From: Porphyridium purpureum
Lineage: Eukaryota
DNA length: 64,000 nt
NCBI GenBank assembly: GCA_008690995.1
Contig: VRMN01000001.1
Coordinates: 2,480,001-2,544,000 of the forward strand
Reading direction: 5' to 3'
Each line of letters starts with the position of its first letter. Position 1 is the stretch's first letter. Under the pieces are notes generated by a model, which ran no database searches, was not told the DNA's origin, and saw only the letters and a list, made by a program, of their open reading frames with translations. This document shows, piece after piece, positions 1 through 64,000 of the stretch. The position numbers were made by a program, and so were the translations under genes.

Positions 1-76
1 CCCGGGCTGGTCGTCATCGCCGAACAATAGCGGGATCAAACCAATTGAGTATTATGGTGCTCCCCCGTTCTCTCCA

Positions 77-739
77 ATGGTTCCACCGCCGAGACTGCCA
101 TCCAAATTGGTTGCGCCTATGGAGCCGTGCCCGAGCTCTGCGACCAAGCCGGCGTCGTACTTTCAGCCGCTTCATCATGATGTGACTTCCGGCTTCGCTG
201 TCGCAGCCGCGACAGACACCGCGCCGCAGGCACTCCCTGGCGTCGACGTATTTTCGCGCATGGTGGCTCAGGCTGGGCGGGAACGGATGAACGCGGGTTT
301 AAATGCGGAAACCGGGGGAAATTATGCGATGCTTTCTACTGGTGTGCGAGTCTGGCAGCAGCAGCAAGCCCAAGGAGGAGAAAAAGGCCGTGTGGTTTTG
401 CTGGACCTAGACCTCAATCTGGATTTGCAGCCAGCTGAGACGCAGCTGCCGCCCCGGCAGCAGATGCAAAGTCTTGCACATAGGCAATATCCCGTCCATC
501 AGCAGATCTTGGGGGGTTCGACTGGCGGTGCCACACCGAGCGCGGCCGCACCAGCACTGAAGCATTTTGAAGTACTCCGCGCTCAGGGCGCAATGAACCC
601 GTCGGAGTTTGGTGCCCTGACCGGAAACGGAGGCCGCAGCCCACTCGAACCTTTTACCCCATTCCCAGACAGTACTAGAGGCGCATCGGACCCAAGTGGT
701 CTCATAAGATTTCACGGCGCGTCATCTCCACAGTTTTAG
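77..739 (+). CDS. Hypothetical Pro/Gln/Ala-rich protein (possibly the 3' part of a gene starting before the window)
   Basis: 220-aa ATG-initiated ORF converging on the RPP21-like gene; no recognisable domain, contains LDLDLNLDL. Confidence 0.4.
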   Translation: MVPPPRLPSKLVAPMEPCPSSATKPASYFQPLHHDVTSGFAVAAATDTAPQALPGVDVFSRMVAQAGRERMNAGLNAETGGNYAMLSTGVRVWQQQQAQGGEKGRVVLLDLDLNLDLQPAETQLPPRQQMQSLAHRQYPVHQQILGGSTGGATPSAAAPALKHFEVLRAQGAMNPSEFGALTGNGGRSPLEPFTPFPDSTRGASDPSGLIRFHGASSPQF

Positions 740-773
740 GCACGCGCGTGTGGATAAAAATTAGGTCAGCTGC

Positions 774-1625
774 TTATAAGTTCGGCGTAACTGCGCTGAA
801 AAGGAACGAGCCCCCGGGTCCCAATCCGACCGGTGTCACACGCCCGGAGCCTCCTCCTCCTCCTCCTCCTCTTTCTCCTCCGAGGGATCTTCTCTTCGAC
901 CCCGGCGTGGAAGAGTCGCGTGAGGGGGGTGCATCCTTTATTCGACTGGAGCATGCTCGGTCGGGGGTTTTGTTGGTCCGAATGTTCGATTCGCGGTGCT
1001 TCAGCCCCATCGCATGCATCGGAGTCGGCACAGGCGTTGATGCTGGACTCACGAGAGTTGCCGTAGAAGCGGGCTCCGTCAGGAACTTTCTGAAACCACA
1101 AACTTTGCACACTACCACAAGGGCTACGCTACGCGGAGCTCGCTGTTTCGGGACAACAACTCTCCTTCGCGCAGCGTTTTTCACGCGTTTACCCCCTCTC
1201 TGCCTGTGGCGTGTCGTGCTTCGTGTGTAGACGCGTATCGCATTCGGCGGTTGTGTTTGAAGCGCAAAACAGACCGTGCAAAACAGTTTGCGCACACCCG
1301 GTGCCAGAACCAATTTCGAATCGAACGGCGCCCCGGCCTCTGCCATCCTGCTCCGAAAAGTGGCGTCGGGCCCGTCACCGCCGGCAAGCCAAACGGGTCC
1401 GCCTCGATTCACGTCACGCGAGTATCCTCGTGCAGCCATGCGAATGCCCATGCTCACTCTCTGTGCTGCGAGCACGGCAGTCTCGCTGCCCTGTGGGTTA
1501 GGCGATCGTGTCGTTTTGGGATCGCTCAACGCTTCAGTCTGGTCCCAACCGCCAAGCAGCAGCTGCGCGCACTTTAGCGCGTGCTGCGCCGCGTCCAGTT
1601 CGGCACTTTTGACGCCTGTCTCCAT
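774..1625 (-). CDS. RPP21: RNase P/MRP subunit Rpp21/Rpr2-like zinc-binding protein
   Basis: LAPGVRKLFCTVC ... VVVCKVCGFRK: two CxxC pairs in Rpr2-like context; basic C-terminal tail. Confidence 0.7.
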   Translation of the reverse strand: METGVKSAELDAAQHALKCAQLLLGGWDQTEALSDPKTTRSPNPQGSETAVLAAQRVSMGIRMAARGYSRDVNRGGPVWLAGGDGPDATFRSRMAEAGAPFDSKLVLAPGVRKLFCTVCFALQTQPPNAIRVYTRSTTRHRQRGGKRVKNAARRRVVVPKQRAPRSVALVVVCKVCGFRKFLTEPASTATLVSPASTPVPTPMHAMGLKHRESNIRTNKTPDRACSSRIKDAPPSRDSSTPGSKRRSLGGERGGGGGGGSGRVTPVGLGPGGSFLFSAVTPNL

Positions 1626-1759
1626 TCTTTCCTCGCCACCTGCGCCGTCAGTCAGGGCGAAATTGAAACAACTCCTGTTCGGCGCGAGTAATCATTCGCC
1701 ACATCTCCAGGAAGGACGCTCGTGTGTCTTTGCTTGATGGATTGTCTTTGCCGAACGTA

Positions 1760-3034
1760 ATGGTGGCGTCTGCGGTATTCATTCTCGACTCGCGGGGCAA
1801 AGCCCTGATTTCGCGGAACTTCCGCGGGGACGTGCCGATGAACTGCGTGGGCGAGTTTCGGCGCGTGGCGATTGACGTGGCAGACGCGCACAGCGTCAAG
1901 CCACTGAATCGGATCGAGGAAAAGGGTTACACGTTTGTGCACATTCGGCAGGAGGACGTCTACTTGCTTGCTGTGACGCGGCGCAATGCAAATGCGGCAA
2001 CGCTGATCGCGTTCCTTTACAAGCTGGTCGAGGTGATGACTGTCTACTTCAAGCGGGTAAACGAGGAGGCGGTCAAAGATAACTTTGTGATTGTGTACGA
2101 GTTGCTAGACGAAATGATGGATTTTGGGTATCCGCAAGTGTCAGAGCCGCGCGTGCTCAAGGAGTATATCACACAAGAATCGCACATCAAGGACTATGCA
2201 CGACCGCCGCCGGCCGTGACCAACGCAGTGAGCTGGCGCTCGGAAGGCATCAAACATGCGCGAAACGAAATCTTTCTGGACGTCATTGAGAAGCTCAATA
2301 TTTTGATTTCAGGGTCAGGAAATGTTCTACGCTCCGAGGTGCACGGCTCGATGCGGGTCAAGTCGTACCTGAGCGGGATGCCAACGTGCAAGCTTGGGCT
2401 CAACGACAAACTGCAGTTTGACTCGACAGGCATGCGCGCCTCGCACGCCGTCGAGCTGGAGGATATCAAATTTCACCAGTGCGTGCGACTGAACGAATTT
2501 GAACAGACCAAGAATATCCTTTTCATTCCACCGGACGGCGAGTTTGAGCTCATGAGCTACCGCCTGAACACGCAGGTGCGCCCTATCATCTGGGTTGACG
2601 CCGTGATCGAACAGCGTGTGAGCCGCGTCGACTACCTGGTTAAGGCGCGCACGCAAATCCCACCGGGAACGGTGGCGCGCGATGTCAAGATCATCGTGCC
2701 CGTACTGCCGGACGTGTCCAGTCCCGAATTCCGCAACAAGTCTGGCCGCGTCAAGTACAATGCGGCTAACGATACGCTGGAGTGGCACATCCGCAAATTC
2801 AAGGCAGACACCGAACTGGACATGCGCGGCTGGTTCTGCCTGCCGTCTGTCGGCGAGGATGCGCAGCGCGACGCCTCCACTCGTCGACCCATCCAGGTCC
2901 AATTCGAGGTACCATACTACGCTATCTCAGGCACCCAGGTGCGCTACCTCAAAATCACAAACATCGACTATCCCGCGTTGCCTTGGGTCCGCTATGTCAC
3001 GCAGGCGGGCGACTACACTATTCGGCTAGTATAG
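1760..3034 (+). CDS. AP1M1: AP-1 adaptor complex mu subunit
   Basis: SAVFILDSRGKALISRNFRGD, DNFVIVYELLDEMMDFGYPQ, FIPPDGEFELMSYRL, ALPWVRYVTQAGDY; first in-frame ATG at 1760. Confidence 0.96.
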   Translation: MVASAVFILDSRGKALISRNFRGDVPMNCVGEFRRVAIDVADAHSVKPLNRIEEKGYTFVHIRQEDVYLLAVTRRNANAATLIAFLYKLVEVMTVYFKRVNEEAVKDNFVIVYELLDEMMDFGYPQVSEPRVLKEYITQESHIKDYARPPPAVTNAVSWRSEGIKHARNEIFLDVIEKLNILISGSGNVLRSEVHGSMRVKSYLSGMPTCKLGLNDKLQFDSTGMRASHAVELEDIKFHQCVRLNEFEQTKNILFIPPDGEFELMSYRLNTQVRPIIWVDAVIEQRVSRVDYLVKARTQIPPGTVARDVKIIVPVLPDVSSPEFRNKSGRVKYNAANDTLEWHIRKFKADTELDMRGWFCLPSVGEDAQRDASTRRPIQVQFEVPYYAISGTQVRYLKITNIDYPALPWVRYVTQAGDYTIRLV

Positions 3035-4574
3035 TTGAGTCAAGAGCTTTACGCAAAGTGTACTTCAATACAAAAGTATGCGAGCTCATTTTCTCGTCGT
3101 CTTGGTCCACAAACAAACCTTTTGTCGTGTCGCACGAAAACAAAAGCTTCAAAACAGTGTTCAAGTGCCGCATGAATGCAAAGACTGGCAAAGCAAGCGA
3201 GCTAGACCGGAAACAATGGAAGCTCATTGTACGCGGGTATCTCAACCTGCGAGCAAAGCTGGAGAACCAGTTGTGGAGCGCGTCCGTGAGTACGTCAAGT
3301 TGGCACCCACAGCACACGAAGGCCTCGCGGACGAAAATTTCGAAGGGGGTGGTTTCACCACCGCAGTATTTGCGACAGCATCCTTGGGAATTCAGAGCTT
3401 AGCTCTCCACTTGAGTGCGCGAATCGTTGGCCCTAAATGCGTCAAGTTGGCTCTGAGATCGCTTCGTCTCGTCACTTCGTGCTCGCCATGATTTGGACAG
3501 ATCCGAGTGTGAATCCATCGCATCGATGTCCTTCCGCGCCTGCTCTGTCGGTGTGTGTAATCTCGGATTGCATGTCGAGCCTCGCATCAGAAGTGCAGGA
3601 GAAATGCTTTCTCTTTCCTCGGAGCTCACTGCTCAAGACGCGCTTCTTTTGTTTTATTCGCTCTGGAAAGCTGCCTCTTTTTATACAATTTCAGATCTGT
3701 CTTTCCGCATCCCTTCCCAGACGGATGCGTGTAACATCTGCCGCGTCAAAAACGCACGGTGCCAAGTGTAGCTCAGGCCTGCTACACTCGCAGTCAGGCG
3801 AGTCGACTTCAACAGGGAACGGGTCCGCGGCTTGAGCTCCAAACATGGCTCAATAGTCCTGACGGGCATACTGAAACATGAGACAATTTACTTCCAAAGT
3901 GTGCCGCATGCGAATGATGGATCATGCCGCAAGACGTCTCTGACGAAGCACAAAAGCCGCGAGCGACAGATCTACTTGAACCCTGCGTTGCGCTTTTCTG
4001 CCCCGAAGGAAGTGAAGGCAAGCAGTCAAAAAAGGCCTGCCCTGAAGCCGGCCATATTATCTCGCGTGTTCAGGCATCAAGGTGCATATTCAAGCACGAA
4101 ACTTAAGTCTCTTCTGGATCGGACCTTCCTCTCTTGCAGTCTTACTCGTAGATGCATCGGTTGCACAAATCGCGCCCTTGTTCGCAGTCGCACACAGTGC
4201 ATTGCTCGAAAACGGGCGGACACGTCTTTCTCAAGAAAATTCTAAAACTTTAAAGCCTCCTTCGTGCTTTGAATTTCAAGACATGTATCAATTGTAACTT
4301 TTCGTCTTCAGGTGTCGCCTTCAAGGCAATTACCCGTCTGCATGACCCAGACTTTACAAAGGGAGTGCCCTACTTGTACTTTCGCTCTGCAGCTTACGCA
4401 CCACTCCTTAGGCCGCAGTCCGGTGGGACGAGCTACATAGGTCATATGAAGGAAGAGAATGCAGCTTCAACACAACCTCGGCCTAATCATGCGCAAGATC
4501 AAAGCAACCGGTACAGCAAATGCATCTGCAGTTTTGCTGTTCTTACGGCCCAAAAGCCTTCTTTCGTTTCCGTG

Positions 4575-7076
4575 CTATTGAGGCGTAATTGGATGGCGCC
4601 CAATCTCATATTCACGATACAGGTCTGCAAAAAAGTTCACCGCGTACAGAGCCCCGGCCATGCTTACATGTCGATCGTCTTGCATGAGGGATACACCATC
4701 AACGCTCCACTTGAAGAGGTTCTCATTCGAGCCTGGCCGCACCCGAAAAACGTCTGCAAGATCCACGAACGGCAAGCCCAATACGTTCTCCACGTACCAG
4801 CGCGAATTCACATAATCCTCGTAACAATCCGTACCTGCATTTTCTATACAGTCTTCCTTTGGCGGTGCAAGACTCGGCAAACACTTGCCCACCTTCTTCT
4901 GCGGCAAAATTCCAATGAAGACCGCACGCAGACCGCGACTCTTGATATAATCTGCTTCTTCCTTGAACACCATGGATTTCGGATTACTCGCCATGTATTT
5001 CGGCCACAGAATCGTCTTAAAGCTTAAGAGGACCACGCTCCCTGCTGGAAGCGCGTCGATCGCCTTGCGTGCCGCGAATCCAGCGAGCTGACACGCCTGC
5101 TTTTCAATAGAACCTGACGGATTGTACCTCTCCGGAGTCATGTCTGCCCATCTCTTCTTGAATTCCAGCCAACATGCCACATTATTTATGGACCAGATCG
5201 ACGTTCCGAGATCCTTCCCAACAAAAGAAAGTACCGGCATCAGCGATCCTACTTCGCTGTCCCCGATAATCAAAGCGCTCGGGACCTTACTTGGGTCGCC
5301 CAGCACGCATGGATACATCCCTCCCAGCGCAACTTCCGACGCTTTGCCACCCTTCTTCTCGCACCACCAGAAGTGGCGCACGCCATAAGTCCTCACCAAA
5401 TCCCAAGCCACAGCCATGGTCATTCCTTCGTTAGGAGTCAACTGGCGCTTCAGCGGCAGCGGCGCAGCGCGTTCAATGTGCTCGATCACGGTCCTCCAAT
5501 CGGCGACTTCACGCGATGCGATGGACGCGTTCCGCCAGCGGGCGGGCGGGAATTTTTCAGTCAGCTGACCATTCGGCCAGCGCTCTAGTGCCATCCGCGA
5601 CACATTCACCATGGCGCGCGGAAAGTAGACCTTATGTCCGTCCTTCCATTTCGGCTCATAGATCAACTCGTACAGCGGACTATGCGAGCCAATCTGTTCA
5701 GGCTCCTGCATCAGCAGATCACTGCTGCTTGTGCTCGTTTTCGGTATCAGATTAAGCACGCCCAGAGCGCCATTCATAAAGAGAGTGTATAGTACTGTGC
5801 CCAGCGCGCCGACCACAACGAGCCCCATGCTCATCCAATACTTCGAAGGCACACTATCACGGATCCGTAGGCGCTTTTCGACCACAAAATACTGTGCCAT
5901 GCCCACCACTACCGTTAGCAAGACCATCAGCGACCAGTGGTCCAACCAGCCGTGCGCAAAGGGTATGGTGTTGGCCACAAAGCCCAGAAACACACGGACG
6001 GGCCAGTGCACAAGATACATCGTGTACGAAACACGCCCGACATACGTCATCGCGCTGTTCGACAGCACAAGACGGGCCACACTCGACCGCGGAAACAGGA
6101 TCAGAAGCATCGTACCGAGCAGCGTGGGTAACGCTTTCATGCCCGACGGGAGGCTGCCGAGAAGGCCAGACCATCCGCCCTCATCGCCAAGACGCTCCCG
6201 CCCGAGGTAGAAGAAGGACGCCACACACGTGGTCAGGCCGACGACGCCTGCGGCCTCCACTGCTACGCCTTCATGCTCCTGGAAATGCTCCGAGAGCCCG
6301 AGCAGAGCAGCGCCCACAGAAAACTGGTACACACGCGAAGGCAGCAGGAAGAACGCACCTGAAGGATCGTTTTGCTCCCAATACCAAGTCAAAACGAAGC
6401 TCACCGCAGCAAGCAGCCCAAATGTCGCACCCCATGCCACTCGTCGTCCGTTGCCCAGCATGCGCGCGAGCAGCAGCAGCAGCCCCGGCCACAGTAAGTA
6501 GAACTGCTCCTCCACTGAAAGTGACCACGTGTGCAGTAGCGGCTTTAACTCGGCGCCACTGTCCCAATACCCGGCCTCAAAGTAGAACAGTACATTCGAC
6601 ACGGACACCATACTGGCCATCACGGATCGCAACGCCTGCTCCAGGAGGCTGCCAGAATACAGGCACAGTGCAGCCACCAGCACACACAGTGTGGTACACA
6701 GCGAGCTCGGGTACAGCCGCCAGAAGCGCTTGCGGTAAAACGCGGGCAGCGAGAAGATGCCTTTCACCACATCGTCAAGAATATTTCGCGTGACCAGAAA
6801 GCCAGACAAGAGAAAAAACATATCCACACCAATGAATCCCCCTGATCCGAAACCGTCCGTCCCAAAATGAAACATGAGGACGCCACCGAGTGCGAGTGCG
6901 CGCAGGCCATCCAGGTGCGTCAAGTAGCTCGGGTGCGGAGCCGCGCGCTCTGTTGGAAGCGACTTTCCCAATCCGAGCTCGGCATCCTGCTTGCACTGCT
7001 TGAATCCGAGAAACGCAGGCGCGTGCCCGCCATCCTCGATGCTGAATGTCGACTCGACGTCTGACTTTATCGTCAT
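4575..7076 (-). CDS. Acyltransferase-3 + SGNH domain O-acyltransferase (OafA/OatA-like)
   Basis: LDGLRALA, GVDMFFLLSGFLVT, FYRKRFWRLYP, LLHTWSLSVEEQFYLLWP, SYTMYLVHWP; C-terminal GDS and DDRH (DxxH) SGNH motifs. Confidence 0.92.
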   Translation of the reverse strand: MTIKSDVESTFSIEDGGHAPAFLGFKQCKQDAELGLGKSLPTERAAPHPSYLTHLDGLRALALGGVLMFHFGTDGFGSGGFIGVDMFFLLSGFLVTRNILDDVVKGIFSLPAFYRKRFWRLYPSSLCTTLCVLVAALCLYSGSLLEQALRSVMASMVSVSNVLFYFEAGYWDSGAELKPLLHTWSLSVEEQFYLLWPGLLLLLARMLGNGRRVAWGATFGLLAAVSFVLTWYWEQNDPSGAFFLLPSRVYQFSVGAALLGLSEHFQEHEGVAVEAAGVVGLTTCVASFFYLGRERLGDEGGWSGLLGSLPSGMKALPTLLGTMLLILFPRSSVARLVLSNSAMTYVGRVSYTMYLVHWPVRVFLGFVANTIPFAHGWLDHWSLMVLLTVVVGMAQYFVVEKRLRIRDSVPSKYWMSMGLVVVGALGTVLYTLFMNGALGVLNLIPKTSTSSSDLLMQEPEQIGSHSPLYELIYEPKWKDGHKVYFPRAMVNVSRMALERWPNGQLTEKFPPARWRNASIASREVADWRTVIEHIERAAPLPLKRQLTPNEGMTMAVAWDLVRTYGVRHFWWCEKKGGKASEVALGGMYPCVLGDPSKVPSALIIGDSEVGSLMPVLSFVGKDLGTSIWSINNVACWLEFKKRWADMTPERYNPSGSIEKQACQLAGFAARKAIDALPAGSVVLLSFKTILWPKYMASNPKSMVFKEEADYIKSRGLRAVFIGILPQKKVGKCLPSLAPPKEDCIENAGTDCYEDYVNSRWYVENVLGLPFVDLADVFRVRPGSNENLFKWSVDGVSLMQDDRHVSMAGALYAVNFFADLYREYEIGRHPITPQ

Positions 7077-8761
7077 GTTCTCTCACACCGGATACAGAAT
7101 CACACTCTTACCCACACGGATCCATGGTGGCCCCGCCAGACGACATCCGGCCTTCAAGTACCCGAACCCCCACACATGCAGTTCTGGTCATCAACCAGGG
7201 GCTCGCGCACGTCCGTTCCACACATTCGGATTGTATATGAAAATTGCGTCACCGACAATGCGTCTTGCGGAATGCGTCTGTCAGTTTGTGCGCGACCGCG
7301 TGACGCTGATTTGCACGTCACCACGTAGAGGACACGCACCGCGTCGCGTCATAGGAACCCCTCGATACACCCTTGTAAACGGACTGTACATACGTTGACA
7401 TCCATGTGGAATAAGCCATTCTCGGCGCGCCGGCGTCTACCGTGAAGCGCGGGCTGATGCGCTCGGCCATTGTCCCACACGCCTCGCTCGTGCACTTGTC
7501 GGCTGCCAGCTTCCTATCGAGCGGCGGCTGCGGGCAGGCCGGGGTGCGAACGCGCGCATGAGCCGCAAACGGAAACAATTTCTCTCCCGCTGAGGAAATC
7601 GAACTGCCGGTAAGGCTTGTTCTTGCTTTCTCTGGAATTTGCCAAACTCGAAGTCCGACCAGAGCGGAAACATCGTCGACGAATCGCCGTCCCCTGACCG
7701 CGCTTCCTCAAAAATGGTCGGACCCTGCGCCGAACGCACCGCCGCCCTTGCATGCTGAGCCGAGGCAAAGAAAGAGTGAGGGCGTACGATCGATGAGTTT
7801 CCACCGGTACGTCATAGCAGATGTCAAATACGCTGGTTATCAAACCCTCCGCTCCCCCTGGCTTTGCCGATGCCACCAGCATCTTACACTGACGGAGGTG
7901 CGGTACACACAGCCGCCTTGCCGGAAACTTGTGGCCCCGGGCCTTCACGACTGAGTCCTATCTCTGCATTCAATGTAGCACGACGGCAATCTTCCGATCG
8001 GCCGGGTCATTTCAGAGCCTGCTCGAGTCGCGAGGTACCTGTCGCGAGCTTGGTGTGTGTCGGCGTCGCCGTGACTGCCTTGTTCGCCAAGTCCCTGAGA
8101 CTGCGGATTCTACCGCGGCAGGTCGCTGCCTAAGGCAGACTTTGTGTACGGTGCTCCCAGTCAAGCACTCTTGCGCACAGGAGGTGTGCAAGGCGACTGA
8201 CTCGGCATCTCTCCCGGTGGCTCAACTCTGCAGCGAAGGCCTTCCACCGACCCGCGAATATCGCATGTTTATCTTGACGCGGTTTTTCTACTAATTCACG
8301 AATTCAGATAGCCAGGCATCAGAGCTAGCGCGCTGCTTTACGGCATGCAAAAAATGATGCGCTGACAACGCCCCAACCACCACGGTGCAGATGCTTGTAT
8401 GTACAGACACGTCCTGAGTCCATCGGAGAAAAAACACTCGACGTTGGCGCGTTATCTTGGTGCTCACGCGGGTCCCGATTTTCCTTTCCCTTGCCCGCTT
8501 TGATTTGAAGCGAGAACGCAAGTATTCTAATACAAAGCGGACCCATGAATGCGCAATTGCATTGACATCCTGGAGAGGTACAGCTTTGAGTTTGGTGCGG
8601 ATGGCGTGCCGTGTTTGTTCCAGCACGAGCTGGAGGAGAGTGACATGGTGGGTTGATAAGAGAGAGAGAGAGAGAGAGGGATTAGGTGTAGGGTGTATTG
8701 TGTAGGGTGTAGGGTGCAACGTGTGTCGATGTGGCAAGCCGACATGGATCGGCAGAACGGC

Positions 8762-10468
8762 ATGGCGTTTGTAAGCGCGGCGGTGTGCGCGCGTGGAGTG
8801 CGTGCGCACAAGAAGCGGGATGGGTGGCACGGCTTACCGGACACGCACGGCTTGACGCGTGGCGGCTGCGCGCAGTCGCGCGTGACTCGTGCCACCAGCC
8901 GCCGGCTCGTTGTGATGGGGGGCGTCGAGGTCGACCGGAAGGAGCCAGTCGCGCTTGCCGCAGCGGCCGCGCTCATTCGCGACGTCAAATTTTCCAGGCG
9001 CGCGACCGCGGTGATTGCGGCTCCTCCGGGCTCCGGCGGCAAGCCGACGAAGAAAAGGCGCACACGGCGAGGAGGCAAAAGGGCGCAGCGTTCCAAGCAG
9101 GCCTCGGCGCAGCGAGCACCTGCAGAGGGGGTGAAGGACGAACAGCCGAGAGCCAACTCGTACGTCTCCGCGGGCGCCCCGGGCGTCGGAGAAGGGAGCG
9201 GTCTGGACAGTGCTGTTCGGGCGACGCCAAGCGTCAGTGCCGCGCAGAGGCTCGTTAGCTCTGCATCCATGATGTATCGAAGACCAGACGGAAGCAGTGC
9301 AGTGAAGAATGAGCCGGGGCAACTGGTTCGTCTCCTCGAATTCCTCCGCGGGTTAGGCTTATCCATTGAAGATTGCGGACGCCTCGTGAAGCGCCGTCCA
9401 GAGCTTTTGCGGCTGTCCATTCCGCGCACCACCGAACCGTATCTCGAGTATCTCCGACGCGAGCCTCTCTCCATGAATCAAGACCAAGTTCGGCTCACAA
9501 TCCGGCACGCGCCACAGATCTTCTCAAAGCGTTTGCGAGACTTTCGGCCTCGCATGGAGTTCTTACGAAATCAACTGATGGTGGAGCCGGCTGAACTAGC
9601 CGCCGGGATGAGCAAGTCACCGCACGTGCTTTGGATGGACCTTGTGACGGCGCGAAGCGCCTTGGAATGGCTCGAGGCGTTCATGTCGCCCGAAGAAGCC
9701 GTGCAAGTCGCTCGGGCGAACCTTTCGGTGCTACTAAGCGGGCCAGAAGCCATGCAGAAGAAAGTGGAGTGGCTAGAGGAACAAGTAGGTGGCTTGAGTA
9801 AGGATGAACTGCGTGCTATTGTGATCGCATTCCCTCTGCTATTTATGTACAGGGCTGAACAGTCTATGCAGCGCCGTATTGATTTTCTTCGCAAGAACTT
9901 GCGCCTTCCTTTAGCTTGCGTGTCGACAATAATTAAGAGCGCGCCACAGACGCTTGAGCTTGGTGTTGCTAGCGACCTGGCTGTCACTGCAAAATTACTG
10001 CGGGAAGAGAGCGGCATTGTTCACTCCGATAACGAATTCACAAGCATTTTACAAGCAGCGCCAAAAGTGTTTGTTACTGACATTTCGCAGCGGATTACGT
10101 GCTTGCGAGAAACATGTGGTCTCGATCAGGATGAAATTCGGGCCGTGGTGCTTGCATTTCCGCCGACATTACTTTTGTCAGTCGACAGGAGCCTGATTCC
10201 CAAGTGGAATGTGTTGACCAAAACGCTTGGTATGTCAAAGGATGCTCTCCAAGAGATTCCAGCTTTCTTTAGCGTGAGTTTGGAGCGCGTCCTGCTGCCT
10301 CGCTTTGGCTTTCTCACGTCAAAAAACCTCCCCACCCCGTCCCTTGCGGTGCTCATCTCAGGGTCAGATGAAGAGTTTTGCCGAAACGTTGCGCATGCCG
10401 AATTGGCAGAGTTTACGGCGTTTTGTGACGAAGGTTCATGGCTGTTGATGTACGGGGCCATACTATAG
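8762..10468 (+). CDS. mTERF family protein, probably plastid-targeted
   Basis: Repeated ~35-aa mTERF units (FPPTLLLSVDRSLIPKW, PAFFSVSLERVLLPRFGFL, SDEEFC); MAFV- transit-peptide-like start at ATG 8762. Confidence 0.9.
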   Translation: MAFVSAAVCARGVRAHKKRDGWHGLPDTHGLTRGGCAQSRVTRATSRRLVVMGGVEVDRKEPVALAAAAALIRDVKFSRRATAVIAAPPGSGGKPTKKRRTRRGGKRAQRSKQASAQRAPAEGVKDEQPRANSYVSAGAPGVGEGSGLDSAVRATPSVSAAQRLVSSASMMYRRPDGSSAVKNEPGQLVRLLEFLRGLGLSIEDCGRLVKRRPELLRLSIPRTTEPYLEYLRREPLSMNQDQVRLTIRHAPQIFSKRLRDFRPRMEFLRNQLMVEPAELAAGMSKSPHVLWMDLVTARSALEWLEAFMSPEEAVQVARANLSVLLSGPEAMQKKVEWLEEQVGGLSKDELRAIVIAFPLLFMYRAEQSMQRRIDFLRKNLRLPLACVSTIIKSAPQTLELGVASDLAVTAKLLREESGIVHSDNEFTSILQAAPKVFVTDISQRITCLRETCGLDQDEIRAVVLAFPPTLLLSVDRSLIPKWNVLTKTLGMSKDALQEIPAFFSVSLERVLLPRFGFLTSKNLPTPSLAVLISGSDEEFCRNVAHAELAEFTAFCDEGSWLLMYGAIL

Positions 10469-10684
10469 ATGGTCGCGCAATCCATTGCCTCGTAGACTCG
10501 GATCGCGCCATCGGGCTCAACTAGGGCAAGTTTTCTTGTGATCAATAGTAAACAGAACGAACGTTGCAGGAGGACGCCGTGACTTCCTTTTTTTTATCAG
10601 CTGGATACGCAACGAGTGAGCGATCTTGGATTCAAAGCGGGTTTGTGTACGACAGCATGAAGTTCGCAGCTTTGCTGACCTGCC

Positions 10685-11611
10685 CTACACCTCTGCGATG
10701 GCCTCAATCTCGACAAGAGCATTCTTCGGAAGTGTCTTTGCTGCAAAGCAGGCACGTGCAGGCACGCGGGATCCTTTAAAGTACTCACTGTACAGCGTGT
10801 TCACAGTCGCAAAGTCGGCCATGTCGTCCAATAAAATGGTGGTCTTGATGATTTGTTCAGGGCCCTTGGCTCCCCCGGCTTTGAGAATCGCGTCCAGGTT
10901 GGCCAGAACTTGTTTCGTCTGTTCTTCGATGGTCGTGCCGGCAAAGTCGCCCGTCTTAGGGCTCAGTCCGATGCAGCCACTGATGAAAAGCATACCGTCT
11001 GCGGTGCGAATGCCTTGATTGTACGGCCCCACGGCAGCTGCGGCCAGATCAGTCGCCACAATTTCACTGCGCCGAGGAGGCAGCGCTGCGGTCACCTGTA
11101 TCTCTACCAGCAGTTCAGGTCGCACGAGCTTGGCCTCCACTGTTGCGCGCACCGGCTTGTTCTGTACATCCAGCCACTGCTCCCATTCCTTGTTCATTTC
11201 GGCCACGGTTGAGATATCCGAAAGCCAGATCGAGGCGCTCAGAATGCGAGACTTGTCAATGTTCACGCTTGCGAGCAGATTGTCGATTTTGTCGAGGACG
11301 GATTTGGTCTGATCTGCAACCGTGGTCTGCTTGGTGGCGTCGGCCGTCACCTGACCGGAAATGTATACTGTTCCGTTGTGCACCACCAGCTGGTTGAACA
11401 GCGGCAGCGCATTCAAGGCGCTACGCTCGATATCACGTCCCGCACTCGCGTAAACGACTCTCTGTCCACGACGGCTCGCGCATCGTCGCATCGCCCCAAG
11501 CGAATGCAGAGACGAGCCCGCAAGGGAAGGCAGCTGGGCTTTCTGCGCTTGCAAGAGCCGGGCTGCCGACCAGCGCGCCACTGGCCGTGACACCGAGACG
11601 ACGAACGCCAT
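10685..11611 (-). CDS. ridA: Two-domain Rid (YjgF/YER057c/UK114) imine deaminase with transit peptide
   Basis: Domain 1: TVYISGQV...PVRATVEAKL...LVEIQVTA. Domain 2: AVGPYNQG...PARACFAAKTLPKNALVEIEAIA. MAFVV- start. Confidence 0.92.
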   Translation of the reverse strand: MAFVVSVSRPVARWSAARLLQAQKAQLPSLAGSSLHSLGAMRRCASRRGQRVVYASAGRDIERSALNALPLFNQLVVHNGTVYISGQVTADATKQTTVADQTKSVLDKIDNLLASVNIDKSRILSASIWLSDISTVAEMNKEWEQWLDVQNKPVRATVEAKLVRPELLVEIQVTAALPPRRSEIVATDLAAAAVGPYNQGIRTADGMLFISGCIGLSPKTGDFAGTTIEEQTKQVLANLDAILKAGGAKGPEQIIKTTILLDDMADFATVNTLYSEYFKGSRVPARACFAAKTLPKNALVEIEAIAEV

Positions 11612-12012
11612 TGCGTTTCGGATTCACGTGCAAATCTCCGAATCAAGCCTGAGCAAATGTGATGGGTACGGACGCACGTGGCAGAGAATCGCTACTTTAT
11701 CTGTCTGTCTGCTTGTCGATGGCTCTCCTCGTGCCGAATGTGTCTTTCCCGTCCCGTCCCACCCGATCCACAAGCCATCTCGCCGCGCCTGCCCACGCCG
11801 CAAGCTGTACTTCTAGCTGTACCGCATCATGCGCACGATGCGATCGATCTTCGGCGGAACGCTCATTGTGTAAGCAGTGCGTGTACAGCGTGTACTGTGC
11901 TCGGCCAGTCGTGTTGAAGTGCGTGCGCGGAGCGCACAAGGTTTGAGCAGCACATGTGGAGTTGCAGATACGCACGCGGACGCTGCACGCCACGCCCGTA
12001 CTTAGCCCGGCA

Positions 12013-14595
12013 ATGGCGCCAAAGCCAAAGCCAAAACCAAAACCAAAGCCAGAGCCAGGCCCAGCGCCAGACGCAGAAGCAAAGACAAGACAAACGGTGA
12101 GACTCATGCCAGACCCGAAGACTCGCAAGACAAGCACAGACGAGAGGTTGTTGCGGAAGACCGAACAGGTGTCGAAGTCTGTCTCGAAACGTCTACGCGA
12201 GAATTCCGAGGCAAAGCACGGAAAGGGCCAAAGCGAGGAGATGCAGAAGAGGGCCAAGCGTGGTGCACTAAGAAAGAGCAGTGCTCCGGCTGGGGTAAGT
12301 GTTGAGCCTGAGCCTGCTGTCGGCGCCGAGGTGCCGAGCGAGTCCCGGGTTGTCGTCGAGCGTGCGCCTGACGCTACGGATCGGGCTTCAGTTGAGTCTG
12401 CTGGTCTTCGCAAGGGCATCTTACGACAGGAATCGTCTAGAAGTCTCACTTCAGGATCGAAGATGGGCTTTTCAAAGGTGCCAGGCCGGAGAAAGTCTTC
12501 TGTGGACAAGTGTGATAAGACTGCAGAAGGTAACGATTCGTATGGAGAATTGGCTCTGAAAAGTGGTGTGCATCGTCGTGCGGAGGGTATTGAAAGTATG
12601 AGGAATGTACGCACGGAAACTGCAAATGATCCTGGGGTCGGTAATTGCTCGAACAGTCGAGGGGACGCTCTGCAGAGTCAAAAAATCAGAGACAATTTAG
12701 CCGGCGTATCCAAAAGCAGACCTACTACAGCTCGCTCTGGAATTAACGAGGGAATTGACGATTCTGTTGCCAAGGCAAAGACAAGGATCCCCCAATTGTC
12801 GATGGAGACAGCTCGCACCAAGCAGAGAGTGCGAATTCGTGATAAGACTGGCGCCAAGGACGTCGGACGTGTCGTCGTGAACAAGGAGCGAGAGGTTAAG
12901 TCTCATCCAAAGCTGGAAAATCCGGGTTCGAACATGGTCTCGCCTCTGGTTGTCGACGAAAATTACGACAGTCCTGAAGAAGTTGACGCTGCCGATGGAG
13001 GGAATGTGAAGCCTGCCCTGGCAGCGCTTGGCGCAGGAATGGGAAGTACCGAGCTTGGCGTAAATATTGAATCAAAGTTCGGCAACGTAAGACCCTTGAA
13101 AGCTAATGCTGAAGCCGCAGGGCGTACGTTCCACGTCAATATGTTTCTTAGTTTTGCTTCAGCGCAAGCAAGCGAATGGGTAATGGATCAGCACGTGTCG
13201 ACGCAGTGGCTTCAAGTACTGGAGGGAAGGTTTGAAACATACAAGAACAAATCACGCCAAGAAAAGAAACTCGAGCAGGGTGCGTTTTTCCTGTCTGTAT
13301 TTGACCTGGTGCACGAAATACGACCAGGAATGCATGATCCTGATCAGTTTTATGAAGAGTATCGCGCGTGGTATGCCGACCGGGTCAAGAGTAAAGCTCG
13401 CGATGTGTCTCGTGAAGTCATGCAGCACGAACAGACAAGGGAAGAGCTCGTCTGTGCACCGCAGAAAACACGATCACAGGTAGGGTCTCGAGGGGATGCA
13501 TTTGCGAAAATGAAAGAAGAACTGCGCCGGCAATTGGAAGCTGCAAATGGGGAAAAGGAGCTAAATGTTCTCTACATGGCGGGATTGGCAGATGATCAAG
13601 TAGGCGATGAAAATGTCGAAATCATCGAAGAGGCTGGAGTTGACGAACGTCAGGAGTTACTGAACGATGGCGAAAGTTTGTTGAATCTTGAATTCCTCAA
13701 GAGTATGATGGAAATGAAGGCGAGCGACCGCGTTTCTTCTATTAATACTGAATGCGTGCCGCTTCTGCAAGTCGCCGTGCGGATGCGCTTGTCCAAGATT
13801 TTGGAGCAGCTTGTTTTGATCAAAGCATCAAGGCAAGAGTATCTGGGGCGCCAGAGGAACTACACGCGAACCCTTGACTTTAACTCGTTCCCGAATGTTC
13901 GTAGCCAGCTGAGGGAGTTAAGAACTGAGGAAATTCATGATCTCAATGAGGCGGCAGCCCGCAGGAGACGAAGTCACATACGGCCAGTTAAAACTTCAAA
14001 GAATGTTCATTCTCGAGAGGCTTCAGAGAAAGCACGAATTCTTAAACATGATTTAGATATGAGTTCGAGGAACGAGTCACTTGTCGTTGCAGTGGAGAAA
14101 CATCAGAGTGGGCCACGTGATGGTATTGACACGGGAAAAACGGAATGGAGCGGGATCGACCATCCCGAAGGAGCAAGAGAAAGTTGGAGGGCACCCAACC
14201 ATGAACAGTCGGCATCGACGAGCAATCAGGACGAATGTGCAGGCCAACACACTCCAAAAAAAATCGGTGTTGCACAGGAGACGGACAATGTGATAGGTAC
14301 CGTGACGACGGAGCGCGGAGGAGACCATGGCACAACAGGGAACGACACTGGTAGGACAGAGGTGTCACCCACAAATATCTCTCGCGCAGGGGCGCGCCAA
14401 AGATGTGCGAGCCCTTTAGTACCCGGTGGTTCCTTGCTGAAACGAAATCGAATGTCCATTCCTTTTTCTGTCTCCGAGCTTGGACCGATCACGATGAGAG
14501 ACTTCTTGTTCTTCATGGAGAGAGACCCGAACATGAGATCCTCGATATTAATACATATCGGGTACGTCTTTCTGGGAAGCCTTCAATGCAAGTAG
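12013..14595 (+). CDS. TAF4: TAF4-like transcription initiation factor TFIID subunit
   Basis: Histone-fold-like LLQVAVRMRLSKILEQLV and C-terminal ITMRDFLFFMERDP motif typical of TAF4; long disordered N-terminus. Confidence 0.7.
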   Translation: MAPKPKPKPKPKPEPGPAPDAEAKTRQTVRLMPDPKTRKTSTDERLLRKTEQVSKSVSKRLRENSEAKHGKGQSEEMQKRAKRGALRKSSAPAGVSVEPEPAVGAEVPSESRVVVERAPDATDRASVESAGLRKGILRQESSRSLTSGSKMGFSKVPGRRKSSVDKCDKTAEGNDSYGELALKSGVHRRAEGIESMRNVRTETANDPGVGNCSNSRGDALQSQKIRDNLAGVSKSRPTTARSGINEGIDDSVAKAKTRIPQLSMETARTKQRVRIRDKTGAKDVGRVVVNKEREVKSHPKLENPGSNMVSPLVVDENYDSPEEVDAADGGNVKPALAALGAGMGSTELGVNIESKFGNVRPLKANAEAAGRTFHVNMFLSFASAQASEWVMDQHVSTQWLQVLEGRFETYKNKSRQEKKLEQGAFFLSVFDLVHEIRPGMHDPDQFYEEYRAWYADRVKSKARDVSREVMQHEQTREELVCAPQKTRSQVGSRGDAFAKMKEELRRQLEAANGEKELNVLYMAGLADDQVGDENVEIIEEAGVDERQELLNDGESLLNLEFLKSMMEMKASDRVSSINTECVPLLQVAVRMRLSKILEQLVLIKASRQEYLGRQRNYTRTLDFNSFPNVRSQLRELRTEEIHDLNEAAARRRRSHIRPVKTSKNVHSREASEKARILKHDLDMSSRNESLVVAVEKHQSGPRDGIDTGKTEWSGIDHPEGARESWRAPNHEQSASTSNQDECAGQHTPKKIGVAQETDNVIGTVTTERGGDHGTTGNDTGRTEVSPTNISRAGARQRCASPLVPGGSLLKRNRMSIPFSVSELGPITMRDFLFFMERDPNMRSSILIHIGYVFLGSLQCK

Positions 14596-14957
14596 AGACA
14601 CATTAGAGCCCACTGGAAACGTGAATAGATAAATATGGTAGCGACAGCTTCTGCATGGAAACACGACTCGACTTCAAGTGGATGGCCTACTCCTTTTCAG
14701 CGATGGCAGCGCGAGGACTGTGCGTTCTTGCGATGACGAATGGATGGCCGTATCATTTGAGCGCATTGACGAGTTGCGGAGATGACGATTCTTATTGATC
14801 AACAAGATGCGGCGCGAGCAGAGGCTGCTGCGGTGCAAGTGACGGAGTACGCAGTAAAGTACACTGACTGTACTTGTGCAGAGCAGCAAGTTGCGGCTCG
14901 TGCGGCGTCACGCAGACGCGCTACGGCTGTGGCGACAGCGCTGAGCGAGTCTGCGTT

Positions 14958-16001
14958 ATGATGGCTGGATCGACAGCATGGATGGTGCGATGGATGCGGA
15001 ATGCGCGGGTGCGGCGCGCGTGGCTTGGTGAAAGTTCGTACTCGACGATGTCATCGCAGCCGTCGAAGCAGCATGATGCGAGCGTAAGCATGATGGTGTC
15101 CGAGATGTTCGCCAGTGTGCAGGGAGAAGGGCCGAACTCGGGGCGCCCGTCAGTGTTTCTGAGGCTCGGGCTTTGCAATCTGGAGTGTGCGTGGTGCGAT
15201 ACAAAGTACACGTGGCTCTTCAAGGAAGAGCAGCTGCGCCGTATACGCGCAGACGTGGCACCTGACTTGAAGCACACCGTTGGCGACCGCGTGTTTGACC
15301 GCAAGGGGGAGCTCCAGAAACTTGGCCTGGACCAGGTAATCGCCCAGGTGAATGCACTGGGAAAGTCACAAATCTCTCGCGCTGCGGCCGTCGTGATCAC
15401 AGGGGGGTAAGTACCGAATGTTTGCATCTCTAGATTGAATAGGCTTTTGCGGGCGTGGTTCACATGTTCCAGGCTCGCCAGACATGCTTTTAGAGTATTG
15501 AGACTAACCCGTGCTCTTCTGATGCTTGTCATGTCATTTTGAATCCAAAGCGAGCCCCTTGTCCACAAGCCTCAGCTCACATATCTGGTGCCTGCCCTGC
15601 TGGACCATGGCTACGAGGTCGAGTTTGAGACCAACGGGACGCTGAGTCCAAGAGGTATTCCCGTGGAAAGAACGGTTCATTTCAACGTGAGTCCGAAACT
15701 ACGAAATGCTGCGCATGGGAATACGAAGCAAACCATAAAGCCGGATGTGCTTCGTGAGTTTGTAGAGCGGGGCGCTGCTTTCAAGTTTGTCATCCAGTCT
15801 CCCAATGATGTGGACGAGGTCCTGGAAGTGCTTGACGCCTCGAGTGTTCCCCGTGCGCGCGTCTTTTTGATGCCTCAGGGCAAGACTCACGCCGAGCTTG
15901 CCGAGCGTGGCGCTTGGGTAGCCGAACTGTGTGTAAGGCACGGCTTGAATTACTCCCACCGTGTGCATGTTGCTCTCTGGGGCGATAAACGCGGAGTTTA
16001 G
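14958..16001 (+). CDS. queE: 7-carboxy-7-deazaguanine synthase (radical SAM), two exons 14958-15406 and 15551-16001
   Basis: EMFASVQGEG, FLRLGLCNLECAWCDT (CxxxCxxC), ITGGEP restored by splicing, ETNGT, NVSPKL, RVHVALWGDKRGV. Confidence 0.9.
15407..15550 (+). other. Spliceosomal intron (144 bp) in queE
   Basis: GTAAGT donor at 15407, ACTAAC branch point at 15503-15508, AAG acceptor ending 15550; removal joins TGG|EPL in frame with the downstream ORF. Confidence 0.92.
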
Positions 16002-16198
16002 CTTACAAGAAAGGGAACGTCGTGGGAGCCATGAGTTTCTTTCGATGAAAAAGGCATGCGAGGACCAATGAGTCGAGTGTGCAGTCGTGATATTTATTTT
16101 GACGTCCAACACGGTTCCACATGGCTATACAGGGGACACGCAACCGAGCGGCTCCGTTTCAAGAAACGGACTCTTTCACATTTTGTCGCTGCGAGAGC

Positions 16199-16861
16199 TC
16201 ACAGCTCAAAATCAATGTTGTATCGGATCTTGGCGTATCCGCGCACGTAATCCTTCCAGGAGTCAAACACGCCCTGATTGTAGTCGGAAGAAGTGGCAGG
16301 TAGTACGCTCGTGTCCAGCTGTGTCGCCTTCGTCGCTGCTTGGAGCGCCTTTAGGTACGAATGTATGGAAACCTGCTCGACAGCCCGTTCTAGAAGCTGC
16401 TTCCGCGTGGCTCGCTTCTTTTTCTGAGATTGGGATGCTTTTTTCCTGCGAGTCATAGCTGCAGACTGTCTGGAGGGTGCCCTTCTCGGATTCAACGTCT
16501 TCCTCGAAGGCTCTGCGTCAAGTAGCGCGGGCGCAGCGTCCACAGCGGCACGGCCAGAGCTCAGGTCCGACTCGCACGTCGGCTTGAGGATAAGCAATTC
16601 ATTGGCTTTCGTTGCGTTTGCCTGCTCCGCGACAGCTTTGCTCCGTGCGAAGTACACACTGTCGTCCGGTGCAGTTGAAAAAGCCTCCAACGCGCCCATC
16701 TCGAAAGTGGTTTCGGCGAACAAGCCTTCAAGGGCAACTACAGCGTGGCGATTCAAAGCCTTGTGGTGCTCCGGGAAGGCACTGAAAACTTGCGAAACTT
16801 CGTCCAACACACTGGTTGTCCAATCTCCAAACAGGTCCATGTGCCCAGCGCGGTCCATCAT
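16199..16861 (-). CDS. Hypothetical protein; frame stays open upstream to ~16987, so there may be an upstream exon
   Basis: 220-aa ORF with protein-like composition and a basic NLS-like stretch; no family recognised. Confidence 0.45.
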   Translation of the reverse strand: MMDRAGHMDLFGDWTTSVLDEVSQVFSAFPEHHKALNRHAVVALEGLFAETTFEMGALEAFSTAPDDSVYFARSKAVAEQANATKANELLILKPTCESDLSSGRAAVDAAPALLDAEPSRKTLNPRRAPSRQSAAMTRRKKASQSQKKKRATRKQLLERAVEQVSIHSYLKALQAATKATQLDTSVLPATSSDYNQGVFDSWKDYVRGYAKIRYNIDFEL

Positions 16862-18165
16862 GAAGGGACTCTTTGGGGGGCTCTTTGAAGAGGCAATGAT
16901 AACAATTGTTCTGCTACCTGCATGGATGTATGTACCTGGTTGGCTCTCGCTGCGGACGTGGGAATTCTGATTTCGTTTCGCTCTTCTCTAGTTGCTTTTG
17001 TACCCGGGCTATGATCGTGGATTTCTTTCTCTTTCTCTATCCCGTGTGACTCTTTGCTCAAAACGCTCCGTTGTGCTCACGATGACACTAGAGCCATCCG
17101 GTTTGTTTCTGAGGACGTGTGAAGCTAGCGCCAGGCGGCACACGCTGAACAAGTTACCTCGGTACTGGCCTTGTATTGCATTGGCGCATATGCTCGATGA
17201 GATCTACAAGAGCTCGTGGAGTTTGCAATGTTGGCAGAGATGAACGTTAGCCATCCTCATCCCCACGTAGCTATTGCCCATTGATTATAGCTAGACGGAG
17301 CGCGTTAGTATACGGTAGACCCTGGACGCAATTGCGCCACCTTTCTCCTCTCCAGAACGTATGCAAGGGGTACGTGAATCGTGACTATGACGATGAGTTT
17401 TAATTGGGCTGCGCGCCACGTGGTAAGTAGTGATGTCCATGCCATCGCTCCACCGCGACATACTTCATCACGTCGGCGGAGTAGCTGTCATGCTCCCCTA
17501 TTTCCTTTCATGCGTGGGCAAACGCACGGAGCGTTGCATTCACAGTAGAAAAGCTTGAATTCCAGTTGAGCTTACCGAGGCTCGATCGATCGCACAGACT
17601 CGGACTCGAGTGTGAGGAACGTGCCCCCAAGCCGGCAACTCCGTATGGCTTGGTATTCAACCCGCTGTTGTGTTTCTTTGATTCGATTCCACGTCGCTTG
17701 TGCGTTTTCGATTCCCGCTCACCGTAGTCGAACGTCAAAATCAGAGGATGACCCAGCTCATTCTGAGACACGCACCTACACTGTAAACTCAGCGCGAGCG
17801 TACGACGAGAACCGCGCCGTTAGCACGCAGCACATCCCCTTGCCCTCGCGTCCTGCGTGCCTCCACGATTTCCGATGCTGGCAGCGTAGCCGCGTGACTC
17901 CGATGCCCGCTCGGCCACAGCTGCGCCCGCACGCTCCCAGAGCACGTTGCCCTGCCCTCTGAGGATTGACTCCAGGCGACGCGCCTCCGCGCTGCATGTT
18001 GGCCATCCAGCTCGCATTCATGTAAACGAGCGACATCGTTCAACCAAATACGCGGTTCCTCCTAACCGATTCCTTATCGGTTCGGTTCATCGGCTGACCA
18101 AATTCAAAAGAAGTACAGTGCTTGTGAGGACAGCGCGCGCGGGAGGCAGGGGATGTGGCTTGGAC

Positions 18166-20181
18166 ATGTGCCTGATGGCATGGCGCGCATGGCGGCGAAC
18201 AGCGCATGTTATGGTGATATGGAGGATACAGGACGGCGGCACAGCCGTGCACCAGGTGCTTGCGCTGGTTCTGGTTGTGGTATCGACGCGTTTGATCGAA
18301 GGAGCGCACAGCTTGGCGTCCAGCCAGCACCATCAGCAGCAGCCGCAGGGACTGGCTGCCGCTATGCACTTGTGGGGCATTCCGCATGAGCCGTACGCCG
18401 TGTGTCCGTACGATCCGTTCGATAAGCTCGGGCAAATGCAGGATGCTTCGCTGGAGCATCAACAGCAGTGTGTGGCGATTGATTTCGTTTACTCAATGTT
18501 GTCTGAGGAAGCCAAAGCTCGATTTGCCATCGAGCGCTTCGGGCTCGATCCGTTTCGCCGCGTCGGCTCGTACGCAGCGTACAAGCAGCAGCTCCGGAAT
18601 GCACGCGGCTGTTCATCTACTCTGGTTTCACCAGAAAGCTCTTCCATGCACGCGAGCGCGTGCGCCGGCGTGCCCACGAAGGCCCCGGCGCCCTATGTTT
18701 TCGAGGAGCACGACGACATTCAGGCCAAGGCCGACGCGATCAGGAACGCCACACGGGGGGCATTTTTGGCATATACCTTTTATGCGTTCGGCTCGGACGA
18801 GCTTGCGCCCCTGTCGAGAGGTGGAGTCAATAATTTTGGAGGCATGGGTGTGACCATCATTGACAGTCTAAGCACGTTGTACATGATGGATCTAATGGAG
18901 GAGTACGCGCTAGCCCGGGCGTGGGTCGAGAATCAGCTCAGTTTTGAGCGCGTAGGCGAGGTGGTGGTCTTCGAAACTATCATTCGCGTTGTTGGAGGAC
19001 TGGCCAGTACATTCCAGCTCACGGGTGACGAATTGTTTCTGCGGAAAGCGGAAGAGCTGGGAAAGCTGCTAGGTTTCGCGTTCCATTCACCGTCTGGCGT
19101 GCCGTTTCCTCTCTGTCATCTGGGGCGTAGGGTGTGCTACGCTAAGACTTCTCATAATGAGATGATTCCGATTGCTGAGGCCGGAAGCATTCAACTCGAG
19201 TTCCGCGCTCTGTCAGCCATGTCGTCCGATCCCTTCATTCAAGGCATTCGCTTCTCGGCTGACGATTTTTTCCGGCTTGTCGATTCTTACTTTGAAGCAG
19301 GCGAGGTGCGTGTTGATGGAAATGTGTCTATGAGCGGCCTTCTTCCGTCAAAGATCAATTTCCGAACCGGTCGCTTCAAGAGCTCTATGCACATGCTCGG
19401 CGCGCCGTCAGATAGTTACTATGAGTACCTGTTCAAGCTGTGGGTGCAAAGCGGCTACACAGAACGACATTTATTTGAAAAATTCCGCAATGTCGTGCGC
19501 GACACTATAAGGTACCTGCTCAGACGGTCTCCCGCCTTGGGGTTGTACTATGTGTTTGAGCTTAGCGGAGGACAGCCCATCACCAAGATGGACCACTTCA
19601 GTTGCTTTTTCCCCGCTACCTTGGCCAGCGCTTGCAGCTTGCCGTTCGCACCACTGTCTAACGCTGAGCGTGCGGAGTGGATGGAGCTTGCCGAGATGCT
19701 GGCCGAAACATGCCATGAAATGTACTCGCGCTCTCCTAGTGGCCTCGCGCCCGAGCATGTGCTCTTTGACACTGGGAAGCGTGACTGGGTAATGTTTGGA
19801 AGCTACGAGCAACGGCCAGAGGCCATCGAGGCGTTTTTGTTTTTGTGGCGAACCACCCGGAACCCGAAATATCGGGACTGGGCGTGGTCAATCTTTGAGC
19901 GTATTCAGCAGCACTCGCGTACTGCCGAAGGCGCGTACGCAACGCTAAGCAAAGCACGCTCACGAAGACCACCCAAGGCTGATCGCATGCACAGCTTTCT
20001 CATATCTGAGACATTCAAATACCTGTATCTCATGTTTCAGCCCGACCACGTGCTACCCATGCATCTGTTCGTGCTCAACACTGAGGCACATCCGCTGTTG
20101 CTGCAGCCGCACGGCCTTTTGCCTCCTCAAGCACAAGACGCTTCAAAAGACGGGGGGACCTCCGCAGGTTCACTCCCTTAA
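18166..20181 (+). CDS. Class I alpha-1,2-mannosidase (GH47)
   Basis: AFGSDELAPLS, TIIDSLSTL, FETIIRVVGGL, DSYYEYLFKLW, RPEAIE, SETFKYLYL, NTEAHPL; start codon uncertain. Confidence 0.95.
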   Translation: MCLMAWRAWRRTAHVMVIWRIQDGGTAVHQVLALVLVVVSTRLIEGAHSLASSQHHQQQPQGLAAAMHLWGIPHEPYAVCPYDPFDKLGQMQDASLEHQQQCVAIDFVYSMLSEEAKARFAIERFGLDPFRRVGSYAAYKQQLRNARGCSSTLVSPESSSMHASACAGVPTKAPAPYVFEEHDDIQAKADAIRNATRGAFLAYTFYAFGSDELAPLSRGGVNNFGGMGVTIIDSLSTLYMMDLMEEYALARAWVENQLSFERVGEVVVFETIIRVVGGLASTFQLTGDELFLRKAEELGKLLGFAFHSPSGVPFPLCHLGRRVCYAKTSHNEMIPIAEAGSIQLEFRALSAMSSDPFIQGIRFSADDFFRLVDSYFEAGEVRVDGNVSMSGLLPSKINFRTGRFKSSMHMLGAPSDSYYEYLFKLWVQSGYTERHLFEKFRNVVRDTIRYLLRRSPALGLYYVFELSGGQPITKMDHFSCFFPATLASACSLPFAPLSNAERAEWMELAEMLAETCHEMYSRSPSGLAPEHVLFDTGKRDWVMFGSYEQRPEAIEAFLFLWRTTRNPKYRDWAWSIFERIQQHSRTAEGAYATLSKARSRRPPKADRMHSFLISETFKYLYLMFQPDHVLPMHLFVLNTEAHPLLLQPHGLLPPQAQDASKDGGTSAGSLP

Positions 20182-20416
20182 GGGATATGCATGTCGAAAG
20201 GCGCCAGGTTTCTAATAGCGGGCTGGTCATCAGTGTCCGATGCCGCCAGTTCGCAAGAAAGAACAGATCAAAATTGATTCTTTGGTGCGCGGAAGACCGC
20301 ATACCATGTATACATAACAGTAAGGCTCTCGTAATATGGAGCGCGCGCCATTGAAAGCATTCCGGCGCGTCTGAGCATCTACCAGTAACATTCATGAGAC
20401 AATTTTCTGCTAAAAC

Positions 20417-22756
20417 TTACAAATCGAGCGAGAGGTGCGCCGGTGGCTGCGGCGAATCCATCATGGCACTCGATGAATCCTGTGCACCCAATGGCTCATT
20501 TCGAGATGCAGACCCAGCATCTCCGTTGGTGATCGCCTGGACGGAATCCGATGCAACGGGATTCGGGTTTTCCACAAACGATGTATCCAGGATTGCTGAG
20601 ATTCCGAGCATGATCGGCGCGCGCTCCACAGCAAACTCAGCGTTACGGCGGGAGCCAAATTCGACCACCAGTCCATCAGCGGGAGATGCACCCACCGCAC
20701 GGATTTCCTGAACATCGCGGAACTTGGCCTGGATCAGCTCCGGCGTGAAAAAATCAGGCAGTGACGTACCCGGCTTACTCATCATGAGAACGGTGGTGCT
20801 TCTCAGATCAAGAGCATTCTGTCCGCCCACACCAAACCCACCACGTCCACGGCCTCCGCGCGTGCGCGGATATCCTCCAAAGCCCCGAATCAACGCACCA
20901 CGGCCACGTGGCACGTATCCTAAACCACCGCGTGGATACGATGCAGCTTGGTAGCCAGCATTCCATCCGTCAGATTCCGGATTCATGCCAGCTGCATCTG
21001 CTTGCTGCTGCGGCTCCTCGGGTATGAGCGATCCGCCTGCTAGTTCGCGCAAGCGCTCCGAGATGCGCAGTTTGCTGTCATCGTCCATGTGCGGATTTGT
21101 TTCGAGCTCGTGCATCAACGCCTTCTGCTCCTCGATCTTCTGTTTCAGCGCGTTCGCTTCCTCGAGCTTGCGCCGCTTCTGGTCTTCGCGCTGCTTGAGA
21201 ATCTCCTGCCGCTTGCGTTCGTTGACTTGCTCCGCTGTCTCTCCAATCAGATTTGGAGCCTCGTCCAGAGTACCCGGGACCGCGGAAGCTTCTGCATGAA
21301 TCGCCATGCCTCTGGAAGGCACAGCGCCACCTCGTCCTCGCCCTCTGTTCAGGCCGCGCTGCTCGGCCGCGCCTCGAACGCCAAATGCATCGTCTGCCCC
21401 ACGCTTCGCGCCGCGTTGCGCGTCGCGCTGAGCCCAAAACAGCTTGACGTGCCGATTGTCCATAATCGCTTCGATAGAGTCATGCGCGGCTTGTGCCTCC
21501 TGCTGCGACACGAACTCCACGTAAGCCACCTCCGGTGCCTCTGGTGGACTAAGTTGGATATTTGTGATCGTGCCAAATTTCTTAAACCAGTCTCCCACTG
21601 CAAAAATGGTCAGCATTTCGCGAGGTACGTTCTTCACGACCAGAGTACGGTCATTGAAGCTCGGTGGTGCAGCAGCACTTCTGACATCTTCTCGTGGCGT
21701 TCCAGAGATGATCCCGCCTCGCCCTCGCCCTCGTCCTCGTCCATGGCCACGCGCGCCTCCCTGATCCATACCAGTGTGAGTGCTCGTAAATGGAGGAGAA
21801 GGAAAAGCTGGAGCAGAACCGCTCACGCCGCCAGGAAAGGCGACGGGAAACGGAAAGGCAGGGGCGCCACCGCTCTTCATGGCCGCCGCCTGTTGGGCTG
21901 CCATCCAGTCCAGCACCTCTTTTGGAGGAAGCACTCCACCTGGTAAGACTGGCATGCCCAGGCCTGCCGCGGGAGTTGAGACGGGTTGTGGAACCGTTAT
22001 TGCATCGGCTCGGCCTCCCCTTCCTGTGCGGCTACGCTCTCCTGCACGGGAGCGCTCCTGCGGCTGCCCACGCCGAACTCCTGCATTACCAGACGATTGT
22101 ACCTGCCCGGTCTTTCCGATCTTCTTTCGCAAATCACGCCCACCATCGTCTGCGACGGCAGCATGAGCTCCAATCCGGCCCCGCAGATCTTTCTTGTCTT
22201 TTGATGTGTGCTCCGGAGCAGGGCAGCGTGGTTCGCTCTCTCGAGTCGGTAATTTCTCGCGCAAATCAAAGGATCCCTTGGACACTGGTTCTGAATGATC
22301 CAAGCTCTGCTTACTGCCGAAATCAACGGCACGCCCACACACACCATCTTGCAGATCTGTTTCTTGCGGACTGGTCGCTGCCGGCAAAGAGCTATTTTCC
22401 TGGGTTGGTTGCGGCATTGCCGCGCCGTCTGAAGCAACCAGCGTTTGCTCCTCTTCCTCCTCCGCCGCAACTCGCTGGATAGGTAAGTCTTTGAGCTTCT
22501 CAATTACCGCATGCGCGAACGGGGCTGCCTTTTCCGCGAGAAAGTCAGACAGGTCACCAACGAGGGCATCCTTTACGTCGTCATTCTCCACGGCCTTTTG
22601 GTACGTGAGCACGGGCACTTCCAGAGTTTCAGCCTGCACCTCCAACAGCGCGACTGCATACTTTGCCAACGTGTCGCGCTCTCCATCGAACGCTATCCGT
22701 GCCAACTCTGTCTCCATCCACTGGACCATTCCGTCATTCAACCCAGAATCCTCCAT
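20417..22756 (-). CDS. RBM26/27-like RNA-binding protein (PWI + RRM + RGG)
   Basis: N-terminal LAKYAVALL...LSDFL (PWI-like); RRM TLVVKNVP...FKKFGTITNIQ...AYVEF...MDNRHVKLFW; RGG tracts. Confidence 0.8.
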   Translation of the reverse strand: MEDSGLNDGMVQWMETELARIAFDGERDTLAKYAVALLEVQAETLEVPVLTYQKAVENDDVKDALVGDLSDFLAEKAAPFAHAVIEKLKDLPIQRVAAEEEEEQTLVASDGAAMPQPTQENSSLPAATSPQETDLQDGVCGRAVDFGSKQSLDHSEPVSKGSFDLREKLPTRESEPRCPAPEHTSKDKKDLRGRIGAHAAVADDGGRDLRKKIGKTGQVQSSGNAGVRRGQPQERSRAGERSRTGRGGRADAITVPQPVSTPAAGLGMPVLPGGVLPPKEVLDWMAAQQAAAMKSGGAPAFPFPVAFPGGVSGSAPAFPSPPFTSTHTGMDQGGARGHGRGRGRGRGGIISGTPREDVRSAAAPPSFNDRTLVVKNVPREMLTIFAVGDWFKKFGTITNIQLSPPEAPEVAYVEFVSQQEAQAAHDSIEAIMDNRHVKLFWAQRDAQRGAKRGADDAFGVRGAAEQRGLNRGRGRGGAVPSRGMAIHAEASAVPGTLDEAPNLIGETAEQVNERKRQEILKQREDQKRRKLEEANALKQKIEEQKALMHELETNPHMDDDSKLRISERLRELAGGSLIPEEPQQQADAAGMNPESDGWNAGYQAASYPRGGLGYVPRGRGALIRGFGGYPRTRGGRGRGGFGVGGQNALDLRSTTVLMMSKPGTSLPDFFTPELIQAKFRDVQEIRAVGASPADGLVVEFGSRRNAEFAVERAPIMLGISAILDTSFVENPNPVASDSVQAITNGDAGSASRNEPLGAQDSSSAMMDSPQPPAHLSLDL

Positions 22757-23304
22757 CACGAGTTTTCTGCAGGTCGTGAGCGTATTCTGGGCGATACCCA
22801 CTCACAGACTCTTCGGAGACGTGATCTTCGCTTTTCCACGATGGCACAAGCGCTTCAGAAATCACAAACAAACACACACGCAAACGAACCTACCACAATC
22901 CAACCGCGCTGAAAGCTCGCACGCCTCCTCGCTTTCTTGCGCGCCGGCCGAATGCTCTCCTTCGCCCACAGCGCAGATGCGGGCCGACGTGATTCGCGCA
23001 GCGCTCTTTGTCCTCTCTTTCCTTCTGCCGACTCCCCGCACGTGCGTGCGCGCGCGCTTCGTCCACAGCGCTGCGGCAACTGTACCTCGCACGTCAGCTC
23101 TGTAAGCGTGCAATACATACTAAAACAAACGCGTTTTATGATTCATGTTTGGATGAGGTACAGTGGGTGTACATTGCTTATAGGGTGTACAGTGAATGTG
23201 GGATTTGGAGATCGGAGGGACAGAGACAGAGGAACGTCAAGGGAGACGTGTGTGCGCTTGGTGTGTGTGTGTCGGCTGATATGTGAGCGGCACCGTGAGG
23301 AAGA

Positions 23305-24885
23305 ATGGGTGGCGTGGTGTCATCGCTGCTGTTCCAGCCGCCAGTGGAGCCGACATATGAGCTTGAGCCAGGCACGCACTTCCTGAAGTTCCGGATGCCG
23401 CAGCAGTACTTGAGCACCCGGCTGGTTGATTTGCCCGTGGTGACCGTGCGCACAGAAAAGGATGATGAGATTGCCCTAGCGTACATTGAGCATGAAGCCC
23501 CGCTTTGTACCCTGCTTCTCTCGCACGGAACGTCGGAAGATATAGGGTACACAGTCCAGTGGGCGGCCGAGTTGTGCGGCCAGCTGGAGGTCAATGTGCT
23601 GGTGTACGACTATACGGGTTACGGGGTCTCCGCACAAAACCCCCCGTCCGAACAACGTGTCTACGCAGACGCAATGGCCGCGTATGACTACTTGGTGCGC
23701 GTGCGAAATATACCGTGGCAAAAAATCGTGCTCATGGGTCGCTCAATGGGATCGGGCCCGGCTACGTTTTTGGCGTCCACGCGGTCATGTGCGGGCCTTG
23801 TTTTGGTGTGCCCGCTGGCGTCTGCGGTCCGCGTGGTTGCGCCAAACCTGCCCAGTACACCGCGCTTCGACATGTTTGCAAACATAGATCGCGTGGCTGA
23901 CATTGTTTGTCCCGTTCTGATTCTGCATGGTCGGGACGATGAGGTGGTGCCTTTTGAATGCGCGGTCGCGCTTTACGAAAAACTTGCCGAGTGTAGCCAG
24001 GCCATTGTGCACCCCCCATTCTGGGTCAATGGCGCTGGCCATAACAACCTGGAAACATATCATCGGCCGGTAATCTTCAATCTGTACCGATCTTTTATCT
24101 TGAATTGGGCCATGAAAGACAAGCACATCGAAGCAGTCGATGCCGCAAGTCTGAAGCGCATATCATGCACGCCAGGAACGCAAGAAAGCGGAAGCACCGC
24201 GCAAGATTTACCGCCGGCTGAACTTAGGAAAGATAAGGCGCAGCTCGTTTCGCCACTCACAAGCCCTCGCACTAGAGCGTGGGATTTATTTTTGAAAGAG
24301 TCGAAGATTGATCGCGACGAGGTGATTCAAAACTACTCTACGCAAGACATGTACTTACCAGACTCAGTTGGGCGCGGGACGGGCAAAGGCCATGAACACT
24401 CGAGCACCATATATTCGCCACGCAGAATCAAGAAACAGTGGTTGCACGACTTGACGAGCCCCACGAAGCCGCCTGTAGCTCCCTCTTCGCCGAATAACAA
24501 TGCCGACTTGATGAGACGGGAAAGCAGTACGGCAGGCAATGGCGAGTCCCTTGCGCGCCGGCGGAGCAGCATCACAGACATGTTTTCGGCCATGAAAAGT
24601 CCGCGAGTCTCGCGCAAGATCTCAATCGGCAGCGAAAGCGGTGACATACTATCCGAAAGCAAGAGTCCGTTTCCCGGCGTCAGAGATGATGGCATAACTA
24701 GTGGCGCGTCTCCCCCCGCTTTCAGCCGTTCTGGGGTACCTGAAACCTCTGGTAGCAACAGTGCGACTCGCAACGCAGCGACAGCGCCCATCGTGGTGAA
24801 AAAGACTTCGTCTGTGCGTCTTGGTATGGAGCGTTTGCTTAGCCCTCGCACTCAAATATCACCACCATCCAATGGCGAATACTAA
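23305..24885 (+). CDS. ABHD17-like alpha/beta hydrolase (depalmitoylase family)
   Basis: LLFQPP, YDYTGYGVS, GRSMG nucleophile motif, ILHGRDDEVV, GAGHNNLE; MG- start compatible with myristoylation. Confidence 0.92.
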   Translation: MGGVVSSLLFQPPVEPTYELEPGTHFLKFRMPQQYLSTRLVDLPVVTVRTEKDDEIALAYIEHEAPLCTLLLSHGTSEDIGYTVQWAAELCGQLEVNVLVYDYTGYGVSAQNPPSEQRVYADAMAAYDYLVRVRNIPWQKIVLMGRSMGSGPATFLASTRSCAGLVLVCPLASAVRVVAPNLPSTPRFDMFANIDRVADIVCPVLILHGRDDEVVPFECAVALYEKLAECSQAIVHPPFWVNGAGHNNLETYHRPVIFNLYRSFILNWAMKDKHIEAVDAASLKRISCTPGTQESGSTAQDLPPAELRKDKAQLVSPLTSPRTRAWDLFLKESKIDRDEVIQNYSTQDMYLPDSVGRGTGKGHEHSSTIYSPRRIKKQWLHDLTSPTKPPVAPSSPNNNADLMRRESSTAGNGESLARRRSSITDMFSAMKSPRVSRKISIGSESGDILSESKSPFPGVRDDGITSGASPPAFSRSGVPETSGSNSATRNAATAPIVVKKTSSVRLGMERLLSPRTQISPPSNGEY

Positions 24886-26389
24886 AGGAAAACTGACACC
24901 CGAAGCTAAGCAACAATTCGGTGCAAGCCTTGACCCTCTGTCGACCCACTGAGCACCCAAAGCTCGACAGGCAAGGAGAGCTTGATTCGCTGCGATTGCG
25001 ATATCATTGACATTTTCTTGGTGCTTGAATCACTTTCCGCGCCTTCCTCTTCCTCGCAATCCCCTGGAATGAGTTCTATGGAAGGCAGAAAAGGCGGGCC
25101 TCTCATGCATGACATTGCGGGCACATCGTCCATGACGCGAAGCTTGATTTCTATTTGCGCAGTGCTCGTTCATCCGAAGTTGTCAAACGTTCAGTTCCCC
25201 ATGCTGTTGGTGTCTCTTTTGATACTGCTTGCTACATGGCCATGAAACGATAATATCTGATAATCTGGTGCGGCTCTGGCTCTTGACCGAGAGAAGGCAC
25301 TACGGCAAGTTGTAAATGCTCTACTCTGCCCCATATCTTTGTGTTTCCGCGCCTGTCTTTGGCGTGCTCATGCGTGCGGCGCTCCGAAAACGGATTCTCT
25401 AGTTTCTGGTTTTCCATATTGTGTAGCTTATTGCTTTTCCCAACACACGACTACCATCCACTTTTTCAAGGCTTGTGTTTGTACAGACTATTGCACATCC
25501 TGTGCGCCTCTGCGGATGAGCGCTTTCACCGTAGCGCCATGTGATGTCGGTCCCAAATTACCCGGAGGTGTGCATGTCCTTTTTGCGAGCTTTACCTTCT
25601 CTCTAATCTGCTCACCGTGGGAGCAGATTTGTGAACACCCATTCCCTTGCCTTCGCGATTATCCGGAGTAGCTGCTCTGAAGCACAGCCTCATTCACCCG
25701 CACCCACGAGCGACAGAAACCCTCGGGAGTATGCATCGAGCACCTGGCCGCATGTCCATGCTATGGCGTTTCTCGAACTCCCCGGACCAGATGGACCGAG
25801 ACCGACGTCATTCGTGCCTCGCGCGCGCGATACAGGCCATGAACGCCGCCGCTTGCAAACCACCTGGTAGTCGGTCCGAGTCTGTGCGGGCGCGCGTCGT
25901 CATGAGCAAGAATGGAGCTGTTCAAAACAACCCACTGTTGCAGGCCGTGCCGCACATCACGCGCGACCAGGTGCGAGTAGCTTCACAACGGACGGCCGCA
26001 CCGGGTTTGCAAAGAAGACGTCGAGGCGCGGCGTGTTCGTCGCAAACCCGCGCTGTGCTTTGGCCGCTCAAGCCGATTTCTCGTGCTTCATTTTTGTTCC
26101 GTTTTAACGGCTTGTCCGAATTCTCACGCGATTCCCGTCGGCGCCTCCACATGGCAGCGAGACCGTCGGGAGAATCCCGGGACTCGGATGGACGCCGCGG
26201 AATCCGAAAGAGGCGGAGGACCGGCAGACGGCTTCTGGTTGGGGTGGTGGTATAAGGGCAGCTGCCCACTCGAGCTGGCGCGCGTGGTGCTTGCTCGTGC
26301 ACGGGCTGAAGAGTGGCGAGCAGGGTAAAGAATAAGGGTTCGGTGATCGGGGCTGGGTCGAGGACGGCAGGGCATCGTCATCGTGGGGT

Positions 26390-28150
26390 ATGATGATGTT
26401 TGTGCCCGTGCAGCCACTGCAAGCGCGACTGCAGCTTGGACGCTTGCGTAAAGATGACGCCATGGGGCGGCGGCCGCGCGCACCGCGAGAGCGGTCGGTA
26501 CCCGGCCCGCACGCGCGGAGCGTGCTGCGACGCACTAGGTTGAGTCCGATTAGCATGAGTTCGGCAGCCGGCGCAGGGGCCGGTGGCTCTTATGGCGAGC
26601 GAAACTTTGATAAGCTCGAGGAAAGCGCGAAGAAGACCGAGAAGAAGGTGGAGGGCGAGGGTGTCGCGGAGGATCCAAACGAGAAGAAGACTAAGCGGTG
26701 GCGGATCCGCATTTTTTACTCTATTTTTCTGGGTTACGCCACATACTACTTTACTCGAAATAGTTTCACGTACGCGGCGCCAGGAATGCGAGCGGCGCTC
26801 GGTTTGTCGCTAGAGCAGCTCGGTGTGATCACGTCCATCTTTCCCATGGCGTACGGCGTCAGCAAGCTTCTAGCTGGTATTTTATCGGACCAGTTTAGCA
26901 CACGCGTGTTCATGGCTTTCGGGCTCGCCGCCACTGGTGTGCTGAATATTCTGTTTGGTACGCAATCCACCATGCTCGGCCTTTGCCTCCTGTGGGCTCT
27001 TAACGGCGTCTTCCAAGGCTTCGGTGCGCCGCCGTGTGCCAAGCTGCTCACTATGTGGTACCCGAAGAAAGAGCGCGGCACGTGGTGGGGGTTTTGGAAT
27101 ACCTCGCACAACACGGGTGGTTTTTTGATTCCGTTCCTTTCTGGGTACGCGGTCCGTAACTTTGGCTGGCGCTACGGAATGTACGTGCCGGGAGGCATTG
27201 CAGTGGTCATGGGACTCTTCCTCTTCGATCGCATTCGTGACTCGCCCGAAGATGTGGGGCTCCCACCCGTGGACCCGGTAGATCAGTCGGAGAGGGAAAA
27301 GGCCGCACCGAAAGACGGAGATGCGCCGGCAGCTAAGCTGTCCATGCGCGAGACGCTTTTCAAGCATGTGCTCTCAAATCCGTACGTCTGGCTGCTCGCC
27401 CTAAGTTACTTTTTTGTATATTTTGTGCGGCAAGGTATTTCATCTTGGGCATACATCTACCTGCTGGATTTCAAGGGCGTCCCCAACCCGCAAGACGCGG
27501 CCTTCCGTATGTCTGGCATGGAGATCGGTGGGCTGCTTGGCTCGCTCGCGAGCGGTTATACCAGCGACAAAATGCTTCGAGGCCGGCGGATCCCGGTCAT
27601 CATTGGCTGGCTGGTTGGCTTGATTGCCGCAATCGCCGCGCTCTGGTACGTTCCCGTCGGGATGAAGTACCTTAATTGGCTAGCCATTTTTGCGATTGGC
27701 TTCTTCATTTATGGCCCTCAAATGCTGGTTGGCCTTGCCGGTGCCGAACTCGTGGACAAATCGGCCGTCTCAAGCACGATTGGATTGCTGGGCTGGATCG
27801 CGTATTTGGGCGCGTCGGTTGCCGGCTACCCTCTGACCAAAATTGTCACAAATTTTGGGTGGAAGGCATACATTTTGGCTCTTATGGCATTCAGTGGGGT
27901 TGCCATCCTACTGCTGCTGCCCATGTGGAGTTTGGGCGTGGTCCCGGAGGCCGTGCTGACGCGGCAGCAGGTACTTGCTGGATTCCGACCGCCGTGCTCG
28001 CAGTGTGCTGGAACTGGTACCGTTATGCGTCTGGAGTGCGGTTCAGCCACGCCCTCCCAGTCACTGAGTTGCAAGTACGTTGAAGATGTTTGTCCGTGGT
28101 GCGACGGCACAGGTGTCAACCGAAAGGCAGCGGTGGCTGCAGGAAATTAA
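26390..28150 (+). CDS. uhpC: UhpC/GlpT-type MFS sugar-phosphate transporter with transit peptide and C-terminal CxxCxGxG zinc finger
   Basis: YYFTRNSF, WYPKKERGTWWGFWNTSHNTGG, FFIYGPQMLVGLAGAE; C-terminal CSQCAGTG...CPWCDGTG. Confidence 0.9.
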   Translation: MMMFVPVQPLQARLQLGRLRKDDAMGRRPRAPRERSVPGPHARSVLRRTRLSPISMSSAAGAGAGGSYGERNFDKLEESAKKTEKKVEGEGVAEDPNEKKTKRWRIRIFYSIFLGYATYYFTRNSFTYAAPGMRAALGLSLEQLGVITSIFPMAYGVSKLLAGILSDQFSTRVFMAFGLAATGVLNILFGTQSTMLGLCLLWALNGVFQGFGAPPCAKLLTMWYPKKERGTWWGFWNTSHNTGGFLIPFLSGYAVRNFGWRYGMYVPGGIAVVMGLFLFDRIRDSPEDVGLPPVDPVDQSEREKAAPKDGDAPAAKLSMRETLFKHVLSNPYVWLLALSYFFVYFVRQGISSWAYIYLLDFKGVPNPQDAAFRMSGMEIGGLLGSLASGYTSDKMLRGRRIPVIIGWLVGLIAAIAALWYVPVGMKYLNWLAIFAIGFFIYGPQMLVGLAGAELVDKSAVSSTIGLLGWIAYLGASVAGYPLTKIVTNFGWKAYILALMAFSGVAILLLLPMWSLGVVPEAVLTRQQVLAGFRPPCSQCAGTGTVMRLECGSATPSQSLSCKYVEDVCPWCDGTGVNRKAAVAAGN

Positions 28151-28369
28151 GACGTACATGCACGCGTTTCATAGTGCGTGTGCATAGCTTGTGTTTTGTG
28201 TGTGTTTGTGTGTGTTTGTGTGTTTATAAGACCATATCAAGGATTCTTTCAGTCGATCAACATTCTTGCTCGCAACGCCATGAAAGACTGTGTCGCAAAA
28301 ATGTGCACCATTCCCAATCGGACAGACGTGATCCTCAAGGCCGTTTGCCGTACCCGGCATAAATTGCTC

Positions 28370-30343
28370 TTATTCTTTGTCTTCCTTCGCATACAGCTCG
28401 GCCAAATTCAAGTAGGTCTTCACGCCATACCCGGACGCTTGGCTCGCAGTCCAGTCCCATGCCGTATTAGCGATGTCCAAATGCGCAAAGGGAACCTTCT
28501 TGACGAACTTCTGAAGGAAGAGAGCGGCGGTGATTGCACCTCCTCGTGGCGCAGAGCCTATATTTTGCAAGTCAGCGATCTTGCTCTTGATCTGCTCTGC
28601 ATACTCGTCGGGCATGGGCATGCGCCACATCTTCTCACCACCAGCCTTGGCGGATTTCTGAATGCGCTCGGCAAATGCATCATTCTGTGTGAACAGACCT
28701 GCATAGTCGTTTCCTAGCGCCATCATGATCGCACCTGTCAAGGTCGACATTTCCAGAATTGCATCGACGCTGCCCAATTTCTCGGCGTAAACAAGAGCGT
28801 CCGCCAGCGTGAGTCGACCCTCGGCGTCCGTGTTCAGCACTTCAATCGTCACGCCATTCGATGCCGTGATGATGTCACCCGGTCGATACGCATCGGAGTC
28901 TACCATATTCTCGCACGCCGCGACGATGAAATGTACCTCCACATTCGCTGGCTTAATGCCAGCTATCGCAGCCGCTGCGCCAAGCACCGCAGCCGAGCCG
29001 CCCATGTCAAACTTCATCTTCTCCATCATTTGCGTCTTGATGTTATACCCGCCCGAGTCAAAGGTAAGTCCCTTGCCCACAAACGCGAGCTTCTTGGTGG
29101 CCGTGCCCGACGCCGGCTTGTACGTCATGTGAATGAACTTTGGCGGATATACCGAGCCCCGTCCGACCGCGAGATACGAGCCCATGCCTAACGCTTCACA
29201 CTCATCGCGCTCCAGGATCTTGATGGACATCACGTCAGCGTGCTGCGAGGCAATGTACTTGGCGCTCTCTGCGAGCGAAACTGGATTTACCACATTGGGC
29301 GGTGCATTCACGAGGTGCTTGGCGAACCCCTGGCCGCGCGCAATGGCCTTGGCTCTTGCAACGCTGGCGTCAAAGTCGGAGTCCTGGGCTACATCGCTTC
29401 CCGAAGACCCCAGCAAGCAGAAGGACGCGAGCGGCTCGTCCGTTGTACCTTCTTTCTCCTTGGCTTCAGCAGCGATGGAGCCCTGGAAGCGCTCATCCTT
29501 GAAAGCGTAAGCGCAGAACGCCTCTCCAGCATCGGTGCACATTTGTGCGCTCCATTCAACACCATCAGGCAAAATCAAGCCGACCTTTTTCACTGCCTTG
29601 GAGCCCTTCGCAGCGGCAACCGCAGCAGAGAAAAGCGATTTGTACGAGACTGGTGGCTTGGATTCCTCACTGCCCTCTTTGGACAACGTGGTACGCTTTC
29701 CGAGACCCACCAGACTAATCCGCTTAATCGAGGAGCCTTTGCCAAAGAGACGCGCCGAGATCGACGAGCCTGTCTTGGCTTTAAACTTTTCGTCTGCGAT
29801 CAGGCCAGTGATGGCCCCATCGAGCTTCTCATCCCATTCTGCTGCCGCGCCTGTCAGTGTGATCGGAGTCGGTTCAGCCGCACCTTCTACTTCATCCGCC
29901 TCGTTCAGAGCGACGACCAGTGCGTCACCATCAAAAGCGACCGGACTAGCCAGTCGCGTCACCTGAGGCATGGCCATCTCAAGCACCATGGGCACCTGGC
30001 TCTGCAGCGCCGTCTTGTACGGCTCGGCCGTCGCCATCATCCGCGTACTCGTGCGTCTCGCAGACGGGCGCGCACGGGCCGAACGTTCCAGGTACTGTCC
30101 CACATTCCAAGCCAAAGGCACGACCAACGAGCCCGCTGCCACTGCCGGGATGCGAGGCGCCACCCGCATCGACGAGCTGGCCTGTCGCGCCGACGCACGT
30201 GTCCATCCCCATCCCGATCGTGATCCCACTGGCGCAGCGCCGGCGGGCACAAATCCGACACACTGCGTGTACGACAAGACGCAGTTCGATCCGCGCATTG
30301 CCAGCGCGCCGCTGGGCACTCGAATCACGGCCTTCACATCCAT
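28370..30343 (-). CDS. Leucyl aminopeptidase (M17), organelle-targeted
   Basis: VGKGLTFDSGG, MKFDMGG, NTDAEGRLTLAD, HLDIA; long N-terminal presequence. Confidence 0.96.
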   Translation of the reverse strand: MDVKAVIRVPSGALAMRGSNCVLSYTQCVGFVPAGAAPVGSRSGWGWTRASARQASSSMRVAPRIPAVAAGSLVVPLAWNVGQYLERSARARPSARRTSTRMMATAEPYKTALQSQVPMVLEMAMPQVTRLASPVAFDGDALVVALNEADEVEGAAEPTPITLTGAAAEWDEKLDGAITGLIADEKFKAKTGSSISARLFGKGSSIKRISLVGLGKRTTLSKEGSEESKPPVSYKSLFSAAVAAAKGSKAVKKVGLILPDGVEWSAQMCTDAGEAFCAYAFKDERFQGSIAAEAKEKEGTTDEPLASFCLLGSSGSDVAQDSDFDASVARAKAIARGQGFAKHLVNAPPNVVNPVSLAESAKYIASQHADVMSIKILERDECEALGMGSYLAVGRGSVYPPKFIHMTYKPASGTATKKLAFVGKGLTFDSGGYNIKTQMMEKMKFDMGGSAAVLGAAAAIAGIKPANVEVHFIVAACENMVDSDAYRPGDIITASNGVTIEVLNTDAEGRLTLADALVYAEKLGSVDAILEMSTLTGAIMMALGNDYAGLFTQNDAFAERIQKSAKAGGEKMWRMPMPDEYAEQIKSKIADLQNIGSAPRGGAITAALFLQKFVKKVPFAHLDIANTAWDWTASQASGYGVKTYLNLAELYAKEDKE

Positions 30344-30627
30344 TCCAACCCGCCGTCCTGTGCCTCGCTCCTACTCCGCCACATCCAACATCAGCGGTCT
30401 CCACATTCCACATTCTCGCAACGAGATCGAAACACCCACCCAACCTCAGCTGTACACACTGTACATACTGTACTCACGTTCAGCATCCAATCGGTTTCGA
30501 GTTTTTTTTAATTATTTTGTTAATCCTATGTTTAATCTTTCAGGTTTCGGCTTTCACGTTTGTTGCGGGGGAGTGGAGCTGGTGGTGAAGCTGGTCGTGT
30601 ACGTATGATGGGATTGGTGTGAGCAGG

Positions 30628-32040
30628 ATGGCACTGGTGGCGGGACGGCTGGTGCAGGCGGCACGGATACGAGACGTCCAGTCTGAAGGCGAACTGACAG
30701 ATGCTTTAAACAGTGTTTGCGCGCGGATCGTGTCGCGCATTGGGGCTGCGTGCTCCGGGATCAACGCGTCGTTTGTGCTCGTCGGCCCTCCAGGCTCCGG
30801 GAAGAGCGCTGCGGTTTGTGAGGCCATCCGGCGCGCGGAGCTCCACGCGGAGAAAAGTAATGGGCTCATTGTCCAGGTTCGTCTTCATGGCCGCCTGCAT
30901 GCTGACGAGCGCACGTCGTTGCTTGAAACCGCAGCGCAGCTGGCGCGTGCATCGTCGCGTCATGCGGATCGTCCAAACACGACACGAAGCATACAATACG
31001 GCTCACTCGGACCACGTGCGTCGATCGGAGAAATCCTGGGTGAAATCTCGGCGCACGTGCTCCGGCTAGCGCACATCCCGGGCTGCGTCTTTGTGTTCGT
31101 GCTTGACGCAGTGCATTTATTTGCCGCGCAAGGAAGCGCTGGAGGAGCGCAAAAACAGACGCTGCTGTATTGTTTACTCAATCTGCTCCAAGGCGAATCG
31201 GTGCGGGGTGTTTTCATCGGTATCACGCCTCGCATCGACGTCGTGGACCTTTTGGAGAAGCGCGTCAAGTCGCGCTTCTCCGGCGAAGTCATCGCAGCGC
31301 CCTTGCCGGACTCCGTTGAGCAAGTGTGTGACTTTCTGAAGAAGCGCTTGAAGCAGACGAGTGAAGCCCGTGGCAAAATAGAGCGTGAATGCTTCTGTGC
31401 GGGCATTGATCCCTTCTTCAAGGATCAGCGAGTGCTCAACATGCTCTCGCGCATGTTCATGCGATCACGTACCCTCGACTCTTTTCTATTGGTCATGAGC
31501 TACACTGTGGCGTGTGCTGATACATTGCAGATTGAATACTTTCTACAGGCGTACGCCGACCTGCACGTCTCAAAGCATGGCGTAGAGCGCCTCCTCAATT
31601 TATCGTCGCTGGAGCTCATGATCTTGTACGCTCTCACCAAAAAGGTATCCAGCGTGCGTCAAAATACTTCCGAAGCTGAGCTTCCCGACCCGCCGAGCTT
31701 TTCGTTTGATGCGGTGTATGCCGAATACCAGAGAGGCGCGCTTGCGGGCGAGCACATGGAATCCAACGCCAGCGTGGCGTTGCTTCCATCTTCCTCGTGG
31801 AATGCCGCCGCGCCGTCCACAGACTTGGTATCTATGCATGTCGCTCTCAAGGCGTATGAGCATCTGGTCGACCTTGGGCTCGTGTTATTGAAGCGGCCGC
31901 GTGGCCATCACGTTTCCACGCTCAGGTCTAGTGCTAGTATTCGAGCCGTGCCTGTCGTTCCGAGCGACGAGGTTGAGCGCGCCATGCTCGAGCACCCGGA
32001 CATGTCAATGGCGGCACAGCACTGGGTCACGATGACATAG
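30628..32040 (+). CDS. ORC4: Origin recognition complex subunit 4
   Basis: Walker A GPPGSGKS, KQTLLYCLLN, DLLEKRVKSRFS, LSSLELMIL. Confidence 0.88.
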   Translation: MALVAGRLVQAARIRDVQSEGELTDALNSVCARIVSRIGAACSGINASFVLVGPPGSGKSAAVCEAIRRAELHAEKSNGLIVQVRLHGRLHADERTSLLETAAQLARASSRHADRPNTTRSIQYGSLGPRASIGEILGEISAHVLRLAHIPGCVFVFVLDAVHLFAAQGSAGGAQKQTLLYCLLNLLQGESVRGVFIGITPRIDVVDLLEKRVKSRFSGEVIAAPLPDSVEQVCDFLKKRLKQTSEARGKIERECFCAGIDPFFKDQRVLNMLSRMFMRSRTLDSFLLVMSYTVACADTLQIEYFLQAYADLHVSKHGVERLLNLSSLELMILYALTKKVSSVRQNTSEAELPDPPSFSFDAVYAEYQRGALAGEHMESNASVALLPSSSWNAAAPSTDLVSMHVALKAYEHLVDLGLVLLKRPRGHHVSTLRSSASIRAVPVVPSDEVERAMLEHPDMSMAAQHWVTMT

Positions 32041-32137
32041 AATTGTAATTAGCCATAAGTGATTTCTGTGGGATATGTACATTACGCTTTCACCGTCCTT
32101 AGATCAATCCAAGACATACGCATCTGGCAGAGATCCA

Positions 32138-32848
32138 CTACCACCGTGAGAAGGCGGCCATGAAGAAGCTCAAGGCAACAGTTCCAAGAAGGACGAGCCT
32201 GCTAATTGTTTCCCAGTCGTAATAGTCGTCCACAACCAAGTGCTCAGGGAGAAAGTGCGCATTCACGTAAGGCAAAGGCAGTCGCACGTCGGGTATCATA
32301 TCAAAGGTAACATAATGCCACGCCTCGAACGCCCAATAGAAACTTTCACTAAGCGTCTCATTGGCGCCTTCGGGGAGAACAGCGGTATGGTAAATTGCGG
32401 GAGGGCGCGGCGGCACGCTAAGTGCGACCCTGTTCAGCTGCGCCAAGGCGCGTTGCTCCTTCACTTGGTTCACGTAGATGGGAATCACCTGATTATGCTC
32501 GAACGCTGAGCAACACAATTTGCACTGTGGGCCCATGGAGTTCACGCACTGTAGATGGCTCGCGGCCACGCCGCAGAGGTCTGTGGAACACTCTTCCGGC
32601 ACGCTTCCCCGTGAATGCGCGCTGCGGGTGCAAGAAAGGAACAAACAGCTCCAACAGTACACATGCCCGCAGCTGAGCGTCACAACCGGCTCGTGCGCCA
32701 TTCTCCCACATACCAAACACAAGAACACGTCGCGGTTACTTGGCATATCCGCGGCCTTGTTTTGTCCATCCTGCTTCGCGCCGGCGTCTTCCGCGACGCC
32801 ACGAAGCGCTGCCTCCATCGACGCAGACAAGGATGGTATTGATGTCAT
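32138..32848 (-). CDS. RING-finger E3 ligase, RNF5/RMA1-like, with C-terminal membrane anchor
   Basis: CLVC...PVVTLSCGHVYCWSCL...CKLC...VIPIY...VPPRP; hydrophobic C-terminus. Confidence 0.8.
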   Translation of the reverse strand: MTSIPSLSASMEAALRGVAEDAGAKQDGQNKAADMPSNRDVFLCLVCGRMAHEPVVTLSCGHVYCWSCLFLSCTRSAHSRGSVPEECSTDLCGVAASHLQCVNSMGPQCKLCCSAFEHNQVIPIYVNQVKEQRALAQLNRVALSVPPRPPAIYHTAVLPEGANETLSESFYWAFEAWHYVTFDMIPDVRLPLPYVNAHFLPEHLVVDDYYDWETISRLVLLGTVALSFFMAAFSRW

Positions 32849-33133
32849 GTATCCGCATACGCACAAGCAGGGAGCAATACGCGCAGCCGTAGAGCGCTGA
32901 GCAAGTGCCACACACGCGCGTTGTTTATCAGGCAGCGGCGGACGTGTTGCTTCAGAAGGCGCCTTGTCCTCTTCTGTCGGAGCGAGGAGCCATTTTCTAC
33001 CTAAACGCACGGCTTTTTCGAAAGGCGAAGAAAAAGATGACCGTTTTCCAGAAGCATGATGACAAAGCCCAACCGTGTACACTAAACTAACTGTACTTGT
33101 CTCTTCTCGGTTCGAGCGCGGCAGCGTCTCGGC

Positions 33134-34822
33134 TCATGGAGAGATCTTGAAGAGACCAAGTACCAAATCGCCCAGGAACGTCTCACTGTTCTGACCAGAC
33201 CCAACGGTCAGAACAAAGACCGGCCGCTCAAGCACAATCGCTGGCCCTTCCAGGTTCACTTCTTCCACGCTGAACTCCAACGGACCTCCGGGCGACGGTT
33301 CAAGATAGTACAGGATCTTTGAGCAAAAGTCCGTGAAGACATACTTCCCCGTCAGGAAAGTCTCGTCGTCGCGCTCGTAGACTGAACCGCCCGAAATACT
33401 GCAGCCTCCGCCCTGATGCGTGTATTCGCCAATGGGCACCGTGAACGCCGACGAACCGCACTCTGGCACCTCAATGTCTCGCTGAACGCATCCGGCGATG
33501 CGATTAATGCATCTTGATCCTTCCAAGCGCGGCCACCCAAGGTTCACCAACGGGTCTGCGGGCATGCGCGAAACAGGAACGCGAGAAACCTCTTCGATGT
33601 CGTTTTGGCCGACATCAGCAATGTACAGAAACCCATTATGAATCGAAATACGCCACGGGTTGCGCACCCCAATCAAAAAGATTGATGGGTCATACCCATC
33701 TTCGTTATCGGCCAGTGGATTCGACGCGGGCACAAGGTATGGCTCTGAGTCGTCTGCGCCAACGTCCACATCTATACGCAGGATGCTGCCCAACGCGGAA
33801 GCTCGGTTTTGGCCATAACACGCAGGGTCATTCCCAGAACCGCCGTCTCCTAGTGCAACGAACAAAAGCCCGCTTGCGTCAAAACGCAAACCGCCGCCAT
33901 TATGGTTACTAAAGGGTTGCGCTGTCTCAAGGATGATCTTCAACGATCCTGGGTCTAAGACAAAGCTGCTACCCGGCATCAACGTGAAACGAGCCACCGT
34001 TGTGCGCCGAGCCCCGTCCAAAGGTGAAAAGTTGATGAACACGTAACCGTTCGTTTCAAAGTTTGGATGCACGGCGATGCCCAGCGCGCCAAGTTCTGCA
34101 TTCTGGCTCACAGAAAGTTGCAACGCGTCACCGATTGGTACTGACAAATCGTTAGCGTACGCACGAACTAGCCCCTGTCGGAAGAGTAAATATTTCATGT
34201 TGCTGCCTGCCTGCGTCAGATCCATAATTTGTGGTTCAGTCAGAACCTGCGCCAGTGTCGCTCGCGGGGAGGGCATCGGCGATGGGCTCGGTGATGGGCT
34301 CGGCGATGGGCTCGGCGATGGGCTTGGCGACGGGCTTGGCGATAGGCTCGGCGACGGGCTCGGCGACGGGCTCGGCGATGGGCTCGGCGATGGGCTCGGC
34401 GATGGGCTGGGCGATGGGCTTGGCGACGGGCTTGGCGATAGGCTTGGCGACGGGCTTGGCGATGTCGTTGTCCCACTCACACGTGCCAGCACCCGCCCGA
34501 ACCGAAGTGAGCAGTCCACTAAGCCTTGTTCGTCCTCCGTCCCAACAGGCACGAAGACGGCCGCTTGACCCTCCTCGCACACCTCTACGGCGGCGCTCAC
34601 GTCCTGATCACACGCGCATCGAAACGCGGAGCAGTCCTGGAAGTCGCATACCCCCGCGTTCCCACCGACTGGCTGGGCGCACCGCAGCCCAGTCTCCTCA
34701 AAGCATGCGCACAGTTCGGTCCCACACTCCGTCTGCGCGCATGCGAGACTGATAAAAGCGAACGCAACGACCACGAGTGGCACGAGCAACGCGCGCATCC
34801 CGCTCTTTGTCAACACCCTCAT
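33134..34822 (-). CDS. Secreted PQQ-dependent glucose/sorbosone dehydrogenase-like (HHIP-like) beta-propeller protein with Cys-rich N-domain and (SP)n linker
   Basis: Signal peptide; [54 protein letters not shown]. Confidence 0.88.
34277..34463. repeat. Coding tandem repeat (GGCGAYGGGCTY, 12-bp unit) encoding (Ser-Pro)n
   Basis: About 15 tandem copies seen directly; translates to SPSPSP on the minus strand. Confidence 0.95.
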
Positions 34823-35079
34823 GTTGTCTTTCCCGCGGGCGCGCGCGCGCGGCCGGCCACTTCCTTCCTTTGCTGTAATTACGCCGCCGCCTCCAAAACG
34901 AGAGCCGCGGCGTGAAACTGTTTCAAGCGATGCATCTGCGTCGTGAACTGGAACCAGAGCGACGAGCACCTCAACGATACGCGTTCCGTAAATTCAGAGC
35001 CGTGCAGGATATTTTTTTCGTTCAGTCACGCTGTACACAAACACACCGTGTTTATTGTTGAGTGTGCGTAGGGGGAGAC

Positions 35080-36663
35080 TTACGCATCAGCTGGGAGTGG
35101 CGTGAGGCGTTGTTTGCATGAGCTGAAAATGGTGGAGAAGAGCCGAACTTGGCCAATGGCGTCCATGACATCTGGCACAGGCACGCGGAGGGCGACGAAG
35201 CGCTTGCGGAGATCCTTGGACCCGGAGATGGCGAGCAGGTTGTGATGCTCCAGAGAGGTCTGGCACAGGTCGACAAATTGCGACATCGACACGTGCTGCA
35301 CGTTCAGAACGCGCGCTTGGCGCGACATCTCGTCGTATAGTGTGCCCAGAGTCAGACGGCGCTGGCCATGCTGCGCAAGACTGAACACAAGGCGCACGGC
35401 GCACGCCAGTGTGAGTTGTTGGTGCAGCGGTAGGCCCTGCATCACCGCAATGCTCGCTCCGCTTCCGCCTTTGGCTTGTAAAAGAGCACACACACGGCCG
35501 AGGTAGTATCCTGCATCGCGGCGCGGTGCGCTTTCACTCGCCTCGCATCCGGCGTCGTTTGCGACCTTGTGGCTCGGAAGGCTGTCCGCGCCGGCTCCAT
35601 GGTCGCAGTACAAGGCGCTGAGAAGCACTTGCCGAGCTATGCGTACATCTCCGGTCGTCGCCGCCACGCGCTTGCAGCACAGCTGAAGCGCAGGCTTGAT
35701 TGCATCTGCATCGGGATGCTCGGCAACGTGTGCCTGGAGAATGTGTGCGAGGGCGTCGGCCGTGTAGCTGGTAAACAGCACGGTTTCTGGCATGGATGCC
35801 GACGCACGCAGCCACGGTACCGCACGCGTGGGCATATCGAGAGCATTTGCGATGCCCACGATACCAATTCTACCTGCTGATCGTTTTGGCAGTTCAAAAA
35901 CCGAATACAGCAAGGATTGGTCCCGAGATAGCAGAAAATCCATCTCATCAAAAACCAGCAACACACGCCGCGCTCCTGAGCCTGATCGAGACACAGTGGC
36001 CACAAGCTGTTCGCAAGCCGTTCTAGAGTCCATGCCGAGAACGCAAGCATCCTTATTTCCAGACTTTCTTCTCAGTTGCTCGAGTACCGTGGGCAGGAGC
36101 GCATTGGCGTTGTCCCGGAACTCGGCACAGTTTACGGAGATAACATCGATACGGTCGCTCAGTGCAGAAACCACGCGACTGACTGTCAAAGATTTGCCAG
36201 TTCCAGGAAGGCCGCACACGTAAACATTTGCCACTGGACTGGCACGCACATTTTCCCCTTGCCGAGAGGGAGGAGCAGACGCGTCTGCGAAGGCGTGAAG
36301 TATTTCAGCCAATCTTTGGGACTCTTGCTCGCGCCCGAACACCACATGAGACACCTGGGCAGCCTGTTTGACTGTCGCGGCTCTCATCGGCTGCGCGTCG
36401 GTTCGCTCCTTTGCGCTGCCCTTTCCCAGCTCAATCGCAGGCACGCCAACGGAGATACGTGTCGCTTTGCTGATTTTGCCAAACTTGATTCGCGGTCCCG
36501 AGCGAGACGACTGCAGCTTCTGCGGCTCCTGTGACGTTTTCTCTCGCGCGAGTCGATGCGCGTCTGCTGCTGCCTGACTGGCAAGGCGCCCATTCTCACC
36601 AGCCGCAAGCCGGCGCGCGCCGAGATCGGCCGCCAGGCTGCCTTGCCGGGTCCTTGTGACCAT
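35080..36663 (-). CDS. CDC6: Cell division control protein 6
   Basis: VYVCGLPGTGKS, VNC, VFDEMDFL, GIANALD, YTADAL, TGDVR, LPLHQQL; winged-helix C-terminus. Confidence 0.9.
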   Translation of the reverse strand: MVTRTRQGSLAADLGARRLAAGENGRLASQAAADAHRLAREKTSQEPQKLQSSRSGPRIKFGKISKATRISVGVPAIELGKGSAKERTDAQPMRAATVKQAAQVSHVVFGREQESQRLAEILHAFADASAPPSRQGENVRASPVANVYVCGLPGTGKSLTVSRVVSALSDRIDVISVNCAEFRDNANALLPTVLEQLRRKSGNKDACVLGMDSRTACEQLVATVSRSGSGARRVLLVFDEMDFLLSRDQSLLYSVFELPKRSAGRIGIVGIANALDMPTRAVPWLRASASMPETVLFTSYTADALAHILQAHVAEHPDADAIKPALQLCCKRVAATTGDVRIARQVLLSALYCDHGAGADSLPSHKVANDAGCEASESAPRRDAGYYLGRVCALLQAKGGSGASIAVMQGLPLHQQLTLACAVRLVFSLAQHGQRRLTLGTLYDEMSRQARVLNVQHVSMSQFVDLCQTSLEHHNLLAISGSKDLRKRFVALRVPVPDVMDAIGQVRLFSTIFSSCKQRLTPLPADA

Positions 36664-36876
36664 GCCTATGTGTAGATCAATCCAGCACCTTCGGAAGGAC
36701 TTGCTTCAATTCTGAGACCAGTCACGTCGGTCGGCATCATCAAGCTGCGGCCTGGCGCTCCGCAGCACAACCCAAGTTTGCGCGCGAACGACGCACGGGG
36801 CACTGAGCACAGCTGAACCTTTTTCATAAGTAAACCACCGCATGGAATGAGAACATCCGCTTGAGCCAAGCCTTTT

Positions 36877-37178
36877 CGTGGGTTTTCTGTTAACGATCAA
36901 CGAAGAACCCTTTTACTATTCCCCTTCCCTTACCTTCTCTCTTTTCTTCTAGGCTTATCCGTCTGCCATCTCTGCGCGACCGCACCCACTATATAGACGC
37001 CCGCCGGGTCCTTGTTGATGCAATCTGACCACATCGAGTCACGTCACATCGGCATCCGGCGGGACGCTAGTCGAGTCACATCGCATTACACCCGCTGAAT
37101 CCCCGTCACGACGTCCCGGTACGTTCGCACTCGCCCTTCCGCACGCCCATCGACGAGTGGGACGGGCAACTTTCCACG
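36877..37178 (-). repeat. 3' LTR (302 bp)
   Basis: Direct repeat of 41976-42277; ends CGTGG...CCACG; contains CTATATAG (36989-36996). Confidence 0.97.
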
Positions 37179-40100
37179 CGCCCCGTGCACGTCTCGCTCT
37201 CGATCGTTGGAAGCGCCCTTCCTAAGGTTGGCAATAGCACGTGTAAATGCCACTCGTTCCATCGGCTTCGTGAAGATGTCTGCGCAATTCGATATTCCGG
37301 GGACAGACACGAGGTTCGAGTCTTCTCCATCAAAAGCGTCCGAGAGGGTGGCTACAGTGACGCCGTGTGTCTTCCCGAGACTTGCCATCTTGGCGGAGTA
37401 TCCTCGTCGAACGGCCTTCACCGCTGCTTCGCTGTCGCAACACACAGCGAGCGGTACGCGCGTTCCAACGAGCCCTCGGATTACAACTTCGGCGTTAGGA
37501 ATCGTAGTTCGCATGATCCTGCCAAGGGCGGTGAGTTCCGCCTCCGCGGTGGATAATACCGAGGCCCGTTGTGCTTTCGAAAACCAATCTACCAAGTAGT
37601 TCTCTTCTCCGTTTGAGAAGTATACGCAACCGCCGGAAGTTGACCGCCGCGTCGCGGGACAGCCTGCATGGTCGCTATCTGAAAAGGCGACTATTCGTAC
37701 CTGATCTCCCAGGCGCCCCGCGCTGCCGTATTCCAAGACACTATCCTGGCTCCCGTGCACGTACCGCACGATTCGGTCGAGAATCGCCGATGCTGCCTTG
37801 CTCCACTTGTCCACAAAGCGCGAGACATATGCGACCGAGTATGCTATTTCGGGCTTTACCGTGCGTGCGAGCCACATTAGGCGTCCGACGTGTTGCCGGC
37901 AAGTCGTACTGACTTCCGCTTCGTCGTAGAGCGCCGCCTCTGGAAATACCATGGGGGTTGCCGCATCGCGCGTGCCCCTCGTCCTCACAGTCGAGTCGCG
38001 CTCGTACTCATCTATAATGGTCTTTGCGTAGTCCGTACCATCAATCTTTACCCTTCCGTTCGTTCTGGAAATCCGCATGCCAAGGTGAAGGACCGGGCTC
38101 TCGCCGAGCCACTGCGGTTGCTCGTCGATCACGAATTCTTGATATAACTCACTCATGGCATTCCGTGCCTCGTCTTTCCGCCCCGCTAAGACCACGTCGT
38201 CAACGTACATTACCAAGACGAGTCCTGCCGCGTTCCCCTCGAGGCTTCTACGGATATACACTCCTGCTGTGACCTCCACCCATCCGAGACGCAACAAGCG
38301 ACTACGAGCTTCGCGCGCGAAGTCCGCTCCCGCTCTCGGTAATCCGTACATTGCCTTGCGGAGATGATGGGCGGTGCCCGTCTTCCCGCCTGCCTCGCTG
38401 GGAAGGATTACATACACCGGTCCCCCGCTGCACTCGGCCTGCAGGTAGGCGCTGGTGATGTCAACAAAGCCCACTTCTAATTCGTTCATCTGCGCCCACG
38501 CCAGCACGATCCTTAGCGCAGCTAAAGATGCCGGCGCCTCGTAGGGAACGGTAAGAGACACTGGGACCCCCGTCATGTCCGTAATGCGATCCCCCCCGGC
38601 CACGAGCCTTGCCTTGATCTTGCGCTCCTCAACAGGACGCTCCGTGTGCTTTTCGGCTACCACCATGTGCGCCCTTACAATAAGTCCCTCGGTAATGGAG
38701 TTCAGAGTGACCGGTTCCGGATCCCACACGCCGAAGCGCCGCATTTGCCCGAGCTCATTCTCAATGGCCTCAGCTGCCCTTCCATCCGTGGTGGCTTCTC
38801 GTCTGCTCATTACCCTGGTAACATTTATGGTCACGGAAGGAAAGCGCGCCGCTATTCGGGCCGAGCGACGGGCGTTCTTCTTTGTACGCCTGATTTCTTT
38901 GCCCTCCTTAGCCGCCCGCCGCGCCGCGACCTCCTGGCTTAGCTGCTTTTCCCGCTCGTCGATGGCCTTCAGGCGTTCCGTGATTGCTTCAACCCTCGCT
39001 TTGATTCCCGTCTCTTCCGACGCGACGTTGTCGCGCTGTGCGACTGCCAAATCCCCGTCCGGATCGTACGCGATCACCTTTTCCATTTCTGCGAGCGGTT
39101 CTGCGCCCGGCACGCGCATGGTGAAGTCTTTGAATACTCTGAAATCTCTTGTCCACGTCGTCGCTCCAGACCCTGTCTCGAGAACTTCGAGGGCGGCGGG
39201 GTGGTCCCGAGCCCCGACGACCACTCCCTCGCGCGTGGTAGGAGCGAACTTGTTGGCTACGTCGTCCACTTTATAGACCACCCGCGATCCGAATGGAGCC
39301 ATCAGCCATGGCTTGCCGCTCTCGACCCATCCCTGTCCGTATCTGCGCTCAAAGGGAGTTAGTCCGTCCCTACCCAGGTGCACCCGATTGTACCAGAACG
39401 CGAAGAATTTGGCTGCTCTGAAAAACCAGACGACGTGCAAACCCGATTGCCATAAGAGGCAACGAATGACGGCATTCAACGTGTGGTGCAGTCTTTCCAG
39501 TCGCGCGTGTCCGTTCGGTCTATGAGGGATGCAGAGGGTATGTTCAACGTTCCTCTCGCGCAGAACGCGCGCGAACGCGCCCCTAAACTCGCTGCCCGAA
39601 TCTGTGCGCATCCGTTTCGGCCAATCTCTCCCAGCTTGGCACTCGACAAGCGCCTCGCGGCAGGCCAGGGCAGTCTTATCGACGACTCCCGCGACTTCTA
39701 TCCACCCCGTGTGCTCGTCGACATGTGTCAGGATGTATCGATATCCTTCCCGCGAACGGACCTTGGCGCCGGCGTCGACCAGGTCCACCCCTATTTCTTC
39801 GTCAAAGCGTGCAGCGACCCCAGGTGCTCGCGCGTGCGCGTCGACATCAATTCGGTAAGACGGCCGCATTTTCAGCTTCGCCCTTGTACAAACCTCGCAC
39901 GACGTGCGAGCAGGCATGTGCAGGAGCGCGTGTCCGTCGGGCACATTTGAAACTGTGGTGCCAAGGGCGAGACGATCGACCCATGTCATTGCGCGTCGAA
40001 TACCTCGTATCGCATTTGGCGCTCCATCGTCGCTTGAACTTGACGCTATGTCGCCGGTTTGTGCCTCCCCCGGCGAATCAGGTTCTGGGATCAGGCTACA

Positions 40101-41201
40101 GTCTCCGGAAGGGTATGCGGTTTCCTTCAACGCACTGCCGCCATGCCGCGACCCGATTTTACTCCTGACTAGCGAGTCTTGCGCAGGGTCCGTGTTGCTC
40201 CTCGCCTTCGTTTTGCCCATCACTTGGTCCCTTCCTCGCGTCCGTACCTCCGTTTCGCGGCACTCAGCCGACTTCGCCAACGGGGTGCCTTTGCATGCTT
40301 GGTTCGAATGGACCTCGACATTCGCCCCCATGTTCGGCCTATCTGTTTCGCAATCTACGCGCTCCGGGCTCATATTCCCGTTCTCGTAACCGTTCGCTCC
40401 TGTCGAGCATGCGTTGGAGCTCCCCGCGCTCTCTTCATCGCTCAGCCCTGATGACTTTCCGACGTTCTTTTCATGCACGCGCCCCGCGCTTGTGTCTCGG
40501 TTCACGCATGGCCCGTCCACATGTACGCTCGAGCGCCCCGCGCTCCGTCCTTGATTTCGCGGCTGCGGATTGACAGAGCTTGCTTCCACGTGCCCTGCGC
40601 TCCCGTTCTGCTCTCTGCCCGGCCCAGCCGTTCGTCCGCTCGTGCGCCCTGCGCTCCCGTTCTGCTCTCTGCCCGGCCCAGCCGTTCCTCCGCTCGTGCG
40701 CCCTGCGCTCTCGTTCTGCTCTCTGCCCGGCCCAGCCGTTCCTCCGCTCGTGCGCCCTGCGCTCCCGTTCTGCTCCTTGTCCCTTTTCAAGTTCATATCT
40801 TCCCGCTTACGCATGAAAATGCTCCCGTCCTCGTAATCAATGACCATCCCAGTACGCGTCAGGAACTCCATACCGATGACGAGGTCGGTCATCAGTGCCG
40901 GACATACAATCGCACGGCAGCGACGTGACCCGATGCCGTTCAGCTCCAAATGACCGAGAAGGCTCCCGACAACATTAGTCTTGCGCCCGTCGGCAAGGAC
41001 GGCCTGAAGTCCCGGTGTCGCTTCGCAAAATGATAATAACCCTGAATGGCGCACCCATGCCTTATCCACAAAGACATGTGTGGCGCCACAGTCTACGATT
41101 GCCATCGCACGTTTCCCGCAGAAGCGAACGTGCAACGTCAGAAGTTCTGACGGCTCCCGCGCCGACACCTGCCCTAGTCTCGGCGCGGGGCGCCTTTTCC
41201 C
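37086..41201 (-). CDS. pol: Retrotransposon Pol (protease, integrase, RT, RNase H), entered by -1 frameshift from gag
   Basis: PR: IVDCGATH...IGMEFL. IN: HxxxH..CxxC, GVDLVD, RTDSGSEF, LER. RT: KARLVAGG, DITSAYLQ, LRKAMYGL, YVDD. RH: FSDSDHAG..RRSTSG, STAEAE, CDS, ADIFTK. Confidence 0.95.
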   Translation of the reverse strand, partial: GKRRPAPRLGQVSAREPSELLTLHVRFCGKRAMAIVDCGATHVFVDKAWVRHSGLLSFCEATPGLQAVLADGRKTNVVGSLLGHLELNGIGSRRCRAIVCPALMTDLVIGMEFLTRTGMVIDYEDGSIFMRKREDMNLKRDKEQNGSAGRTSGGTAGPGREQNESAGRTSGGTAGPGREQNGSAGRTSGRTAGPGREQNGSAGHVEASSVNPQPRNQGRSAGRSSVHVDGPCVNRDTSAGRVHEKNVGKSSGLSDEESAGSSNACSTGANGYENGNMSPERVDCETDRPNMGANVEVHSNQACKGTPLAKSAECRETEVRTRGRDQVMGKTKARSNTDPAQDSLVRSKIGSRHGGSALKETAYPSGDCSLIPEPDSPGEAQTGDIASSSSDDGAPNAIRGIRRAMTWVDRLALGTTVSNVPDGHALLHMPARTSCEVCTRAKLKMRPSYRIDVDAHARAPGVAARFDEEIGVDLVDAGAKVRSREGYRYILTHVDEHTGWIEVAGVVDKTALACREALVECQAGRDWPKRMRTDSGSEFRGAFARVLRERNVEHTLCIPHRPNGHARLERLHHTLNAVIRCLLWQSGLHVVWFFRAAKFFAFWYNRVHLGRDGLTPFERRYGQGWVESGKPWLMAPFGSRVVYKVDDVANKFAPTTREGVVVGARDHPAALEVLETGSGATTWTRDFRVFKDFTMRVPGAEPLAEMEKVIAYDPDGDLAVAQRDNVASEETGIKARVEAITERLKAIDEREKQLSQEVAARRAAKEGKEIRRTKKNARRSARIAARFPSVTINVTRVMSRREATTDGRAAEAIENELGQMRRFGVWDPEPVTLNSITEGLIVRAHMVVAEKHTERPVEERKIKARLVAGGDRITDMTGVPVSLTVPYEAPASLAALRIVLAWAQMNELEVGFVDITSAYLQAECSGGPVYVILPSEAGGKTGTAHHLRKAMYGLPRAGADFAREARSRLLRLGWVEVTAGVYIRRSLEGNAAGLVLVMYVDDVVLAGRKDEARNAMSELYQEFVIDEQPQWLGESPVLHLGMRISRTNGRVKIDGTDYAKTIIDEYERDSTVRTRGTRDAATPMVFPEAALYDEAEVSTTCRQHVGRLMWLARTVKPEIAYSVAYVSRFVDKWSKAASAILDRIVRYVHGSQDSVLEYGSAGRLGDQVRIVAFSDSDHAGCPATRRSTSGGCVYFSNGEENYLVDWFSKAQRASVLSTAEAELTALGRIMRTTIPNAEVVIRGLVGTRVPLAVCCDSEAAVKAVRRGYSAKMASLGKTHGVTVATLSDAFDGEDSNLVSVPGISNCADIFTKPMERVAFTRAIANLRKGASNDRERDVHGARGKLPVPLVDGRAEGRVRTYRDVVTGIQRV
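40592..40775. repeat. 54-bp tandem repeat (~3.4 copies) in the pol PR-IN spacer
   Basis: Encodes EQNGSAGRTSGGTAGPGR repeats. Confidence 0.93.
41156..41201 (-). promoter_or_regulatory. Programmed -1 ribosomal frameshift signal
   Basis: G GGA AAA heptamer (41201-41195) in gag frame, 5-nt spacer, then 10-bp stem CCCGCGCCGA/TCGGCGCGGG (41189-41156). Confidence 0.85.
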
Positions 41202-41914
41202 GGCTGCGCCTGCGCTCGCGCGCGGTGCGGCTTGGGGCAGTCTCGCGCAAAGTGCCCGCGTTCCTCGCAGTTGTAACAGGTTACCTCCATAGCCTGCGCC
41301 CCGATTTCCATTGGTGCCGAGCTCTCTCCATACGGCACGTCGAAAGCGCGCGTCGGGCCTGAGCGATGGTGGATCCCAAGACCCTGGGATGATGGCGAAC
41401 CGCGACGCGCCGCCACGAATGCGTCCTCCGCGCAAAGGGCAACTCGGCAGGCCTCATCGAGGCTACTTGGATTCTCCTTCATAACTTCGAACGCTATGGC
41501 GGGCTTAAGTCCACGCGTGAACTTGTCCAACGCCTCCGCGGCACCCACGTCCTCACACGCTAGGACCAGGTCCCTGAACTCGGCCGCGTACACCGCTACG
41601 CCCCTCGTCTGGCGCCATCCATGCAGCGCATCTCGCGCGCGACGCTTGTAGTCCGCCGGCAAGAACTGTTCCATAAACACCGTTCGAAACCCGGCCCAAT
41701 TCTCTGGACGGACCGGCAGGCCACGCAACCACTGCAATGCAGTATCCGTCAAGTAGCTCATGGCTACGTTGACTCCTTCGCGCTCAGAGCTGGCGAACGG
41801 CAGAACCTTCGTCTCCACTTCGAACAACCAGTTCATCACCACTCGCTGGTTCCGCTGCCCCGCGAACTGGCTGAGCCGCGCCGGCCTCACAACTGGCCCC
41901 GTCTCCTCGTCCAT
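41174..41914 (-). CDS. gag: Retrotransposon Gag (Ty3/gypsy-type capsid + CCHC zinc knuckle)
   Basis: YLTDTALQW, WAGFRTVFMEQF, WRQTRGVAVYAAEFRDL, FTRGLK, PMEIG, CYNCEERGHFARDC. Confidence 0.95.
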   Translation of the reverse strand: MDEETGPVVRPARLSQFAGQRNQRVVMNWLFEVETKVLPFASSEREGVNVAMSYLTDTALQWLRGLPVRPENWAGFRTVFMEQFLPADYKRRARDALHGWRQTRGVAVYAAEFRDLVLACEDVGAAEALDKFTRGLKPAIAFEVMKENPSSLDEACRVALCAEDAFVAARRGSPSSQGLGIHHRSGPTRAFDVPYGESSAPMEIGAQAMEVTCYNCEERGHFARDCPKPHRARAQAQPGKGAPRRD

Positions 41915-41954
41915 CCCGACAGGCCCCGCACCAGAGACTACCGCTCCTCACCCG

Positions 41955-41975
41955 CCGAACCGGGCGATGATACCA
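41955..41975 (-). other. Primer-binding site (probably initiator tRNA-Met)
   Basis: Minus strand TGGTATCATCGCCCGGTTCGG directly abutting the 5' LTR; TGGTATCA is the usual tRNAiMet PBS start. Confidence 0.8.
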
Positions 41976-42277
41976 CGTGGGTTTTCTGTTAACGATCAAC
42001 GAAGAACCCTTTTACTATTCCCCTTCCCTTACCTTCTCTCTTTTCTTCTAGGCTTATCCGTCTGCCATCTCTGCGCGACCGCACCCACTATATAGACGCC
42101 CGCCGGGTCCTTGTTGATGCAATCTGACCACATCGAGTCACGTCACATCGGCATCCGGCGGGACGCTAGTCGAGTCACATCGCATTACACCCGCTGAATC
42201 CCCGTCACGACGTCCCGGTACGTTCGCACTCGCCCTTCCGCACGCCCATCGACGAGTGGGACGGGCAACTTTCCACG
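41976..42277 (-). repeat. 5' LTR (302 bp)
   Basis: Identical by eye to 36877-37178; immediately followed on the minus strand by the PBS. Confidence 0.97.
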
Positions 42278-42280
42278 CTT

Positions 42281-42288
42281 TTTGGCGC
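42281..42288 (+). promoter_or_regulatory. Predicted E2F site TTTGGCGC at the retrotransposon insertion point
   Basis: Matches TTTSSCGC; overlaps the right TSD; ~210 bp upstream of the CDC6 ATG in the reconstructed empty allele. Confidence 0.5.
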
Positions 42289-43021
42289 GAGCTGAACGTC
42301 ACATTCGTGTGCTGTACCTCTTCGGCGCGCGTCTCTTCTGCTGACTGAGATTCATCGCACACGGAGCGCCGGTTTAACGGTTAAACGGCTAAACGTTATC
42401 GCGAAACCGATAAGAATCCTGGCTTCGAAGAACAAGGTTCTGATGGTGGAGCAGTGGCAACGGCCTGAAGAAGCTGTGCGTTGATATTCGTGTAAAACGC
42501 AGATGAAGCTCGACGCAGAGCGTGGTGGCATCTGTGGTTGAGCATAGAGAGTGAGTGTGCTGCTCGGAAAAGTTGCACGTTCAACATGGATGTGACGGTG
42601 ACTTGGTTTCTGTGGCTTGCGGCGGACAGCGACAGAGCGAGAGTTCCAAGCACCACTTCGGACGTGTCGTGCGGGCAAGGCCAGTGGCTTGTATCTTGCG
42701 GTTCAGATACTTGCTTGCGCAGTTGGATGATGATGATGATGATGAGAATATGCGTCTTGGGCCAAGTCCAACCAAGCGGCGTATCGCTGGGTCTGTCCCA
42801 ACCTTGTGGGCACACTAGTAGAGCGTGCCGTTTTGCTGTGCAAACTGAACACTGCTTGTGTGAGACTGTACTCTGGTGTTCATTAACGACGCGAAAGGTG
42901 GCGCGGTGGCGTGGTGGCGGGGAGTGCTTGTTCGCGCGGGTTCGCGTAGGGGCGAGGGGCCGATGGGAGCGAGAGACAAACGGCGTCAAACGGTGTAAAG
43001 GCGTGCGGGTTGGCGGGTGCG

Positions 43022-43921
43022 ATGGCGTCCGTGAAAGGGAAGCAGAACTCGACGGTGTTTGTGGGAAACATTCCGTATGGAACCACGGAGGAGCAGCTGC
43101 GGGAGGTGTTCGGGCAGGTCGGGAACGTGGTCAGCTTCCGCATTCTGTACGACAAGGAGACCGGGAAGCCCAAGGGGTTCGGATTCTGCGAGTACGAGGA
43201 CACCGAAACAGCCATGAGCGCGATCCGGAACCTCAATCAGGTTGAGGTTAACGGACGCCCGCTGCGTGTTGACTACACAGAGGGCGAGAAGCGCGATCAA
43301 GGAGGCGCCAGCGGCGGCGGTGGTGGAGCGGGAGCGGGAGCGGCGGTCGCGGCTGACGCGCCCAAGATCGTGCTGGGCGGGCATGGAACCCCGGCCTTTG
43401 CGAACGGAATTGCAATGCGGGATATGTCCCTGTCCGCGATTTTTGATGTGCTGCTTCAGCTGCGCGATATGCTCCATCAAAATCCGGACGGCCTCCGCAC
43501 TTTACTGCAAGGAAACCAAGCATTGTCGCACGCTGTAGTCATGGGCATGATGATGCTCGGTTTGATGAACACACCGGCACCGGCACCGGTGCCAACTCAA
43601 ATGCCGCTGCCTCCTGGGCTGATCATGCCCCAGATGATGCCGGGGCAGCAACAAGCTCCGTCCCGCGCACCGGTGCCGCCGGGTATGATGCCTCCCGGGA
43701 TGGGCATGCCAATGCCCCCAGGTCATGTAGGACCACCGCCGAATCAGGCACAGCTGATACAGCAGGTCATGAGCATGACTCCGCAGCAGATTGATAGACT
43801 ACCTCCCGCTCAGCGCGGCCCGATTCTGCAAATGCGCGCTCAGATCATGGCGCAGCAGCAGCAGCAGCAACAACAACAACAACATGCAGGCGGTTTTCGG
43901 CGTCCGCCAGGCCCGTACTAA
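43022..43921 (+). CDS. CSTF2: Cleavage stimulation factor 64 kDa subunit (CstF64/RNA15)
   Basis: RRM TVFVGNIPY...DKETGKPKGFGFCEY...AMSAIRNLN; hinge; C-terminal LIQQVMSMTPQQIDRLPP. Confidence 0.93.
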   Translation: MASVKGKQNSTVFVGNIPYGTTEEQLREVFGQVGNVVSFRILYDKETGKPKGFGFCEYEDTETAMSAIRNLNQVEVNGRPLRVDYTEGEKRDQGGASGGGGGAGAGAAVAADAPKIVLGGHGTPAFANGIAMRDMSLSAIFDVLLQLRDMLHQNPDGLRTLLQGNQALSHAVVMGMMMLGLMNTPAPAPVPTQMPLPPGLIMPQMMPGQQQAPSRAPVPPGMMPPGMGMPMPPGHVGPPPNQAQLIQQVMSMTPQQIDRLPPAQRGPILQMRAQIMAQQQQQQQQQQHAGGFRRPPGPY

Positions 43922-43991
43922 AAGACAGAAATGAGGAGCGAACGTCAGCACGCTCTTCTGGTGCACATACAAAATCTTACAGGTTTTTTTA

Positions 43992-45212
43992 TCAAAGACA
44001 CGTGTCCATCACATCTTTGCTCTCCACACCCACCACGTACTTTCGCACAGCGTCCATCGAAAAGCCGCGTCGCGCAAGAGTTAGGACCTTCCGCGCTGTG
44101 GTCGCGGTCGCCTTCTTTTTCATGCGCGCCTCCTTAAGCAACGGTTTGAGGTTCATCCGCAGTTTGTTCTGAAAGTAAAACCGAACACAATCATACACGC
44201 TCTTGTACGGAAGCGCGGAAGCAATTTTCTTGAATTGCTTCTCCTCACTCAAAAACTGCTCAAGAAACACCATTTTTTCCGCTACAGTCCACGGGTTTCG
44301 CGCTCGGCATGCGTACAAGTCGGCCAACGGGTCGTCGATGCGCACAGATGCTGTCACCGGCTTGTATAAAGGATCTTGGTCTGGGATATCGGCAGAGGTA
44401 AGCCGCCATCTCTCGACACCCTGCGGCGTGCCCCTGCACAGCTCAATTTCATCAAGCACGGCGTCTACCTCGTTCAACGACTGAACGGTTGAGAGTTGCA
44501 AAGTTCCTGTGCCGCTCAGCCCTGACGCCGACCTGTACGTAACGCGCCCGCTGGATGTTAATTTTGCTGAGGAAATCGCGTCAGCTTCGCGTGTATTCAG
44601 TAAAATAAAGCGGTCGCGCTCTCGCTGAATCGCGCGCTTGCGTGCAGTTTTTTCGCCGCTAATACGTCGTTCGAGCCCCGCAATCCACGCTTGCTTGAGC
44701 TCCGAATACTTCTCGTACAGGCGACGGGTGTGAATTTTTTGGCTGAGCGAGGACTCACAAATTCGCGAGCAAACTATATTCCTGCGACTGCTTTCAAGCA
44801 ACTCGTCCAGAAGAACCTTGTCGACTTCCCACACGCGCGGAATCACGGGCGCCGCAGCGATGCCACATTCCGGCTCGAAGCACACTCTGTCCAATTGTTG
44901 TTCGGCCAGCCGTGCCCGTTTTCGATTCTCTCTCACAATGACCTGTATTAATGGCGCGTACAAGGGCTCATATCGAGCTGAGACGTCCGCACACTGTCCG
45001 CCATTACGGCCGCCTGCCTCAAGCGTATCTGGTCGTCTCCACGACTCCAACCGACCGCTACTTTGTTCCTCCCTCAAAGCTTCCTCGGTTGCTTGCATGC
45101 GCGCTCGCAAACGCGCACTCACAAGTTGCAGCGTCCGAATCTTATCGTGCGTGCGGTCCAGAGCAACGCGCAAATCTTCGGAGCGCCTTTCTTGTGGGTC
45201 CGGGTCTATCAT
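43992..45212 (-). CDS. SANT/Myb-domain protein, NCoR/Snt1-like
   Basis: NPWTVAEKMVFLEQF...KQFKKIASALPYKSVYDCVRFYFQNK; upstream SADIPD motif. Confidence 0.8.
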   Translation of the reverse strand: MIDPDPQERRSEDLRVALDRTHDKIRTLQLVSARLRARMQATEEALREEQSSGRLESWRRPDTLEAGGRNGGQCADVSARYEPLYAPLIQVIVRENRKRARLAEQQLDRVCFEPECGIAAAPVIPRVWEVDKVLLDELLESSRRNIVCSRICESSLSQKIHTRRLYEKYSELKQAWIAGLERRISGEKTARKRAIQRERDRFILLNTREADAISSAKLTSSGRVTYRSASGLSGTGTLQLSTVQSLNEVDAVLDEIELCRGTPQGVERWRLTSADIPDQDPLYKPVTASVRIDDPLADLYACRARNPWTVAEKMVFLEQFLSEEKQFKKIASALPYKSVYDCVRFYFQNKLRMNLKPLLKEARMKKKATATTARKVLTLARRGFSMDAVRKYVVGVESKDVMDTCL

Positions 45213-45447
45213 TCGTCTCGCTCGCGCTAGCCGGAGGAGCCCCCACTATTCCGTCTCGCGCGGCGCGCATGCAGCGCACAGATTCTTACCACACTGTGAG
45301 CCTCGCAAACGCGTTCAGCGAAACTCCCTTCACAATGTTTGGCACGTGCTCGACCGGTTAAAACAATTGTCGGCTCGAACCCCGCCGAGGAGGGAAAGCG
45401 CGAGTGGCAGTTGCGACGCCGCATCGTTGGCGGATAGGTGGGAAGGA

Positions 45448-46209
45448 ATGGCGAGGCGAGTAACCGAGAAGCAGCTGCGTTTGCATATTAAGGCGGATCG
45501 GCAATGGTGGCTGGTGGATTGTGAAAACCAGCCGCTCGGGTGGGTGTGTCGGCAGATCGCCCAACTCGCGCAGGGCAAGCACAAACCATATCACACCAAC
45601 GATGTGGACTGTGGCGATAATGTGGTGGTGATCAACGCCAAAAAGGTGGCCATGACCAACGGAAGGATGCACTCGGCAAGCTACTTTCGGCACACCGGAT
45701 ACCCCGGGAGCGAAAAGTGGATTCCCTTCTTGCGCCTTCGCGAACGGCACCCGGAAATTCTGATCAAGCAGACGTTGCGGCAGATGTGGGCCCGCATCCA
45801 CAAAAGAAAGGAGCGCATCAACACACGCGTGCGGGTGTACCCGGACGCTAGGCATCCTCACGGCTACCAAAACCCAACCCCGGTGTTCCTTAATTCGCTA
45901 ACACCGCGCGTAGGCTATGGAGGCGCGCCTTACGATTTTGAGATGGACTGGCTGTGGGACTGTGTCGTCCCCTTTATTCATCCAGAGGGCTACGATGAGG
46001 CTAAGAAATTTGCCCTCAAAGCCTGCGAAAAGAAAATGGGCGTGTTCGCGCCGCAAAGTAGCGCGGGACTCGCCGAGCTCATCGAACCAAGCGCAAAGTT
46101 CATCAGAGACTCAACGGCGCTGCAGTCGTACGTGCAAAAGTATGGCAGAAACCCGGAGAGCGCAGTTGCAGTCCCTGCAGTGTGTTCGATTCCAGAGTAC
46201 AATATTTAG
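45448..46209 (+). CDS. MRPL13: Ribosomal protein uL13, probably mitochondrial
   Basis: WWLVD...LG...GKHKPYH..DCGDNVVVINA, HTGYPG, VYPDARHPH. Confidence 0.9.
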   Translation: MARRVTEKQLRLHIKADRQWWLVDCENQPLGWVCRQIAQLAQGKHKPYHTNDVDCGDNVVVINAKKVAMTNGRMHSASYFRHTGYPGSEKWIPFLRLRERHPEILIKQTLRQMWARIHKRKERINTRVRVYPDARHPHGYQNPTPVFLNSLTPRVGYGGAPYDFEMDWLWDCVVPFIHPEGYDEAKKFALKACEKKMGVFAPQSSAGLAELIEPSAKFIRDSTALQSYVQKYGRNPESAVAVPAVCSIPEYNI

Positions 46210-46283
46210 TTCTTCAATTTCTAAAGACGGAGGAAGTGAGAAAATCGGTTAGGGACGTTCTTCTCCTTGCATGGAGCCCCAGA

Positions 46284-48770
46284 TCAGAAGATCATGTCAT
46301 CGTCAAAATCATTCGCAATCTCGTCCAGCTCTTTCAGTGCCCCCGGGGGCGTGGCTTCCAAGCCCCGCGGACTGTCACGTCTTGGTGGCGGTATGACGGA
46401 TGGCTTCGGTGCGCTTCCGAAACCTGGCATTGCCGGCGATCTTGCGCGGACATCTGCCTTGGGTGCAGGCGCATTTGCCCAGCTCGGGATTCCACTACCG
46501 CCAGTGCTTCCTCCCGATGGGGTACTTTGCTGGTTCAGTTGAGGCGCCGCACTGAGAACAAATTCTCCACCTGGGCGACCTGCAATCCAAGGCGGCCGAT
46601 GGGTTTGAGCGGAGCTCGTTCTGCTTTGTTCAAATGGAGAACCGTTCTTCAAAGCCTGCTGCGCGAGCGCGTCTCCCGATCCGCGAAGGTCTGGCTCCGC
46701 GCCTGGTGTCCGCGACGGAATCTTCGGCGGCGTCTGCTGCGCTTGTTGCGGCTGATTTTGCCCATACTGGTGCTGTTGATGCTCTTGTGTGTGAGCCAAC
46801 ATTCCCGCAGAGTGATTCTGAGTTTGTACATATTGCGGAGACTGTAGTTGCACTTTCGGTTGCGGTTGCGGTTGCATTTGCGATTGCCTATGCGCTTGCA
46901 CTTGTCTTTGTTGTTGTTGTTGTTGTTGTTGTTGCTGTTGTTGCTGTTGTTGCTGTTGCTGTGGCTGCTGCTGCTGCTGCTGCGAAGCCCACGACGCTCC
47001 ACTGAATCCTCCTACGGGGAAAGAAGGAGGGGATGCAACGGAAGCCTCGTGCTTTTCGGCGACAGGACCACTAGATACATGGCTTGGACCCGCAGCCATT
47101 GGAAGCGGTGGTCTACTCCCAGATTTTGATTCAGGCTGCGAGTACGAATTGCTTTGGCTTCGCACTTTCAGCGACTCGATCCAGTTCGGATCCACACTGA
47201 CTTCAAGAAGCGGTTTGAGAAACTGAATATCTACGCCACTCGCCTGCAATGACACCAAATTCACAAGATCGTCCCCGCGTACACCAAGGGATGTACCGCG
47301 GGCCAAAGTATTCACCGGAAAAGCTACCACCTGCTGGAAAATCTCTGCGTCACCAATTAAGTATTCGACATATTCTTTGTCCGACAAAAGTCGCTGCCTT
47401 TTAGATGCGCCATCATCCCCCGCGGACGCTGTTGCACTCTCGGAATCGCTTTTTTGCCGGGCACCTTGCTCAAGGTCGTATGCAAACATCTCTTGAAGGA
47501 CATGCATTGACGTTTCCCCCAAGTCGCCAACCATATTCGCCAATGAGCGTGCGTAATCGCGGACGCGCACGGTCGAACTCCCTCCGATGCGCACGGAACC
47601 AATGCTTGCATTCGTGCCCGTCGGTGCTGATGTTTTCTTGGCAGTCCCAGCACCAATCAGCAATTTTTGTGCCGGAATGTCGATCTCGAGTTTCGGCCTT
47701 GGAATCAGACGCTGTTGATTCGCATGCTGATCCTTTAAGTTAGTACCAGGCCGGATATTGTAGTAATGCAGCAGTATATTCATGAGCGCCTTTTCCTCGG
47801 TCGGGCAATGAAACATGGGCGGCATTTTGAATGCTGGAGGTATATAAGCCATCCTACCGTCATCATCGTCGTCGTCGTCATCATCTAGATCAGATCCCAT
47901 ATCTCTAGGGTCAGGTGTGTGCACATTGGACCGCGTAGGAGTTGCATGTACAGCCAAATTGCCATCTTGGTCTCTAGAGAACACTCCCAAAGACCCGCGT
48001 GGACGCTCGAGATTGTCGCGCTGTACTCCAGTTCCGCCTTGTGGGTGAGTCGGAGGAAGTCTTTGCCCGTCCGGAGAACCGTTTGCGTGTGCTTGCTGCG
48101 CGTCTTGAAACCGTTGTTGCTGTTTGATGGACTGCACGTCGTCGTGGTACTGCTTCAACGCCGACCGGCACAGTTTCAAGCTAATGTCGCGCAATTTACC
48201 GGCCTGCTTGGCAAATATCGAGGTGGGTTCATTGAAGAGCTCGCAGTTGGACCAAATCAGCTCGAGATCTTCCTCAAAGTGTTCGAATGAGCGGTACTCG
48301 TTACGCATCACTTTCGATCGGCACGTGCTCAAGTCCATGGGGTTCTTGATGACATCGCTGTAGCCGGGCACCGCACGAACAGGAACTGGTTCGAGGAAAA
48401 TCCCGCGGGTGTCGCGCTTGAACAACGCGTCCAGTACGAATACGAACGCCCGGCGCAGCGCGTCCCTTGTTGTCCTTGGCGGCTTGTTCGGCGCGGCGGA
48501 CACAGCCCCTCCCCCGGCGCCTCCGGCGGAAAACTTGAGGTTCGAAGCATCTTCTTGGACCAATGATGCTTTGCTCCTGTTTACCTGGCCGCGTGCCACC
48601 AAGTTCGCGTACAGCGCGCGCCCCAAATTCTGGTCCTCGTCGAGCTTGTCGTCGGAGCCAGCAGACTGCGACGCGGAAGCCGCGCTGTACGTCCCCGCAC
48701 GCCGCCGCCCTTTCGCACGCGCTTTATTGTCCCGCCCTTGGGAGCGTGCCCGGGCGCTGTCGCGAGGCAT
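46284..48770 (-). CDS. Bromodomain protein (BRD7/9-like) with poly-Q region
   Basis: DTRGIFLEPV...VPGYSDVIKNPMDLST...DLELIWSNCELFN; start at MPRD inferred. Confidence 0.85.
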   Translation of the reverse strand: MPRDSARARSQGRDNKARAKGRRRAGTYSAASASQSAGSDDKLDEDQNLGRALYANLVARGQVNRSKASLVQEDASNLKFSAGGAGGGAVSAAPNKPPRTTRDALRRAFVFVLDALFKRDTRGIFLEPVPVRAVPGYSDVIKNPMDLSTCRSKVMRNEYRSFEHFEEDLELIWSNCELFNEPTSIFAKQAGKLRDISLKLCRSALKQYHDDVQSIKQQQRFQDAQQAHANGSPDGQRLPPTHPQGGTGVQRDNLERPRGSLGVFSRDQDGNLAVHATPTRSNVHTPDPRDMGSDLDDDDDDDDDGRMAYIPPAFKMPPMFHCPTEEKALMNILLHYYNIRPGTNLKDQHANQQRLIPRPKLEIDIPAQKLLIGAGTAKKTSAPTGTNASIGSVRIGGSSTVRVRDYARSLANMVGDLGETSMHVLQEMFAYDLEQGARQKSDSESATASAGDDGASKRQRLLSDKEYVEYLIGDAEIFQQVVAFPVNTLARGTSLGVRGDDLVNLVSLQASGVDIQFLKPLLEVSVDPNWIESLKVRSQSNSYSQPESKSGSRPPLPMAAGPSHVSSGPVAEKHEASVASPPSFPVGGFSGASWASQQQQQQPQQQQQQQQQQQQQQQQQQRQVQAHRQSQMQPQPQPKVQLQSPQYVQTQNHSAGMLAHTQEHQQHQYGQNQPQQAQQTPPKIPSRTPGAEPDLRGSGDALAQQALKNGSPFEQSRTSSAQTHRPPWIAGRPGGEFVLSAAPQLNQQSTPSGGSTGGSGIPSWANAPAPKADVRARSPAMPGFGSAPKPSVIPPPRRDSPRGLEATPPGALKELDEIANDFDDDMIF
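46908..46983. repeat. (CAA/CAG)n coding microsatellite, poly-Gln
   Basis: TTG/CTG triplet run on the plus strand. Confidence 0.95.
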
Positions 48771-49278
48771 TCCGGCATGCAAGCAGCACGCAACCCGCCG
48801 CGGCACTCCTCCGCGCAACGCACACACTACGCGCCAACCTAGAGTGCGCGCGCGCGCATACACGTCTTTCTCTCGCACACACTGTACCTTATTCGTTTTC
48901 TGTCCGAGGGTGTAACTGTACTTTACTGCCTCGATAGGAGTACAGCGTGTGTACACTGGGCGTTCATGATGTCGGCTCGAAACGCCTCGCGACTGATGTT
49001 CACGCAGACTAGGAGACGGGCTGTCAAAGCCGACCAGCATATAAGTAACATTCACCTTGAGGTCTGCGCACAGAGCACGTTTCATTCTTCCGTGTGCCAG
49101 GAATTCAGGAATCCGGAAAGATTTAAGGCTAATTTACGATTGGAAAGAGAAAGTCTTCGAATTTATTATTAGAATACGTGCCTTTTCACTGGGTCTGAAC
49201 AAGAAATAGTTCATCTATCTCTTATCCAATTTTCTTGCCCAGGGGATGCCACAGCAGCATATTATCACACCTCTCAAC

Positions 49279-49617
49279 TTACAAGCCAAATTGATGGGGC
49301 AGCCACAAGATCTGGTCCACAAGTCCCGGATGTTCTGGGCTCACAATGTTCGTGACAAGTCCCACAACAAAGAAGATCATCGCAAGACGTCCGTTGACGC
49401 GCTCAGCGTACGCGGTCCAACCCGCCTGGCGCGGAAGCTCTTCAGCTTGTCGCAGCTGCTCCCTCTGCTTGTCCAACACATCTTTGCTGTCGTCTTTCAA
49501 AGCCACAATGGTTTTCGTGTTACGGCGCGACACAGGCGCACTCTTGAAAGAAATCTGCTTCTGCGAAACTGGTACGCGGTTCGCCGCAATGCCACACCCG
49601 TTCACGAAAGCTGCCAT
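49279..49617 (-). CDS. High-light-inducible / one-helix protein (LHC-like), plastid-targeted
   Basis: GWTAYAERVNGRLAMIFFVVGLVT chlorophyll-binding helix; MAAFV- transit peptide. Confidence 0.9.
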   Translation of the reverse strand: MAAFVNGCGIAANRVPVSQKQISFKSAPVSRRNTKTIVALKDDSKDVLDKQREQLRQAEELPRQAGWTAYAERVNGRLAMIFFVVGLVTNIVSPEHPGLVDQILWLPHQFGL

Positions 49618-50218
49618 TTTCTCTCTAAAGTTCACAACCGTTCCGTCAATCCCGTCACTACTCTTCTTCTACTCAGTGCAGCTTGTCCACGAATTATCCT
49701 CTTGTTACTTCTGCTCTCGCTACCGCTCTATCTCTGAGATTTCGCTGGCACGGATCATCCTTAAGTAGCCATCACAGGCAGCAGTGTGCTTCCATGGCCA
49801 TCAGCTTTGCCGTGGCTTTGTTGCCACGACTTCAGCTGCTTTGCGTCGCTTTGCGCACTGAAGCATCGCTCGCACCCTGGAAGCATCACGTTCCACCGTG
49901 TCCGGCCCCAGTAACAGTCCGCTTACAACCAGCAAGTACAGCCAAGTAAACCGGTTTATTTGGCTTTGCGTTGCTCCGGCTTTGCGGTCCGCGTCACCAG
50001 GAAGAAGCGCGGGAACCGCGTCGCGCGCATTCCAACGGAGAAGTTGGAACGGTGGAAGGAGTAGTGCATGGCTCCCAGTCAACATGATGCACTCGCTCCT
50101 GGCTGTATAAAATGCCAGAGGCATACTGCCGCACTGGCCAGAATCTTGCAGTGCATGTGTCCAGAGAAAGTAAGGCAAAGATCGCAAGTGAAATAGACGA
50201 GCAAAGTTTAAGAATATA

Positions 50219-50515
50219 ATGGCGTTTGTATCATTGACTGGTGTATCGACTGTATCAGCCAAACAATTCAAGGCAACGTGCGCCAAGTCGGCGTCGGTGT
50301 CGCGTGGCAACGGCAAAGTTATCGTGGCTGCGGCTCCGCAAACGCAGGAGGACAAGAAAGTGAGGCCTGGCTTCAACGTCAAGAACGAGGTTCTAAATGG
50401 CCGTGCTGCCATGATTGGGTTTGTCCTTGCGCTTGTGACGGAGATTGTATCTCCTCAGCATCCGACCCTGCTCCAACAAGTTCATGCGCTCCTGCCATTC
50501 GTTCCTTCCTTGTAA
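50219..50515 (+). CDS. High-light-inducible / one-helix protein paralog
   Basis: GFNVKNEVLNGRAAMIGFVLALVTE; MAFV- transit peptide; TATAAAA at 50106-50112. Confidence 0.9.
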   Translation: MAFVSLTGVSTVSAKQFKATCAKSASVSRGNGKVIVAAAPQTQEDKKVRPGFNVKNEVLNGRAAMIGFVLALVTEIVSPQHPTLLQQVHALLPFVPSL

Positions 50516-50959
50516 TTGGTAATTATAGACGGGATCGCTGAAGCATTGTTTAAGTCGGCAGTCACAGAGAGACTTTCCAGATTTCTCACAGTAAACTCAT
50601 AAATCTCTCTGTAAATCGCTCGCGCACCATCCCACCGTGTAGAGTGGACAGTCCTCCGGGTTGAAGGTCGACACCAGTGACTGTTTGTACTCGTTGGTTG
50701 TAACATGGCTCGTGAATCAAAGTGTGACGCAGTGTCACGTGCGTTGACACAGCCAGAGAGGTGAGTTTCCGATGTGGGATGTGAACTCCGTCCAAACCAA
50801 ACACAACCTGTGCCTTTCTACCTCTAACTTTCGCTGCTGCTTCACAAAGAAGGAGTTGAACCATTCACTGAATGAAACCTACAGCTCTGCTACACAGTCA
50901 CAGCACCGCAATCATGCGAGCAAATATCTACGCTTTCATTGAGCACAACCACTTTCGAC

Positions 50960-52756
50960 TTAGAACAATTCAGCTATTGCGCAGCGAACGCCTCCGCCGC
51001 CAATCCTTTCCAGCGTACTGACGTCGGCATGAACGATATCGGCAACACCGCTCCGGATGATTTCCTTCTGTTCGTCATTGAATGCACGGAAAGCGCGCGA
51101 GCTCATGGCAAGCACTGGGTCGCCATAGAAACTTTCCAGTTCCAGCACATTCCCACAAAATTGCTCCACTTGTGCCTGTGAAATATCTACAATGCGTTTA
51201 CCCGTGCTCTTGAGCATATCCACCACGGCATCACGCTGGCTCGCATCATGAATGGATTCCGTGCAGATCACCGCAATGTGCGTGCCCACGCACATCATCA
51301 CATTTGTGTGATAAATCGGCCGACCATGCGGGTCAAACGACTCAAAGGGCACGAGTTTGTATCCCATCATGCGCGCCCACGACTGGGCCAGCTGTGGGTC
51401 GGTTCTCTCGCTGATACACGCGTACGCGATCCGGTTTACTCGGTCGAGCACAAGCGAACCCGTACCTTCCAAGAAGCGTGGCGACTTCATGCGCTCCGAG
51501 CGTGTGAGGTCAGCGACATATGTGTAACGCTCAAATGCATGCAGTCGGTCCAAGAACTCTGGGCGGCGCTCCTTGCGGCGGTTCAACGGCTTCATGGGAT
51601 ACAGCACAAGCGTGCACTCGCCCACCTCCAAGTCAGTATGCGTCGAAAACCAGTTGTTCGGAAACACAGCATCCGGCGTTCCGTGATGGTCACTGTGAGT
51701 AAACAAGTGTGCGCGCACACCCGCACAACCGTTGCCACGTAAAGTTAGAGCTGTATACAGCGCATTGTACTCCAAAAGCACCTGGGCTCGAATAGCCTCG
51801 TCGTACAGACGTTCTGCGTCTTCCGATGAGCCTGTTGCCGACGCTGCAGCCGCCATGTAGTGGTTGTCCAGCGCCGCATCTGGATTTGAGTGAAATGCAG
51901 TCGGTGCGACCATCAGCACATGATTGGTAGACTGTTGCACAGGCAACTTGTCCATTTCGCTCAGTCGCTGCATGTGGCTGGTTGAGTCACAGGGAAGTAC
52001 ACGGTAACCCTCCTCATGAAACCACTCAACCAGATTAACGTCATGGCGCCTCAGCACGAAGCGCGAGTCTCCCATTTTGGTAGAAAGCTCGTCCGTTGAA
52101 GCTAAGGGCAAGCCGCCGTCGACTTTTTGCGAGGCACCGGCGGAATTTGCACTTACTTTTACGTACTCGTTGACCAGTCGCTGGCGCGGAAACTTGGATG
52201 CAGATCTCAGCATTGCAACGGCGTCATTTGCCGGCACGCCCATCACCTGCTTCAGCGTTGCGCGGTCCAATTGCCGACCGAAAACGTCACGCACCGCAAC
52301 CACGCGATCCATCGAGTCAAATACGCCACTCCGGATCGCGTGCCCCAACGCGCCGTAGGTGGTTTTCAACCCCACCCCCACCATGCATGTCTGCGGCGAC
52401 AGCATCATCACATCGTCTTCATGTAAATAATCATGCGGCGCAAACTGCAGCGCACGTAGCCGACGCATGAGCATGCTCAGCACGGACTCATTGCTTTCCT
52501 TCATGCCTTGGCCTCCTGCGAGTGCCAGCGATCGCATAGGCGGCTGCAAACGCGCCGCCTGTGTCGCCTGCCGCGCCTCCACTACTCCTACCTCAGAATC
52601 CGGCACGCCCTGTAGCCGCCCGTGCGCCTCGCTCCTCGCTGAATTCTGTGAGCACATTCTCCTCAACGCTTGCCATTGCTCCGCTGCGAACGGAGTTGCA
52701 GCGCGGCACCGCGCCACGCACCTGGCGTGGCTTAGCGCTTCCATTAGTACCACCAT
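50960..52756 (-). CDS. Amidinotransferase/arginine deiminase superfamily protein (CtlX-like)
   Basis: VLMVAPTAF...DNHYM, TPDAVFPNNWFSTH, LYPM...RRKERR, FLEGTGSLVLD, IYHTNVMM, GGGGVRCAIAELF. Confidence 0.88.
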   Translation of the reverse strand: MVVLMEALSHARCVARCRAATPFAAEQWQALRRMCSQNSARSEAHGRLQGVPDSEVGVVEARQATQAARLQPPMRSLALAGGQGMKESNESVLSMLMRRLRALQFAPHDYLHEDDVMMLSPQTCMVGVGLKTTYGALGHAIRSGVFDSMDRVVAVRDVFGRQLDRATLKQVMGVPANDAVAMLRSASKFPRQRLVNEYVKVSANSAGASQKVDGGLPLASTDELSTKMGDSRFVLRRHDVNLVEWFHEEGYRVLPCDSTSHMQRLSEMDKLPVQQSTNHVLMVAPTAFHSNPDAALDNHYMAAAASATGSSEDAERLYDEAIRAQVLLEYNALYTALTLRGNGCAGVRAHLFTHSDHHGTPDAVFPNNWFSTHTDLEVGECTLVLYPMKPLNRRKERRPEFLDRLHAFERYTYVADLTRSERMKSPRFLEGTGSLVLDRVNRIAYACISERTDPQLAQSWARMMGYKLVPFESFDPHGRPIYHTNVMMCVGTHIAVICTESIHDASQRDAVVDMLKSTGKRIVDISQAQVEQFCGNVLELESFYGDPVLAMSSRAFRAFNDEQKEIIRSGVADIVHADVSTLERIGGGGVRCAIAELF

Positions 52757-53396
52757 CGCGCCTTTGCAAGCAAGAGACTAGCAGGGCAGGAAGAGACACG
52801 AAGAGAGGCAAGCAGATTAGGAAAGTAGGCGCGCTCGGCTAGCCGGAGAGCCGTCACAGCCTTCTTCTCGCGCCTACATCAACCTCATCAAGCCACTCCT
52901 GTCACCCTCGGCTCTAAGGCGCGCAGGCACTCGGCATGTGGCCGTCCACTGTCATCCATCTTATATCAAAAAGGAGCCGTTTTTATATACATAAGGTACA
53001 GTGAGTCGATTCGTGTACAGCGGCTCACCGCAAAGCTTTGTCGCCTCAGCGCGGCACGGCGGGACGATCGCGGAACGGCACAGGCTCGTTTGCCTCTGCT
53101 TGAGCGTCGGCGTTTGCGCGCACGGTGGATCACACGCGCTTGACACTTGGATGGTGCCGACTCATTCTCTTTTATTTCAATGAACCGCCGATTCCTATTC
53201 AATGTACATAGACAACGTCCTCCTCAAGGTCGAGCTCGTGACAAGCGGCACGCCTTGCTTCTCAGTAGCTAGCCGTCTTCGCTTTCGGAAGCCGCATTCC
53301 GACGCGATCTTCTTTCTTGCAACTCATGCGTCAATTGCACGCGAGCCATGAGCATGTCGTAAGTCCATCGACAAACGAGCCTCGCTACAAATGAAT

Positions 53397-56156
53397 TCAC
53401 TTCAAGTCCTTCGTGTCTTCCTCCAAGCTCCTCTGCAACTGTGAGCGCGTCCGCACGACAGCCGACCCCGGAGAATCCTTTTCTCTCCTTGAATTCAGTG
53501 TCTGATGCTGTATTACTGTTTTTTCTCGTGCTCGGACTGCACCGCATCCGCCTTGCCTTGACAGTGGCGGTGGCCAAACCTGACGCGCAGATGGGGATTG
53601 CTCCGGCGATGCCGACGGAGGCTCCGGTGAATGCACACCGCACACACGAGTCGCTGCATCATTGGCGCCTCCTTCGTCCGCCGGTGGCACAAGCCTGCCT
53701 ACTTGATCGTCGTTTGAACTCACACGCCCCGTCGGCAGGGCAAGGGCTCCAGAGGAGCCGATCAAATCATGTAGGTCGGTTCGTCGGGTGACTTCTGGAG
53801 AGTCCAGCGATGCCACTGTCACGTTGTGTGCTGTGTATTCGGTGTCCTTCGTTGCCTGGTCCTCGGGAATGATCGATTCAACCGGATAATATCTGCTCCC
53901 AAGGTCTTCACCCATCGTCGAAGTACCGTTCGCGTGCGCCGCATGCTGTTCTGCGACAGAGTCCCGGGGCTGCGGCACACGGGCTGTAGCTGATGCTGCG
54001 GCAGCTATGCGCTCGCCTTCAGAACTCTGACCGCACGACACGCAAATCCCGCGCGCGTGCACGCTCAACACTTGCTCCAGTCGTGCACGCTCGCGCTCAC
54101 ATTCTTGCAGCTCAAGCTTGAGTCGCTTTGAGCGTGCGTACAATCCCGCAATACCGCTCTCGTACACGCTGAGCGCCTTCTCTTCGCCTACCTGCGACGT
54201 CACCATATCCAATTCCCCAGCGACCGTCTCGACGCGATGACAGGATTGACCTCCATTGCTACGGTCCGCGTCGCCGTTATTCTTAAACAGCAGAAAGGGT
54301 GCCACACAGGGCGCGGCTTTCATCATAGACGAGGACGATGTCCCCAACTTCCACAAGTCTTCATAGAAGGGCTGAAACTCCGTGTCCCAAAGGTCCTTGT
54401 CCCGAGTAATACGAATCGAGAAGTCTTCCGAATGCTGATGCGTCAGAACCTTCTTCACCGCATTCGGGTGTGACCTGCTGACCAAATGAAGGGGTCTCTT
54501 GGTGGCGTCTACAATAAGCTCTCGGTCCTGCAAACAATCCCGGAAGAGCGCGTTTACGCAGCATGCCTCATACAGCAGCCGGTGCTTCCGAATGACATTG
54601 CGCAGCGTGTGTGCGATCGAGTAATTAAAATGCGTGCGCAGCTGCACTTCCACCAGATGACGTAAGCTCCGGATCTGGATCCCACGCGATTCCACATCTT
54701 CGATACACTTGCGTGTAAAGCGAGCCACTCCAGACTCCTCCATCGGCTCCGGGCCGACGTCTCTGCGTATTGCTTCGGAATTCATACCGACAGCCGAGCT
54801 GGCACGAGCATGGGGCGGCCGTGCGGATTTCCCAGTATCAATACCACCAGCCTGTTCATCAGCTACCTCTTGATGACCTTGCTGGCCACCTCGCTCAGGC
54901 TGCGGCGATTGCCGCGCAGGAGAACGCGGCTTATTCGAGGCTGAAGTCATCAAAAGCGCTAGCCGGACGTCCTCGCACTCATTCTGGAATTGGGGATCCA
55001 GATCTTGCGGCAGTTGATCCAGTCGATGAGAATACGCTCGGTCATTCGCAACAGCATCAAGCGACCCAGGGGAATGTTTCGATGGTCCCGGTGAGGGCAG
55101 TTCTACACACAGCACGTCTCCATGCTGGGTGTCCATGACGGCCTGGACCATTACACGGGCACGTATGATGTCGCTTACGGAGAATGACAGCATGTCGTTT
55201 TCATCCAGCAAACCCCACATCGTCCGAAAATTCATCACGCGGCCCCACGGCGTGTCCGGTGACGACAGGCCTATCGCCAGCTCTGGCCCGTCCTTGCCAC
55301 TCTTCCAGTTCTTGCGCTTCCTCCGCGTTCCAACCGGGAGGTCTCCTGGAGCCTCCACCTTGTCCCTTTCCTCGTGGATGTCGATATGTGTGCGTTGCTC
55401 TGGTGGCTTCGTGTTCTCCTTGATGATTTTTGCCTTGGAGCCGACTCGTGGCATTACATTGGGCGGCTTCAGATGTGTGGCTATGGGAGTATCAGCTCCC
55501 GCAGGCCTTACAGCTTTGAACATTTCTCGACTTCGCCCTGGCTTGGAACCAACACCACGAGCGGATCCAGATGCTCCTGCAGGAACCACTCGAGTTGCGG
55601 CTGGCCGCTGCTCATGGTGTATGTGCATGCGAGCGACAGATTGTTGCTGAACGCGCGAAGGCTGCCAGCCCGCCGCACCTTGTGGCTGCCATGTAAAGTC
55701 GGCTCCAGACACCGAACGTAGCCTTTGGGCGGCGTGTGCGTCAGGCTGCTGAGTCTGCCCGCCTGACTTCGAGCTCCCAGCATAATCACTCCAAGTCGAG
55801 AGCGGGAAACCAAGTTCGCCTGTCATATCCGCTTCATCATCCAGAGCCCCCATCACATACTCGAGAGGGTGTCCTGGCACTTGATGCATGAATGAGGACC
55901 CAATCAGATTACTCGGCTTTCCTGCCTCTGCAGCAGCGGCATCTTCTGCAGCGGTTCTCGGACTTTGGACACCAGCATGCCCAGACGGCAGGAGCGATGA
56001 TGGAAAGAACGTCTCGCGCTCCTCTTTATCTTCCTGAGGCCGCCGCTGTGACGACTCCTGAACCGCCGCGTGTGGCGAGTCCGCACTCCCCGCAGCACGT
56101 GAACCAGTCTTCATCTTCAGCACCGAATCTTGCACTTTGGTGGATCTTGCTGTCAT
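53397..56156 (-). CDS. Large hypothetical protein (919 aa) with coiled coil and CxxC
   Basis: Long uninterrupted ATG ORF; no family recognised. Confidence 0.7.
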   Translation of the reverse strand: MTARSTKVQDSVLKMKTGSRAAGSADSPHAAVQESSQRRPQEDKEERETFFPSSLLPSGHAGVQSPRTAAEDAAAAEAGKPSNLIGSSFMHQVPGHPLEYVMGALDDEADMTGELGFPLSTWSDYAGSSKSGGQTQQPDAHAAQRLRSVSGADFTWQPQGAAGWQPSRVQQQSVARMHIHHEQRPAATRVVPAGASGSARGVGSKPGRSREMFKAVRPAGADTPIATHLKPPNVMPRVGSKAKIIKENTKPPEQRTHIDIHEERDKVEAPGDLPVGTRRKRKNWKSGKDGPELAIGLSSPDTPWGRVMNFRTMWGLLDENDMLSFSVSDIIRARVMVQAVMDTQHGDVLCVELPSPGPSKHSPGSLDAVANDRAYSHRLDQLPQDLDPQFQNECEDVRLALLMTSASNKPRSPARQSPQPERGGQQGHQEVADEQAGGIDTGKSARPPHARASSAVGMNSEAIRRDVGPEPMEESGVARFTRKCIEDVESRGIQIRSLRHLVEVQLRTHFNYSIAHTLRNVIRKHRLLYEACCVNALFRDCLQDRELIVDATKRPLHLVSRSHPNAVKKVLTHQHSEDFSIRITRDKDLWDTEFQPFYEDLWKLGTSSSSMMKAAPCVAPFLLFKNNGDADRSNGGQSCHRVETVAGELDMVTSQVGEEKALSVYESGIAGLYARSKRLKLELQECERERARLEQVLSVHARGICVSCGQSSEGERIAAAASATARVPQPRDSVAEQHAAHANGTSTMGEDLGSRYYPVESIIPEDQATKDTEYTAHNVTVASLDSPEVTRRTDLHDLIGSSGALALPTGRVSSNDDQVGRLVPPADEGGANDAATRVCGVHSPEPPSASPEQSPSARQVWPPPLSRQGGCGAVRAREKTVIQHQTLNSRREKDSPGSAVVRTRSQLQRSLEEDTKDLK

Positions 56157-56717
56157 GCAGCGAACTCTTCTCCTTGCCCTCCGCTCCGTCTTGACGCCAG
56201 CACGGCGTGTGCTGGCGCGTCCTGATTCGAAGAATCGAAGGCCTTGTACTTACGTTACAGTGCTCGTTTCGGCCTGCGGAGGTACCTTTCTCCGCCTTCC
56301 TCTATGCTTTCCAACCACGACAGAAGTTCGCAGTGCTCGCTGGGGAATCTCTGCGCATGCGAATAAGCACACACAGACCTTTGCCTGTCCAGTCCCGTTC
56401 CCGCGCGACCCAACCTCTTCTCTCCACCACAACACCTACTCGCGACCAGTTCCTTCTTCCGCCCCGACACGAAACGGTGCCACAAGACACACATGCACAA
56501 AGAGCGAACCGCGACAACGCGCCTCGACCCGGCGACTTGGCAGCGCTACAGAATTGGCTGGATGGCACAGGAAGCGGCGACTGGGATCTCCGTAATAAAA
56601 TCGGCGCGTCTCGTTAGAGGTTTCCGTGACAATGCGCTGCGCGCGCGTATTTCAAGGCGTGAGGACATAACGTGCCATGGCTCGCACACGAAAGTACACT
56701 TTCCGCACTGAACGCCT

Positions 56718-56776
56718 TGAGCGCGAGCAAACTCGCCTAGTTGAGCGCGAGCAAACTCGCCTAGCTGAGCGCGAGC
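56718..56776. repeat. 24-bp tandem repeat (~2.4 copies)
   Basis: TGAGCGCGAGCAAACTCGCCTAG(T/C) repeated. Confidence 0.85.
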
Positions 56777-58294
56777 CAGACAAGCAGTCAGCTCCGTCTG
56801 GACTCTCGTCAGTTTGTCATCGCAGCGCCTCTCTTTTTCCATGCCTCTTGCTTTTTACAGCGACTCGAGTCGCCACAAAGAAGCAGATGCCGCCTGGCCA
56901 AGGATCGTGACAGTCGTTCCGCGGAAAAGAACAATGCTGGCACCTCTGGCTGTTCTCGACATAAAGCTGGAGAGCGCGTGCCTGCGCAATATCGAGCAAG
57001 ACTGGTTCCGAACTGTGCTAAACCTGTCCAAAGATGTACAAGACGAGCCTTTCAGCAAGAATCTAACCTCTGCTTGACTTGAACTGTGCTCGCTGCGCGC
57101 GCTGCTGTCGAAGACAATGGGTATTGGCAGAGCGTATCAGCAAGCCTGAACGGAATACGAGCACAGACATCGCGCGGGCATTCAAAAATCCTAGAATTGA
57201 AAAATGCACGTTCGCCCCAAAACGCACTGAACGACTTGAAAAGCAAGGCGCACCGAAGCCAAGCCGCCATGGGCTCGTTCGCAACTTTTCGTCCTTCGAC
57301 TGGCAGCCCTGAGCCGCGAACCAAGCTGTCTGACACTGTGTCTACCGTGACATGGACGGGTTCTGGCCCAAGTTTTGCGCGGCCATATGCACCCACGTAT
57401 GTCGGCATTTGTAGCTGTGCAAGAATGAGTTTGTAGCCTGTCAGGTCGCTCGAGCGCGCCCGGCGTACGAGCATTCACTGTCGTGGTGGCGCCGGACCAT
57501 TTGCACTCCCAAGCGCTAAAGAATTAGTGGAGACTGGTGTCCACAAAGCACGACGTATTCGAAAACCAACCCGCCGGTTCCTGGAAGCTGCCTCCAGACG
57601 TTCTTCGTCTCTGACTCACACCCCACATGCCTTCCCGTGTCCCAGTCTGCGACCCACTCGCGAGCCAGCCTCGCTCTCTATTCGCACGACAAGGCCCCGG
57701 ACACTTGGTCCACATTCGAGCCGGTCTGACGTTGGCCACATGCCGCGCCTCGTGTGCGTGCGTGCGTGCATGGGGCCAAGCCGCGCGCGGCATGCCGTGC
57801 AGAGCGAGCCCACTCCCACGTTTATCCCATGCGAGGCCCCTCCCGTGCGTGCCTACACTGGGCCCTCACGACCCACCGAAACACGCACACAAGCCCACGG
57901 GCGCGCGCGCCCAGAACGGCCGCCATGGGGGCAGCGCACGTCTCACGTCATGGACGACTCGCGTGTGCCTGCCACCATCAAGCTCCACAGCGCCCTTCTG
58001 CAGCGCCTCTGTCACCCAGTCGGCTACTCACTGCGACTTGCTGCTCGCACGCACGACAATGCCGAATCACAATGCCATCTTCACAACGTAAATACGTTGC
58101 TGTACCTCCCCAGGGGATAAGGTTCAGCGTCAGACATAACCAAAAGATAAAAAACGCGCGTGAGTGTGTGAAGTTGGACGAGGAGAAAAGGCCGGGAGGA
58201 GAAAGTGTGCGAGAGCGCGAGGGTGCAGAGGGTGGGTTGGTGGGTAGGTGGGGGAAGGGCGTCGGGGAATGGTAGGGGAGCAGAGGGGGGCAAA

Positions 58295-59350
58295 ATGGCT
58301 CGCTCGACGCCCGAAGAATATACGATCCGAAGTGTGCGATGGCGACCCTTGCTGCGCCAGCTGCCGTGGGGCTCCTTCTTCGCAGCCGTGGTGGCGTTCG
58401 GGCTCGGCAGTCTCGGCATGACGTTTATTGAGCCGCGGCAAATTATCTGGGTGCTGGACGACCCGCGTCTCGCGTACCCGATGAAGGAAAACACAATTGC
58501 GAATTGGCTGGCTGTCGTGGGCGTCTTCTTCTTTTTCATTCTCTACGTGCCAGTCGTCGAGATCGTCATGTTGCGCCGCGAAAATCGATGCATGACCATC
58601 ATCATCTTCCAAATTTTCGTGTTCGCGTCGACCTTCGTCGAGTGCTTCCTGAGTACAGTCTTCTTTCAGCAATTCACCTCCGTCCTCACGGGTATGCTGC
58701 GTCCGGATTGGTACGCACGATGTCAGCCAGCAGAAATGAATGGCACCCTGCTGTGCACGTCAGCGGACACTGATACCATCAAGGACGGTCGCAAGTCATT
58801 TTTCAGCGGCCACGCGAGCTCATCGGCCGTCTCGATGGCCATCTTGAGCATGTACCTCGTGTACGCATGGTACTTTCGTAAGGCTCAGAAGCGTGGAGCC
58901 GGACCGACAGAGGCTTACTCTTCGAGCCGTGACTACAGCCAGCGCAAAGAAAGCAGAGCGCACTGGTTATTTCACGAGCTCACAGACGCGCTCATGTTTC
59001 TTCTGACCGCAATGCCGGCGTTTTGGTTGATCGGTGTGGGATTGTCTCGCGTGGTTGACTACCGTCACGCTCGCGAGGATGTGGTGGGTGGATGGTTTAT
59101 TGGATTGTTTTTCGCTGTGGTAGAGTTTCCCCGATACGTTGCGCTCAGCAAGGACGGTGCCACAAACTTGGAGCATATCCTGGGTATAAGCAGGGCGAAC
59201 GGTGTGCTTTCGCCCAAGACTGACTCGACTGACGTAGAGATGGGGATGCCTAATGGAGAAGGATCACCATCTGCACTTGCACAGGTTGAAGTGGAGGAGC
59301 AAACGTCTTTTGTGACCGCCCCCGATTATGAAGCAGCGGCTGCTGTATAA
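58295..59350 (+). CDS. PAP2 lipid phosphate phosphatase
   Basis: GMLRPDWYARC, RKSFFSGHAS, SRVVDYRHAREDVVGG; multiple TM segments. Confidence 0.93.
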   Translation: MARSTPEEYTIRSVRWRPLLRQLPWGSFFAAVVAFGLGSLGMTFIEPRQIIWVLDDPRLAYPMKENTIANWLAVVGVFFFFILYVPVVEIVMLRRENRCMTIIIFQIFVFASTFVECFLSTVFFQQFTSVLTGMLRPDWYARCQPAEMNGTLLCTSADTDTIKDGRKSFFSGHASSSAVSMAILSMYLVYAWYFRKAQKRGAGPTEAYSSSRDYSQRKESRAHWLFHELTDALMFLLTAMPAFWLIGVGLSRVVDYRHAREDVVGGWFIGLFFAVVEFPRYVALSKDGATNLEHILGISRANGVLSPKTDSTDVEMGMPNGEGSPSALAQVEVEEQTSFVTAPDYEAAAAV

Positions 59351-59530
59351 TCCATTCGGTGCCGGTGTGGGTAAAATTGTGCCGCTAGGATTGCACTTCA
59401 CGCTACGCCCGCGAGATGCGTACGTTGATGTATTGTACCACGTCCATGGAGTCTCACAGTAAAACGGGTATTTAACTTGTTTCGTCATGAGGCCTGCCCT
59501 AGCGCTCGGACCCCGGCGCTGGTCTTCGCG

Positions 59531-60580
59531 ATGAGAAGTTCTCGCGGTCGTCGTCCAATGTCCGTGTTAGAGGTTGCGCAAGGAGCGCGCGTAAGCGTCA
59601 TGAGCGCGCCAAGCGTGTTTGCTCTCAACGCATGGGATCTGCGCGATATTTGTGCCGTGCTAACAGTGGGCGAGCGTTCATTCCAGCGCACGGACCTCGG
59701 CGATACAATTCGTACGCTGTTAGTCCCGTTGGAAGACTCGTGCGATGCCGACTTGGTCCGTGCTCTCATTCCAGGCCTTTCCTTTATTTCTTCGAGCTTG
59801 CGTCGGCATGAGCACGGCGTGGTGGTGGTGCACTGCTCGGCGGGCGTGTCTCGCAGTGTTTCGGTTGTCGCGGCATGGCTGGTAGCTTCGCGCACTGTCG
59901 GGATAAAAAGTATGGAGGACGCGCTAGCGCAGATTCGCAAAGTTCGCCCGCAGGCGTGTCCAAATCCCGGCTTTCTGCGCCAGCTGGCACTGTGGAACAG
60001 CTTATGGAGTAGCTCGCCGTGTCCGGCTCAGCTTAGAATCGGATTCAGAGATGCCCTCTACCGATCGGGGGGTCACCAAGTCTTGCTTCAGCAGCTGATC
60101 CTTTTGCGCCGCTGGAAGCGTGAAGCGCGCGCCCGTGATCGTCGACACGAGGGCGAAGAGGGCCTCGTGTGCAGTTCTCTTTTGGCCTGTGTAGAGAAAC
60201 AAGGTGAATCTGTAAAGGGCGACGGCATTTTGCGAGCAGCGGACACTGTCGACATTCGGTGTCGACAGTGCCGGGCACTGCTCTGCACATCCCTCCATGT
60301 CGTACCTGATCAACTGATCGAAGCAAATGGGCGGGTCATCAGGCAACCTTCACGTGCTCTCGTGCACTGCGTGCCAACGCAACAGATGACCGGCGCGCAA
60401 CACACAGGCGGCTACTGTGCAGATAAGGGGCATCTTCTATGCGCGGGCTGTTCCAACCGCATCGGCACGTTTGACTGGCGCATTGGCCAATTGTACAATG
60501 CGTGCGAGACCGATTGGGCAAGTCTGCCGTCTTTCTGTCTCAACCAAGCCAAGCTCGACTTTGCCTTGCGCAGCGCATGA
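59531..60580 (+). CDS. DUSP12: Dual-specificity phosphatase, DUSP12/Yvh1-like
   Basis: VHCSAGVSRS, PNPGFLRQL, zinc domain RCRQCR...GHLLCAGCSNRIGTFDW. Confidence 0.85.
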   Translation: MRSSRGRRPMSVLEVAQGARVSVMSAPSVFALNAWDLRDICAVLTVGERSFQRTDLGDTIRTLLVPLEDSCDADLVRALIPGLSFISSSLRRHEHGVVVVHCSAGVSRSVSVVAAWLVASRTVGIKSMEDALAQIRKVRPQACPNPGFLRQLALWNSLWSSSPCPAQLRIGFRDALYRSGGHQVLLQQLILLRRWKREARARDRRHEGEEGLVCSSLLACVEKQGESVKGDGILRAADTVDIRCRQCRALLCTSLHVVPDQLIEANGRVIRQPSRALVHCVPTQQMTGAQHTGGYCADKGHLLCAGCSNRIGTFDWRIGQLYNACETDWASLPSFCLNQAKLDFALRSA

Positions 60581-60712
60581 TTCAATTGGTGCGTGCTGCT
60601 GAACTTCCAAGAGTTTCAACAAGCAAACGAAGCGCGCCAAATTTTCTGGACAGTGCAGGCGCTGTTGTGATGTGTCGGTGACGCGGGGGGAAAAAAACAA
60701 CAACAAGTGATC

Positions 60713-61645
60713 ATGCCGGCGGTGGTGCGGGAGAGGGAGACAGGAAAGGACGCAATGGCGGCACCTCTTCTAGGGAAGAAGGACGCGTCATTTGCGGCGC
60801 GGGCGCGGCCGAGGTTTGGATCCTCGTCTCTGGGAGAAAGCAAGCCCATGTTTATGAACCGAACGCCGCCCGCGTCTCACGCTCGTGCCGCAGTCATGGG
60901 CGCTGGTTCGGACACCTTTTACGGCATTCGACACGGGGCTGACGGCTTTTGCGGCGTGGTCGGCACGTTGGCAGAGGTCGATCGGTATACCAAAGCCGTT
61001 CGCGGCGTGTCTTGGAAGAAATTCAGTACTTATCAGGAAGCGCGCGCGTTTGTCTTTGGTGAAAATCCCGGGCAGCACGCGCCGCGCTCTGTTTATACAG
61101 ACGGAGCCTGCGCAAATAATGGGAAAAGGGCAGCGTACGGCGGCTACGGAGTATACTTTGGCAAAGATGATCCTCGCAACTTGACTGAACCCTTAGATCC
61201 GGACTGCAAGCAAACAAACAATCGCGCGGAGCTTCAGGCGCTGGTGGCTGCGCTGCAGATTTTACTCAGAGAGGCAGAACAAGCACCTGAGGCTGTGCTC
61301 TTTCGTCCTGCGGCGCTCAAGACCGACTCAAAGTATTGCATGAGGGGAATCAACGAATGGATTGCAGGTTGGAAACAGAACGGCTGGAAAACTAAACATG
61401 CTGGTGACGTCAAGAACCGCGATCTGTGGGAACAGTTTGACACGCTGCTTGCACAGGTGCGGCTTTTTCACCCCATCCATGTTGAGTGGGTAAAGGCTCA
61501 TCGGAAAAATAGCGAGCACGGAAACGTAGAGGCGGATCGATTGGCCAGTAACGGGAAGGAACGGTCATTGAGGAAGCAAATCACCAAAGGTGGGCATCGC
61601 AAAGGCTCGCGCACGCTGAAAAGACAGGTTTCTCGTCGCCGCTGA
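60713..61645 (+). CDS. RNASEH1: Ribonuclease H1 with N-terminal hybrid-binding domain
   Basis: FYGIRHG...WKKFSTYQEARAFV; VYTDGAC, QTNNRAEL, TDSKY, WVKAH, GNVEADRLA. Confidence 0.93.
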   Translation: MPAVVRERETGKDAMAAPLLGKKDASFAARARPRFGSSSLGESKPMFMNRTPPASHARAAVMGAGSDTFYGIRHGADGFCGVVGTLAEVDRYTKAVRGVSWKKFSTYQEARAFVFGENPGQHAPRSVYTDGACANNGKRAAYGGYGVYFGKDDPRNLTEPLDPDCKQTNNRAELQALVAALQILLREAEQAPEAVLFRPAALKTDSKYCMRGINEWIAGWKQNGWKTKHAGDVKNRDLWEQFDTLLAQVRLFHPIHVEWVKAHRKNSEHGNVEADRLASNGKERSLRKQITKGGHRKGSRTLKRQVSRRR

Positions 61646-61732
61646 GCAGCGCACGTACCCGAGCTTGTGTGCTTGTGTGTCGTGCTATACAATGCGCACA
61701 ATCTACGGTTCTCTTTTCTTCCAATGTCTAGC

Positions 61733-63283
61733 CTATCTTTCGCTTTCGTGCAACGATAAAACCGCGCGAACCTCAGCCGCAGCAAACTCCAAGTCTTCAG
61801 CTTCATGGCCTGCAGAAATCGCGATCCGTAGGCCAGGAATGCTCAATGAACCATTGTACAGCTCTGCCTGGTGTGGAACTGCAACCATCACGCCCCTAGG
61901 CAGAAGAGCATCACGAATGTTTAGAAGACGGCGTTGCTGCTGTGCCAAAGCCGCTGCATTCTCACAGGACGTTTCTTCTGCCGGTCGAATGAAGATCAGC
62001 GGGGACAAAACGTCACCGTCTACCTTCCATGCATCACTAATTTTGACGGCGCCTGCAGTGAAAAACTCACCACACAGTGCCTTGCGGAACACCTGCACAT
62101 TCCGGCGGAGCTTATCCGTGCGGGCTTTACCTTCCTGCTCGAGAATGTGAATGGCCTCAACGCAAGCAGTTGCCAAGAAGGGTGGCTGGGCAGCAGAAAA
62201 GCAGTATCCAGCACCAGAAAGCCGCTGGTGCCGAACCACAGTCGGTTCGCCGCAGCAAAAGCCTCCCACTGAACATAGTGCATTGCCAGCGTCTGCCATT
62301 GTGATGTCCACATCTGCGCGTTGAAGCCCAAAGTGCTCGACCAAACCGCGACCAGATGCACCAAGTGCGCCCAAGGAATAACTCTCATCTAACATGATGC
62401 GAAACTTGTACTTGTTGCGGAACTCCACCAGCTTGTCGAGTCGTGCTATTGTACCATATGTGCTATTAATGGCCTCCACCACCACAAAGCGGCGCTGCGT
62501 CATGCGCGCTCGCGGTTTATCACGAGCCACTACGTGTTGAATGATTTGCTCGAGCTCGTCGTAGTCGCCCGCCTTGAAGTATTTCACAATCGAGCGCGAA
62601 AGCGTCACGCCATTCTGTATGGAGAAGTTGCAGCCTTCCTCACAAACCACAAGGTCGTCACGCTTACAGAACGCTGGAATGACAGAGGACGGGACTGAGG
62701 ATCCGAAGCTGTACGAAATGCACTCAGGAGCGCCTGTCCACTTTGCAAAGACCTCTTCGCAGCGCATGTGCTCAGTCGTTGTGCCGTAAAATCCTCTTGG
62801 CCCGCATGAGCCGAGGCCAAATTGCTGCATGGTGCGTACACACGCATCCTCGACGCGCACGTCACCGAGCACATTCGCGAAATTTGTTGCGGCGAGATTG
62901 AGCACGTTTTTGTGGTTGTCCACATCGCACCTTGGCATGGCTGCGGACGAAAGCTGCAGCACGGCACTTCGATTTGCCTCGAGCAGGTCCATCTCAGCTT
63001 TCCGCGGCGCGTCAGCCAGTGGCGCCGGCCGCCAGCTCGCAATCAGCGCGGCCTTTTCCTGCTCGCTGAGCGTCTGCGCATCACCCCTCCCACGCGTGTG
63101 TCGTTGCTGCAGCTGCTGCTGGCCGCTGCTGCTCTTTCTCTTTTTCGACTGCAGCTTGTACGAGCGCTGAATGAGGAAATACACGGTCATGACCAGCGCC
63201 AGCGCCTCAATGACATGGAAATGAATCCCCAGCGACAGCCATCGCTGCACCGTCGCAGACTCCAGCACAAACGTCAACGGCAT
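61733..63283 (-). CDS. LCB1: Serine palmitoyltransferase subunit 1 (LCB1)
   Basis: GSCGPRGFYGT, IPAFCKRDD, LDESYSLGALGASGRG, HQRLSGAGYCFSAAQPP; N-terminal TM. Confidence 0.93.
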   Translation of the reverse strand: MPLTFVLESATVQRWLSLGIHFHVIEALALVMTVYFLIQRSYKLQSKKRKSSSGQQQLQQRHTRGRGDAQTLSEQEKAALIASWRPAPLADAPRKAEMDLLEANRSAVLQLSSAAMPRCDVDNHKNVLNLAATNFANVLGDVRVEDACVRTMQQFGLGSCGPRGFYGTTTEHMRCEEVFAKWTGAPECISYSFGSSVPSSVIPAFCKRDDLVVCEEGCNFSIQNGVTLSRSIVKYFKAGDYDELEQIIQHVVARDKPRARMTQRRFVVVEAINSTYGTIARLDKLVEFRNKYKFRIMLDESYSLGALGASGRGLVEHFGLQRADVDITMADAGNALCSVGGFCCGEPTVVRHQRLSGAGYCFSAAQPPFLATACVEAIHILEQEGKARTDKLRRNVQVFRKALCGEFFTAGAVKISDAWKVDGDVLSPLIFIRPAEETSCENAAALAQQQRRLLNIRDALLPRGVMVAVPHQAELYNGSLSIPGLRIAISAGHEAEDLEFAAAEVRAVLSLHESER

Positions 63284-63639
63284 GCTTCCTCTCCCGCAAC
63301 GCACACATGCACGCACGCGCCGCCGCCGCGCGATACTTCCACACCACCGCGACTCACCTCACCTCCGCATCCGCGCCTTCCTCCCGCTCCCACTCACCTC
63401 TCAGTTTTCAAAAATCCGCCCGCGCACGAGAAAGCATTAGGGTTTCTCGTTAGAGGTACAGTGAATGAAGTACACTGGATGTACACTTAGGTACATGTGC
63501 TGTACTTGCCCTGATGACGCGGGTACAGTGTGACCCAGCGTGTGCGCCGGCGCGTGTGTGCGGGCGAGTGGCGCGAGAGAATGCGCTTCGGTGTGTGTGT
63601 GGGGGTGGGTGTGTGGGTGCGTGGGGCGATGCTGAGGGC

Positions 63640-64000
63640 ATGACGGCAGAGAGCAAGCGACAGCGCGTGCACGAATCGGGTGCGGCAGACAGTGGACGCC
63701 CAGTGAGGAGCGGCGCCATGAAGAAATTGGGCACTCACGATGGAACGTTTCACTGCGACGAGGCGTTCGCGATTTACATGCTGAGGCTTTTGGATGAGTA
63801 CAAGGATGCCGAGGTCGTGCGCAGTCGAGACCCAAAGGTTTGGGAAGGCGTCGACGTGCTGGTGGATGTAGGCGCAGTATATGATCACCAGGCGAAGCGG
63901 TATGATCACCATCAGCGGGGCTTTGAAGAGTTCTTCTCTCTCGAGCGCAGTGAGATCAAGCTCAGTTCGGCTGGGCTCGTGTACAAGCACTACGGGCGCG
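63640..64000 (+). CDS. MYG1: MYG1 exonuclease (5' part, runs off the window; missing from the ORF track)
   Basis: From ATG 63718 (in-frame ATG also at 63640): [14 protein letters not shown]...VRSRDP...VDVGAVYD...YDHHQRGF...[13 protein letters not shown]. Confidence 0.93.

Follow-up and report, generated by a model that had tools for sequence, protein, structure and literature searches.

A Porphyridium purpureum LTR retrotransposon with a Ty3/Gypsy-type Gag and protease and Ty1/Copia-type integrase, reverse transcriptase and RNase H

The Ty1/Copia (Pseudoviridae) and Ty3/Gypsy (Metaviridae) elements are treated as separate families, with capsid, protease and enzymes that co-evolve, and Copia-type Gag proteins belong to the Retrotran_gag_2/UBN2 families. 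In Llorens 2009, the LLS protease motif is given for all but very few Copia elements, Gmr1 is a Ty3/Gypsy element with the integrase (IN) before the reverse transcriptase (RT), and CoDi-A denotes diatom Copia elements bearing a chromodomain. PyRE10G of Porphyra yezoensis is reported to be a GalEa-related element with a gypsy-like integrase (PMID 18071621; PMC3587641). Within the window, the whole 64,000-nucleotide stretch of P. purpureum DNA analyzed here, we found an intact, multi-copy, expressed and insertion-polymorphic LTR retrotransposon that combines a Gypsy Gag and protease (PR) with a Copia pol, a design for which we found no description in print. With Ty1/Copia it shares the order PR-IN-RT-RNase H (RH), an RVT_2 RT, RNase H motifs, the integrase and a 5-bp target duplication, but it differs in its Gypsy-type capsid, a protease of the ILG and not the LLS class, a predicted -1 frameshift and CG...CG ends. 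With Ty3/Gypsy it shares the type of Gag and protease, but not the RVT_1 RT, Gypsy RNase H or H2C2 integrase. Like Gmr1, it has a Gypsy Gag-PR followed directly by the integrase and then RT-RH, whereas Gmr1 is classed as Ty3/Gypsy and the IN, RT and RNase H of the window element are Copia by profile and tree. Like CoDi-A, it is a Copia element with an otherwise Gypsy-typical trait, but Pfam detects no chromodomain family 3′ of its integrase, and diatom-like rows (labeled by motifs) occupy a separate RT branch. A sequence-only reading had pointed to reports of red-algal Copia elements with gypsy-like parts; PyRE10G is reported as such a mosaic and shares generic Copia RT motifs with the window element, but the gypsy-like part there is the integrase, whereas the window element combines a Gypsy-type Gag-PR with a Copia-type integrase.

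The element spans 36877-42277 on the minus strand (5,401 bp), matching to the base the LTR-to-LTR extent proposed by the sequence-only reading, and its LTR ends adjoin CTTTT target-site duplications (TSD) at 36872..36876 and 42278..42282 (plus strand). The 5′ LTR (41976..42277, minus strand; 302 bp), with CGTG...CACG ends and a TATATA box at LTR position 184, is 100% identical to the 3′ LTR (36877..37178, minus strand; 302 bp), which is preceded by a short and weak purine tract, GGGGCG (37179..37184, minus strand). Immediately 3′ of the 5′ LTR lies the primer-binding site (PBS; 41958..41975, minus strand), which begins TGGTATCA and reads TGGTATCATCGCC, and which we take to be of a putative methionine-tRNA type; one base near 41962 is missing from most other copies of the element, and the 64,000-nt window has no tRNA gene for the PBS to pair with. 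Two of the three contig runs compared across the insertion site contain the empty site, in which a joint from 36871 to 42278 omits 5,406 bases, i.e., the element plus one TSD copy, confirming that the 5-bp TSD abuts CG at both ends and that the termini are CG...CG, not the canonical 5′-TG...CA-3′. Runs X17-X21, with shares of 0.37 or less, form no part of the evidence. The CG...CG termini and the offset of the gag and pol frames are observations additional to the sequence-only reading. The element has several genomic copies in P. purpureum, and its proteins are 99-100% identical to named records from this species.

The gag gene (41174..41914, minus strand) encodes 246 aa comprising a Ty3/Gypsy-type capsid and one CCHC knuckle, with the motifs ALQW, FTRGLK, PMEIG and CCHC all located within 41914-41174. 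Pfam recovers Retrotrans_gag above its cut-off (E 7.7e-14), zf-CCHC, and Ty3_capsid slightly below the 29.1 cut-off (27 bits; E 3.5e-6), and up to E 1 it yields neither Retrotran_gag_2 nor any other Copia-type Gag family for the element. The predicted Gag model (pLDDT 86.5) retrieves the dArc, PNMA2, Ty3 and PEG10 capsids (E 8e-5 to 9e-3) ahead of the Drosophila copia capsid 8vvw (E 0.12), and its best BFVD match is a fungal metavirus ORF1. PDB sequence searches confirmed the CCHC and integrase core and nothing further, and a word-index search of Gag against longer proteins returned 0 of 2,602. Pfam rows, profile scores, trees and the predicted fold agree that the Gag is Gypsy-type. The pol frame (37086..41453, minus strand; 1,455 codons stop to stop) is -1 relative to gag and ends within the 3′ LTR. 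In the gag frame, 3′ of the CCHC knuckle, is a predicted -1 slippery heptamer, G GGA AAA (41195..41201, minus strand), adjoined by a predicted stimulatory hairpin (41150..41194, minus strand; -33.7 kcal/mol, z -5.0), whose stability is matched by none of 500 shuffles and which is the strongest among 1,584 45-nt windows of the element's internal region. The gag/pol boundary thus likely carries a -1 frameshift signal. Gene models join the two genes through a false intron.

The aspartic protease (40806..41147, minus strand) has a DCG catalytic motif (AIVDCGATHVFV at nt 41102) and a C-terminal LVIGMEFL (IGMEFL at 40877), in which VIG represents the ILG class and the Copia LLS motif is absent. It is matched by Asp_protease_2 (E 2.1e-8) and gag-asp_proteas (E 4.9e-8). 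A profile made from 10 Gypsy-associated proteases scores it at 58.6 bits, compared with 2.0 for a profile of 14 proteases from its RT's Copia group and 10.7 for one of 15 from other Copia elements. In the protease tree it joins Gypsy at 99/95, and a constraint placing it in the Copia group to which its RT belongs is rejected (AU p 0.011), so the congruence of protease and RT that would have spoken against a hybrid is not seen. We left the single-sequence fold prediction of the protease (pLDDT 34.6) out of the evidence, and in a word-index search with this region the only hit among 137 candidates was the element itself. By Pfam, profile scores and trees, then, the protease is Gypsy-type. The switch from Gypsy to Copia lies in a low-complexity PR-IN linker of ~280 residues (39954..40790, minus strand), which contains a 54-bp tandem repeat (40592-40782) and no remnant of a second (Copia) protease. 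Short-read contigs break at this repeat, so no single contig record crosses from PR to IN, and in two of three contig runs the Gag-PR side has less contig depth than the IN-RT side (603 vs 1,532-3,221; 25 vs 43.5).

Downstream, we located a Copia-type integrase (39084..39941, minus strand) with an HHCC finger and D-D(34)-E, a Copia-type (RVT_2) RT (38001..38651, minus strand) and a Copia-type RNase H running from SDSDHAG to ADIFTK (37254..37691, minus strand). The quoted pol motifs are all in place (KARLVAGG 38615, YVDD 38207, SDSDHAG 37682, ADIFTK 37283), and together with Pfam (rve E 5.1e-9; RVT_2 E 4e-15) they bear out the order PR-IN-RT-RH; up to E 1 there is no RVT_1 or Pol_BBD row, and Gypsy RNase H and H2C2 integrase are likewise absent from the Pfam rows. 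This bears out the Gypsy/Copia split proposed by the sequence-only reading. The integrase scores 147 bits with its own Copia group, 79.5 with other Copia and 17.3 with Gypsy, and Gypsy rows separate from it at 100 in the tree. The nearest Ty1/Copia relatives found are protist and metagenome elements (P0002, L004, P0003) and a Symbiodinium record (P0006); the integrase is 31-32% identical to its nearest relatives' rows, and P0002 and L004 share its D(34)E spacing. In a Copia-only tree, RT-RNase H falls within an 18-row group (100/97), enriched via a pattern built from the window's own RT, in which the window RT forms a long branch that leaves from an unresolved fork at the group's base. Dereplication at 70% left 121 of 154 RT rows, and hand selection reduced these to 47 for a careful tree; the trees were built without labeled GyDB, REXdb or Repbase references, and the labels 'plant_animal', 'diatom_like' and 'GalEa_like' in the RT tree derive from source names and motifs. 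Both the integrase and RT-RNase H place with a deep Copia group, whose sampled members carry a Copia-type protease and lack a Gypsy capsid. None of 24 stretches from pol relatives matches Retrotrans_gag or Ty3_capsid, several of them beginning at the protease and containing no Gag; among >4-kb loci of these relatives, a plausible 75-bp repeat is present in L004 only, without a target duplication. Pattern scans of viral contigs and prokaryote genomes recovered no locus.

To place the 5′ module, we searched Gag+PR with HMMER among 1.84 billion proteins. Of the best 150 matches, 13 exceed 500 aa and 12 of these were scanned; all six scanned long matches with an RT downstream of Gag carry RVT_1. 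The best full-length match is P0135 (KAA8495185.1; 35% over 290 aa, E 1.3e-29), a P. purpureum Gypsy element with the order Gag-PR-RT-RH-IN. Its RVT_1, its Gypsy RNase H and the H2C2 integrase that lies downstream are all lacking from the window element. The Gag of P0135 is 36-38% and its protease 28% identical to those of the window element, and its Gag, like the window's, ends after a CCHC knuckle that fused gene models skip, suggesting separate gag and pol frames in P0135 too. In a Gag+PR tree, the element lies beside P0135 (89/77) inside a 99/98 branch that excludes five other Gypsy-RT rows; the window element and P0134 are sisters in this analysis. The Gypsy reference set was chosen throughout by resemblance to the window Gag-PR. 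A divergent second protein, P0163, also has a Gypsy Gag-PR before a Copia-type integrase (order Gag-PR-IN), and its integrase is sister to that of the window (99/95). Accordingly, the window element belongs to a small lineage that includes P0163. Their Gag-PR regions are only 26-28% alike, that of the window being nearer to P0135, and a single origin of the two has an AU p of 0.076.

The sequence-only reading had left open an inter-superfamily chimera or a deep lineage; the lineage stands, as a small one, and its start was most likely chimeric. We consider it probable that an old recombination joined a Gypsy 5′ module onto a deep-Copia pol, giving rise to the present intact multi-copy hybrid, and capture of the Gypsy Gag-PR is favored over ancestral retention. 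There is no scar of a recent event: identity between the element's Gag-PR and that of the same-species Gypsy is only 35-38%, and GC3 shows no step at the Gypsy/Copia junction. In the cycle we envisage, Gag would be translated from RNA started in the 5′ LTR, and Gag-Pol would come from the minority of ribosomes that slip -1 at G GGA AAA ahead of the strong hairpin. The Gypsy-type protease would cleave its own Gag and the Copia-type enzymes in a Ty3/Arc-like shell, reverse transcription would be primed by a tRNA at the PBS, and the Copia-type integrase would insert cDNA with the two bases beyond CA untrimmed, leaving CG ends. We infer this frameshifting, priming and lack of end trimming from sequence features. 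More tentatively, we posit a living red-algal lineage in which one deep Copia enzyme module gained Gag-PR modules of co-resident Gypsy elements along with the Gypsy -1 frameshift, possibly more than once; CG would then represent a Gypsy-style two-base overhang that the Copia integrase left untrimmed.

An alternative that we regard as unlikely invokes no swap, the element being a relic in which the Gag and protease of the Copia/Gypsy ancestor persisted while those of other Copia lineages changed. The deep branching of the window RT within its Copia group is consistent with this, and the AU test rejects neither a Gag-PR outside the sampled Gypsy (six Gypsy-RT-linked rows constrained apart from the hybrids; p 0.20) nor a protease placed as sister to the whole set of sampled Gypsy proteases (p 0.46). 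However, the best tree sets Gag-PR next to the same-species Gypsy, the Gypsy-RT rows keep together without the hybrids in only 1% of 200 bootstrap trees, and a relic would not be expected to find its best full-length match among 1.84 billion proteins in that same-species element. Moreover, the sampled members of the RT's group share the Copia-type protease with other Copia, so retention requires more than one origin of that type.

Far less probable, and largely refuted, is membership of a described Copia clade with gypsy-like parts (GalEa/PyRE10G/CoPorcru, or CoDi-A). Its appeal lies in reports of the GalEa-like ESTs CoPorcru1/2 in Porphyridium cruentum and of PyRE10G in Porphyra (PMC3587641), and in the KARLVA, YVDD and ADxxTK motifs shared with GalEa. 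However, GalEa features TRPDI (or CQPEA), DTG(C/A)/DSGC, a PBS of TGGTAGCAGAGC or a fungal hairpin site, and TGT...CA ends, whereas the window element has TVKPEI, DCGA, its own PBS and CGTG...CACG, such that TRPDI, DTGC/DSGC, TGGTAGCAGAGC and TG...CA are all missing from it. P0069, the sole GalEa-like row by motifs, and the diatom-like rows lie elsewhere in the RT tree, and the Copia-type integrase is followed by no chromodomain family. An assembly join or a one-off Gypsy fragment nested into a Copia element is scarcely credible despite the contig break and the lower Gag-PR depth, given the single identical-LTR pair, single target duplication and empty site, RNA depth in 30 of 30 bins of 39300-41900, 14 contigs there with no joints and one adapter-like loose end (19 bases), no branching at the PR-IN junction in contigs or RNA reads, and the same Gag-PR-IN order in the independent, divergent P0163, a join being excluded because of the 99-100% matches to named records and the PR-IN open frame of at least eight named gene models on at least four scaffolds.

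Such hybrids are easily lost from view because chimeric-looking elements were removed from REXdb, common LTR-retrotransposon pipelines demand TG...CA ends, and gene models fuse gag and pol. That an element of this makeup is currently multiplying indicates that Copia enzymes can be served by a Gypsy shell and protease, and hence that structural and enzymatic modules can be exchanged even across the deepest divide among LTR retrotransposons. With an intact, expressed element whose insertions are polymorphic in a cultured alga, the compatibility of a Gypsy shell with Copia enzymes is directly testable.

The LTR retrotransposon at 36877-42277 (minus strand, 5,401 bp) has a 302-bp LTR pair with no differences between the copies, the pentamer CTTTT at both flanks (a target duplication), a primer-binding site directly after the 5′ LTR that begins TGGTATCA, and a short purine tract ahead of the 3′ LTR. 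Its gag (41914-41174, minus strand, 246 aa) is overlapped by pol (41453-37086, minus strand), which has its own frame, -1 relative to gag. At 41962, the primer-binding site is one base longer in this copy than in most copies in the three sets of short-read contigs aligned over the site (runs X1, X4 and X6), for which tRNA-templated correction is a possible explanation. The element sits between two genes directed outward: a CDC6-like gene, its start codon 214 bp from the element (36663-36877), and a CstF-64-like gene at 745 bp. An effect on expression is possible for this polymorphic insertion between divergent genes, upstream of the CDC6-like start codon. A further gene of the window (33134-34993, minus strand) encodes a cysteine-rich N-terminus, an SP-repeat linker and, behind these, a glucose/sorbosone dehydrogenase domain (E 1.3e-19).

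The sequence-only reading had claimed a Gypsy-like Gag and protease joined to a Copia pol, and sequence comparison, with a structure prediction for Gag, bears this out for the 5′ half. Gag matches the Pfam families Retrotrans_gag (E 7.7e-14) and, below the cut-off, Ty3_capsid (E 3.5e-6), and Atlas assigns it the identical families. In its predicted fold (86 aligned sequences, pLDDT 86.5), the capsids of dArc, PNMA2, Ty3 and PEG10 rank above that of Drosophila copia by structure comparison. Among the best 150 of 2,246 matches of a HMMER search with Gag plus protease, the top full-length match is P0135 (KAA8495185.1), a P. purpureum Gypsy with the canonical order Gag-PR-RT-RH-IN; 13 of these 150 are longer than 500 aa, and RVT_1 was found in all six of the 12 domain-scanned ones that have an RT downstream of Gag. 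One of those six, P0166, additionally carries a piece of RVT_2 ahead of its Gag. The element's protease reaches 58.6 bits with Gypsy-associated proteases, 10.7 with other Copia and 2.0 with the proteases of its own RT group, and it clusters with eight Gypsy rows (99/95). Its motif is of the ILG class, which Llorens et al. set against the LLS motif of Copia (PMC2774666). Membership of the protease in the Copia group of its own RT is rejected (AU p 0.011).

By the same kind of comparison, the 3′ half (integrase and RT-RNase H) is Copia-type. RVT_2 is the sole Pfam RT family matched, and in a 47-row RT-RNase H tree the element falls, at a basal fork without clear branching order, within a group supported at 100/97 whose 18 rows come from metagenomes and protists, a Symbiodinium record among them; a 121-row FastTree also recovers this group, and the closest relatives by RT-RNase H have about 30% identity. 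For the integrase, the bit scores are 147 with its own RT group, 79.5 with other Copia and 17.3 with Gypsy, and the D(34)E spacing is shared with its two nearest relatives. A Gag and protease congruent with the RT's Copia clade, the outcome weighed against a mosaic, was not found. Members of the RT's group have W-x-x-D-[ST]-G-type proteases near the integrase and often CCCH-finger Gags, none of the 24 scanned stretches has a Gypsy capsid family, gag-asp_proteas appears in one of the 24, sub-threshold, and the Gag profile, run against 2,584 further frames and proteins of these loci and matches, gave no score above 31 bits. The changeover lies in a 280-residue linker, in which no remnant of a protease was found. 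Among the group's Copia polyproteins, P0002 has an AAA_28 NTPase after RNase H (residues 1213-1375, E 4.6e-13) and in P0007 a zf-CW finger separates integrase from RT (residues 660-680, E 7.8e-6).

An assembly join of two elements is contradicted by several observations. The pol product matches named P. purpureum proteins at 99-100%, and protease and integrase lie in a single chain in six proteins of this cluster, the five named ones amounting to eight accessions on at least four scaffolds; a further adjacent pair, P0133 and P0123, looks like one copy split in the linker. The insertion site is empty in two of the three contig runs, where the joint 36871->42278 leaves out 5,406 bases, equal to the element and a single pentamer. 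No short-read contig crosses the Gag-PR/IN junction because contigs end at the linker's 54-bp tandem repeat; those aligned on 39300-41900 show no joints, and one of 14 has a loose end (19 adapter-like bases). RNA reads are present in all 30 bins of 39300-41900, with most first mates over the element on the plus strand, which is sense RNA under usual stranded library protocols; the strand control is weak because the flanking host gene showed mixed strands at low depth. Contig depth drops from RT-RNase H to Gag in two runs, X1 and X6 (2,409-3,221, 1,532, 603; and 43.5, 25), and does not in X4 (37200-41950); 5′-truncated copies, partial cDNA or library bias are possible causes. The element is real, repeated, intact and recently active. 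For the hybrid long-read assembly of the species, an LTR share of 8% and a recent expansion of LTR elements are reported, with no families named in the passages covered (PMC6811547).

The termini read CGTG...CACG, with CG (36877-36878 and 42276-42277) two bases outside the inner TG...CA; the empty site fixes these ends and the target duplication agrees. Of the loose contig ends listed from the three runs (53 more exist), 17 of 18 start on CG or immediately outside it, and not one starts at the inner TG/CA. On the simplest reading, two bases beyond CA would have been left untrimmed before insertion. In a survey of 50 plant genomes, the first T was invariable among non-canonical LTR ends (bioRxiv 10.1101/137141). 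In other insertions among the listed ends, the flank ahead of the element looks rich in T and the one behind it rich in A.

A -1 frameshift signal between gag and pol is predicted at 41150-41201 (minus strand). A slippery heptamer followed by a hairpin is the usual layout of such signals; here the heptamer is G GGA AAA, at 41201 (minus strand) and read in the gag frame, and the hairpin behind it, at -33.7 kcal/mol with a z of -5.0, is the strongest of 1,584 windows and matched in stability by none of 500 shuffles. In Ty1 the shift is +1, and a -1 shift is usual in Gypsy elements and retroviruses. The Gypsy family of P0135, too, gives an indication that gag and pol lie in separate frames. Public gene models P0121, P0126, P0130 and P0132 join gag to pol via an intron that removes the CCHC knuckle, probably a mis-annotation. 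Copia expression routes described in PMC5580714 are frameshifting (Ty1), read-through, splicing and Pol degradation. In several metagenome relatives with Copia pol (L006:3049-3051, L015:2869-2871, L018:1603-1605 and L027:2577-2579), one stop codon divides a long CCCH-finger Gag from pol in the same frame, which suggests read-through.

The mention of red-algal Copia elements with gypsy-like parts holds insofar as PyRE10G is, by its title in the reference list of PMC5445492, a Copia element whose integrase is gypsy-like, whereas the Gypsy-type parts here are Gag and protease. PyRE10G is GalEa-related, and P. cruentum is the source of the GalEa-like ESTs CoPorcru1/2 (PMC3587641). Assignment of our element to GalEa is largely rejected, the GalEa marks given in PMC5445492 being absent. 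It also came out negative in the Copia Gag and Copia protease tests. REXdb inferred recombination within Copia and removed chimeric-looking elements (PMC6317226), a 300-genome set includes two red algae, neither of them Porphyridium (PMC8282616), and nothing further came from PMC2836005. Neither a Copia pol with a Gypsy Gag-protease nor this family was found described in the literature covered, and a prior entry is possible in Repbase, GyDB or most subscription journals, which lay outside that scope.

The chimera or deep lineage originally proposed is best described as a small lineage, judged by sequence, that includes P0163, a second, divergent hybrid-type protein. In P0163 (528 aa), an integrase core comes straight after a Gypsy-type Gag, CCHC and protease, and no integrase zinc finger is recognisable between protease and core. 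This core shares 36% identity with that of the element, which ranks first among the 236 proteins compared with it and is placed as its sister (99/95). The Gag-PR regions of the two hybrids are 26-28% alike, and in the best Gag-PR tree the element pairs with P0135 (89/77) and P0163 is sister to P0146 of P. purpureum. A single origin of both hybrids' Gag-PR is not shown by this tree, nor is it rejected (p 0.076). Placement of both hybrids outside all six Gag-PR sequences with RVT_1 downstream is likewise not rejected (p 0.20), and those six group together without the hybrids in 1% of 200 bootstrap trees. Capture of a Gypsy Gag-PR is favoured as the element's origin because of the best tree, the bootstrap trees and the same-species match P0135. 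The element is an inter-superfamily mosaic that files under Ty1/Copia by its RT, and P0163, P0146 (KAA8494420.1) and P0134 probably represent further hybrid families.
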